DNA from: Rhina ancylostomus
Lineage: Eukaryota
Length of the DNA stretch: 64,000 nt
Assembly: GCA_030265395.1 (NCBI GenBank)
Contig: JARFYF010000058.1
Span: forward strand, 18,529,223-18,593,222
Reading direction: 5' to 3'
Shown here: piece by piece, positions 1-64,000 of the stretch
Layout of the letters: each line of letters opens with the position of its first letter
Position numbering within the stretch: the stretch's first letter is position 1
Made by a program: the position numbers and the translations under genes
The notes under the pieces: generated by a model
Seen by the model: only the letters and a program-made list of their open reading frames with translations
Told to the model about the DNA's origin: nothing
Databases searched by the model: none

Positions 1-68
1 AGTTTCCTTCCATCTCTGAGAAAGTTCTAAAATATAGGGCAAATATGAAAGTGCAGACAATTGTCTTT

Positions 69-74
69 TTTATT
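69..74 (-). other. Candidate dlx4 polyadenylation signal (AATAAA), giving a ~840 nt 3' UTR
   Basis: TTTATT on the + strand, ~840 nt past the stop codon. No transcript evidence. Confidence 0.4.
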
Positions 75-913
75 AATGTTGAAAACAGTGGAAATGCACT
101 ATATTTCTCTGGTATCTGCAAACAGACAGCTAAATGTTTGACTTAATGACTTTTTTTTCCCTCAGAATTTTAAGGAATTTTTTGGATCAAAGATCAAAGC
201 CGAAAACTTTGGTCTGTCTTTTCCTCTTTGTAGATGCTGGGAAAATAGCTTTGTATTTCCAACAATTATTTCCAACTGTACACGTCTTGCCAACTGTATG
301 TGTTTGAATTTATCATATTCATTTTGCCCTGACATAAAACTGTTGCATAAAAAGGACCCCTGAAAATTCCAGTATGATGCTTTACAACTAAACAGGTGTT
401 TGCAGTTTTATCTCAAAAACCACATGATGCTTCAAACTGGAGTTAAGATCATTAAATAAAACATAGTTGATATGGCCTTTATCCTCAGCAGAGATTGGGG
501 CCTGTCTGTGAACACTCTGAAATACAGCCTTTGCATCTGAACCAGCTAAGAAGGATCTGCATCTTGAAGTAAAAGTGTGTTTTTTAAACAACATTAAAAT
601 TGAGCTTAATAGAAGAGCTATAAAATCAGTCCATTGTTTTTTTTTGCAATTCACAACGTAGATTATAGATGTATCAAACTTCTCCAATAGAATTCCAAAC
701 ATCTTACAAGGATTGCATTGCACTCATTAGAGGAGCTTGACTCTATATACTCATTGCATTTCTAGAACAAACCTGTTTGGATATGACTGAAAGCACATAG
801 CCTTTGCTATCCCAAATCAGTCATCTTTTCTGGTCCATGAGACTACCTCAAATCATGTAACCTTTTTGTTTAAATGATAAAAAGTCTGTGGGATAGATTG
901 TACTCCTGGTCAA

Positions 914-1165
914 TCACATCATCTGGGGTCTTGGCATGGTGTCCTGGTGGGGTGGTGGGTACCATGACCCAAAACTGTTAATGTAGCTGTTTGGTGGCAT
1001 AGTGGCACCCTTATTTGCCATGGCAACGTCCCAGACTGGTGGGATATTAGGTGAACACGGAGACAAAGCAGCAGAGGTGGGCAGATGGTCACCTTCTTGC
1101 ACACTGGAGCCGTGTTTCATCAGCTTCTTGTACTTGGAGCGCTTGTTCTGAAACCAGATTTTCAC
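914..1165 (-). CDS. dlx4: Dlx4 coding exon 3 (252 nt incl. stop; [21 protein letters not shown]...[12 protein letters not shown])
   Basis: Acceptor ttttgtttcag|GTGAAA and helix 3 [27 protein letters not shown] and exon-2 EIRLNG match recalled fish Dlx4 rather than Dlx6 (SKFKK, KQGSN, SPRSP, EIRFNG). Total CDS is 747 nt = 248 aa. Confidence 0.93.
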
Positions 1166-4163
1166 CTGAAACAAAATAAAAGCATATGCATCATATTTAC
1201 TTCACTGTTTAAGCTCAAATTGATATTAAGATTATTTGATCCAAATTGGTATACAGAATACACTCTGATTAGTTATGAGTCTAAATTCATAAGTGATCCA
1301 ACTAAAAAGATCCCAATATTTCAACGTATTTGAAATAAATTTGTAAAGGAATATGACATCCACATTTTTAACGTAGATGAAGGACTGGTGTGGAATATAG
1401 AGAGGGTTTCAACATATTATAACCCTTTTCCAATAGCCTTGTCAAACCAATAATGCTTGAACATTCAGGTGGATCTACAAAGCGGCCCATCAACAAATAA
1501 TTGCAGCAATCGCATTTTGAGCCTTCCAGAGGAAAATGAAACACGTTGCATATAAAGGAATTCAAGACTTTTAAGTGTCGATATGAACAAGGAAAGAACA
1601 CATAACACTGACGGCTTTAATTCGGGTCCAGATTCTCCAGCCTACATGAGAAGCAGGCTCCTTAGCAAAACATCAAGGAGTTTGATATAAATTGTCATAT
1701 GCTCATCAACAGAAGCAAAACGCTATTTATTTTCGCTATAGCCTACAGACTTAGTGATCTTGACCAAACTGTAATTCAGTATTAAAATATAAGTGTGGAT
1801 AGTTTCGTACAGAAGTTGACATTTTTAGAAAGCTCTGTTTGCCCCCGAATTGATAAGGTTTAGCCTGAATTAAAGTTACCATTTTAGCCAAAGAGACCGG
1901 TGATAAATGGGAGATATAGTAAAAATAGCCAGTTATTTTGCAATCAGAATTGAAAATATTTCCCTCCGTCCTCTGTCCTAAAGACCTTTACAATTTGAAT
2001 TTTGAGGCGAGTTTAAACTCACCTCCTATGTTTTAGATTGAAATATAACGCTGAAATGGATTGTATTATTTACTCTCGGATCTCATCTCCATATGGAAAA
2101 TATGGAATGCTCTGGTAGATTGTATAATTTATCTCCGAAAGAAAAGGAAGAAACCTGTGAAATGCACTAAGTATTGAAATAGTATCACACATTTAGAATT
2201 TTTCACTCGGTGCTGCTATATGCCAGCAGCACAGCTTTAGATTGTTTTATTTTTGCTGGTGTGTTGAAGGGCCCCGGTCATGGAGAACTCACTTGTTCCC
2301 TGTGAGAACGCTATGTTTGTATATAATCTGTGGGATTAGACCTGAGTTTTCAAAGCCTTTTCTCTCTGAAATATGTCCCTCATTTGTCCTTTAGGTATGT
2401 TTGCATAACATTTATTTTATATCTAAGCATATTAATCAACCTCAGCATTTCCTTCTGATGGAGAAGCAGTGAATTCTTCTGGTTCGCACACAATGCCAAT
2501 GTCAATGTGAGTTCGGCTGCACAACATTCCCAATATATTTGAGCATAATCGGTTGAAACTTGAACGGTTGTTGGGATTTGAAAGATTACAGTGCCTTTTA
2601 TTAGTATTTGTATAGCCTAACTATTGTTTTCAATAAAGTTTTCTGTTGACGTTTTAAAGACTCCGAAATTAGTTAGAATATGTAATCTTTAAGACAAATA
2701 TGTCCTTATTTATATAATTCTTCAACAACTTTAGTTGGGATTAATAGACACATTTTAATTAAACAGAAAGGTGTGACGACATTAAATTATGATCAATTCT
2801 AAATATATATTTTTAAAATTAATTTTCGAATTGGAACACTTTCTCCTCGGAAAGAGCTTCGAACTTCCTTTGTAGAGATTTCCATTTTTAGAAACAAGCG
2901 CTCTGGATCTTTTCGTGAGTAACACTTGTTCAGGATGATTACTAACGTTCTCACGAACTTGAAATGCTAGTGTGGTCAATTTACTTTTAATGTGCGAATT
3001 TCGGGGAATCCTTTTCAACAGAAAGCGCCAGAAAGAGTAGAACATTAAAAGGAAAAAAATCTCGTGTAGTTTGAGCTGCGCAAGTGGGCAGCAAGTTAAA
3101 CTTACTGTTCGCTCAGAATACTTAAGAATTAATACGACCATAAAATAATTCAATAACATGAAAATAGATAAATGCATAAAATTTTGGCCATTGCTCAGAT
3201 ATTGTTGGTACTTGAATTACATTTTTTCAGAGCTTGCAGAACTTGCAAACACGAGTAAAACGTGCTTGACGATAATGGATTGGCTTACTCTGCGGCGTTG
3301 AAAAGTGTTTTCTACTGTGTGATCCGGCTACCTGTGACCTTCAGACGTGTTTCCTTCATGCACTGCACTACCAGAAATTTTGAAATATTGGAAGGTTTAT
3401 TTTTCATTACCAGCGGCCACTTTGAATTTAGTATATTTGGCAATTTAAAATTGCGGACGTTGAAAGGAAATGGCTAAATTAATGTGTCCCTACTTGGGAA
3501 ATGAAAAGGTATTGCTATGTTCTCATCGTCAAGTGAATGTTTCGTGCATCATGGTTGCACTACTCCTATTTTGTTTTAAACAGTTAATTTATAAGATTAA
3601 AAAATAAGCAATTACCGATTTACTTGGCCCTTTAATTCCTGTAATTTTAACGGATTAATAGTGGCAGATCAAATAAAAAAGATCCCATAAGGAACCGGCA
3701 AAAAGTGGCGCCACGCGAAATGATATAATTGGCCTCTGCCATTTTGTTGGACAGTGGTAGGATGCGTTAGAAAACACATTCAATTTGCATCTTTAAAGAC
3801 ACACTGAGATTAAAATAATCCGAGAAGGGAAATTCTGTTCGCATTCCTACTGAGTGTAAAAATACGGCTTTAAGTGTGGTGAGATCACACAGGAATACCA
3901 AGGGTCCCACGCCTGTTGCTGGAAGTTCTAAATCATCGTTTATGGTGATAGTTATGCAAATCCAATGCCATTTACTAAAGTGCCCAGTTCAACTACACCA
4001 AGGTGTTGAAGTTTAAAAACGAGAACTGACCCGGGTACATATGGATACGTTTTCAAGCGCGCGAGTGCGCTTTCTTACAAGAACAAAGAGACTGTATTTT
4101 CTTCTTTTTAAGTGGACCCCCATACTTTCAAGAGGGCAGAATTTGTTCTGGCCGGCACCCTAC

Positions 4164-4357
4164 CTGTGTCTGGGTGAGTCCGAGAGAGGCTGCCAATTCT
4201 GCTCTCTCCGGTAAAGCCAAATACTGCGTCTGCTGGAAGCGATGGTTCAGAGCCTGCAGCTGTAAGCTCGAATAAATGGTCCTCGGTTTTCGGATCTTTT
4301 TCCCTTTCCCGTTCAATCGGATTTCTCCATTTTCGATTACAGTCGACTTCTCGTGTT
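4164..4357 (-). CDS. dlx4: Dlx4 coding exon 2 (194 nt; [65 protein letters not shown]), homeodomain helices 1-2
   Basis: Dlx-type homeodomain. Acceptor tttccctccaag| and donor ACACAG|GTAGG. Exons 1+2 total 495 nt, so the frame is kept, and intron 2 sits at the conserved Q|VKIW position. Confidence 0.96.
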
Positions 4358-5034
4358 CTTGGAGGGAAATTGAAAACACTGAAGCTTAGGTCCATTACAG
4401 TTTTGACTCACGACCACCCCTCCTTTATTTCCCCCGTCCCAACAGGTTGAATCAAAGTACCTTGAAATGGTGATTCCCCGTAAATAAAAGCCAGCGCAAC
4501 ATCGCGAAATGTTATAGGGAGAAAAGTAACGTTTAAATCGGTTAAATACTGGACGCATTGCAGGAGCTCAATTATAAACGACACTCCGATATGGTTTACT
4601 ACACAAATATACACAAAAGGGTCAAATTTCAAAATTCTTCACGCCAGTAACAGTTTTCTCGAGAGCACTGCAACAATCCACCGCAATCGGTCGGGTCATT
4701 TCATTTGCCAATTTCCCCCAACAGAGTGGACCTCTCGGCAAACAATAGATTATTTCGCCGCAGCGCCAGTCAATTGGCAGGAGACGGAATTATACACGAA
4801 CAAACTGCTGATTTTTTTTTCAGCATTAAATTTGCCTAATTGCGCGTGTCTATTTAAGGAACGCAATTAAAGTCCTTTTTTTATGAATATACAAATAATG
4901 TCATCATAGAGGCCTCTCAAATCCCGGCATCGCGACTCTAAACAGGGGGCTGGCTCAGTAGCAGAATGGCGATGGAAGTCACAGTGTAAACCGATGGAAA
5001 TTACAACGGGGACTGGTGTCCAAACGGCTCTTAC

Positions 5035-5335
5035 CTGTGTCCTCTAACCTGGTGTGACCCAAAGTGCTGCTGTTCTGGTATGGCATGTACGGATTAGGTG
5101 CATGATTGCTAACTGGGCTTGGGTACGGGTAACCCAGCGATCTGCCATAGGAAGAGGCGCCTGAGTAGGAACCATCGTGCTGAGAATGTCCGCTCGAGTG
5201 CAAGCCGTGCACCGGATAGTGTCCATGGGACATGCCAGGGGATGACTGCTGAGCTGGATGTCCAAACTCCAGAAAGGCCGACTTGGATGAGTCTGGTGCT
5301 AACAGACCGTCAGCCATCGCGGTCATAGTCATCAT
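5035..5335 (-). CDS. dlx4: Distal-less homeobox protein Dlx4, coding exon 1 (301 nt, MMTMTAMADGLLAPDSSKSAFLEFG...HTRLEDT)
   Basis: The ORF has the Dlx1/4/6-clade N-terminal motif DSSKSAFLEFG and a Tyr/Pro/His-rich domain. Canonical donor ACACAG|GTAAG follows 5035 (phase 1). Confidence 0.93.
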
Positions 5336-5549
5336 TAACGAGGAAGTGCACGGGACTGACTAGGAATTACCAGCCTGCAGGAAATTGACATGGAATTGAC
5401 GCGCAACATGAAAGTGACACAGAGGCCGATCGCCAACCAAATCCAAGCGTCTTCTCCTCAATTTTCCAAGTAGAGGTGATTTCCCCACTTGTACGCTGAG
5501 TAAAAAAAGAGGGTTAAGTTGAGAGAATTCCCCGTGAAATTCAGGAAAA

Positions 5550-5700
5550 CTTCTGGATTTGCATGGCTGCTTCATGCATATGGATCTGATATGCAAACGT
5601 ATCCAATTGGCTGTCTCCTGCCTTGTGATTGGATGAAGGGCGTATTACATCACTTGCCCGGCGGCGATCCTAATTAACTTTAATTAGAATCAGTTAATGA
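5550..5700 (-). promoter_or_regulatory. dlx4 proximal promoter
   Basis: Octamer ATTTGCAT 5557-5564, CCAATTGG 5603-5610, second CCAAT box 5628-5632, TTACATCA 5645-5652 and paired TAATTA sites 5671-5676/5681-5686, 220-350 bp upstream of the ATG in CpG-rich DNA. Confidence 0.6.
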
Positions 5701-8700
5701 AAGCTGCATTTCCATCAGCGAACAACCCATCCGAAATAATCAGCAGACAATTTCATAAACACGTTATAACATGCTATGAAACTGTTTTATGCGTACAACC
5801 ATGGCGTGCCCCGAAAAATTGGTAAACAAATATTACATGAATATAAGAACTGTAGCAATCATCCGAACGCAGCTTTGCAGCCGCAAATGGACATCCTTCT
5901 TTTTCCCAAAAAGAAAGGGGCAGTAAACGATTAAAAATACATCAATAGGACGAACACTGAGTGGCCGTTTTAGCGACCTCTCGTGTGTTTAAAATACCGC
6001 CCGGGCTCGATCTACAACACTCTGGAGACAAAAGTTCACTCAGCACTGTTTATAATGGAATCTAAAATGGCTACATAGAAACTGCACGCGTTATATAACG
6101 CAATATTCAGAACAAGAGGCTTTACATTGTATTTCGTTCGGCCAGACTTGTATTTGTCACTCTATATTGTTAAAACTGGGGACTGGATTTCATACAATAA
6201 ATAAACAAACAGGCGCAAAAAAATCGTATTTTTAAAGTGTGATTTGGGACATTTACCTTCTACTTTATCCCTTAATTATACCTGGTCTCTTCCGCTATCT
6301 GCTAATCAATGCGGCGATTTAAATGACATTCTCATGTGATACCCACTTCAACTATAAATGTCTTTAGTCCTGTCACAAACGGCGAGTTGTCTGGAGCTGT
6401 CACTGCTGTCTTTCGAGTTTGGTGTGGGAAATCTCAATGGCTCGGTGCATCAGGTATTTGTCACGTTAGGAAGATGCTTGTATTGATCATTTTACTGAAC
6501 ATTAACTGAATCTTGAATGGATCAATTCCAGGAATTGTTAGTCAAGGGTATTTACTAATTTCTGTGCTTTTTCCCCCTGCTATTTGCTATGTTCATACCG
6601 CGTTGGGCGTGTCATTAAGTTACCGAATGATTCGCGAATCTGTATTAAGAGGAAAGGCTACTGAACAAAAAAAAACGTTCAATCTGATTATAACAGGCTG
6701 TTAATATTGTCAAGGTGACGGGGGTGGGAATTATACACAAATGAAAATGATATTTGCACAAAGGATGAACGAAATGTCAATGCGTTGTTTAAAAACATAA
6801 AATACATTTTATTTTACATACACGCGTCAGTGATAGATGATGGATAGGGGATGGTTGTGACAGCAGTGGGTGACGGCTGGGACTGAATGAAGGAGCTACC
6901 TAGCCTCCCTACACCTAAGNNNNNNNNNNNNNNNNNNTGGGTAGCATGTGGGGAGCCTGAGATTTTCTTTGTTTTGCTCTGCATGTTAACCTTGGAGTGG
7001 AACACGCGAGAAAGAAATCCGATCCGATCCTTTCTCTTGACAGTCTGGGAAATGTATAATATAAAATACTCAAACGATCTTTACAATTCATTAACAATAC
7101 AAAAAGGCGGCAATTGCATTTATTTTTAATGTTTTTCTTTTGCTTAAATCGCCGGTCTAAACACCAATGAGATATCCAGGGATCCTCACATTCTCAAAAC
7201 AAAATACATGATACTAAATCAGTTTGCAGCCTGACACTCACGGATACTGGGAGTATTCTTTATAATTTGCTGGCTGTGAAAGCTGCCATTGCCGATCTGA
7301 GTATTTAACTCTTTTCTTTCACTTTCTTGGCAGAGAATAAAACAGTCGAAAGGCGATAAAAAGGCTGTAGCCACCTTCTCGTTCTCATTTTATTTTCTGT
7401 TGACCTGAGATTTTCCATCTCATAAACAGATTCAAACTATTGAGAAAGTATCACAAATGGAGCCTTCTTTTGCTTAACATTGGCAGATATTTTCTGGAGC
7501 CTCAAAATACATTAAACGCGGAACAAGCGCACGCCCAGCAAGGACAGGTGAATAAGCTCGAGTTTTAACGCGCAAACCGAAACCACCTTCTTTCACTCCT
7601 GTATCGAAGCCAGTTCTCTTATATCTCTACTTTGTCAAGGTTTTCAGCGCTGTTTTTTTAAATTGGTTTGTAAAATAAAAGAACGCTGCGGGATGTAGTC
7701 AGTATTTAACAATTTTTGCCTTCCAGCGGTCCGTAATTATTCCTGCGCTGTGCAGTATGAATAACCCTCTCATTGTGAGGAGCTCGCTCCGTTCCGTACG
7801 TTTGTTTTCTCCTGCTGGGAAGATGATTTGCAGCCTTCCACAATGTAACAGGCCATTCAAAGCTCCGGAAAAGAAAAGGGTTTCATCCAGAAAAGAGGAG
7901 TGAGCTATTAAATAGTTAATTATATAACAGGTGCAGCTAGCTTACGAACATTGGGGATAATTTTCGCGATTTTGTTTCCTTTCAATTTTTATCTAAAATA
8001 TAAAGCACTCAGCTCAAGGCGAATTGGAAATCTGAAATATTGCTCATCTCAAATCAAAAGCCTAATGACCGGGAAGCACGCTTGAATAAGAGCACAGGAT
8101 TATTAACATGAAAACTAGCGTTAAAAAAAAACAGAATAAGCAGGATATAATGCAGGATATTTGCATTGATGGGGTGTGTTAACCAAAATATAGCAATTAA
8201 TGTGTATTCAGAAGCAACGCCAGCTTCCTGTTTACATAAATGTACTCTGTTGACCATTCTCTGATTTGCAGTTTAGTGTTGTGCTGCTTGCTCACAATGA
8301 AAGCTCTCTTTGGACCCTTTCTATGTTATATAAGCCACGTGTCACCTTTTTAAATAGTTTTTTTTTGCAAAGGTTTTGTACGAGTCCGGGTTAAATGTTA
8401 ACAAGCACTTTGCAGATATTACTACCCCATGCTTCATTTTGCATTCACCTCTGGAGATGTGTGCGTTTAATCTGCGTGTATGGATATTTAATCCAGGGAT
8501 ACATATGTTTAATCCGGATGTAAAGCGAGCTGTTTGACAGTTTATTCGCTTCTAAGCATCAAACTGAACAACATCTGTTAAAAAATAGTCGCCATTCTCT
8601 CCTGCATAATCTTATTATTACTTCTCTGATATAAAAGGTGCACTTGGTAAAAAACATAAATGCATATACCTGTTAATGTTTTCAATTTCACCCGACGTTC

Positions 8701-11700
8701 ATAAACCACACTTATATGATGCGAGGCATGTGGAATTGTGATTTCCACCCTGTTCATACCCGTCTCTCACCCACCCATTTCATCTTGTACTGGGTGCCGC
8801 TGCTTATTTTTCATCTTTAGTAACTATCCACCGAGTTTTATGTCGTGGATTGATACCGATCACAATTACTGTATCTCCCCTTGTGCCCAGATGTTGTTTG
8901 TGGTATGCGATGAAGAAAAATGTCACTTTGCTAAATAACCTCTGTTAAGTTATGTAAACAAATCATCAGAAGTTTGTGAAAGTTAAGGCTTGAGAGTTGG
9001 GTGAGTTTGCAGGTATTGGAATTCTGGATAAGCTTTCAACATTGGTACAGTTTGATTCCAAGCTCTAATTTACTTTCCATTTTCGGCCAGAAATCATTTT
9101 TTACAAAATAAGTTAAACCATTGAGATGGATTGCAAATCATCTCCTTGGGCAGTCCCTCTGCGTTGCAAATGACTTAAATCTCCGTTACATCATTCTTTA
9201 GAACTTCACTCCACACTGAGCACTTCCTCTTGCTGAAGAAACTTTCGATGCCTATTCATGCAGAACAGTTATCATGTTCTTTGCATTGAGCATATATGGA
9301 TTGAGATAAATGGATTAAGTCGGCCAACATGGAATTGTCGCGTTATACACTAAATTTTGTGTTGTCCAACGCCTTAAACGCAGCAGTAAATACGAAGATT
9401 AAATACTTTTCTTAAGTGTTTCCTTTAAAACTTATTTAACTAATAACTATATAATTGAGAGGCAACAGCTGTGTTGGTTCTAAGATATATTTTTGACACA
9501 TTAAGAATACAATTTGCAAAATGTAAGCTTGATGTAGCAATGCAGCTCAATGTTGAACTATTTAGAAATGATAACACTTCGACTACATCATCATTCCACT
9601 TCGTCCCCAGCTTCAAAGTTTTAGGGATGAAAATCGTTTTTTTTTGGTGAACGTTTTCTTCATAGTCATTGAATAACCTGAAAGAGTCTGGTCTTGTGCT
9701 CTTCCTTGGTACATATGCAATTTTACAGTCAGTTTGTGAACGCACATTTTATTGTAAAACAGCGAACGACCTACAGAGGAGGTATAGAATTCAATTAACG
9801 ACAAACAGTTTAGTAAGATGCAAAGAGTGAATTATTTTATTAAGAATGAGGCGATGAATTCAGTCTGTGAATAGAAAGGAAGATAAACTTTGAGCTGAGA
9901 AGGCGTGGCGGATAAAATTAAGGAACTCATAAAACGGCGACCATAAAGAAAGGTTCAAATGTACTTCATGAAAAATCCTATGGGACAAACAAACTTTCAA
10001 GGTTTTTTTAAGTTAATGTGCGCCAGCTAATTTAGTGATTTTATTTTAAATAATTGTTATAAGTCTATTAGCATAAATATAAGATATCTTAACAGCAAAT
10101 CAATTGCATACCAGAGTTTGGCGATATATTTAAATGCATTATATGTACAGTTGCTCCCCAACTTTATTTTTAGTTGTAACATTAAACTCAGACGACTTAT
10201 AATTTCAATTGTTAATCCAAGCAGACTAGTTTTACCAAGACTTCAAGACGCGCCAATTTAAGTTTAACACATTCTAAAGTTATGATCCTGTTCAAACAGT
10301 CAACCAAATTACGTAACAACTCAATATAACTTTATTAAAGTGCGAGACCTGCATGGATACAGCAGGATTTCGCTGTAAAATTCTCCCCGTCCCACCAAAC
10401 ATCGGTGTATGCATTATATTTTAGCAAGTTGACATTGAAATCTAAAAGCAAAGAAAGGTGGCATTGGTTCATTATTGGAAGTTAAAGCATCATATTTTTT
10501 TCTTGAGTTACTTTACGATTTTTTTAGACTTTCTTAGATTCAGAAAACATGCATTTAACATCCTGGATTAGCAAATCGTGCAGTGCAGGACGTAAATCAT
10601 TTGGTGACAATTCAAAGTGGTTGTCATAACACGGAGAAGAACCGAGAAAAGGAAAGGTACCCTCTTTTAAAAGCTGTAATTATGGATATAGGAAGAACAA
10701 AGGCGAGCCCTGGAGCAATGCATTGGAGGTTGAGGCTTCAGTGTGGAGTAATAGAAGGAGAGGAGCTCTAATAACTAGACATGGGAACGTCAGAGCAGAC
10801 ATTCAGGCGTCTCAACACCCCCACTGCACGATTTAGAAACGAATTAATACGTTTTAAAAACTAGACCAACTACCATGGTGTAGAATAGGCATAAATAATA
10901 AATGCTCTATTTAGATCCACTAGATGAACTGGACTATTTGATTGGGTAGAGAAGTTTCCCTTAATTCACAAAACCAGATACTGCTCTTTAATCAAGATAA
11001 ATATGGTTTATATTGCCGGAGTCAAGTTAAAGTGGGTAACCTTGGCTTAAGGAAAATTACGGAGTTTAACTATGATGACACGGTGAAATGCAAAGCAGCC
11101 GCTTTGTTCCAACTATAAGCCATTCTCTTTTTGGCTTTGCTTATTCAACTCATTGGGTTGTGTGGGCTAATCTGGAGGGTTACATTAAATTCCAGGCTAA
11201 GTAACCAAACTGCACTAATTTTTCAAGTCCATCACATAGATAAATGCACACATTCCCCGCGAATCATCATATTTCAATTACCTTAAGTTTGATTTTTCAT
11301 TTTTAGAGATCTGGTCTGGAATAAAAAAAACTTTGTCAATTAAATATTCGTTGAAACGCCTGCTTAGCTGTGATGCAAAGTACTTTGCCACTCGCACTAG
11401 ATAATCTAAAGTGCTTCGTGCATTGATAAAACTTTATTGATATGCTGCGTTTTAAAACAGATTTTGCCCGTGTTAAATTAAAACCGCAATCATTCTATGG
11501 TTACTGCAGTTCTTGAAACATAATCTTTGCATTAACACATACGATGAATTGATAATTAGTTTAAAAGGTGTGGTGGTCTCCCCCACCCCCAAATGATGAC
11601 CCAGTGGTATCAACGTAATTTTTCTGAAACGTAGATTCTCCACTGTGAAGCAGCTGGACTGAGCTGGGAAGGTGGCTGTTTTAGTTCAGTGCAAAACTGC

Positions 11701-14700
11701 GATTTAAAGCACTGGGGAATTTCCCTCAAGATAGCGGAAAATTGAAATTAGAATTTAACAAATCGAATGTAATATTTTTTCGACCCGTTAAATAAATACT
11801 TGCTGTAAATGAGAGAAAATTAAAAAAAACAATTAGCACTCTTAATTTTTAAACTGGCAATTTATTGTCAACCTTCTGCGGATATCGCTTTTGGGCACTG
11901 CATTTTAATAACTTTTTTTAAAAAAGATTACAGACTCGAATATGACCGTTCCAAAACAAATAGTGGCTATTATACCAATCGTATTGTGGACTTTTTTTAT
12001 GCGGGTGGGGGAGGCCGAGAAGACATTCACATTATTCGCCATTAATGCTATGGATCCGATACTTCAGATTTCGCCAGTGTTACTCAGCAGTAATTATCAT
12101 TTTCTGATGGCATAGAAATGACTATAATCGCGACGTGATTGGTTTGAACTATTTATCAGCAATAAGCAAAATGCAGCTGTGTTTCGCAGCGATTAAAACA
12201 ATTGAAAGGCTCTTCATATTCAATGGGCATTATAGTTCCCCATCGTGTGAGGCAGCTTTGGTTTTGCATTGGTTCGTAATTCATTCAGAAAGACCCGTTC
12301 AAGGTCCACGGATAGGGTTTCGTTGCACCTCCATGCTGTACCTATACTCAGGGAAACTCGAAAAGCAGATAAGCTGTTTATACCATATTGCACCGAGCTG
12401 CTGTGACACATCGAATTTTAAAATCTTAATTTGTATTTTTAATAACACCAAACACGAGCCGTAAACCAAAGACCACAAGCTTAGCAGATCATATTATTAT
12501 TTAATGTTTAATTTTCTACTTCAAATAATGGAGCGTTCACAATGGTTTTGTTAACCTTAACGTATTATTAACATTAATGTATTGTTCACCTCCTAATCAG
12601 CACTTTTGATCTGTAGTTTACAAATAACAGCCCATAAGCAAACATATAATCAAAACTGAGTTTGAATTCGTGCAAAAGAATCTAAATGCGACACAAACGT
12701 CCTCTTCTAATGCGCGCGTACTGGAGCTATTTGCAAATAAAAACATTTTTTTTTGCTGTTTGGTTTGGAAAGTCAGTGTTGTTTCTATTACATTGTGGTA
12801 CTGGATAGTAGCCAACTATCACATAACCACTGGATGTGTTTAATCTTGCAGGTTTTGGAAACCATTTGTGGAGAGTGACAACTGGAATGGTACTAATCCT
12901 GCGGTTCTCGGGCCCGTGCGTCCGTCATTTTAGAACCACTTTGCTCCCTCCACCTATCTCCTGATGGGGCGAAATGGCTCTGTTGCCTTGGCGGCTGCCT
13001 AGGCGAATGACAGACGCTGAGAAGCAGAACGATTCGGTCGAAATAACGGGGAATCCCTGAGAAACACAACCGTTTCTGTTCCCAAAGCAACTTGGTTTCC
13101 CAGCCAACAGTATAATTTAGCATTTCTGCCATTGGAGGGTACCTTCAACTTTTGACGCGATTTCTTACACGAATATTTTTACCCCGAGTGCAATCTGTTC
13201 AGAAATATCTCGGGCAACCGAGTTTCTGATGATTTCAAGGAAGTATACGCCGAAAGGGGCAAATCAATTCATTGCTCATCGAAGGCGCCTCTTCTTGAAC
13301 ACCTTCCTCATTCGAAACCGTCAGTCGTTTTCACCCGATAATGATTTTCGAATNNNNNNNNNNCGAATCAAGTTTTTTTTAAAAGAAAGTTACATCCAAA
13401 GTACATTTTTTATTGATATTCGTTTTCAGGTAACGTTCATTTTACTGTTATTTTAAGGTTAGTTCAAATAACGATTCAAAATGGATTAAATAGGCTAAAC
13501 ACTGAGAAAACTGACTTAAATACAAGAGTGCTTGCGCTGGTTGGCTCATTGAGTCTTCACTTTGTAAAGTCAACATCTACTTTTGTTTCGTTGAAGATTT
13601 ATTTGTTTGTCTTAATTAAATTAATTTAATGCAATTGTTCTTCAATCTGGACTTTCCTTCCCTGGAGTGGGGTTAACGCAAAAATTGCAAATAAAAACAT
13701 CAAAATATCTCTTCAAAAACAGGCAAAAACCAAACATATTAGAGGCCATGTGGATAACAACATCCAGCGGGGAGAAAAGCTTTGATCAATATAATAAAGC
13801 ACTATATCGGGGAAAAAGCGTCTAGAGCCAAAAGCGCAATTAAGGGTCAAAGTGGGCATTCCTTTCAATTTTTTTTTGTCCTGCCGCGCAGTTCTGTGAA
13901 TACAGGAAAAGCAAATGATACACCACCTCTGGGGGGAAGATCTGGATGTTATGTGTATCTCATCTGGGTGAAATGAATGCCTTTCCATCGATATACAGTG
14001 TCGGGGGTGGGGGTGGGAGTTGGAGTTGAATTTAATTCAAGGTTCTTGCCACAAAGAATCAAGCCAAATTCGCACGAAACTTAAATTTACTGTGTGAAAT
14101 GTGGGATGATTGATAAGCAACGCTGCACCGCAGGCGTGCTTATTTTTGTAGTATAACGTCTGGGCCTCTATTAATAGTCAAAGTCGGTCCATTTCAACGC
14201 AATGTTTCTGAAAATGAAATATTTAAATAACGAGACTTAGGTTCTCAGCACAGAACAGTGCAGGTAATCTCCTCGTGATTTTATTCCGCCTGCCCAACAT
14301 TCGAGTTTGTTGCCATTCGAGTTTTTGAATGAAGGCGGTCTCCCGCACGACTATTCCTGTTCTATTTGAACCTAGAATAGGTAATAGGTAATAGATTTCA
14401 TGTGAAGTACCGATTGGGGGTCAGCAGTCAATAAAAAGAGGAAAAGGAATTTGTTCCTTAATTTGCACATTCGGTTTTGTATATTGAATGATCCTATCCC
14501 ACATTAGAATGCACAAACTATTCAATATACTACAAATGAAAACAGACTAATGCAGAAGTATACAATCAATGGTGACTTTTTGATAAAATTGTAGAAATAG
14601 GTAGTACAGACTAAATGCCTCAAGGTCACAATAATGAAGAGTATAATGAGAAACAAGATAAGATGATTCCTCTCAAGAAAATACCTAATAGTGGTTTCCT

Positions 14701-15426
14701 ACCTTACACATCATTCATTATGCAATTAGTTTGTGGTACTTCAACTTCTAAAGTAGAAATGAGCTATATGGATAATTATCAGTGGAGATCTCTCTCTCTC
14801 TCCACTTGCTTTGGGGTGGTCTTGAAGTTGTCTGGACATACATTCCCTGCATATCAAGTAGGACCTCTCCAATTTGCTATTTACATCCAATCTGGTAAGA
14901 TCTTCCATGTTCCTATGAACAACATGTTAGGAACAGTGGACAACAGAAAGGCATTACTGGCAAATAGAGACCCTGAGCCATTAAAGTAGGAGACTACCAT
15001 TCACAACTATTTTTGATTATGAGCTTCAACCACACTCTAGTATTGATTCTAAACTATTCAATATATGTTATTTCAATTATTAAATATTAACTGAACCATA
15101 TACAGTTATCATTTGAATCTGTAAATGTATTCTCCTCTTATCAGTCTAGGCTTTATTGCAGATAATGGTTCAATTTAATTCATTTCTTTAATTAATTCTC
15201 AGAACAAAAGATGTTCCAGGAAAATGTTCACACTGAAAATTTAAGGATATTTTGGATATGATTGATAAATTATCAAATACCATTAGAAGTTCTCTTTTTC
15301 TGTGTTGAATGTAGTTAACAGAAGACATAGTTTAGATTCAGGAATATTAACAATAATGATATTCCATCAAGTATTTCGAAGATCTTTGTTAGTTAAGTAA
15401 CTGCTAATTTAAAATTGATTCAGTAT

Positions 15427-15536
15427 TTCTACAGTAATGTATACATTTAGGATTGTATTTAAACAGATTTTTGGGAATTCATTCTACAGTAATGCATACA
15501 TTTAGGATTGTATTTAAACAGATTTTTTAGAATTCA
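15427..15536. repeat. Tandem duplication, 2 x 55 bp
   Basis: ttctacagtaatg(t/c)atacatttaggattgtatttaaacagatttt..gaattca occurs at 15427-15481 and 15482-15536 with 3 mismatches. Confidence 0.9.
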
Positions 15537-16435
15537 AAGTCAGATGGGATTGTAATCATTGGATAAGAATATACACAACATAACTTAGATAATACATAAT
15601 TCTCTACATGGAGAGTGACATATATATTGCATTACAAGAGAGAAAAGTGATTCAGTAATCAGATGACAAAAGCAGAAATCTGAAACTTAAGAACTTTATC
15701 ATTCAAACCCCTCAGACTAGCCTTAAGGTCACAAGACAATTTCATTATCCTCTTAAAATATTAGACAATTTGTTAGCGATTTTGTTCAGCATTGCGTCCT
15801 TTTTGCTTCAAGTGGCTTTATGATAAGATTTGTATTGACAATGACATAATCATTACAAACCTATTGTGAATTTGCATTTAATTACTGGGAAAATGGACAG
15901 CATGAATAAATGCATATTTGAATTCATACTAGTCTTTATTAAAAACGTAAGACATGTTGTACACTAAAATCAAAAGATATAGTATCATCAGTTGACTCAA
16001 TGACATTTAGATTCTTGTTATATAGTTGTATTTGTGCCATTTTTCAGTCAGGTTACATTCTGATAGGAATGCAATGATCTGAAACCACTAAACCAGGGTC
16101 AATTCACACATAATATATGAGCTGGAGTCATCCAGTGCAATGCCAAGTTGTGCTTCAAAAATGATCAGGAGTTCCCTGAATGTCCTCATCACTTACTTCA
16201 GCTGAAAGTGCTGTTGCATGGTCTTCTCCGCAGCAGATTTCTACTCCATTAAAAATACTGTCTCAAACAGAATTAGGAAAAAGATGTGTTATTTGGTCAG
16301 AGTTTGTTTAAAACAGATTTGGTGGCAGGGAATTTGAACTCATATGACACCTGTGACAAAGATGCATGTGATACAATATATATATTTTTAAATATCAGGG
16401 ATTGAGAATCTGGCAAAAAGGATGGCGGCCTTGCA

Positions 16436-16505
16436 GTGTAATGATTTGACCTGTACGATCGGTTTGCAAGACAAGCGTTTCACTGTAATAAACCAAAACC
16501 AATAA
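16436..16505 (+). mobile_element. Short 3' tail of a non-LTR retrotransposon (possibly Rex1/Babar-like)
   Basis: gcaagacaagcgtttcactgt followed by aataaaccaaaaccaata, a polyA-signal-like motif plus short-repeat tail. Family assignment is from memory. Confidence 0.45.
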
Positions 16506-17447
16506 AGCAGGAATTAATTGATTCATAGTGAATCTTGATTGTGATTTAATAAATGGCAATCTTTAGGTAAAATTTCAATAACTTAGCAGTTTAAACCTTA
16601 TGCAAGGGATTCTCTCATTTTTGGTGTGATATATTTTCATGTCTTATACAACTGAGCCAATATCATGTGAATGAAAAATCATGCAACCTCGTTTTATGGT
16701 CTTTTTGATCAGATAACAAACCTTAGAATTACAAGTTAAAAATGAATGTAAAGAAAGAAGGCAGTACTATTTGCTGATTTTAATATAAAGCCTAGCATCT
16801 AATAATGAGCAGTGGGAGAGATACCAAATGTATTTCCTATGATTTTTTTGTAGCATCACCCCAGTGATTGAGGACCCATCTTCTTTGTATGAAATCCTCT
16901 GTGCCTGTTTTGTATATTAGGATAACAAGTAAATACTTGGTGGTACCATCTGAGGTATTCGATGCATGTTGAAAATGAAACAGGTCAACTCCTTATATTG
17001 ATTCAACAAATTTTCATTTAAGCTAAGTGAGACAGAGATTCAATATAAGCAAAACAAAAATATGCATGATTTTATTTCATAAACCATGCAAGTTTGCTTC
17101 ATTGCACACTAATACATTTATGACTTGTCCAGTGAAGCACAACTAGAATTGTTTGAGTCATCATTTATCAGCCAGTTTTTGTCTTCTGATAGCTTTCACC
17201 AAATTCCTTCTGAAAGGCTATAGATTTGATTTTCAATATTTTGCTCCCCGTACTGTGAAATCATCATGACCATTTACCATCATCAGGACATTCAGGAAGA
17301 AAAGCACAATTGAAAGGATATAGGTACCTGTGTAATTCTATTTCTAATGAGGATGTTACTGAAGTTTCTAGTTTCTCCATTCATCCCACATACGAGTGAT
17401 TAAAAGTAACTACTTTTTCATATTTGCATCTGTGGGAACTTGAAGTT

Positions 17448-17900
17448 GAAGTCATAGTGACAGACTGCACAGAAGCAGGCTCTTGGGCCCACCTTGTACA
17501 TACCAACCATCAAGTATCCCTGAGGCAGGGTCTCAACCTGAAATCTCAGATATCCCTCTGCTGCCTTGGAGACAAGGGATTGCAGATGCTGCTTGACTTG
17601 CTGAGTTCTTTCAGAAGTTTGATTTTTGTTCTGGATTTCAGCATCTGCAGTTTCTTACATCTCCAAATATCCATCTATACCAATCCCATTTCCCAGCACT
17701 TGGTCTGTAGCTTCCTCTGCTTTGGCAATTCAAGTGCTCATCTGGATACTCTTTAAAGATCATGAGAGTTTCCATCATCACCACCTTTGAGGCAGTGCAT
17801 TCCAAATTCCAAAACCATCCTCTGTGTGAAAAAAAATTCTTCCTTATATCTCCTCTGAACCTTTTACTCCTTACCTTAAACCTATACCTCTGGTTATAGA
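17448..17900 (-). mobile_element. CR1-type LINE 3' end, interrupted by an insertion at ~17520-17664
   Basis: Antisense CR1 tail (agtcatag..gcacagaagcaggc..gcccacc) continuing into the ORF2 C-terminal region (accatcctctgtgtgaaaaaa..ccttaccttaaacctatacctctgg). Similar uninterrupted tails occur at 32901 and 49840. Confidence 0.75.
17520..17664 (+). mobile_element. Penelope-derived short element with degenerate hammerhead core
   Basis: CTGAGGCAGGGTCTCAACCTGAAATCTC followed by the family body cagatgctgcttgacttgctgagttc..cagcatctgcag. Flanked by the near-duplicate caagtatcc / caaatatcc. Confidence 0.7.
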
Positions 17901-20494
17901 AATTTCTGCTATGGAGGAAAGTGTACTCCTGCCAACATATTTATACCACTCAATTCTGTGCCTCTCTACTTGGTACCCATCCAAGGACTTGTTACAAATA
18001 CAATATGAACAATTATGAAGTTCATATCTTAAAAATTCATCCAATAGAAAGCTGTTGCTATGCATACCTTGCCTTCAGATTTCAACCATTGATTCTCAGA
18101 AGTTCAGCTCATGCTACTCCATTATTTGATACGAGGTAAGCAGAGAATTGAAAAGTGACAACTACTGTCCTGTGCAGTTGTGATTGGAGAAACTAGTGGA
18201 GAGGAAACAACCAGCACTTTTTACTTATCTTAGAAACCTCATCTGTTTCATTTATTTAATACCAACATAGTTTGAAAATACTGACCAGTAATTACAGAGC
18301 TACATGATTCTAGACCAGCTAAAATCTTGCATTTCTTGAGTGCACCATTTCTCTACTGACAGAATGATAGTTTGTTGTTTTACCAAAATGTGATTACATT
18401 TTTAAAGTACTTACACACTGGCTATTTTCACACTTCATTGAAAGAAACACTATATTACAATATTGATAACATGGGTAAATGGCGGAGTTGATAATTTTCA
18501 TTTCTATCATAATACAATCCTGAAATTGCAAAGAACATTAAACATGATAAAAAGACAATTATTAAAGGGATGAACACTCAATAAAACAGTAACAAATGCC
18601 AGCAAATCTGTAAAAATATGGGACATAGATTTGTGGTTCATTTAATGGCAGGGAATGTTTTGTTTGTCACTTCAGTTCACTGAATACAAAGGATGAATGA
18701 ATTTCAGGTGGAAGAAATATTTTCAATTCTCTATTATTTATTAGAAATAGAGCCTACAGAAAACATGTACATCCTTTGAAATTTCTTTAGAGGACCAAAC
18801 AGCCATCTCAACATTGGACACAGATTGCCTGCTCTCTGGATTTCCATGGTGCTAACTGTATTCTGAGCATTTTTACTTTATATAACCAAGGGACTGTTTT
18901 GTCTGGATTCCCAGAACAGATCAACCCATTTAATGAACTGTGTTCACATGACATGAATGGAACTGAGCTTTCTAATCCGTCACTGACCTCAGGAGGACCA
19001 TCATGGCACAAATCAGGTAATTTAACACGGTTAAGTAGGGAATTAAACTCTCTCAAAGCCAAATGCTTTCCTGGGTCCTTATATCCACCAGATAAAATTT
19101 GCAATCATACTGGCTGTTGTAAAACAACACTAGAAACCTCTCTGTGCTACTAATTCCTGGTAGTGAGTATACTAATACACACCAAATGAAAGATATATGC
19201 AAAAACAAGCTGAGAAAAACAAAAACATCAATTCAAATAGAAAATAATTGAAAATTCATCTGATCAAATTAATGGGATTAAGAGGAAAATTAAATACAAA
19301 TTCAACAAGGGCTAATATCAGAAATAACATCTTAAATTTATTTCGTGGAAATCATACGGTTCCATATCACAGAGTTGTAGTATTGTGAACTGTGCAAGAT
19401 TACAGTGCACTTTTAAAATGGCTGCATGTTTTAATCTCATGGTTTCTGTCAACTACAGGCTAGCTGCAGACTTTCCAATTTCGGTACATGTGGTTACTTC
19501 ACTGCCTTGGCAATTGAAACAGGTTTTGATGAATTGATTCTGCTTTGACTCAAGCTTAGTTTCTGGTTATTTATGTATGATCAAAATAAAGATTGTTTCA
19601 CATATGTGGCTCTGAGAACACAATCTGTCCCTCCCACAGAAAAACAATGGAGAACTGACATTGAGGAATGTAATTCTTCCTATTTCTAGCTCTCGATACC
19701 AGCATCAGATAAAATAAATATAGATGTTTCTTTTGCTCTGACTGAGACAAGCAATGCAGGAAAATGTAGCTGTATTGTGCCATATCAATAAGGCTATTAT
19801 TTAGAATGCATGTGGGGAGTGAGCCTTTCCATGTGTAGTAACTTCTGGAAGTAGTGAAGTGTAATAGGCAAGGACCATGGCTCAGCCTTGAGGAGCTGTT
19901 GTAAAGCAGGGCTCAGTTTTTTTTTGAGTGAGAACAAGGACAAAGGTTTTCTGAATTGCATTTTGGGATGAGAAAGATCTGAGTTAGCCTGAGCATGGAA
20001 AATGCCTCAGTGATGCAGGCCTGGAGCAGATCAGGAAAAATAAAACTACTTGAAATGAAAATGCAAGAAGGTCCATTCCAAGAATATTTCATTCCATTGT
20101 TTTCCAAAAGGAGTGGCACCTTAGTTAAACATTTTAAATTGTGATTTCCTTAAGATGCTTGAAGGATAATAGCAGATAGTGGAGAAAAGTCATCAGAAAA
20201 TTGATACCGTGCAAAACTGTGCCTACTATCTCGCCAGCAATGCAAGGATTTAGAAAAACAAGTCTCATCTATGCAAGGAAATGATTTCTGAAGTTTGGTT
20301 ACTTGGTTTTTGGGGACTGAGGAATAAAAACATGTAGCTCACTTGGGTGACAAAAATCAGTAGAGTGATGGCTTTTAATATGCATTTAAATAGGATATTT
20401 TAAATAGGACATTGATTATGTCCTTTTAATACAGGTTAATTGAGAGAAATCTTTCTTCATATTTCTGGAGAATTTATGAAAAACACTTACTTTG

Positions 20495-20590
20495 ATTCTG
20501 GAGTGTAAAAAAAAACAAACTGCTGGAAGAACAGCAGATCAGGAAGCATATGTGGAGGGAAATTTTGAGATGAGAGCTTTCAGCTGGGTT
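20495..20590 (-). mobile_element. Degenerate copy of the Penelope-derived short element
   Basis: aaacaaactgctggaagaacagcagatcaggaagcatatgtggagggaaa matches the copy at 31764. Confidence 0.6.
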
Positions 20591-20717
20591 TTGCTTTGGT
20601 TCTGGCCTAAAGAGCCTTTAAAGTTGTTATGACAGTACAGCAGTGATGATCCAGAAGCTTGGACAGTTGATTTAGAGACTCAAGTTTGAATCTCATTGTG
20701 CAGGTTGGAGGCATAAG

Positions 20718-21335
20718 GTATAGAACATAGAAATTAGAAGCAGGAGCATGCCACTCAGTCCTTCTAGTATGAACAAGAGGGAGAGAGTTCATAAGTCTGT
20801 CTTATTGGTAAACACTGAGCTGGTTCCAGATCTTCCACATCCACTCAGTCAAGATCACTCAGAAGCTTATGTTTCAATCAAGTCTTCTCTCACACTTAGA
20901 AACTTCAATGAATACAAGCCTACCTTGCCAATTCTTCCCCATAAGACTCATATTCCAGGTATTCATTTAGAAACCCTTCTCTGAACTGCTTCCAATGCAT
21001 TAACATCTTTCCTTAAATAAAGAACCAATACTGTATACAGCTTTCTAGATGCAGTCTCATCAAAGCCATTTACAATTGAGATGAGACATCTTTAGTCCAG
21101 TACTCAAATCCTCCCATAATAAGATCCAATTTACCATGTGTTTTCCTAATCACTTGCTGCAATCGAAATGTAGCTTTCAGTGACTGATATACAAGGTCAT
21201 CAACATTTCCCAGCTTCTCACCATTTAAAACAATATTCTGCTTTTCTGTTTTGTGCGCTGAAGCAGATGATCTCATATTCTTCAACATTATATTCCACCT
21301 GCTATCTTTCTGCCCACTCCTTGAGTTTATATCCT
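20718..21335 (-). mobile_element. CR1 LINE fragment (ORF2 C-terminus plus tail), decayed
   Basis: Tail atagaacatagaaattagaagcaggag. The minus-strand translation contains QQVIRKTHGKLDLIMGGFEYWTKDV, resembling CR1 KANGMLAFI..GxEYKSKDV. Confidence 0.75.
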
Positions 21336-22079
21336 CCCTACTTAATCCCACTAGCTGTCACTGCTTGTCTAGAACCTGATTATTTTCTGAGTACCCACTA
21401 AGCCAGTTCTTTCAATAGTACAGATCAGCTGAAATGAGCAGAATTGGCAAGAATTGAGGTAATTTGTGTCCACCTTATTTGTCTGGTTTGAATACTTTCT
21501 GGAGAAAAAGCCACTAAATCTAGCAAACCATTTTTTTTTAAAAAAAAGGAAATTAATTTCTTGGTGAGTATATATTTCACATTGTTTGATTTTGATTGAA
21601 ATCAGGAATGTCAGGCTATTAATACAGTTAACTAGGTATTTCAGATGGAAGTCCATTTAACTGTAAATTTTCCAGAGCTGCTCTTTGGCCATGGAGTCTA
21701 CAGAGTTTGCTGATGAACATGTCATGTGACTCAGCACTGTAAGCTGTAGTCACGTGACTGTACCTTGAGTCTGTCCCTCGCTGGGATGCTGATTTGATAG
21801 CTGTCTGCCCTAACAGTTTACTTTTTGAGGGTGATCTGTGACAAGCCCTGTGTACCACAGAGTTGACTTTGTATCATTGTAAAATGAAGCTTCTGTGAGA
21901 TGTATTATGAAATGTCACTAGTGTGCAAACTGTGCAGCTTGACTGCCCAGAGGATATTGGCTAATGCTACTTGTACAGGGTCAAACTTAAATGCAAAAAG
22001 AATACACATGAATGCAACATTGAGAACATATTTCTTGACATTTTAATGCCCTAAAATTTCTTCCTTATTATGGCTATCA

Positions 22080-22370
22080 TGAGGGGGCATCATTTTAAGG
22101 TGATTGGAGGAAGGTATAAGGGGGATGTCAGGGGGTAAGTTTTTTTTACACACAGAGAGTGGTGATTGCGTGGAACACACTGCCAGCAGAGATTGTCGGG
22201 GCAGATACTGTACATTCGGGACACTTTAAAATCCCTTAGCTAGCACTCCGTTTCTCTATCATGTGTCTATGTGGGAGGGAAGGGTTAGATAGATCTTGGA
22301 GCAAGATAAAATGTTGGCACAACATCATGGGCTGAAGGGTCTGTTCTGTGCCGTAATGTTCTAAGTTCTA
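22080..22370 (+). mobile_element. CR1 LINE 3' end
   Basis: ggggcatcattttaaggtgattgg..ttttacacacagagagtggtg..tggaac, ending gggctgaagggtctgttctgtgccgtaatgttctaagttcta. Confidence 0.8.
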
Positions 22371-23218
22371 TTCATTCCTGGATCCTTTATATAACTTCTA
22401 CCCTTTGGATGATATCTTTGCAAGTCATGTGAACTTCTGACTTTCAAGTGTAGCCCTTTCACTGGAGATTTTGCCACGACTGTAATGTCAGCAGTCTTAA
22501 GGCATCAGAGTAGAATAATAGAATCTTTCCAATGGTCACCACAAATTCCAGCTCCACGTTCCTCATCCGAAATGTCTTTCTCCCATTGGTAAACATCCTT
22601 CTCTTTTTCTGCTCGTATACATGGAGCTCATTTGCATGAAGAATTCAGCTTTACCGTCAAGAAATCCAGATGAGCTTCCTTTAAGTAAGCACCATTTCAA
22701 ATGGATTACAGTCTCCTGATCTTTCTAGATTCTAACAATCTTGTTAAAATAAACAACTGCCTAGAATTATGTGCCACTATAATTTAGAATATCTTACTTC
22801 AAAATTTGAATTTTAGTTAGAAAACGAGAAAACAAAAGCCAGAGAGCATGAAATGAGGAATAAAAAAATTAGAAAAATGCACTGTACTTGAGCCATGAAC
22901 TGCATGGCTATGGAATGGATACTAGAAGTTGGCACTAGGTTAAGAAGCCCCTTTGTGATCAAGGAAAGTTATAATGGACTAAATACCCCCTTTCTGTGTC
23001 ATAAATTTTCCATGATTCTTTGATACAAATGTTGAACGTAGCAGATAAATAACTTGTGTTGTATTCGAATCTATCATTCAGGCACTGTTAAGTTTTTATT
23101 CTAATTTTGGGTAGCTGTGGGGCTTATCCAAATTGAACCTAGTCCTCATTTCAACATAGGTAAGGTCCTGTTATGGTTTGACTTTAGATCCTTGACCTGT
23201 CCCGGGTACTACCGAATA

Positions 23219-23328
23219 TGAGAGAAACAAAGGACTGCAGATGCTGGTATCTAGATGGAAAACCCAATGATGCTGGAGGAACTCAGCAGGCCAGGCAGCA
23301 TCCGTGGAGAAAAGCAGGCGGTCAACAT
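23219..23328 (-). mobile_element. Well-preserved Penelope-derived element end, truncated by an N-gap
   Basis: gactgcagatgctgg..gatgctggaggaactcagcaggccaggcagcatccgtggagaaaagcagg, nearly the same as 57700-57755. Confidence 0.75.
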
Positions 23329-23449
23329 NNNNNNNNNNNNNNNNNNNNNNNNNNNNNNNNNNNNNNNNNNNNNNNNNNNNNNNNNNNNNNNNNNNNNNNN
23401 NNNNNNNNNNNNNNNNNNNNNNNNNNNNCTCTCATCACTCAGGTAACAG

Positions 23450-24020
23450 GCTTCCATTTCAGTTTTGCATGCAAAATGGACACATCCACATTTTCCTACA
23501 TGAGACTCCATTTACCAGATCTTCATCCACTCACTTAACTCATCTATGGTCTTTTGAAGCCTCCTTATGTCCTCTGCACAGTTTACATTCCTATCTATCT
23601 TTGTGCCATCAGCTCTGTAGCTTCATCCAAATCATTGTTGTGAATTGTACAACACTGAAGCCTCAGCACCAATCCTTGCAACACACCACTCATCACCTCT
23701 TTCCCACCAGAAAAAAACAGCTATTTATTCCCTGTTGGCCAGCCAATCTCCTATCCGTGCCAATTTGTAATGTCCAATGAGTTTTTATCTTCCCCAATAA
23801 CCTATGTTGTTGCACCATATCAAATGCCTTCTGGTAATGCAGGTATTGTTTCCATTGGTTCCTCTTTATCCACAGCACATATCATTTATTCAAAAAACTC
23901 CAATAAATTGGTGAAACACAATTTTGAATTTATAAAGCCATATTGACTTTGCCTGATTACCTTAAAAATTTCTAAGTGCACTGCAATAACTTCTTTAGTA
24001 ATAGCATCTAACATTTTAAT
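23450..24020 (-). mobile_element. CR1 LINE reverse-transcriptase fragment, decayed
   Basis: Translation YQKAFDMVQQHRLLGKIKTH resembles the RT motif DFQKAFDKVPH.RLL.K. Remnant of GVPQGSVL at ~23660-23690. Confidence 0.8.
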
Positions 24021-24164
24021 GAATTAAATAAAACAAGGGAAAAAATGTTAGTGTCAGCAACAGAGATCATGAAATGACTAGATTGTTATTAAAGACCTGT
24101 CTGGCATCCTTGTTAAAATCTGACCAATGCGTAACTCCAGATTTCCTCTCTGTTCCAGAGCTGC

Positions 24165-24228
24165 TGGACATGAACTATAAAATGCCAGGCTTGCCAGTAA
24201 CACCCACATCCCATGAACAAGTAAACAA
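24165..24228 (+). mobile_element. 3' tail of a LINE/SINE family also seen at 28140 (-) and 37141 (+)
   Basis: ataaaatgccaggcttgccagtaacacccacatcccatgaac resembles 37350-37395. Confidence 0.5.
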
Positions 24229-26189
24229 CAGAAAACCTATTAAGGTGTATGCAGGCGTGAGTTGTGAGCTGTTTCAGGCTTGAGAAGTTAGTTTTAGTAA
24301 AGTCTTTAAGCAAGTGCATTAAGACTAATGCTGTTGCAAACATGGTCTAGCATGCTAACTTTTTTTGGATGTTTGGTTCATAGTAAATGTCTATTTCCAG
24401 TTTAACACTATTTAAAAGGCCATTTAGTGTTTGACAGAATTCTAGACCTTGTTGCATGTAAATTGGATGAAATAAGTCGGATGTGAAAATGCACAATTAC
24501 TTTTAGAAGAAAAGATTACATTGTCACCTGGATATTTCTAGAAGGCTAAAAGCCAATGGTTGATTTTCTTTCCTGCAGTACCAAAAATGCAAACGCTGCT
24601 CAGAAAATATTTAAATCAGTTTTGCCTTGTTCAACATCAAGGGAAGTTGGTTTCTAAGTGAAGCTAACTGTTGTAACTGCAGACACACATTCTCCCACAG
24701 TCAAAAGTAAAGACACAAAAAATTCCTTTCAGAATGCAGTTATTAGAAATCAGTTTAATTCTGATATTAATATACATTGCTTCTTGTGTGCCTTTCTTCA
24801 ACAAACATATGTAACTATTCATGCAGAAAAAAAATCCATACAACCAGTTGTCAGCAGAATACTTGTCTTATTTTAGCCTAAGATATAATTTTAATGATAA
24901 GATATTAAATATACACACATTACAATTTGCAACATGATGCATCTAGCTCTATTACATTTCCAACCAATGTGAGTTCTGTGTACAAATTACCCACATTCAG
25001 TTAACAGTAGCAATTAGGAGAAGATTAAAACTAGATTGATTTTCAGTCAATGGAAAATTCACATATCAGCTATTCACTTAGCAAGAGTATTGCAGTCAAG
25101 TGAGCTTAAGACATACTGTTACATTAGATTTTCTTCTGTATGTAATAATATATTCAGATGTCCATGACCATTATACTTATTATTCATGGGGTTTAAATCA
25201 AAGCACTATTTGGCCCAAAACCAACTACATCAGTGAAACACAATATTAAGCAAAATCCTACCAAATAGTATATTACAGCTAACTCTGAAATATTGGCTTA
25301 GTATCACTTGTCCCAATTTAGGAACTAGCTCATTGTCTGCACACCATTGGATATGCATCTGAAAATGTTTGAAGACTGATTTCTAACCCTTCTGGGTAGA
25401 GATTTTCTTTCCTGACAGTATGTATGACATTTATAGCCCAAAAATCATGCCACACTAGCTCCAAAAAGATGTTCATTTGAAAATTTTCCCCTGCATTGTT
25501 TAATTGACAGTGCTGAATCATTTAATTTAAATGTAATAATTTTTCACTGAAATATCGGAGTGGACTTTGCGATATACACTTTAAATATCTATGCAGTAGT
25601 GGTTCTTGCAGAATGGGGCTCAGAGATTGTGCATGTTTATCTATGAAACCATTAACCAAAATAAAATCTTGTTTGATATTGATGGCAATTGCCAAAACAG
25701 AAATGATTGTACTCCAGTTGAATGGTCAGAAATTATGGGTCAAATTAAAGTTGGGGAATAAGGATAAAGGAGTAAAAGGAGCTCTTACTAAATGTGGAGC
25801 AAGTGACTGTATGGAAGATACAGAGTTAATTTCCTCATCTGTTGCTTCAAGTAAAGGGAAAGTATATTTGTGCACTCAACAGATCTGACCTTTGGTTTGC
25901 ACCAAAATGCCAAATGATATACTAAAATTTGGGAAAAGTGGAATATATTGAAAAAATATTTCTTAGAGGAGTTTACACCAAAATTCATGAATTGTAGCCT
26001 AACTGTCCATTCTGTTCTGAAATAAAGAAAAGCCATCTCCATCTACACAGGAGAATTAGTGATGAATCTGCCTCTGTCACCAGCATCCTGAGAGCAATTA
26101 ATGAAAAGCTTGTCAATCAGTATTTGTTAAGGCTGTGACAGAATGCTAAGTGATCACATGATAAAGGGACTATGTAATCCAATATTCAA

Positions 26190-26275
26190 TAGACTTTAAA
26201 AGAACTTAATTGGATGTGAAACATTTTGGAATGTCCTGAGACTGTGAAGAGGATGTCATAAATGTAACATAACTC
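26190..26275 (+). mobile_element. Old SINE 3' tail (Deu-domain, SacSINE1-like)
   Basis: aaaagaacttaattggatgtgaaacattttggaatgtcctgagactgtgaagagg..ataaatgtaac, similar to 52725-52825. Confidence 0.45.
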
Positions 26276-28256
26276 CTTATTTCCCTCTTTTGCTCTCTCT
26301 TTTGCTTTCCTAGTTGTCACCTTTTATTTTTGTCTCTCTTTCTATTTACCCTCTGTCTCTCTTTTTACTTCACTAGACTCAGGACCGTACCAGAACTCTA
26401 TAGTGCTCATCCATCACTTTTATTGGTGCGCACAGACTACCCAAAAAATTCAACCCAAAATAACTGAAAAAATATCTGCCCATTAATTCCACAGTGAAAA
26501 AGTCCTTTAGCAGTGGGGAAAAACAACAAAAAGTCTGTGAAAGTAATTTGTAAAATTTTCTAAAAGATGATGCCACCTGTCAGACATGTGGGTGTAACCA
26601 CTGAAGTTTTCATTGACTTCATCTTCCTGTGGATGAGATTCCTTATGATTGAGTTTTGCACAACATGTTAAAACAAGTTAAATCTATATTTCTAATGGAC
26701 AACAAGATCTTCAAGAAAGAAGAGAGGAAATTGTTCTCTTCTGATAAAGTTCCTCCCTTGTCCATTGGTCAAAGAATGACAAGTTACAATGATAGCTCTT
26801 ATCCTTAGCAATGAACTTTTTCAGTCCACCAAGAAAGTATTTAAAGAGTGTGGTGTTTTCATCCATTTTTAGTGCACTTTTCTTGGTTGGAGCATGCCTT
26901 GTTGAAGCATGCATTGAAACAATGGAGGAGAGAATTGGAATGTATTTGCAAGATTGTTGATGAATCAATTGTTAATAATAGACATGAATGCACAATGAGT
27001 AACATGCTCAAGTGTGGCTCATCCAGCTGTGGGATATATACGTATGTTTAAGCGTTGATAAGAGTAGAAACTACAAATGGTTTGCATCACTGATTAGGTC
27101 CTGTAGAATATTGCAGGTCAGGAGAGGGAAAAACATTCTCCTTTTAGGTGGAAGGAAATTCCCTGAATAACATAAGGTCTGGAAGTCATGGGAAGCACCA
27201 GCCTTGAGCGCAGCAGCCCTAATATTTATGGGGAAACAGGAAGGGAGAACAAGGACTGTGATGGTGGTAGAGAAACTCAGAAATTCCAGGGAAGCAGAGG
27301 TTTAGTCCAATTTAGTGACAGGCCATCATAATAATGTTTTAAAACTCAGTTTCTAACAGGGCAGCTGGCCAAATTGACAGGCTGGCCACCTGCCAGGTGG
27401 GAAAGCCAGCAACAGGATGCTACATTTCCTCCAGACAGATGCTGGCTTGAACGCTCCTTTCCATTCAGGTGCTTTGCCAGACTGGAAATCTGACAGATTC
27501 ATTCCTGCTAAGATCATGTTGACTGAATCTAACGATTGGTATGAATGTAAATGTGAGGATTGGAATTAATTTGGAATCATGCCACTGGGAAACATCAGAG
27601 CCTATTGTACAGTGGGAGCCTTGCAATTACAGGAGACTGAAGCTTGCTTGAGATCGGTGGAGTGGGTTAGACAGTTGGAGAGCTGAGCAGAAACCGTGAT
27701 CAATAGAAGGTTTGCTTGAGAGGTCAAAGGAAACATTCCTGGTCCTTCNNNNNNNNNNNNNNNNNNNNNNNNNNNNNNNNNNNNNNNNNNNNNNNNNNNN
27801 NNNNNNNNNNNNNNNNNNNNNNNNNNNNNNNNNNNNNNNNNNNNNNNNTCTGGTTCACATATATTCCCCACCCCTGTTCCCTGCTAGCTGTTCCCATCCT
27901 GCTTTAGTTCTCAGATTTACTAAGCCCTGGAAAACTGACCCCCTCCCCCCACCAAAATATTACTTTTATCTCAAGCTGCCAAATACATTGTAAAGCTTGC
28001 ATAATGTCCTAATTTGTGATATGGAAATCTGTGTAATAGGGAAGATTTTGTAATCAGTGGCAGTCATGAGTAAGTTAAGTCAATTGGCCTAGTTTCACCC
28101 AATCGATTGTTCTCAAGGTTTCCCAGCTGAGCTATCTCACTCATTCAGTTGTTTATTCATTTATGGGATGAGAATATCATGGATAGGGACAGTATTTATT
28201 TCCCATCCCTAGTAGCTCTTAAGATATTAACTTTTTGAATTGCTGCATTCATATGG

Positions 28257-28590
28257 AGACACAAGAGACTGCAAATGCTTGAAGCTGGAGTTAAAAAACA
28301 AATGACTAGAGAAACTCAGCAGATCGGGCTGCATCTGTGGAGCCAAAGGGTTGGTTGACAATTTGGGTCAAGAGCCTGCATCAAAACTTCATATTTGCAT
28401 CCATGGGAACTATCCATGGGAGCCAGAATCACAGAGACATACTGCATAGAAACAGGCCATTTGACCCACCCTGTCTGTGCCAACCATCAAGTATTCTTGA
28501 TGCAGGGTCTTGACCCAAAATGTCGACCATCCCTCTGCCTTCACAGATGCCACCTGACCTGCTGAGCTCCTCCAGCATTTTGTTTTCTGT
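28257..28590. mobile_element. Composite insertion: Penelope-derived element (-, ~28257-28385), ~110 bp filler, then element (+, 28497-28590), inserted in an older LINE tail
   Basis: Inverted copies with cores TTGATGCAGG(C/G)TCTTGACCCAAA. The host antisense tail (28140-28256) appears to resume at ggtgaatgta after 28590, with tgg at both junctions. Confidence 0.75.
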
Positions 28591-28844
28591 TGGTGAATGT
28601 ATTGCCGTTGCTTCTTGTGAACATTTTGCCCCAACAAAAAAAAGATTATTTTGGAGATTCTATGGGTTCACCAAAAAGATTGGCTGAAGCAAAGATTTTG
28701 AATTTCTAGATATTTGAGCACCAAGAGACCTATCGTCACAGAATGCATGTCAATGCTTATGTTGTTATTGTGTGCGGTTGACTTCAGTGGGGAAGACCAT
28801 GTCAAAGTGGTGGAAGCAGTGGTGCTACAGAGGGTGGCAGTGGA

Positions 28845-29895
28845 AGCTGTTATTCTGGCTGAAGGTCCATGACCATTGGTGTTCTGCAGGGATCAGCACT
28901 GGGACCTCTGTTCTTTATGATATATATAAGTGACTTGAACAAAAATGTAAATTTGCAGATGACACAAGGATTGGTAGAGATGTGGACAGTGAAGACGGCT
29001 GTCAAAGGATATGGGCGGAGAAGTGGCAGATGGAGTTTAATCTGAGCAAGTGTGAGGGAGTCACTTTGACAGTCAGTCACTTTGGGAGGTCAAATGTAAG
29101 TGGAAAGTGTACAGTTAATGGCAGGACCCTTAACAGCATTAATGTACAGAGGGATTTTGGGGTCCAAGTCCGTAGCTCCCTGAAAATGGCCAGACAAGTA
29201 GATAGGGTGGTAAATAAGGCATATGGCATGCTTGCCTTCATTGGTCGGGACATTGAGTATAAGGGTAAGGAAGTCATGTTGCAGCTATATAAAACTTAGA
29301 TTAGGCCACACTTGAGATATTGTGTGCAATTCTGGTCGTCCCATTACAGGAAGGATTTGGAAGCTTTGGAAAGGGTACAGAAAAAGTTTTCCAGGATGCT
29401 GCTGGGTTAGAGGTTATGAGCTATAGGAGAGGTTGGACCCCAAGATCCCTCTGTACATTAATGTTGTTAAAGGTCTTGCCATTAACTGAGATTGGGTTGT
29501 TTTCTCTGGCACATTGGAGGCTGAAGAAGTTTATGACATTATGAGAGGCATAGATAGGGTAGACAGTCAGAATCTTTATTCCAGAATAGAAATGTCAAAT
29601 ACTAGAGGACATGCATTTAAGGTGAGAAAGGGAAAGTTTATGAGACATGTATGGGGTAAGTTTTTTTTTACAGAGTGGTAGGTGTATAGAATATGTTGCC
29701 AGGGATAGTGGTGGAAGCAGATACGGTAGTGGCATTTGAGAGGATTTTAGATAGACACATAAATATTACAGGGAATAGATGATATAGAACATGTGCAGCC
29801 AGAAGAGATTTAGTTTAATTTGTCATTGTGTTTGGCACAGAAAGTGCGGGCTGAAGCACCTATTCCTGTGCTGTACTGTTCTATGTTCCATGTTC
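28845..29895 (+). mobile_element. 5'-truncated CR1 LINE (~1 kb, RT to tail)
   Basis: GVLQGSALGPLFF..IYISDL, FADDT, WAEKWQMEFNLSKCE, KAYGMLAFIGRDIEYKGKEVMLQLYKT; tail gtgctgtactgttctatgttccatgttc. Contains stops and frameshifts. Confidence 0.92.
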
Positions 29896-31763
29896 GAATG
29901 TCGCTCGTGAAATGGAGGATACTCTCTGGGCTTGAATCTGAGATCCAATCACATGTATTTCCTGACAACACAATAGACGAGTGCTGGGTATTGTTCCAAA
30001 TGTCATCACAAAGTTTGACAGTCATCTGGTTGGAAATGACATGAGTTAGTTCTGTCCAACTTCTATTGAGCCATTGAGTAAAGGGGACCATTAATGCCCA
30101 GCCTCCCGTAAAGGCATGTAGGCCTATTGGCAGTTGCCATGTAGATGTTTTCAGCTGGGGATGCATACATGACTTGTCAAAGTTCCAAATTTACTGGCCG
30201 AGCTTTGCCAGCAAATTCCCAACTGTGTTCCCCTGCTGGACTCCCTTTGTAGTCTAATGATGGACCAGGAGCTTGTTGAGATATCCTTGCTTTTTGGATC
30301 CTGCTCATAAACTGCTAAGTTGCTTCGGATTGTCAGAAAGATGCCATTATTATATCACAGGGATATTGTGGTCCCACTGATAAATAATAATTGCATTTTA
30401 CCAGTGATTATCCATTCATAAAAACATATCTCCAGTTGAATGCCTTCATGGACAGTAATAGGAGTAAACTGCTTATGTATGTGTGAGAATGAAAGGGAGA
30501 TAATGTATCACTTCCTTTCAGCAAACTGATTTAGCAACTGTGAGGTACATAGATTAATGACATGAGCAAGCTCTCCTGGTACACAGATGGATAGAGCCAA
30601 GGCTTAAGTATGTATTCTGCCTGCGGCATGTAATATCTGACCACTGTGCTATAGTACTTGAGGGCAGAGCTGATATTTTACACCAAAAATCTAACAGTCA
30701 TTACAGATGTTGTTGTGCAAGAGGTCTATCTTTAGCATTTGTTTTTGCAAACATTTTTAATAATTGTAGTGGATGACATAATGTATTTATCATTGCGATT
30801 AGTTTCTGATGTATGCCATATGGAGCACACGTGCCATGATGAGACTTCAGGTCACCACTGAATGATGTGAGTGAAATTGTTCCAATTTCTTTTTCACAGA
30901 GATATTACATTAGCACAGCCATATTTCAATAATTTAATCTATCATCAACTAGCATACCAATAGAAGTGTAAGCAGGTTGTGACACCACTATTAATTGAAA
31001 TTCATGTGCTAACAATTTGACCAATAAAACTTTGACCAATAAACACTTGCACATAAAGCTTTGAGCTTGTGGATGCAAAGCCATTCAGTAAATTAAATCC
31101 TGGGCAGACTGGACTCATTCTACCTACTGCTCTGAACTGAGCTCAGGTTCTATTTGTGGCAAGTTTCTGACAGGACTCCAACATTCCAGGTTAGCAGAGA
31201 TAACAAAGGGAGCACAGGATCTCAAAAGATGCAACAAGTTTTCCAATAAAACTCCCAGCTGAGACTGAGGCTCAAGGGAAAACCTGGAGAGAAACAAAAA
31301 TGAAGAGGTCACTGTTGGGTCTAGACTCTTCATTTGATGCATGTGCTTCAACTCCCATCACCACCTTGGACCAACTCCAGCCAATGTCAGATTTTACACC
31401 ATTGAACTATGAAGCTGAGGGAACAGGAAAGTGGGTCAAGGATGAGGTCTGAGACTGGGGCATGACAGGAATTCTCTGTTTCTCAGTTGAATCCCCTTTT
31501 CCAGCAAGGTTAGCAGAAAAAATTCCTCCCCCAGGTGCAGTAAAAAAGAGCTTAGACAATTTATCTTCTGTTTCTCTGGCAATGCTTCTGACTAGCTAAA
31601 GAGTAACACTAAAGATCAGGCTGGTGAAGTGAAACTCTATTGTAGCATGTCATCCAAAATGTAGATCTGAAATTAGAGTATAAATATACACCTGGAATTT
31701 TTACAGGTAAACAACTGGTAGAAATTACAGAGGAATGAGGTAAAGAGCTATAATTTACTGTTG

Positions 31764-31901
31764 AAGAAAAAAAACAAACTGCTGGAGGAACTCAGCAGGT
31801 CAGGCAGCATCTGTGGAGGGAAATGGACAGTTAACTTTACATCTGATCTGATAAGTTCTTTTTTGCTCCAGCTTCCAGCATCTGTAGTCTTTTGTGTTTC
31901 C
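31764..31901. mobile_element. Internally deleted head-to-head pair of the Penelope-derived element
   Basis: Minus arm aaacaaactgctggaggaactcagcaggtcaggcagcatctgtggaggg joined to the plus-strand end ttgctccagcttccagcatctgtagtc. Confidence 0.75.
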
Positions 31902-32299
31902 TTGCTGTTGAAGATGTTTCTCCTAGTTCTTGTTCAATCTGTGGTGCAAGTTATGCTGGTGGGAGGGGAGAACCCAGTGGCTTCAGCAAGTTCAACTAAA
32001 GGTACAGAGTCAATGGACAAGCAGAAGAATATATGACAATAAAGGTTTGCTCATGAATTATCAAATCAACTCACAATTTGTAAAAGTGATTGTGTTTCCC
32101 TACACAATAAATCAATGAAAAAAAAAGCATGATAAAGTCAGAAAGTCAAAAGCATTCGACCAATAAGATTTGAAAGATCAAGTCTGGCAAAGTCTTCAGC
32201 TTTACAAACCCAAATGAGCCATGGAACAATTCACCCTCGTTTCAGTTTGCAAAGTAGAAATGAACCAATAATGAAAGCGACAAAAAGCAAGACATTTTA

Positions 32300-32525
32300 A
32301 TAATAACAGGAAATGCTGGAAATACTCAGCAGATCAAATGGCATACTTTGAAGGGAGAATGTTAACAATTTGGGTCAAATGACCTCCTTCATTGGAACCA
32401 ATGAAATGTCATTGACCTGAAATGCTAACTCTGTTTCTCTCCCCAGAGACTGCTGCTTTATCTGCTGAGTATTTCCTACATTTTCTGTTTTACTTCAGAT
32501 TTCCGTCATCTGCAGTTTATTTTAT
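32300..32525. mobile_element. Palindromic pair of the Penelope-derived element (older subfamily)
   Basis: Arms gaaatgctggaaatactcagcag.. and ..ctgctgagtatttcc..cattttctg are reverse complements. Centre ttcattggaaccaatgaaatgtcattgacctgaaatgctaact. Confidence 0.75.
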
Positions 32526-32900
32526 TTCATATATGTTTCAATATTTATGCATCTATCATCACATGCAGAGCCCTGAGTATTTTTTTAATACTCCCCTTGA
32601 AATTTGGAAAAAGTAGCATTCCTCTGAAAACTAAGATGAACTCATTCATACTGACAGTAATATAGTTTATTGTTTATCAATTGATTATTGAACAGTAGGG
32701 TACTTCTCTTGCCAGAGTATGTTTGAAAAATAATTTGGACAAAAGAAGAACAAAAGTTTAAATATTTTTAAATTCCTTGATTATCTTTAGGGATCAGAAT
32801 ATTTTCAAAATTCTTTCTTTCTGGAGATTAAATATGGTTTACATGTGATATCTTACATATGATTTTCAATGGACAATTGATCTTTTCCACACGTTAGTTA

Positions 32901-32990
32901 TAGAGTCATAGCGTAGTATAGCACAGAAACAGCCCCTTCAGCCTTATCAAATTCAGGCTGACTATCAAATACCCATCAAAACTAAGTTCT
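32901..32990 (-). mobile_element. Isolated CR1 3' tail
   Basis: tagagtcatag..tagcacagaaacagccccttcagcc..gctgactatcaaataccc. Confidence 0.6.
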
Positions 32991-33949
32991 ATTATTTTAT
33001 TGTTTCTAAATATTTTGCGCATTTATCACAACATATTCTGTCAGAATTACTTATTAGGTGCTTTTTCTGTATGAAATTCTGTATTATTGGTTGCCTTGCG
33101 TTCTTCACAAATCTTGTGAAATATTTTGCAAGATCCTTCAACATTCAATAGCCATTTTTGTAGAGGAGAGTTTATATTTTTATAATACAAACCTTCATAG
33201 GACTTTTAAAACAGACCATCTGCAGCATACTGAAAATATTTAAAAGAACTCATGCATGTTGTTGCAATAACATGCCAAGTTTGTTAAAGCAACTGTGTAT
33301 TTAGGTATCACCACAATATGTAATTTAAACAAGGCAGCAGATTTCAAATGTGAAATATATTAATGAAAATGATTCAAACCAGAAATAAAAAGGGTAATGC
33401 AAGCCATTGGAGATTTGTATATAAAATACCAAGAATTCTGATTTATCAGGAGCAAAGAACACTCATTAACTTTTGGTTACATTTCCAAATCCCACAAAAT
33501 GAATCACTCAAGGACCACACTCACAAACACAGTGTTAGGTACGTACCTTCTCATGTTTATTTTTTTACTGGCAACAACATACTTGAACATAAAATACTGA
33601 TAAAATCCAAAAAGCATCAAATTGTGGTGACAGTATTTGTTTACAAGTAAAAACCAAACATTTAACCTGTGGGGAAAAATATTGGGGTAATGCTAATTTT
33701 TGTCAGCCTGAGATGAAATTTTTGTACAAAAGGACTAGAAATAGCTGGTTGAAGGTAAAGCAATGTAAGAGTAAAGGGAGACAGTCAAATGTTCATAATG
33801 AAAGTTCAGACCAAAAACATGCCCAATGAAAGAAAATGGGAATTCACATATCTAGGCACATGTGGTTGTTGATTAAACACAGGGTAAGATAAGGCAAAAA
33901 GGTTAATTATGACAAATACCAATGATTCAGCGTTACAGAAAGCTGAAAC

Positions 33950-35105
33950 AAAAATTATACAATTGAACTTCCAGGCATCTGCAGTGCAAAGAAATAGAGG
34001 GATCTTGGAGAAAATGTCCACAGATCCCTGATATGTAGGTAAAATGGCTATGAAAGCATACAGGATGTTGGAATAAAAACAGAAATGTTAGACAGCCTAA
34101 GTGAAAATCAAACAAAAGCCCATGTAGATATTAGAAATCTGAAGTAAACACAGATGATTCTGGAAACACTCAGCAGGTCAGGCAGCACCTGTGGGAAAAG
34201 AAACAGTTAATGTTTCAGGTCCAGGATCCTCCAGTGTGGGAAATAGGTAAAATGAAATGAAGGGCTCTGTTAACAATGGTAGAGGAGAAGTCACAGTTAA
34301 GGACTAAGGAAGATATCGTAGAAGCACCTGTTGAAAATCCAGTCACCAGAGCAAACTCAACAAAGACAGATAATGGAATGGAGTTATTACAGGAGGCAGG
34401 ATGGGAGGAAGGATAGTTGAGATAGCTGTGAGAGCCTGTGAACTTGTAATGGATATTGGTTGCTAGCCTTTCTCCAAAAATAGAAGCAAAGAAATCCAGA
34501 AACAGGAGGAAAGAATCAGAAATGGATTATGTAAAAGCGAGAGCGGGGTGGAAATTGGCCTCTATTGGCAGAGACATCAGATATAAGGACAGGTTAATTA
34601 TGCTTGAACCGTGTACGGCACTTTCCTGGCCACAGCTGGAGGATTCTACATCTTTGTTCACCATATGACCTGAAGAATGTTGTAGCATCAGAAAGGATGT
34701 CAAGGAGATTCACAGGGTGTTACTGCCTGATCTAGAGAACCATTGTTTTGTGGTGAGACTGACTAGTTGGATTGTTTTCTTTGTAATTGGAATATTGTGA
34801 GAAAGATTGAAAAGTACAAAATTCTGAGCAATCTCAGCAGGGTGAACAGGAAGGACCAATTTTCCCTTGGAAGTGATGTCACTAACTAGGCGACATAGAA
34901 TTAAATTAATTGGCAGATGGACCTGTGGGGAGTTGAGGAACAAATATTTCGCTCACTGCCTTAAAGGATAGTGAAGGCAGAAACCTTCATTTAAAAAATA
35001 AACACCTTGTGTCTTATAGTACTGCAGACCAAGTGCTGGGATGTGGGAGTAATAATCTTGGCTGGCATGGTCACAATGGGCTGAAAAGCCTCCTGCTGTT
35101 CCATA
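33950..35105 (+). mobile_element. Old CR1 LINE fragment split by a Penelope insertion
   Basis: KAYRML ends at 34071 and LASIGRDIRYKDRLIMLEPCTALSWPQLE resumes at 34555. Tail caatgggctgaaaagcctcctgctgtt near 35075-35100. Confidence 0.75.
34072..34558 (-). mobile_element. Penelope-like element fragment: RT C-terminal pseudogene piece (~34360-34556) plus terminal repeat with hammerhead remnant (~34110-34235)
   Basis: Manual minus-strand translation NFHPALAFT*SISDSFLLFLDFFASIFGERLATNIHYKFTGSHSYLNYPSSHPASCNNSIPLS matches the Penelope RT signature (..FT.....LPFLD......L.T..Y.KPT....YL...S.HP...K.SI). It is followed by ggacctgaaacattaactg..tgctgcctgacctgctgag. Confidence 0.85.
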
Positions 35106-35479
35106 AATTTCTACAATTCAGTGATTTTCTTCCCAGGATTGTTGACATTTGTTTCCAATCCAGCTGTTTAATAGCTGGAAGTAGATCTAATGCTTCAAGT
35201 TTCCCAGTCTGTATCGAAGTAATTTCTTTATCCAGCATTTGAGAATATAGGTTGGAGTTGTGTCAGCCAAACTGGTTTCACTGACAACAGGCTGCCAGAG
35301 ATTCTGGGTCACTGGTGTCCTTTCAATATAAGTCCTAGTCACAGCAGTTAAAATGAGAAGTTGGATAAGCTTTTGTGTGCTGATTATCAAAGTTTCAGAA
35401 TCCTTTTGGGGACCAGGGATTGAATTTTCATCTTAGTACCATGGATACTGTTTGAGCCATTAGTCAGCCAACAAAAAAG

Positions 35480-35790
35480 TATAAGAAACAGGAGCAAGGG
35501 TAAGGCCATTTGGTGATTCATGCCTGCTCCACCATTCATCAAGACTTTGGCTGATCTATAACCTCAACATGATTTTCTGCATTTTCTCCACGTCTATTGA
35601 TTCCCTGAATACCCAGAAATCTATCGATCTCTGTTTTGAATTATCCCAATGACTGCCTCCACCACCCTCTTGCACGGATAAATTTCTCCTCATTTCAGTC
35701 CTAAATGGCATCCTCCTTATTCTGAGAATGTGACCCCTTGCTCTACGGAAGGGAAACATCCTTGCTGTATGTGGCCTGTCAAATGTCTCA
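35480..35790 (-). mobile_element. CR1 LINE 3' end
   Basis: Tail ataagaaacaggagcaagggtaaggccatt; translation RMFPFRRARGHILRIRRMPFRTEMRRN. Confidence 0.8.
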
Positions 35791-37140
35791 TACACTGTAT
35801 AAAATATATTCCAACCCAGAAAAAATTGAAGATAGATCCCTTAACATTGTTTTGATGGCATCTACTAATTCGAGGAAAAATTCAAACCTTTTTCCACTGT
35901 GTTAGGTAAGAGAACTGTTGTCAATTACTAAATGGCACTGTCTAATAAACTGATGAATAAATGTTTTAAACAGAAAATAAAGATACCTATAAGATGAGTA
36001 ACATTAGAACATTTAAATTCAATGCAATTATTTTAATTGGGCCTATATGTTAATTGTTTATTGATATTTTTACAGCCCATCAGTCTTTATCTTGCCTAAT
36101 TTTCTAAATTTATCCACTTGTATATTATTAGCAAATAGAATAACTAAGATGATAGAAGTTAGAAATTTGGAATTATTAGATATTTTTGCTACCAACTTTT
36201 CTGGTTGTTTGTCTCATCTTATAATTACACTTTTAATAACTCATTTAGTCTAAATTAGCAATTCATTATTGGCCATTGTTCTTCAAAGGGATAGCAGAGA
36301 GATTATGATATTCTGGATTTGGGCTGTTATTTGAGCTTTTTTATTAATATCAATAACAAAATAATGATAAATTGTACTTTAGCAAGAATATATTTTGAAA
36401 CTTTAAATTGACAGTTATACAATGACATTTTTACACATGGAAAAGTTCCCACTATTTTTTTATTATTCAAGAAGATGTAGGCTCTTCAATAAACTTTAAT
36501 CATTTATCATCTTTTCTTCTAGTCAGCTTATTGCTATTTCTATTCAATTTAATTTTAAGAACTGAGAAGAATTAGCCTTTAGCATGTTCCTAAAAGATCA
36601 GCTAATTTATTCATTTCTCTGGCCAAACTGAGTTACCCGGTAATTTAAAAAAAGCACACTGGCTCACTAGGGTATTGTTTGTGCTCTTGCTAAATACAAT
36701 GAGATAATATAACTGTAATATATTCAATTAGAAGAGTCAAGTGCAACAAAAATGTTAAAGTGCAAATGGAAAAAATAATAAAGAGAACTAAAGACCACTT
36801 TGTTTTACTTGATTATTAGATATTCATATCTTTGATCAATTGGAAGTATCATTGCCTGATACAAAAGATTGATATAATAAGAATTAATTGTGTGTGAATG
36901 GCATGCTTTAGATTATAGACCAGATTAAACACAATCTGTGCTGTGGGAAAGTATAAATGGTTTGAAGGAATTGCATACACTTAGAAAATGAATGAGACAC
37001 ATTGCCCATCTTGAATACTTTTACAAACAACACCCTCCAGACGTGTGACATCTATCATCTGAATGAACAGAGGGAGTGCTACCATCTGCAGGTTGGCATC
37101 AATTCATTGTACTGTTATCATTTTGTAATATTTTGTTGTC

Positions 37141-37402
37141 CTTTCATCATTATTGGGTCTAAGTCACGGAACACCCTATAAAACAGCACTGTGTAAGTAC
37201 CTTTAATAGATCAGCTGCAGCAGTTCAAGAAGGTAACTCATAAGAACCTTCTCAATGGTAGGAATCAAAACTTGATAGTTGGCATGGACATAGTAGACTG
37301 AAGGGCCTGCTTCTGTGCTGTACGAATTTTTGACTTAATGAGGGGTGGACAATAAATGTTAGCCTTACTAGCAATAACTACGTCCAGTAAATAAATAAAA
37401 TA
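37141..37402 (+). mobile_element. LINE 3' end with a short CR1 tail (~37262-37335) inserted
   Basis: ctgcagcagttcaagaaggtaactc..ccttctcaa [ggcatggacatagtagactgaagggcctgcttctgtgctgtac] ggacaataaatgttagcctt..aaataaataaaa. Confidence 0.6.
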
Positions 37403-40400
37403 AATATATGTTAACATAGAAAATGAGCAATACTTATATTCTGAGTGTTATTGCAGGAAGAGTCTTCACAATTTGATTCCATTGCAATTTCACTACAAAT
37501 TGTAAACAATCCTGCAAGAACTGTGTAATTGCTAATTATAAAGATCTGATTACTTCATCCCAGGTTTTTATATCCATGTAATATCTTTGATACCCATAGA
37601 TTTACTTAATTAAACTCTATCAGTAATTATAATGGGACAATAGTTGAAATGATTTTTCTTAAAGATGGATTGCTATAGAATGTTCTGTGGCATTATGTGT
37701 TGATGTGGCAACATTCTGCTTTGTAGCATCATAGGACCCAGGCTTTTTCTGATCCCAGGTGAAAGTGACTGACTTATCTCTCCAGTACAGTGATGCAGAG
37801 GCACTAAACAAAGGTAGGGCAATGCTACACTGTGTGGGAAACATAGAATATTGGCCTGTCAAATAGAGCTATTTTCCAAAGAGTCCAGAGAAGCTGAAAG
37901 AATGTTTTCTCTTGCTTTATGGGAACAGTATGGTATTAATAGGAAGTGGGGAAGAAAAGACCATGAGGATTAATGCTTGTCAAAAAGGACATATCCAATA
38001 TTTTATTCCAGTGACAAAAATGACTTGAGATTTACATCATATGACATACTTGTGTGATTAACCTTATATACTCAGTAATTCCAAAGAGTAGTAGGCTTTA
38101 ATGCATATTGTATAACAACATAAGCAGCATGCATATCTTCTATATTTCAGCAGCTCTCATGTGTTGCCCTTCCTCTTTGTACTGCCTAAACCAGATCAAG
38201 TTTCCTTCCATTCAGTCGATCAGTACCACCCTCCTCCTGCCCCATCGAAAGAACAAGTGGGACTTTTTATTTTTGCAAAACTTTTTTTTTAACCACCCCT
38301 GATTGTTATCCTTGGTTTCTGTCCAAGCAATCAATTCTTTATGCAAGGGTGCTTGTACTTATGCTGCTATACAAGATGTTAAATAAAACTGACTGGAAGT
38401 GAGAGGGATTAATTTACAGATACAGTGGTTTATTTTACCACCTCTCTCATTATGTTCNNNNNNNNNNTGAAGCAGGCAGCATGAGATCACTTTTTATTTC
38501 CTTAAATTTGTTTTACAGTTCCTTACAGAGTCTCCAGGTTAGTGTATGGAGTGACTTGTTAATATAGTAAGTTGAGACAGCACATTAGTTCCATAAAAAT
38601 AAAGGATATTCATTTGACTGTCTTTGATTAATGCCTTATATTTTGTAATTTTAACAATTGTTACATTAAAATGTTTAACCAATAGTCAGCATGGACAAAT
38701 CTTCATTTCATTCTGTGTTTGAATTAACACCTCAAGGTAATTAATGCGGCCTTGTCGCTGGTTCATTTAGTGCACACAGGACTTTAATGAATGTACTGAG
38801 ATTAAAAACAATGCTATTCCAACTCTTCAAATTTCAAAATATCAAGTTCTTTCAAAATTAAATAAAATTCTACTTTTTTCTTTTCATTTTAAAGGAACAA
38901 TGATTGAGATTCTTTCAGAGGGACATCTAATGCTACACTCTGTGGTAAATATCTCAGTGGACACTTGGACCCAGAAGTTTTCTGACTGCCTAAGGCAACA
39001 CTGTCACCTGAGATACCCATGCTTGTTCAAAAGGTTATTACCTGGTAGTTACACAGAAATGGGAAGTTGCTGATGGATCAATAATGGTCTACATCCAAAC
39101 AATCAATTTCTCAATTTACAAATTCAAGTGAGGATTATTCCAGTCAATACATACTGAAGTGCATAAATTTGAAGTGGAGCCAATTAAACTCTCCTTCATA
39201 ATACAAAAAGTGCACTGAAGCAAACATAAGACTACAGTTTAATGAAATCTTATTGTATTTTATGCATGCACTGTAGAGTGAAGAATGTGCCTATTCAGAC
39301 TGCATGGGATGTTAATTCTGATTTCCTGACTGTAACCACACTTAGTTTGGTAGATTGAACATAAAATGATCCCACAGATATGTTTGCAACCACAAACATT
39401 GCACATTGTTAGATAGCCTGCATTTAAAAATCACAATTATATTGCTTTGCGGGAACCAAGAACTGTAATTTTAATTCAATCCATCGAATAAACTTTTTAA
39501 AGTTTCAACATGCATGTGCTTCTAATTTTATCAACATTCTACAAACATCCAAACTCACAATGGGGCTTTGTAACTCCAGAGTAAATCCAGACCGGAGTAA
39601 ATGCTACTGGAGTCTACAGGCTCTGCCCCAGAGAAAAACAGACTGTTCCTGTAATTGTTTCGGCTCTGGAGTGAATTTCGAATTGTGCAAATGGGGATTC
39701 TGGAGTGATTCCCAAACAGCCTCATTTTTTGAGTGGATGCCTCAAACAGGCAAAAGGGATGCCAATGTAATAATATTACTACAATTGAATCTCTGTTGAT
39801 TATCTGTAACTGTACTTTGAAACTGCAAAATAAAACTGCCTGGCTCTGGTCTGCTGCAGAGTAAAACTATGTGGCCTTAAAGTAGGTGATCTGAGCTTTG
39901 AATTAAAAATATGAGCTCAGGGCAATTCCCTGTGATCTTATTTTTTTTCTCTAGGACTACACATAGTATAATTGAAGAAAGTAATGATTACCATCCACTG
40001 ATGGATGGATTAATTCATGTTGTCTGAGGTTTCCCACAATCAAGTCATCTCTGTATCTTCAACCAGACTCACGTATGAAGAATACTTAATATAAAGAGCT
40101 AAGGATGGCCACTGGTACACAGGGCACTATATTCGATTGAGACAGATGGTTTGGGAGTGGAAACTGCAGAGCATTAGAATGGCAGATATGCATTGCAAAA
40201 TACAATCCAGTGGCTGTGTGTTCACATCCAACCACAGAATGCGATCAATAAATTTGTGGAGTGGCATTGGAGGAAAGTGACCTGGAATGTACTGTAACGA
40301 TTCACTCATGTGCTTCAGTGAAAGGATATATCTTGACAGGTTCACACATGATTCCAGGTCCATACTAAGAGGTTGAGTCTTAGGGCTGGCTAAAAAGGCT

Positions 40401-41454
40401 CAGTTGCAAAAAAATGTGACAGATCTGCTGGCAACTTTTCAGAGCAAGTGGTCAATCACACATCCTAACCTGCACATTACAAGAAAGTCTAGGGGACTTT
40501 AAACAAAAATGAAGCTATTTACGANNNNNNNNNNATTTATGAAGGACTTCTCTAGTTACAATGGATGAATACACATTGTAATAAAAGAAGTATGATATTT
40601 TTGTTGCTTCTGATCAATGTCCTTCAAATTCTTCTTTCTTTACATAGATTCTGAATATCATTAAAAATCTGGTCTCTTAAGTTTTTACATAACACTATCA
40701 AATGGAATCTACTGATCCTCTTTACCAAAAAATATCTGCAGGAGAAAAATGTAATAATATTTTTCTGCATAAAGCATGATACATAAAGCATGTACACACA
40801 AGGTACATTTTCATCAATTCATATTTGTATCTCTTCATGAAAAGCAATCATAAATCAGCATAATAAATGCACTGTAATAGCACTGCACAGATTTAGATTG
40901 TTTCAACTCCTTTTCAGTGGTGCCCTAGAAGCCTTGAGCTTTCTTGATGTATAGATCAATACATTTCAAAAAAAACCACAGCCTGTCAGCTTTCACTTGC
41001 CTGCAGATAAAATTACAGAAGCTACATAACACATTCCTTGTTTCTTGGTTGCTAGACACAGCATGTAAATACTATAGAGGAAGGTGTAATGTTTTTTCTG
41101 GCAAGCCATTTTGGCTCCTGTGACAACATTAGTTATTCCATGCTTCCATTCGCTTTATATTAAATGTCATCCCAAAGAAAACTGCATAGCTTTGACTTAG
41201 ATTAATACTTGTGGTTCATGCAGTTTGCCAAGATAATTCCCTTCCTTTACATGTGCTTGGCAATGAGAACATATTTATGTTTTGCTAAAGCTTTTGGTTT
41301 CAGCATAAATGTTCACTTACCAAGACAATGAAAATAAAGATGTGCTATATTTCATTGAATTAGAGATAGAGGAGCTTTGTCCTGCTTTTGAAAGAAGAAA
41401 CTGCAAGTTATGCTGGAATTGAGTAACTGTGACTGCTCGATTAATGATTTCAGC

Positions 41455-41565
41455 ACTCATGCACTTAGATATACATTTACACATGACTATACTCACACAT
41501 GCACACACGCACACATGTACAAATGTGCACATGCACCTGAACAAACATGCATATATTCACATGTG

Positions 41566-41608
<43 letters not shown>

Positions 41609-41660
41609 TCACATACATACTAGTTTACACATGCATATAGATAATTAAATATACACATAC
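41455..41660. repeat. CA-rich low-complexity tract with a perfect (AC)17 at 41569-41602
   Basis: Seen directly. Confidence 0.95.
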
Positions 41661-41810
41661 ATTTCTGGGAGTTTCTTGATGTATTTATAATTGTGAACAA
41701 ATCTGAGTTTCAGTGTTTAGATGCAACATCTCCAATCATTGCAGTAATTATTCTTTAGCTTCCCAACCATTTTTACTGAAGACTAATCATGCAGGCAAAT
41801 TAACATGGCT

Positions 41811-42026
41811 GAACGCAAAATAGTGCAGATACTGGAAATCTGAAATAAAAAAATCTGGAAATACTCAACGGGTCAGGCATTATCTATTAAAAGCGAAACA
41901 GCGTTAATGTTTCAAGCACATGACTTTTCCTTAGAACTCAATCTGAAGCAACCTGCCATATCAATGCTGGTTCTCTCTTCATAGATGCCGTCTGACCTGC
42001 TGAGTATTTCTAACAGTATCTGACTT
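41811..42026. mobile_element. Degenerate palindromic pair of the Penelope-derived element
   Basis: tgcagatactggaaatctgaaataaaa..aatactcaacgggtcaggca on the left; agatgccgtctgacctgctgagtatttc on the right. Confidence 0.7.
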
Positions 42027-44059
42027 TAAATTAATGTAGTTGCTCTGTTCATTTGACTTTGAATGCTATCTCAGCTAGTCATCGTGAGATGGGATTTATC
42101 TTTGCATAGTTCATATAGTGGAATGAAACTTGTCCCCCTCATTTCAGCCTCTGTAATTTTATTATCAAGGAACAACACAGGAAGACATACCCATCTCATT
42201 GATTCATTCAAATTGCCATTTGTTCAATGGAAGCCATATTTATTTGCCACCCGTCTATATTCTGGCAAAAACCTAAAACAATTGGAAAATGCAAAATCCA
42301 CCTAAAAAGATCAGATTTAGTAAACCAGCACTATTATTAAAGGAAAGCAGTGAATCCAAGCATCTTTCCCTTTTTCTAATTGATTGCTCATGTTTGTCAA
42401 AACAGAAAAGGGGGAGAAGCAACTACAAGAGATAGTAAATTGAATATTACAATATTTGCAATATTTGCATATTATAAACAACCAAATACCTATGCATCTC
42501 ATGGGACTGAATAGACAAATATGGGAGTGCAAGATAAAACTTCATATGGATTTCAACAGCAAGTGTTCACTTCTTGTTCTGTTGCATAAAGGGTTAAACT
42601 ACCTAATGTGTGAGGTGCAAAGGAAATATATTAATTTTCTTTTCTGAAACAGAAATCTAGGTAAATGACCAAGAACTTTTGTGAAGTCATAGCAGAGCAT
42701 AAAAAGCATAAAACTTGAGTAAATATAGAATTAGCGGGTAAATGATANNNNNNNNNNNNNNNNNNNNNNNNNNNNNNNNNNNNNNNNNNNNNNNNNNNNN
42801 NNNNNNNNNNNNNNNNNNNNNNNNNNNNNNNNNNNNNNNNNNNNNNNGATAACCAAAATCTAGAGGTAAAAGCTTGTAGACTACAGGTGAGAAGGAAAAG
42901 TAAGGAGTTTAATCATTTATAAATTGTTTCAACCAGTACCTATGGTAGTTTTTAATATAGTGTGAAAGTGAAACTAACTGCAGCAATCCATACTTCAAAT
43001 AACATGTTCCCTAGATTACTACAGCAACTTGAAAGTACTTTATTCGCTCTGATGCACTTTGAGTCAACTCAAGATTGTGAAAGTTATTACCTAAATGCAA
43101 GGTTTATTTTGTATTTTTCCAAGAAAACACAGGCAAAGGACATTAAGCCACTCATTGGTGTTTGTTGGGATTGGGTTCATGTAGTGTGATTCTCATGAAG
43201 AAAGCCTTGGAATATTAATACAGGCATTCCAATAATATATATTTCTATAATACATTATCCTGCAACATCTGCAGCCTTGAGAGTGATGATGCAACTCAGC
43301 TTCATGTTGAAAGAGATATGCAAACACTGGCAAGTCAAGTATGTTTATAATATAAGTTATATTTTCCCATGTAACAAATTACAAGAGAATGAATCCTTGT
43401 TCTGTATGTCTGAATAGTGACCAAAGAGGATTGGAAATTTACTTGAATGTAGGCACAGGCCATCCTTTAATAATATGGGTAGGATTTGCAGTCTTGTTTT
43501 ATCTGAGAAATTGCCGCTTGCAAAATGTCAATTTATTTAATAGATATTTGCAATTTTCAGGTCTAATATTGGCTATTTGCTGATTTGTTATGTTTGTAAT
43601 CACAGGAGAAAGCGTTGATCATCTTTAATATTATCCTTAACGAAACCTATTTGTGCCTTTCTTCCAGACTGACATGATAAGGTACACATAAATCAAGAAA
43701 ATGATTAAAACACAACACAGTGAGGTACACCGTATTGACTATTTAAGTATGAATTTCCATTAGAGCTGTAACAGTTAAGTTCTGAGTTTGGGTGCCCACG
43801 TTTAACGCTACTGACTGAGGCTGAAATTCTAGGCAATGTTCCCTTTCCAAATGCGTGATAACAGGGTGCTTACTTGCAAAGATAAAGGGACAGTTTCAAT
43901 GACCAATCCCAGACATGCCTTCAGTAGTTGCAGGATAACATGGGGTGGAGGGGTGGGGATTGGGTGGGTGGAATCTGTAAAAGATAATTTTCTTTCATCT
44001 TGACTGGAGATATATTCACCATAGGAGAAAATTACAAAGCGAAAGATATTGTACAAATG

Positions 44060-44290
44060 ACAGAGCGGACCGTGTGTGGTCATAAGCCCCCCTGGGTCTG
44101 TCTTACTATTCAGTGAGATTATGGATGATCCTGTACTTCATATCCATTTTCCTGACTGGTTTCCATATCCACAAAAATCTAATGATCACAGCATTAGATG
44201 TATTCATCAACTGAGCATGCACAATCCTCTGAAATAGAGAACTCCTTATTATCACAATGGTTTGAGTGTAGAATTATATTGTTCACTCAA
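44060..44290 (-). mobile_element. Old CR1 3' tail
   Basis: cataagccccctgggtctg..ctattcagtgagattatggatgatc..ttccatatcc, similar in layout to 35480-35600. Confidence 0.45.
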
Positions 44291-44559
44291 TATTATATGA
44301 TCAGGCTTATATGGCTTAATTTAAACTAAAAATTAAATCTACATTTTTTTATTGTAACGATTCAAGATTTTGAATTTTTTGTGCAATTAGTAGTTTAACT
44401 ATCAAACTAATGCAGAACATGTACCTGACAAACTACTTGTGAGAAATACATGTTTTAAAAATAGTAGATTAAGTTGTTAGATTGGACAATGTTGCTGATG
44501 GAAGATACTCATTAGTTTGTTTGTCATAAGATTCATTAAGATTATAGTTGATCTTTTGT

Positions 44560-45860
44560 CTCAATTTCCTTTTCTTGTACTCTACCCATATCCCTTGAAT
44601 CCTTTAAATATCCCAAAAATCAATCAGTATTTCGAATTAACTCAATGACTGAGCCTCCACAGTCCTTTGGGATAGAGAATTCCAATAATTTGCCACCCAA
44701 TAATTGAAGGAATTCTCATTTATATGGCTTATAAGATAAGATAAGATATCTTTATTAATTACATGTACATTGAAACACACAGGGAAATACATCTTTGCGT
44801 AGTGTGTTCTGGGGGCAGCCCACAAGTGTCGCCACGCTTTCGGCGNNNNNNNNNNNNNNNNNNNNNNNNNNNNNNNNNNNNNNNNNNNNNNNNNNNNNNN
44901 NNNNNNNNNNNNNNNNNNNNNNNNNNNNNNNNNNNNNNNNNNNNNCCACACTTCCGGCACCAACATTAGCATGCCCACAACTTCCTAATTTGTACATCTT
45001 TGGAATGTGGGAGGAAACCAGACCACCCGGAGGAAACCCACACAGACATGGGGAGAATGTACAAACTCCTGACAGACACGGACCGGAATGGAACCTGGGT
45101 CGCTGGCGCTGTAATAGCGTTGCACTAACTGTGACACTACCGTTTCTGCCTTGTGTATAATTCTGAGATTGTGACACCTGGTTCTAGACTCCTCAGGCAG
45201 GGGAAACAACCTCTCTGCATCCAGTCTTTCAAGCCATCTAAGAATCTTGTGAGTTTCAATGACATCTCTCATTTTTATACTCTGGAGAATGCAGACCAAG
45301 TCTACTCAATGACTCCCTAAATGGTATATCTGCCATTCCTGAAACCATTCAGGAGAATCTTCACTGAAAACCCTCAAGGACAATGTATCCTTTTTTAGCT
45401 GTACTCTGTACTCCAATTGTGATCTTACCAAAGCCCTATAACAGTCATAAGACAATTCAAATCCTCTTGTAATAAAGGCCAACATACTATGTATCTTCCA
45501 AGTCATTTGCTGCTCCTACATGCTTTTGGTGACTTGTGTATCAGGACAACTACACCTTTTTGAACATTAATGTTACCCTTTTGCTCCCATTTAAAAGTAC
45601 TTTGCTTTACTGTTATGTGCACCAAAGTGTATACACATTTTTCTATATTATATTGTATCTGCATCTTCTTGTGCATTCACTGAACTTGTCTGTATCCATT
45701 TGAAGCCCCTGTACATCTACCTCCCTGCTCTCAACTGTACCTATCGTTAATAAGTTTGGAAATATGAGATTTACTCCCTTCAAACAAGTTATTGATACAG
45801 ATCATAAATAGCTTGGTTCCAAGCACTGATCCCTGCAGTACCCTAACAACCACAACTTGT
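44560..45860 (-). mobile_element. CR1 LINE fragment interrupted by a SINE
   Basis: Translations HSMLAFITRGFE..YRALVRSQLEYRVQ, RDVIETHKILRWLERLDAERLFPLPEESRTRCHNLRI and VANYWNSLSQRTVEAQSL. GSVL remnant (agcactgatccctg) at ~45822-45836. Confidence 0.85.
44730..45150 (-). mobile_element. tRNA-derived V-domain SINE (HE1-like) with (TTATC)n tail; spans an N-gap
   Basis: Minus strand reads: tRNA-like head (cggtagtgtcacagttagtgcaacgctattacagcgccagcgacccaggttccattcc), V-core tctccccatgtctgtgtgggtttcctccgggtggtctggtttcctcccaca, and tail aataaagatatcttatcttatcttat. tataa flanks both ends. Confidence 0.85.
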
Positions 45861-48800
45861 CACCTAATGAAGATCTGTTGTCCTGAAGACATTTGCAGAG
45901 GTACTGTTTTGTAATTGATGCAGACATTTTCCCTTCTGCTATGCTTAAACAATATGCATTGATTATTAACTGTGAAGCATATTGCAACCAAGTTAGCTTC
46001 ATTTCTCATCCAAATAACTACATATGCAGAGAGTCACAAGATATCATTCAGTAATTAAATTGGTTGATGTTTATAGTCTTCATGCTGAACCAAAGTCATT
46101 GCTGTCAATTGTAGCATTGTAAGAACACTTGGATTAAACCCCAATGAGAATATTTATGATGGGCATTGGGCGAATCCTTAAAGTTTCACCATAATTCTTC
46201 ATCAAAGTGTCACATGAGATTTGCCACCCAATTTATGACTTGAATGATGCTTAAACTTGTTCCCTCTCTTGCATTAAGCAGTTAGATTATGAATAAATTA
46301 GCATTTTCTTGCCTGTTATCTGAGAAGTGAGATATCAAAGCCACAAACCAACAAATATTCACTAGCCTAAAAATCATGATTGATAACACTTAAACCTAAG
46401 CATCTAGCTTGTAAATAAATGAGTTCATTCATGAAATGAATAAGAGCTTAGGATACCACTTCATCTGTATCATGGTGACTCAATATTATTTTTGCTGATT
46501 ACGGTTGAGATTGTTACATGAGATTGATATAAATAAGTGAAATTAAAATATATTAGAGAGTCAGTATTGAATAGGTTAGAGTCCATCTGATCACAGTAAT
46601 ATTTTTTGAACTTATATGATCTTGTCCCAGTGTGGATGTAGTCTTGTAGCACATCCTTCTAAGGTGATGGTATTAGATATGAGAGATGTCAGCATGATGA
46701 ATCTCCCTCTGCAGAACTGCTGTTCATTCATCTTCGATCAGCTTCTCCTGGGAAAATTAGCTGCTGTATCTGAACTGGCTGTTTTAAATCTAACCTCCAT
46801 TGATTCTACAGAAAATTGCACCTCTAAATAATACTTTTTTCCTCTGCCAGAATGGTAATGGCCACACAGTTGTAACTAGCATAATCTCTAGCTTCCTTTC
46901 TGTTAAAGCTGAACTTTCAATTTTCCAGAGATTTATTTTTACGTAGTCTTGATATTGAATTTCTACCCCTTGCACTTTGACTAAATGAACTGGAACAGGA
47001 TAAAGGATAAAGCACTGAAAAGTAAAACTGGCATTTAGGTATGACTTTAGAGTCAAAAACTAATGTCTCATATCTCTCATCTCCAAACAGACCATTCTAG
47101 TTATGTTGACTAATCTGAGTGATAATTGTTGGCAAAGCTCAGGATTTTGGCATCAATTTTCTCACACATTGCCCTGCTAAAGCAGTAAAATACTTCTTTA
47201 ATTTTCCAGCTTCTCAAGTCTTCGTGCAGAGGCCCATGTTAGACAGATTGAAACTTGATCATATAATGTTCTTCACAACATTGCTTTTTCTCCCACAATA
47301 TTGCTGCTTTTTTTCCCCTGAGAGAGAGAAACACAATAAAAATATTTTCTTGGTTGTTTTATGTCACACTAGAAATTTGATTGGGCATTTCTGGGCATGA
47401 CTCACACTTGTTTGTGGTTTTCATATCAGCCTTGCCAATGGGGCATTGCAAGGTTAAGCAGTCCCAGGAATGACCACTGAGGGAGACCACTGAGGGACTT
47501 AGGTCCTCATGCCTCGGTGCTGGATTGTGACCCGAGTACCTTCAGTCCCATCCTTACCTGTACCCCCATCATTAGTAGTGGTCCTGAACCCCAGAAGGCC
47601 AGACTCTTAGCCCTCCCAGTTTTGCTCTCGACTTCATAATGCACAGGTCCTGACACTCCAATACTAATCTAAATTTCCAAATCCCACTCCCCAGAGATCC
47701 ATGTGTCAGTGTCCCTCCCCGAACACAGTTTCATTCCTGAACTCTGTCCTAAGGCTCAGGTTCCTAACTCTTAGTCTGACAAGTTGAGGATCAGCCCCAC
47801 ATTGGAGGCACCATTTCCTCCCTCCCCCAATGTTATTTGCAGAACCCTACCACTGGCATGATCTTTCCTGCTAAGCTCCCTCTCACATGCTGGCCCTGAT
47901 CCATCCTGCAGAACTCTACACCCCAGCCACTTGCTTGCCTATTGAATCCCAAGGCCTGTCCTTGACCTATGCCATCAGCTCTCTCTTCTGCTCCCCGACA
48001 ACCACCTCTCTTCCTCCAATGGACCTTGATTCTGTGTGGTGCTTTTGGATGCACTGGATTTTCCAGGCTTTTTTATTGCCATCAGTTAAAAGCCTTATCT
48101 ATCCTTGACAAGGATTGCTTTATTTCTGAATGTAATAAAGATTTAACTAGCATTATCACTTTCCTCTCCTGACATTCATTCTGATTACTTGATGGGTGAG
48201 TCCATTTTGTAGCAATTGCATTCTGGGGACATATCTCAGCAATAATTGGGGCATTTCTCCAATAGGAAGTCAATCAGTTCCCTGGTAGACATTTGCTACC
48301 CAATATAGTGAGGAGTTCACCATATAAACATAATACATACAATGGCAAAGCTATCAACTTGGTTACAGGAAGCTTTATTTATTTTTCCTGTTAATTCATA
48401 TTGTTGTCTTCTAGAAATTGGAAAACTTCCCACAACTAACTATATTTGGTCATATTTTAAAAATGATTTAATTCAATTCACTCCTGTTTTACTCTTAACT
48501 TTTTAACTCTTAATTATAACTCCCTAAGCATGTTTATACCAGATAGGGTAGGGTACAATGTTGATTTAGATTCAGGTTCTTTTATTCAAACTTGTGAGCT
48601 TCTAAAAATGAGTGATCTGACTGTAAGTTGTTTGCTTCAAAAGGGACAACTGTGAAGAATTCTGAGATTTCTTCACAGAAATTCTGAGATTGCATTCTGA
48701 GGTTGCAAAATGGTATTTTGAAAAATGACAAGCACAACCAGCAAGTACCACGAAGTGTAACTGCACTTGTAAGTAACTGCATGCCTGATCAAACAATACT

Positions 48801-49839
48801 GAAGAAAAATATTGCAACCCAGTGGTCATATGGAAAGTAACAAAATGGACAGATTCACTTTAAATACATCTGTAAAATGTAGGGGCTAAGTTGAAGACAG
48901 AGCAATAAATTTCAAATTTTGTTCAGACTTGCTGTTTATGTGATTTGCAAATTATGTCTATAATTTCTTTAATACTAGTTATGCAGTAAAGATTCAATGG
49001 TTCTGCATACCATATAGAATAACATTAATTCAGCTTTGAAAGCTGACAATATCTTTGCAGAAATTCCAATGGATACTTGTTCAAACTAATTCATCTTATT
49101 TCCAAGTATCAATGGCCTTTGGTAGTCTTAAATGGATGTTTTGGTAGGCAAGAATCGTCCTTAGAAGACTACATATTTGATTTCCAGCCTGTACGAACCT
49201 TCAAAGTGTTCTGTTCTCCTTGAAAAAGTCACAATATTTCCAGCAAAAAGATAGCTGATAAGGCCAGTCTCATTTTACAGTGATTTCTGTGTATGACACA
49301 GTAATATTGGAAAAATCAGTAAGGTGGATCTTGTCTTTAATGAGTGGATTAAGTTTGCAGGTATGGAGTCAGCTGCCAGGTTTGCAGCTTTAGTGCCTTT
49401 TTCCCTTTTGAACTCAAATTGGAAAAGGTATGAAACAATATGTCTAACCTTTATCGCACACTGTTCTTTGCTGTTGTCTCAAATTGTGTTTCTCTTCCAG
49501 TAGTAGAAAGAAATAAGAATTAGAAAATATGGTCATAGAATGAATTCTTTTTCTTGTGTCTGTCCACCAAAATTGTATATCTTTCCAATGACAGATACAA
49601 AGTAATTCTCACAAATTGCTCTCAGCAAGATCCCAAACCAAGCAAGGGCCTATCATTGAGCAGGACAAAAGACAATTGCATGGTTTGCTCTTTGCTCCAG
49701 TCACAGTTCTCAGCTTTTGTGCAGAACCCGTTTCACCATTCCAATTTTAACCAACCAACTTGGTTACAAAAATGGTTTAGGGCCAGTCAGGTCCTCCATT
49801 TCTCCTCTGTCCTCACAGAAATCTGCTCAGTTAGCCTAA

Positions 49840-49935
49840 TAGAGTCAAAGAGTCATACAACACAGAAAGAGCCCTTCAGCCTACCACGTCCATGCTGACC
49901 ATCAAGTACCTGTCCATACTAGTCCCATTTCCCAT
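49840..49935 (-). mobile_element. Isolated CR1 3' tail
   Basis: agagtcaaagagtcatacaacacagaaagagcccttcagcc..gctgaccatcaagtacctgtccatactagtcccatttccc. Confidence 0.65.
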
Positions 49936-51832
49936 CATAACGGCCATGCTATTTCCTCATGAGTGACAACACAGATAGCCAGCATTATGACAACATTATT
50001 AAAAAACCCTTGGTGTACCAGCTTCTCTTGCGTTGTGTATATTGTCACTATTATTAATACAGCTATGATAATGTTGTTAAAGGAAATAACATATTGCTGA
50101 TGTAGGAACTAAACAAGGATTGATCTGGGTGTACATGGGCATGAGTGCCTCATCCACTACAGTTTCTGCAGTTCACCCACTGATGCTCAGCCATTTGATA
50201 TTATGTATGTACAAATTCACATTTGTACATTATCTTTGTTTTGGTACCAGATTGAGGTAACTGTACCATCAAGGAGGATGTCAGTAATCAACTGCTGGCA
50301 GTTATAGGTGTATGCACATGGTTTTAAAGCAGAAGGGTCAAGACAGACAAGTGAAATATATACCAACAGATCAATCAACATTTCACTTGGAAATTAAACC
50401 TACCTAATCCACAGGCTTCAGGGCAAGCTCCTTTGAAAAGCATTTATAAATCAGCTCTGATACTGACACATAATAGAGGGACTAAATACAATAACCAGCT
50501 TTTTAGCTGATGTATAGCAAAAACCATTAAGCACATAGACAGTAGCACTTTCATTTACTTCCTTGTCTATAGTTTTAGTCAGGAGAGCTTTTTTGTTCTA
50601 TGCTGTGTTACAGAAGAACTTCGCATCCCTGGGTATTTGAATGGATGTTATATGATTTTGTTATTTATTTACTCTATTGTGCCTTCATCCACAATACCCA
50701 CAATAAAATGAAGTAAGTGATGTTCAAGGAGTTGCTTTGCATAGGCATATCAGTGATTCATTCTTCCTGAACTACATGTTAAAGGCTTGGCTGCTCAGAG
50801 ATGAAAGTGTTGATTGCTTGGGAGAAGAACTCCACTGCACTCATATTTCATGGTTTGACAGTAGCCCTCATCCAGCAGACCTATTGAATCCTCAGTAATG
50901 CTGCAAATACCTGGAGAAGATGAGTGGTTTCCTGTGAAAAGACGAAAAAGGGAGTGACTTGTACAATAGTGGTTTGTAGTATGCCATGTATCTTTGTTCT
51001 GCAATAGAGAGAACACATAAATCTACCACTGGAGGAGGCATTGAGTAAGACAGGGGGAGGTCAGTAATGCCACAGAATATGGTGAAGAAATAGCAGGGGT
51101 TCAAAAATGTCCTATAATCAAAACTCTTCGGCTAAGATTCTATTGGGAGAATTTTGACTGAACAGGTTTAATGCCCCAAACCTCCAACAGTCTATCAATC
51201 CCATAATCAGCAGTTGCTTCACAAACACCGAAATCAAAATTCATGTCACATAACCATTACAAGATCATATACCTGAACAGCATCATTCACCATATGCAAA
51301 GGTTTGAGATAGCATTGTGGTTTTAAAAGCTTGTCAATTTTAAAAACTTTAAAAAATATATCAACACATGCTGGGTGCAGAAGTTTTTCCATTCTGAAAC
51401 TCACACTCTTTTCCATTCCTGATGCATAACTGGACTGCAGCCTTGCTATCAATCTGCGGGATAGTCAGCTCCAGTCATCACTGGTTCTGCTGAATTCCAC
51501 ATCAATTTTATCTTCCATCTGTCAAATATGAAGGAGGTGGATAAGATTAAATCCTCCATGGTTTTAATGTGTGTTTTCCTTGTGAGAGGTGTTTGCAGGT
51601 ATCTGACTCCTGCAGGTGAACAATTCTCAATGCCTTTCTGAAATGTTGCCAGCAACTCTGGACAAACTCTGGGTTCTTCTGGAATTCCTTCTGTCCTCCA
51701 CTAGCTTCCACAGCCGCAAGCATTGCTTTTTTGCTTTGGCCACAAAATCAAATGAATTTCTCCTTCAGCTGATACAGTTCCTTCAGATCCCAGCAGTAGT
51801 GTCTGCTCTCCCAAATCCCTCTGCAAGATACA

Positions 51833-51878
51833 TAAAAGAGATTTAGTCTATGCTGTAAAAGAGATTTAGTCTATGCTG
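51833..51878. repeat. Perfect tandem duplication, 2 x 23 bp
   Basis: taaaagagatttagtctatgctg occurs twice in succession. Confidence 0.95.
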
Positions 51879-52724
51879 GCAGCTCACCTCATTCAGTCAT
51901 GTAAAAACTGGGACCAATGACTAGTTCATTCAATAGCTCTTTGCTATTGCTCTGCAGTATTCCCATTCGGAAGCCAGAGTCTCTCTACACATCCACACTG
52001 GTTGGCAAAGTGGTTTCAGCAATGGGAACTTTTGCACAGACTTTCTTTGGTCCCTAGGGAAGGCTGGACAACAGATGCATCAGCATGCCACAGTTAGGCA
52101 CGTGTGATCATTGAAGTGCTTTTCACACTTTCATTGTGTGGAGGAATCAGGTATCAATTGCTCAGGTAATATAAGTGAACCAGCAGCTCAGAGAGTTCTT
52201 CATATCTATCAATTGCCTATCCACAGGAACTGCTGCCTTGCTTTTGCCATTGTAATGTGCATTTCAGATCTAATAGTTCAAGATCAATGGATCTTGAAAA
52301 ACTTGATTTGATGATAGATTATAGATGATACAACCCTTCAATCTGATCTTGATATGTCTTTACATATTTGCCTATACGTGTATACAGAAGATGCCTAGGT
52401 TTAATTTTAATAAATTAATGGTAAATTCAATCTTTAGTTATTTATTTTTGTAAAATAGCTCTCAAGTTACAGCTCAATTTATTGTACGATGTGTATAATT
52501 GGGTGTGAACTTAAACACAAAAAAGGTCCTTTGTTTAGTTCCAAATGGACTGAAGTTTATCTCATCCAAGATGATAGTAAGAATGACAGAACTGACCACC
52601 GTATCCTAGGGCTTGAAGAGGAGTATAGGGACAGGTAGGTATTGGGTGAGCGGGGCAGAAATTGGACAGAATTCTTTTACCATTAATAGGATGCTGCTAT
52701 TTCCAAATTATTCACTACAAATCC

Positions 52725-52825
52725 ATTATTACAACATCAACCGTACTTCAAAAGTATTGAAATATTGAAATTGTTGGACATCCTGAGGTCATGAGATGAG
52801 CTATATCAATGTAACTCTTTCTTTT
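52725..52825 (+). mobile_element. Old SINE 3' tail (Deu-domain, SacSINE1-like)
   Basis: attacaaca..tacttcaaaagta..ggacatcctgaggtcatgagatgagctatatcaatgtaactctttc. Confidence 0.55.
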
Positions 52826-53774
52826 CCTGCTTTGCAATGCCCATTAGAAATTCCTGTGTACTCTAGTATGAGTTAATGGATATAAAAAAATATTTTCAAT
52901 ACAATACACGGATTCTACACATGGCTCATTCAGATCAATTTCTATTATAACTTAATGGTTGCACTGATGGCCAGACACACCGCCAGTTCAATTCCAGTAT
53001 CTAGATAAGATATGAAATACCTATATATTCATATAAATGCAGAACACGTAGTACTGCATCTGTCACTTATCATTTCTCTCTCCCGATGCTTGTTCCACTG
53101 ACTCTAATAGAACTAAAAATCAAGTAGGTATCTGATGTGATAATGTTTATTTTGTGTGACTGTCCAAGATAAATTTCCACCCCTCAGTCTGCAATAAACA
53201 TGCTTACAACAGAGCTTTTAACATGTCATGCACGTTGAAAGAGTTAACTTTGAGCATGAATATCTGGAAGGTGTTATTTAGTCTCGTCAAATTTAGTTAT
53301 ATACTGCTGAAGTGCTACTGTACCTGTTAGTCTCAGAACTTTTAAAACACTCAAAGCAGAAGGTTGTCTGCCCATGTCTGGAACTGCTCTGAACATCAAA
53401 GGACTGCAGCCTCTTTGTCTCATCTTTAAAGTCGAGTGAATCCTGTTTCATCCCCTCATAACAGTGGGAGCTAAAAGCTAGCAGGTGACATCATCAAAAC
53501 AAGTCTGCACTCGGAATGAAAATCCACGAATCATGTGAATTGCCAACAGGGTAAGCAACTTGTTCCAAAGTATAAAAATGGGAGCAATTAATGTCACTTG
53601 GAATGTTATCCACTAAGAATCAAGTCAATACATGTTACAACCGATCTTCCTGCCATAACCTTACTATTTATGTACAGAGAGCAGTCTTAGGTATCACCAA
53701 ATTTGAACAATTCATAATGAATCACAATGAAAATAGTAGCATCAGTAACAATGGGACTAAACAATGGGATCTAA

Positions 53775-54515
53775 ATAAAGCTGCCCTTATTTGGCACATT
53801 ACCATGTATCAAGACAGTTACATCCAACAAACTGCATTGAAATGCAGTGGATGTTTTGCTGGCACTTTGCACAAAGTGCAATCTCACAAATACATTCCTT
53901 TTTTAATATTTCTATTTACCTGTGACATAGAGGGAGTCAATTCGACCCATTGAGCCAATGCCAGCTCTCAGAGCAATCCATCAATCCCCTTCCCCCACCT
54001 ATTTTCTGCTAATTTATTTCACCCTCACATGCCCATCAATCTCACCTTGATCTTCCTATCACCCACCTACTGGGGGTAATTGACCATAACCTGTTAGCCT
54101 ACCAACATCTCTTTGGGAAGAAATAGGGGCCCATAACTGAAACCCATGTGGTCACAGGGAGAACATGCAAACTCCACACAGGCAGCACCAGAAGTCAGGA
54201 TTAAGCCTGGGTTGTTGGAGCTGTGAGGCATCAGTACTACCTGCTAAACCAGTGCTCTGCGAGTTAATCTCTTTTTTGTGAGGCCTATTGAGGCAAAAAT
54301 GCTGATCATGTTTCCAGAACAGCTCTTTGCCCATGACTGAATCTTTAAGATCCAATTGAAACAGGTAAGCAGGATCTTAGTTAAACAGCATATCTAAAAG
54401 AGGAACATCTGACAAAACAACACTCACTCAGTTCCTCATTAAAGTGTCAGCTAAGATTAGCCCTGGACTGGCTTGGAATCCATAACGTCTGACTCAGAGG
54501 TGAGAAACTACAATT
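53775..54515 (-). mobile_element. Old Deu-domain (SacSINE1-like) SINE split by the V-SINE; pieces at ~53775-53890 and ~54365-54515
   Basis: tctgacaaaacaacactcactcagt..agtgtcagc..tctgactcagaggtgaga head region, and a tail-like segment left of the V-SINE. Recalled consensus only. Confidence 0.5.
53925..54260 (-). mobile_element. tRNA-derived V-domain SINE with CR1-type tail
   Basis: gaaacccatgtggtcacagggagaacatgcaaactccacacaggcagcacc..gtcaggattaagcctggg..ggagctgtgaggca, homologous to 45030-45115. Confidence 0.75.
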
Positions 54516-54859
54516 TGGGCTTAGCTAACAGTAACACACCATGAAGAAATAACTACGATTTAAATTTTAAAATGGCATCAGACAATCAGATTATCTGCTG
54601 GCTCTTTTAAAATCTTGGAACTTGGGAAATATCTTTCTTCTTGAAGTCTATTTACTCAGCAGTAACATCACAAGCAGGGCATATTGCCAAGTTTCATTCT
54701 TTCCTCAGTTTGGTCTTTAAATATGGACATGTTTACACTTGTTGCATGGAAATCTCACCCATTCTGTCCCGCCCAGGAAATAGTGACCAGGAATAAAAAC
54801 TGTTCTCAAAACTAAAAAGAGGAGGCGAAGAAAGAAGCATTCTTGGATACTGACGCAAA

Positions 54860-55195
54860 AGCATACACATAAACACACACCTGCACACACATCCCTGCAC
54901 ACACATACCCCTGCACACTCGCACCCCGCACACGCACACACCTGCATACATACACACACACCCATCCCCACAANNNNNNNNNNNNNNNNNNNNNNNNNNN
55001 NNNNNNNNNNNNNNNNNNNNNNNNNNNNNNNNNNNNNNNNNNNNNNNNNNNNNNNNNNNNNNNNNNNNNNNNNNNNNNNNNNNNNNNNNNNNNNNNNNNN
55101 NNNNNNNNNNNNNNNNNNNNNNNNNNNNNNNNNTACATACACATACATACAAACACAAAGTCACATACACATGCACCCATTTGCACACACAAACC
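54860..55195. repeat. CA-rich low-complexity repeat around an N-gap
   Basis: Seen directly (cacacac/ctgcacac variants). Confidence 0.9.
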
Positions 55196-56231
55196 ACAAA
55201 ATCAGACAGTGATCTATAGTTTTAATATTCCGCATGCCTTGTATTACATAAATATCTATTATCAGCCACTAATTAGTGACATTGAATATTAACTTTAATA
55301 GCAGCATTTTCCCAGGGAGAACATTCCAAAATACACTTTCTCTTCAAAGTAAACTGAATTCGTCTGTTATCTGATACTTCTTTCAACTCTTAATTCAACA
55401 TGGAATCATGCTGTGGGGAAAGGAATAACAGGAAATAAATATGAAAATAACTGTGAATAAACATTGTTAGAGTGGAAATGGCAAGTCACATGGTTGCAAT
55501 AAATATTCATGAATAATACGTTCTAAAATACTGTCAATGCAGTTTTACATAACGTCACTTGGGCTTATAAAAGAACAAAACCCAGCTTGTCACTAACCTG
55601 TAGCTGATGCTGTCATGCCAATTGCTTCCCCAGGATTGAAGGCTCTGTGTCAGAGCCTTTTGGGAGCTTTTAAGAGACAGGGAAAGTTTGATGCTGAAAG
55701 CAGCAATGCGTCTTGTGAGAAATGCCAAGAACCACATTTTAGCAAAGTCTTATTTACTTATTAGAAGTCTAACGGCATTGTGCTTTAATACATGGAGCAT
55801 TCATAAGGAGACAGATGATTAGCAGTGCAAATGCTTATGATATTCTTGCTGTTATGGAGACATGCCTTCAGGGTGACCAAGGATAGGAATGGAACATGCA
55901 GAACTATTAAATATTCAGGAAGGAGAGGCAAAAGGAAAAGTCAGTGGGATGGTGCTGTTGGTAAAGGAGAGAATCAGTACCCTTGTGATGACAGACACTG
56001 GGGTCCCATAAATAGAAGACAAAATAAAGAAGATGTTTATCCATTTGGTGGTAAGGGTTCAGGAATAAACTTAGTCAGCAAAGCTCCCTTCTTTTCCTTG
56101 TATATTGCTTTTGGACTTCTGGCATCCATGTGAGCAGCAGCCAGGGTTTTGGTTTAATGTCTCATCTGTGGCAAGGCACAGGTACCTCATCGACCTACAC
56201 TCTGAAATGAAATGAGATTAATATAAGGCCA

Positions 56232-56368
56232 GAGTCATAGATTCATACAGCACAGAAACAGGACCCTGTTCCCAATCAGCTGAGGGTTAGTGTCAGTGGC
56301 TGCTGGGTGGTCAGAGCAGACTTGATGGGCTGAAGGGCCTGCTTCCCTGCTGTGTGACTCTGTGACTC
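56232..56368. mobile_element. Two CR1 3' tails joined head-to-head
   Basis: 56232-56262 and 56338-56368 are reverse complements at 25/31 positions. Confidence 0.7.
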
Positions 56369-56474
56369 CAGCAGAGAGGACTCCATTGCATTGATTTTGT
56401 GATTTGTGTGTGCAAGTATGTCCCGGTGTATGTGACTCTGTGTTTGTACGTATGTGTAACTGGGGGACATAGAT

Positions 56475-56760
56475 TCAGGTTAATTGGTAGAAGGATAAAA
56501 TTATTTCACCCAAAGGTGATGGAGGGTCTGGAATTCATTGACCAATGAGGTAGCAGAAACAGAAGACAAATGTATGTTTAACACACTGTACAAGCACTCA
56601 ACGAGCCAAAACCTGCAGGGCTACAGAATAAGACATGGGCAGTGGGATTAATCTAGCCTCCATTTTGATGGAAATGTGGGAAAAATTAGTGAGGATTGGG
56701 CATGCCCTGACAGCTGGCAGAAGCTTGATGGGCTGAATGGTCCCCTTCTGTGTTACATGG
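56475..56760 (+). mobile_element. Old CR1 3' end
   Basis: ttatttcacccaaaggtgatggagggtctggaattcattgacc..gatgggctgaatggtccccttctgtgtt. Confidence 0.65.
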
Positions 56761-57482
56761 CCAGCAATGGGTCAAACAACCTCCTTCCATTCATTTCGAA
56801 GATTGTATGATGATCAAATGCATCGGATGGTTTTAAATCCAGCCGCTTGCTGCTTTTGCAGACCACTTTCTCGTTGACCAATTTGTAAAATTTGGGATTA
56901 CCTCATCCCCAAAAAGCAGCCTCAGTGCAAGCTCAGTTCAATCGCACTTCAAGTAAAAATATGCCTGGGCTGCCAGAAACAATTAGTCATGTGCTCAATT
57001 TCACAAGCTGATCCTTCCCAGAACACTGTTAGTCAAAGAACCTTTGCAGCACACAGTACTCCAACTAGAAAAGATGTATTTTCTGTTTCAGCAAACGCAG
57101 CTCCTGAAATGGAGCAGAAAGAGATTCGAGTTCTCTTGCTGTTGATGCACCAAGCCTTACAGTCCCCATGCTGGCAACATGGAGGTACATTGGAATTTAC
57201 ATTAACATACCAGCTCCTGGGGACTGTGGTAATGAGCTGAGCAAAACCCTGTGAATTGACACAAAGGAAAGATCTGAAGTATTACCCAAAGGTGTCTCTT
57301 TTTTTCCAAGACCTCACACATAACTCACTAATATGGCACAAGTGTTCCAACCACACTCAGCCCCCTACCTGATCCGAAAGGTCCACCATCCATTTGAATG
57401 CAAAGGACCGAGGAGGATGTTGCATATGGTCACAGTCGCGTATCACTTGGCCTGGTGTTGACCAGCATTGAACAGTTCCCTG

Positions 57483-57587
57483 GTACAATAAGATGGACTC
57501 CTGACCTCACAATCTACCTTGTAATGACCTTTCACCTTATTGTCTGCCTGCACTGCACTTTCTCTGTAACTGTGACACTTTATTCTG
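57483..57587 (+). mobile_element. Non-LTR element 3' UTR fragment (possibly Rex1/Babar-like), cut by a gap
   Basis: gatggactcctgacctcacaatctaccttgt..ccttattgtctgcctgcactgcactttctctgtaactgtgacact. Recalled batoid repeat. Confidence 0.5.
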
Positions 57588-57687
57588 NNNNNNNNNNNNN
57601 NNNNNNNNNNNNNNNNNNNNNNNNNNNNNNNNNNNNNNNNNNNNNNNNNNNNNNNNNNNNNNNNNNNNNNNNNNNNNNNNNNNNNNN

Positions 57688-57960
57688 AAAAACAACAAGA
57701 TGCACGAGGAACTCAGCAGGTCAGGCAGCATCCGTGGAGAAAAGCAGATGGTCAACTTTTCAGGTCAGGACCCTTCTTCAGGAAGCCCAATATATAGGGG
57801 GCACAAAGTGGTGATAGGTGGATGCAGGTAAGAGACAGTGATAGGCAGATATGGGGGAGGAGGGCAGAGCAGAACCTGGGGATGGGTCAAAGGTATGGAG
57901 GCAGGGAGCCTGGGGGGAGGGGAGGAGAGGGAAAGGAGAGAGAACAAAAATGGTGAGGAG
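57688..57960 (-). mobile_element. Penelope-like element 3' region with the best-preserved hammerhead core (57751-57781)
   Basis: Minus strand reads: pyrimidine-rich UTR (cctgcatccacctatcacc), CTGAAGAAGGGTCCTGACCTGAAAAGTTGAC, then gatgctgcctgacctgctgagttcc. Confidence 0.8.
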
Positions 57961-58059
57961 AAAAAAGAGAGATAGGCTTGGAAAGGGAAGAAAAGAAAAG
58001 GCAAGAGGCAATCTTTTCTTTCCGTTTTAAGCTGTTTTATAATTCAGCAGGGAGAAAAG

Positions 58060-59138
58060 ATACAAAATTGGCTGGATGGTAGGAAACAGAGGGTGATGGT
58101 GGAAGGATGTTTCTTAGACCGGAGGTCTGTGACTAGTGGTGTGACCCAGGGGTCAGTGCTGGGCCCATTGTAATTTGCCTTCTATATTAATGATTTGGAT
58201 GAGAATATACAAGGAATAGTTAGTAAGATTGCAGATGACACTAAAATAGGTGGTGTCATATACAGTGAAAAGGTGTATCAAGAATTGCTGTGGGATCTTG
58301 ATTGGGTGGTTAGGTAGACTGAGGAATGGCAAGTGGAGTTTAATTCAGATAAGTGTAAAGTGTTACACTTTGGAAGGACAAATCAAGGTAGGACTTTCAC
58401 ATTGAATGGAAAGGCCCTGGGTGCTGTTGTCGAACAGAAGGACCTTGGAGTATAGGTGCATAGTTCCCTTAAAATGGAGTCAGGTAGATAGGGCAATGAA
58501 GAAGGCTTCTGGCACACTGGCCTTCATCAGTCAGGGTACTGAATATAGAAGTTGGGAGGTTATGTTGCGATTGTACAAGACATTGGTGAGGCCACACTAG
58601 GAGTATTATGTTCAGTTTTGGTCAACCTGTGATAGGAAGAATGTGATTAAATGGGAAAGAGGGCAAAAAAAGACTTACAAGGATGTTGCCAGGACTCGAG
58701 GGACTGAGTTATAGGGAGAGGTTAGACAGGCTGGGCTTTTACTCCTTGGAACTTAGGAGACTGAGGTGTGATTTCATGGAGGTATATAGAATCAAAAGGG
58801 GCATAGACAGAGTGAGCTGTCTTTTTTGCAGAGCTGGGGAATTGAAAACTAGAGGACATAGTTTTAAGGTTAGAAGTAAAAGGTTTCATAAGAACCTGAG
58901 GAGCAACTTTTTTACACGGGGATAGTAGATTATGGAACCAGCTGCCAGAGGAAGAGGTTGAGGCAGGTACATAGATACATTTAAGAAGTATATGGACAGG
59001 TATTTGGATTGTAAGAGTTTAGAGGGATATGGGCCAAGTGCTAGGAAATGCAATTAGCTTAAATATACATCTTGATTACCATGGACAAGTTTGGGCTGAA
59101 GAGACTTTATCCATGCTGTACAGTTCTATGACTCTATG
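58060..59138 (+). mobile_element. 5'-truncated CR1 LINE (~1.1 kb, RT to tail)
   Basis: NWLDGRKQRVMVEG, VTSGVTQGSVLGPL, IADDTK, KKASGTLAFISQGTEYRSWEVMLRLYKTLVRPH, MLPGLEGLSYRERLDRLG..TRGHSFK; tail ccatgctgtacagttctatgactctatg. Confidence 0.93.
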
Positions 59139-62127
59139 CAAGGTAAAGAGCCAATGGAAATTGTATAAAATATTTCTTGCATATATATTTTTCATAATGG
59201 CAGTTAGCATATTATTGCAAGACATTATTTTTAATACATGACAGTAAATTATACTTTGTTTAATTTCCACATAGCCATTAACCAAACCATTGCTTGAAAT
59301 CATTCATGAATAATTATTTGCACACAACAGGAATAGAAAATCATCAGGGAGAAATGTATTTTCAGTACTTGCACTGAGTGCAGGGTTGTGTGCACCTCAG
59401 CACATTCAATTCCATTGACTTCAATATCCAAAGATGAGCTTCTCCTCAATACCTTGTAACCATACTTACCGGAGATCAGTTCCTGTATTTTACTATGTTA
59501 TTTATCTCCTCCCTCACAAGTTTTGGGTCACATTGCAGGCTGTGACTAAAAAAAAATAAGTGATTTTGTTTTGATTTTCAGCAGTGCTGTGTTGATCTGG
59601 ATTCTGGAAGTACTAGAGATAGNNNNNNNNNNNNNNNNNNNNNNNNNNNNNNNNNNNNNNNNNNNNNNNNNNNNNNNCTTTCCTATTGTTTATTTACCAT
59701 GGGAACACAGGGACATTTATGGACAAAAGTGCCATCCCACTATCCAGTGATTTTGCTTATTCCTTACAAACAAATTCTAATACAACAGCCCTTCACTGAA
59801 GCCCTGTATAACAAACACATTATTGTAACCTTCCATATTAATAGATTTTTTTATTGCATTTCCTCATCTTCTGACTCAGATGTGCAGTTGATTTTAAAAG
59901 TGTTGTAACAATGAATTCAGGCAATTGTAAGTGTGTGTGGGAGCCCAGGGAAATATCACCATAAGATAATCAAATCAATAATTTATAAAATTCCTTCCTT
60001 ACAGTTCTATCTCTCACTCAGTGAGATAGTATTAATGAATAATATTTATGTATGGCGTGTGCATGTCAAGAGTTTGTGTTACCCTACATTGTAATCAGTA
60101 AATAATTTCTTATAAAACTCAAGATGTTACACATTTTCTTTAATTAGAAGATGGAAGGCAAGTCACAGTTTTGATGTGAATGACAAAGGACAAGTAAGAG
60201 CAAACACACAGCAGTTGACGGTAACAGTTACCATGTCACGCCTCAGCAATCAAACAAATGATCTGCAAGAGGCTAGAGCTTTATCAGTCTTAAAGTATTG
60301 GAGATCCTAACCAAGGGAGACTGAAAGATTGACAGAAAGGGAACAGTTACCTATGATAAAGATCAAAGGAAGATTGCAGCATTGCTTAAATGATTAACTG
60401 TTTGACTGCTAGTCTGAAAATCCCTGAGTTTGGATCATTCAGGCTCTTCCAGTCTTACTTTCTTTATTAGTTGTGAAAAATTTAAAGGGAGGAAGCAAAA
60501 TAGATCTGATTTTTGCAGAGATTATGTTACCATTAAATCACCCTATGCAGCACTGTACAATCTCATGAATTCATTGAATCTGCAATAACATTTGCACATT
60601 TATAACAAAGGCAAAGGAAATTTAATAACTAACAACAGGAAATTACAATTGAAAGAAAGTCAAGATTTGGATGGACATTTTAATCTAAGTTAGCTAATCT
60701 TGGGTTGGATAGCAGAGGTATACAAATGTCAAAGTCAAAATCAGTTCCATAGTTCCTGCAACTACTGGGGCACATTAGATGCTGCAATATGCTTTGCATC
60801 ATTGATGGTTGTCAAGCAGAGTGATCTGGTGGCACCCATCTCCTCTCCAGGCAAAACTTACTTCACCTGATATTTTCATTCAAAGACAAATCAGGCTCAA
60901 GGCTGTTTAGTTTCAAAGATTGGATAGGATTGTGCATTTCCATTCTGGTGAGAGGAAATCATTTAATTCCTTAATATTTCTGAGTTAATGAAGTGAAAAT
61001 TGACCAGAACACCTGCCATGTGTCATTGCCAACCAATAGCTCCTGCTGACAGAGGGTGGATATCTGGTGAGGATAGGACTTGTCTTAGGTGTAAGGTTTC
61101 CTGAGGTTGTATGAGCTTCTGAAATTCACTAATAACAATCTTGGCTTACTTTTATACTGCAGATTTATTGCAGTTAGATGTTCAAAGCTGCTTCAAAGAT
61201 TTCAGGAGGGAATTTCAAAACTTTGGACATACACAGTTGAAAGCACTGACATCAGTGTTGAGATGAAGAAAAGGCTGGAACTGGTGAACACAGAGCTCTT
61301 GGAGGGTGGTGGAGATGGAGGAGGTTGCAAAGATAAGAAAGCCATGGCATTGAACATTGGGATGAGCATTCTAAGGTTGAGGTATGGGTGAAAGAGTTGA
61401 TAAAAGTCAATAGGCTCATGGGAAGTTCATATGTTAATACTGACCAAAAAATGGTCAAGTTGTCTACAGTATTGTGCTAGTTATGTGAATGTCAGGTTGG
61501 ACAATGTGTTGGTGGATTGCCAACAACCATGAATAACAATCAATGCCACTAGGATAAGGATAGGAGAAGGGAAACCTTTGAAGAGAGATGTTTAATACTG
61601 TTGAGCAAATTACCTATCAAAAAAATGAGTCATGTGGAAAGACAAGTGCTTAAACTGAACATTGGAGAAACGAAGAATAATCATAAAACAATTGAGATCT
61701 AACTTAAATAATTCTCTTAATGGTTTACCATGTCAATAACTCAAAGATACATTTGGATACACCTGTTACATATCCAGTTGCTGCTACAATCTTAAAAGTT
61801 ATTCAGCAAATTATCAACACCAGCTGTGAGTGATAGCTATGTAGGAATAGTGAGAAAGGAAAATGTGGCCTACTTCTTTAGAAATAATTTCTACAAGTAT
61901 CAGAAAAGCCACAGTTTTGGAAACTGCATTGGTTGATAGGATGATCAGTTTTCAGGCACAATTTGGAGATCTATCAAATTACGTGCTTATTGTTTCTTTA
62001 AATATAAAAGTTAACTCCAGCATTTCAGCTCCACCTGCCAACCACTCAGTCCGAATTAACCTCCAGCTCTGGAAGTTAAAGAGCAAAGCTCTTGTGGGTA
62101 ACATTAGGATGTTGAAAATCAAAAAAA

Positions 62128-62363
62128 ACTTTAGATTCTGGAAATCTGAAATAAAAACAGAAAATGTTCAAAACACTCAGCAGGTCAGGCAGCATCTGTG
62201 GATAGAGAAATGGAATTAGTATTTAAGGTCCAAGACCCTTTGTCAGTACTGGGCAGTTTTCCTGATTCTGACAAAGGCTCCTGGACCTGAAACACTAAGT
62301 CTATTTCTCTTTCCACAGATGCTGCCTGACCTGCTGAGTGTTTCTAATATATTGTGTTTTTAT
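62128..62363. mobile_element. Best-preserved palindromic pair of the Penelope-derived hammerhead element
   Basis: Arms 62151-62246 and 62268-62363 are close reverse complements around a 21-bp spacer, with CTGACAAAGG..GGACCT(G/T)AAA cores at the centre. Confidence 0.85.
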
Positions 62364-62774
62364 TGGCATAAAGTTATTCTTCCAATACAAACGCTTTTGT
62401 TGTTTCTTTGCTTTTATAAATCAACTATCTTTTTGAAAGTTAATGTGACTTATGACTCCCAAAAATTAACCATTTCAGAACATCCTGTGCATCCAAATCA
62501 AAACTTAATTTCAACTTTGATTTACCATGGTTCTCTCTTAAATATCCTTTCCCTTTGTTTTAAATATGCAGGGCAATGAGCAAAGGTCATTGCAGAACCA
62601 AATTAATGCTTCCAAATTTTTTTTCATGCTTCCACCAGTTAAACTCACTGCATCAACAAACATCCTCCTTAGCTCATGTCTGACTTATTTGTCATCTCCT
62701 CCAGTTTCTGTTTGCCAATTTTTTTGCCACTGAAACAACATTTCCCTACTTATTTTATGAAAAGTATTTAGGAT

Positions 62775-62843
62775 TTCAAGGAATTTCATTGCACCCTGGT
62801 GCATTTGACAATAAACTAATCTGAACCTGAATCTGAATCTGAA
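62775..62843 (+). mobile_element. Short LINE tail ending in (TCTGAA)n
   Basis: caaggaatttcattgcaccctggtgcatttgacaataaactaatctgaacctgaatctgaatctgaa. Confidence 0.6.
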
Positions 62844-64000
62844 TACCTTTGTTAAATCGTTTTACTTTCTCTGGTCTCAGGAAAACAACTTGAGAGAAGT
62901 GAACAATCAGCTTCCTTAGTCTCTCCACATGACTGAAAAAAATAATTTAGGCTAATTCAAAACTTTCATTGTGATGTTGCCAATTCCTTATTTTAGATGC
63001 AACCAGAAATTGTTTTGCAATAGATATTTCTGTGATGTAGAGTTACAGCAGAAACATAAATAACTGCCATGGATTTAATAGATGGGGTACAAAAGTTACA
63101 CATCAAAAATCCTCTCTTGGCTTAAAAAATAGCATCCACAAAAACATTAGAGCGCAGCTTTGATACAATATAATCTGTTGCTGTGATACAGAAAAACCAT
63201 CGTCAAGGGCAACGAGGTTCTAAAAATTGCCATCTCCACAATATGAAGAGTATCCCTGACAACAGTCTCTGAGAAGATCATATTCATTCTGGGAAAAAAA
63301 GAACTCTAGCCCCACAACCAGGAGGACATAACAACTATTACAACATTGAGAAGAGGTTTAAAGCTTCTTAGATCTCTGGGACACTAGAACATGAGGACTG
63401 GTAAATGAATGAAATATCAAAGTCCATCTAATTCCCTTCTATGATCTTAGTAACTATGAGATAACCTTAATGGAGTTTATCAGTCTCTGTGAATTAGTGA
63501 ACAACATATCAAAGCAATATGTGCAAATTCACAGTGGTAGGAGATTTTAGGAGCAAAAGATCTAAAGTTAGATATTCTTGACAAACATACCACGATCTCC
63601 ACACATACTGTTTCTCACATGACTCAGAAACCAGTCCTGAAAAATGGTTTTGTGAAAGAAATTCTTTTTGATAAATGTAACATAATTTCATCAACTATGT
63701 TTGTTCCATCATCCACCACCAAAGAACAGGAAAACACATTGAAAAACATTTCTGTGTGATGTTTATAAAACAAAATTATATTAAAGATCAATTCAGATAT
63801 AAGACCAGATTGCTACTATTAGGGGTCTGCCAGCAGTTACTGGCGGCATTTATATAATTTCCCTTTGGGAAGGCAGCAATCTGAAGGGGACATTTGTTTA
63901 CTTGTTTTCCAATCAGCATCTAATCAAACCAACAGGGACCCCTGCAGTGGTGTTAAGCTCTCTGTAGAACTCAGTGTCCAGGTAGAACCTCCTGGTCCTT

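What the first reader, a model, noticed from the sequence alone, without database searches (positions are those of the whole stretch)
17417..28590. Candidate local transduction: the hammerhead-element insertion at 28.3 kb carries flanking DNA from a donor locus at 17.4 kb
Seen in sequence: 17417-~17630 and 28388-28590 share the same three-part order. First a non-repeat-looking 24-mer ttcatatttgcatc(tg/ca)tgggaact, then an antisense CR1 tail ending ccaaccatcaagtat, then the hammerhead element starting at the same base. At 17.4 kb the CR1 continues after the element with an apparent target duplication (caagtatcc/caaatatcc), so it looks like the original insertion site. At 28.4 kb the block sits inside a head-to-head pair inserted in a different LINE tail, and the CR1 does not continue. 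Differences are complementary CpG decays (ctgtg/ccatg from CCGTG; tctcaacctg/tcttgaccca from TCTCGACCCG), implying a common ancestor. Inference: a Penelope-type retrotransposition or templated repair event copied ~130 bp of upstream flank 11 kb away. The moved 24-mer contains an octamer (ATTTGCAT) and an ancestral RBPJ-type CGTGGGAA, so regulatory motifs may have been duplicated upstream of dlx4.
Basis: partly seen in the sequence, partly recalled or inferred. Interest (0 to 1): 0.7.

Follow-up and report, generated by a model that had tools for sequence, protein, structure and literature searches.

The report
Nearby DNA patched into Penelope insertion
About 110 bases of DNA occur only twice in this genome, 11 kb apart, and the second copy sits between the two back-to-back arms of what is likely a Penelope jumping-gene insertion, most likely because DNA repair copied it from the neighbouring site to close the gap between the arms; it is old and probably has no function.

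Summary
The 24-mer and the LINE|element junction each occur at only these two places in the 2.2-Gb genome. Both loci are also in contigs of three other organisms, so this is neither misassembly nor a dispersed chimeric family. 17.4 kb is the donor. The 28.3-kb structure has the family's normal form: one arm with the 3' tail, one without, head to head (30 of 32 pairs in 864 kb). Its right arm resembles the left arm, not the donor, so probably only the ~110-bp flank was copied. Five other joints hold filler from DNA 0.6-1.4 kb away (one weak), four with no element beside the donor; a further pair shares filler over 10 kb. Similar short local duplications are common here without any element (19 in 864 kb). 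Best reading: a repair-mediated (SDSA-type) duplication at the central joint of a twin-primed Penelope insertion, guided by homology to the nearby copy (0.6). RNA 5' transduction is second (0.2). The copied motifs are not conserved at the new site.

The parts
17408..17440 (+). Donor: single-copy flank, including the 24-mer (17417-17440); the copied tract starts at about 17408-17410
   Evidence: extension upstream of 17417 from the 7 extra letters in organisms D and F
17441..17519 (-). Donor: 3' tail of a dispersed LINE-type repeat (CR1 label recalled, not tested), left part; ends in the left copy of a 9-nt target duplication (17511-17519)
17518..17664 (+). Donor: solo hammerhead-bearing Penelope-type terminal repeat with 3' tail (profile positions 5-136)
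17567..17582 (.). 16-nt insert in the donor element, resembling the element's own 3' end reversed; present in D and F, absent from the 28.5-kb arm
   Evidence: records 18 and 25 cross it without gaps
17664..17790 (-). Donor: LINE-type tail resumes after the element; begins with the right copy of the target duplication (17664-17672)
28140..28253 (.). Recipient left flank: a different dispersed LINE-type tail; its last 7 nt recur at the start of the filler
28254..28388 (-). Recipient left arm: element with 3' tail (profile 3-136)
28388..28494 (+). Filler at the head-to-head joint: copy of the donor flank (24-mer plus LINE tail), 76% identical to the donor; 7 nt longer in D and F
28495..28589 (+). 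Recipient right arm: element without tail (profile 5-99)

Best explanation
The 110-bp block at 28.4 kb is a copy of the flank of the element at 17.5 kb, most likely written in by DNA repair when the two arms of a probable Penelope insertion were joined, and likely without function. Steps. (1) Inferred: a Penelope endonuclease cut the 28.25-kb site and both DNA ends primed reverse transcription on the element's RNA, the left end at the tail and the right end at the internal start about 35 nt upstream. The tailed-plus-tailless, head-to-head product is shown. (2) Inferred: both cDNAs ran off near the hammerhead, leaving two 3' flaps. Normally these join with 14 nt or less between them (28 of 32 pairs, shown). 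(3) Inferred: here the right cDNA paired with the similar element 11 kb away over up to ~95 nt, was extended about 110 nt into that copy's flank, came off, and joined the left cDNA by about 3 nt of microhomology (synthesis-dependent strand annealing). The mirror route, in which the left cDNA jumps by microhomology and is caught by the right cDNA inside the donor element, gives the same product. (4) Shown: the donor was left intact and both copies have since diverged by about 24%.
For: Unique two-copy state. Family geometry: 30 of 32 unselected pairs and 83 of 96 pairs overall have one tailed and one tailless arm, matching the two reverse-transcription start sites and cutting of both strands reported for an anole Penelope protein (PMC11167929). 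Right arm vs left arm scores 2.9, reached by 1.2% of random same-class pairs; right arm vs donor scores -1.9, reached by 59%. The donor's 16-nt insert is missing from the right arm. In D and F the donor match runs up to the left arm's 5' end. Other joints: of 40 hand-picked spacers, 23 had any hit and 8 had their best hit within their own 10 kb (binomial p 5e-8). Two of the 8 are set aside (L165 element sequence, L120 its own flank); that leaves L130, L132, L136, L147, L148 and weak L151. L136, L147, L148 have a 14-17-nt target duplication around the whole pair, so their filler is inserted. L132, L136, L147, L148 have donors with no element beside them, on either strand and side; L132 is a patchwork of two donors. 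L130 repeats the architecture of this finding at 0.9 kb. L123 and L124 share a 39-nt filler found nowhere else, 10 kb apart, with tails on opposite sides. Size, distance and chimeric donors match repair-mediated duplications (PMC2671141).
Against: No target duplication around the 28.3-kb pair, so one event is inferred, not proven. The last 7 nt of the left flank recur at the filler start, which could be the target duplication of a separate left-arm insertion. The arm-similarity test is weak: calibrated on 6 pairs, falls to 1.2 vs -1.7 without one site, and later gene conversion between inverted arms could mimic it. 11 kb is outside the usual range (19 local duplications within 5 kb, only this one at 5-15 kb). 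In unselected sequence this finding is the only such joint among 32 pairs. Five unique-looking fillers had no convincing donor within 25 kb and one has a partial match on another contig. No intact Penelope ORF was seen; the upstream endonuclease-like frame gave no Pfam match, only an Atlas lead (0.92, GIY-YIG on 11-21% of members). DNA versus nascent-RNA template cannot be read directly from sequence.
Confidence: 0.6

Rival explanations
1. RNA 5' transduction: a plus-strand read-through transcript of the 17.4-kb locus was bound by the Penelope protein, reverse-transcribed from the internal start site through the element into the upstream flank, and inserted 11 kb away as the second arm of a twin-primed event.
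For: The right end falls in the family's tailless zone (profile 99). Flank and arm are contiguous exactly as at the donor. Unprocessed RNA is the main template in vitro (PMC11167929). Penelope elements can move host DNA between terminal repeats (PMC3846280). L123/L124 and L130 can also be drawn this way.
Against: The right arm is no closer to the donor (72%) than random subfamily copies are, and scores with the left arm. The donor's 16-nt insert is absent. Four other local donors have no element sequence to recruit the protein and lie on both strands. Similar duplications occur without the element.
Confidence: 0.2
2. Two steps: an ordinary repair-mediated duplication first copied flank plus part of the element to 28.4 kb, primed by 7 nt of microhomology; a separate solo element later inserted at its left edge and duplicated those 7 nt.
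For: The 7-mer lies on both sides of the left arm. Background local duplications occur about once per 45 kb, and one of them also carries part of an element (window-relative -122384 / -120789). No target duplication spans the pair.
Against: Needs the break to end in the tailless zone, the second insertion to hit the junction exactly and in head-to-head orientation, and the arms to resemble each other by chance. In D and F 7 donor-like letters separate the arm from the 7-mer. Target duplications found for this family were 11-20 nt, and 9 at the donor.
Confidence: 0.12
3. Late repair of a palindrome: a normal head-to-head pair formed first, later broke at its centre as a hairpin or cruciform, and was repaired from the 17.5-kb copy.
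For: Gives the same final structure and explains arm-to-arm similarity. Pairs fold as long hairpins.
Against: Donor and copy differ by about 24% while the arms differ by 21%, so the filler is not visibly younger than the insertion; both arms reach profile positions 3-5, so little was resected.
Confidence: 0.08

Closest known systems
Repair-mediated duplication by SDSA (Pace, Sen, Batzer, Feschotte 2009, PMC2671141; parts 1-3 of 8 read)
   Same: Two-copy, non-tandem local duplication of 50-600 bp; donor intact; microhomology; chimeric donors (L132); no poly(A). The background distances here (13 of 19 under 2 kb) resemble the reported peak near 1.2 kb.
   Different: The acceptor is the central joint of a retrotransposon insertion, not an old break inside an element; the donor is 11 kb away, beyond their 5-kb class; template choice appears guided by homology to a neighbouring element copy.
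Inverted-pLTR insertions of Penelope-like elements with an optional 30-40-nt tail (PMC8557442 passages; PMC11167929 parts 1-2 of 4; PMC3846280 parts 2-3 of 5)
   Same: 5'-truncated inverted copy next to the main copy; tail at one end only; hammerhead motif in the terminal repeat; endonuclease-like frame upstream; unrelated DNA captured between terminal repeats is noted for Adineta vaga.
   Different: In what I read, the inverted copy is immediately adjacent and captured spacers have no identified local donor. Here the filler is traced to DNA 0.6-11 kb away.
L1 twin priming and templated insertions (bioRxiv 10.1101/2024.08.27.596794 and PMC11702581, passages)
   Same: Both DNA ends prime cDNA; the cDNAs join by microhomology; non-element templates under 250 bp are copied in, proposed to be SDSA-like.
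   Different: Reported L1 templates are typically within 15 bp of the site; here 0.6-11 kb. The second priming site here is stereotyped, and the arms overlap over their whole length.

Membership tests
Repair-mediated duplication (SDSA) | Sequence present at exactly two loci, donor intact | tested here: met
Repair-mediated duplication (SDSA) | Insert 50-619 bp, non-tandem, same chromosome | tested here: met
   about 110 bp (up to 210 with the arm), 11 kb apart
Repair-mediated duplication (SDSA) | Donor within 5 kb (the paper's confident class) | tested here: not met
   10,971 bp; it falls in the paper's 'distant' class, which cannot be filed with confidence
Repair-mediated duplication (SDSA) | Microhomology, filler or deletion at breakpoints; no poly(A/T) tail | tested here: inconclusive
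   about 3 nt shared at the left joint, visible only through D and F; no poly(A); no empty site available
Repair-mediated duplication (SDSA) | Empty orthologous site in an outgroup | tested here: inconclusive
   all 4 of 4 runs laid hold the filled site; no deeper outgroup was laid
Penelope-like element inverted insertion | Head-to-head arms, tail on one arm only | tested here: met
   profile 3-136 and 5-99; 30 of 32 unselected pairs alike
Penelope-like element inverted insertion | Hammerhead motif in the terminal repeat | tested here: inconclusive
   core motif and stems I and II in the consensus; no Rfam hammerhead match; cores of the window's copies are mutated; cleavage untested
Penelope-like element inverted insertion | Linked RT plus GIY-YIG ORF | tested here: inconclusive
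   decayed endonuclease-like frames 228-254 nt upstream of same-strand repeats in L073, L109, L128; Pfam none; PDB none; Atlas GIY-YIG lead 0.92; RT not looked for
Penelope-like element inverted insertion | Target-site duplication around the unit | tested here: not met
   none at 28.3 kb; found at 17 of the 33 other intervals tested, one offset from the end
RNA-mediated 5' transduction | Element part and flank both descend from the source copy | tested here: not met
   right arm scores with the left arm, not the donor; weak test
RNA-mediated 5' transduction | Read-through transcript of the source locus | not testable with these tools
   no suitable RNA data
Dispersed chimeric repeat family | Same composite at many loci | tested here: not met
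   2 matches only; none of the 39 other scored hits covers the 24-mer

The most novel reading that the evidence does not exclude
Penelope twin priming leaves two long cDNA flaps that the element cannot join by itself; host strand-invasion repair closes the joint and regularly copies in nearby DNA, and an older copy of the same element acts as a homing beacon that stretches the reach from about 1 kb to 10 kb or more. With tens of thousands of such pairs per genome, Penelope elements would be a steady source of short local duplications, and the fillers a fossil record of the unsolved last step of Penelope integration.
Probability: 0.4. Interest if true: 0.6.

Novelty: new variant of a known kind. 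Interest (0 to 1): 0.36.

Why it matters
How Penelope-like elements finish integration after reverse transcription is still open (PMC11167929 says the later steps are not validated). These fillers suggest the head-to-head joint is closed by repair that can use nearby DNA, and they give testable predictions: donor distance, strand independence, dependence on a neighbouring copy. They also link two known processes, Penelope inverted insertion and repair-mediated duplication. The locus itself looks neutral; there is no sign of an effect on the Dlx gene 13-24 kb away.

Tried and rejected
Chimeric repeat family: rejected. Misassembly: rejected; contigs of the own organism match with no differences across 27945-28443, 28554-28875 and 17150-17612, and contigs of B, D and F cross the junctions; no single contig spans the whole insertion. 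Regulatory duplication: not supported. Rfam found no hammerhead; only below-threshold microRNA-shaped hairpins. Sequencing runs: no RNA holder listed; no evidence either way. Defining the pre-insertion LINE at 28.25 kb failed: too few copies for a usable consensus. A strict endonuclease motif scan found nothing. L152 and L155 spacers had no donor in genome searches and are probably native DNA between independent insertions, since the target duplication flanks only the right unit. L126 is a repeat. Extending L127, L135, L149, L158, L159 to 25 kb each side gave nothing above controls. A possible second case in the window (31836-31860 vs 14880-14904, 21 of 25, E 0.029) is not significant over the spacers tried. 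Literature: searches showed no paper tracing filler at Penelope joints to local donors; only open-access text is searched, and no supplements were read.

Full report
Observation. The two stretches align as described: 24-mer, LINE-type tail, hammerhead-bearing repeat, in the same order and register. The 24-mer and the junction pattern each match twice in 2.2 Gb with up to two mismatches, with no control matches. A DNA search with 28385-28500 scored 40 of 366 candidates; apart from the query itself all cover only the LINE tail, and the donor was not among those scored. The window is G000:C58:18529223-18593222. Homeodomain exons lie on the minus strand at 4292 and 1156 and on the plus strand 10-11.5 kb before the window; the names Dlx4 and Dlx3 are recalled, not tested.

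Not an artefact, and old. Contigs of organism A match both loci without differences; contigs of B, D and F cross the filler junction and the donor. F differs from the window at 37 of 561 donor-side and 22 of 241 recipient-side positions, whereas donor and copy differ at 24 of 102 non-element positions. The duplication is therefore roughly three times older than that split (inference). D and F carry 7 more letters behind 28387 that match the donor at 5 of 7, so the copied tract abuts the left arm with about 3 nt of microhomology.

The element. Twenty-nine genomic copies give a 137-position profile with a sharp 3' end and a 5' edge at the hammerhead motif. Decayed endonuclease-like frames lie just upstream of same-strand copies in three loci. 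Pfam and PDB do not match them; the Atlas gives GIY-YIG clusters at 0.92, a lead only. In 864 kb of unselected sequence there are 164 profile hits and 32 head-to-head pairs; 30 of 32 have one tailed and one tailless arm and 28 of 32 have 14 nt or less at the joint. Over all fetched sequence at that stage 83 of 96 pairs were so, and arms agree at subfamily sites more than random copies. This fits the inverted copy and one-sided 30-40-nt tail of Penelope-like elements (PMC8557442, passages) and the two start sites with cutting and extension of both strands in vitro (PMC11167929, parts 1-2 of 4). Earlier scan notes describe the same geometry in other genomes; they are not independent evidence. 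The 28.3-kb pair is typical except for its 106-nt filler and the lack of a target duplication.

Which parts came from the donor. Right arm vs left arm 79%, right arm vs donor 72%, left arm vs donor 65% (the donor's 16-nt insert was left out). A frequency-weighted score gives 2.9 for the two arms (1.2% of random pairs reach it) and -1.9 for right arm vs donor; without one site, 1.2 and -1.7 (calibrated on 6 pairs). This suggests both arms came from one RNA source and only the flank from the donor. It is modest evidence.

Other joints. A strict pattern found 112 pairs with 35-250 nt between arms, 50 listed; a second pattern gave 67 rows. I picked 40 loci whose spacers did not look like element sequence: 19, 20, 1. 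Against all 40 masked 10-kb loci, 23 spacers had a hit and 8 had their best hit in their own locus (p 5e-8). Setting aside L165 and L120 leaves L130, L132, L136, L147, L148 and weak L151; 17 had no hit and 15 hit other loci best, mostly repeats. Donors lie 0.6-1.4 kb away, left or right, on either strand, 73-89% identical. L136, L147 and L148 have target duplications around the whole pair; L130, L132, L123 and L151 do not. L132 joins two donors; L147 has fold-back ends. L130 copies a tailed solo element with its upstream flank, as here. L123 and L124, 10 kb apart, share a filler unique in the genome and have tails on opposite sides. One filler has a partial match on another contig; five had no donor within 25 kb.

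Background. The 864 kb hold 48 two-copy similarities: 19 within 5 kb, 1 at 5-15 kb (this finding), 28 further off, which include the Dlx paralogues and probably low-copy repeats. Two of the 19 touch an element's 5' end and none sits between two arms. So short local duplication is a general habit of this genome and matches repair-mediated duplication as described in mammals, chicken and zebrafish (PMC2671141, parts 1-3 of 8). A rough estimate, about 17 events per 864 kb against 20 nt per joint and about 900 strict-pattern pairs, expects about 0.4 filled joints by chance against at least 4 found; this tenfold excess rests on an extrapolated denominator and is inference.

Mechanism. Most likely (0.6) a twin-primed Penelope insertion whose central joint was closed by strand invasion into the similar element 11 kb away, copying about 110 nt of its flank. 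Rivals: RNA 5' transduction (0.2), ordinary duplication plus a later solo insertion (0.12; a 7-mer flanks the left arm on both sides), late repair of the palindrome (0.08). L1 work reports twin priming and SDSA-like templated inserts, but typically from within 15 bp (bioRxiv 10.1101/2024.08.27.596794, passages; PMC11702581, passages). Adineta Penelope elements capture host DNA between terminal repeats (PMC3846280, parts 2-3 of 5). A retrozyme preprint was checked by passages and does not treat joints.

Function. The RBPJ-type site is broken at the new site in the window and changed further in D and F; the octamer is broken there in F. Nothing suggests a regulatory role.

Verdict. Real, local and old; a new variant of known processes. 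The single locus is of small interest; the recurring pattern is a usable clue to the last step of Penelope integration.

Noticed in passing
G000:C58:18129223-18993222 (864 kb around the window): 19 short two-copy local duplications (50-341 bp, 0.5-3.6 kb apart, 70-96% identical), mostly away from the element: a high density of apparent repair-mediated duplications, about one per 45 kb.
   Followed up: partly
L123:4660-4933 and L124:4882-5155: Two head-to-head pairs 10 kb apart share a 39-nt filler unique in the genome, in the same orientation, but carry the tail on opposite arms and have unrelated flanks.
   Followed up: partly
window 17567-17582: A 16-nt insert in the donor element resembles the reversed 3' end of the element and extends its internal hairpin; shared with organisms D and F.
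   Followed up: partly
L125:5105-5178 vs L141:1501-1575: Filler in a pair with a target duplication matches 75 nt on another contig at 88%, with no element seen beside it: a possible distant template.
   Followed up: partly
L133, L150, L153, L161, L166 spacers: A recurring related spacer follows reversed tail sequence in several pairs; probably element sequence downstream of the tail.
   Followed up: no
L132:4682-4949: Four or five tandem copies of the ~38-nt hammerhead core at the head of the left arm.
   Followed up: no
window 31769-31901 vs 14880-14904: A pair with a 14-nt target duplication whose short filler matches a site 17 kb away at 21 of 25; not significant.
   Followed up: yes
window 28399-28421: A 10-nt direct repeat inside the filler, absent from the donor; arose after or during the copy.
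   Followed up: no
window 1156-4315 (-) and 10-11.5 kb before the window (+): Tail-to-tail pair of Dlx-type homeobox genes.
   Followed up: partly
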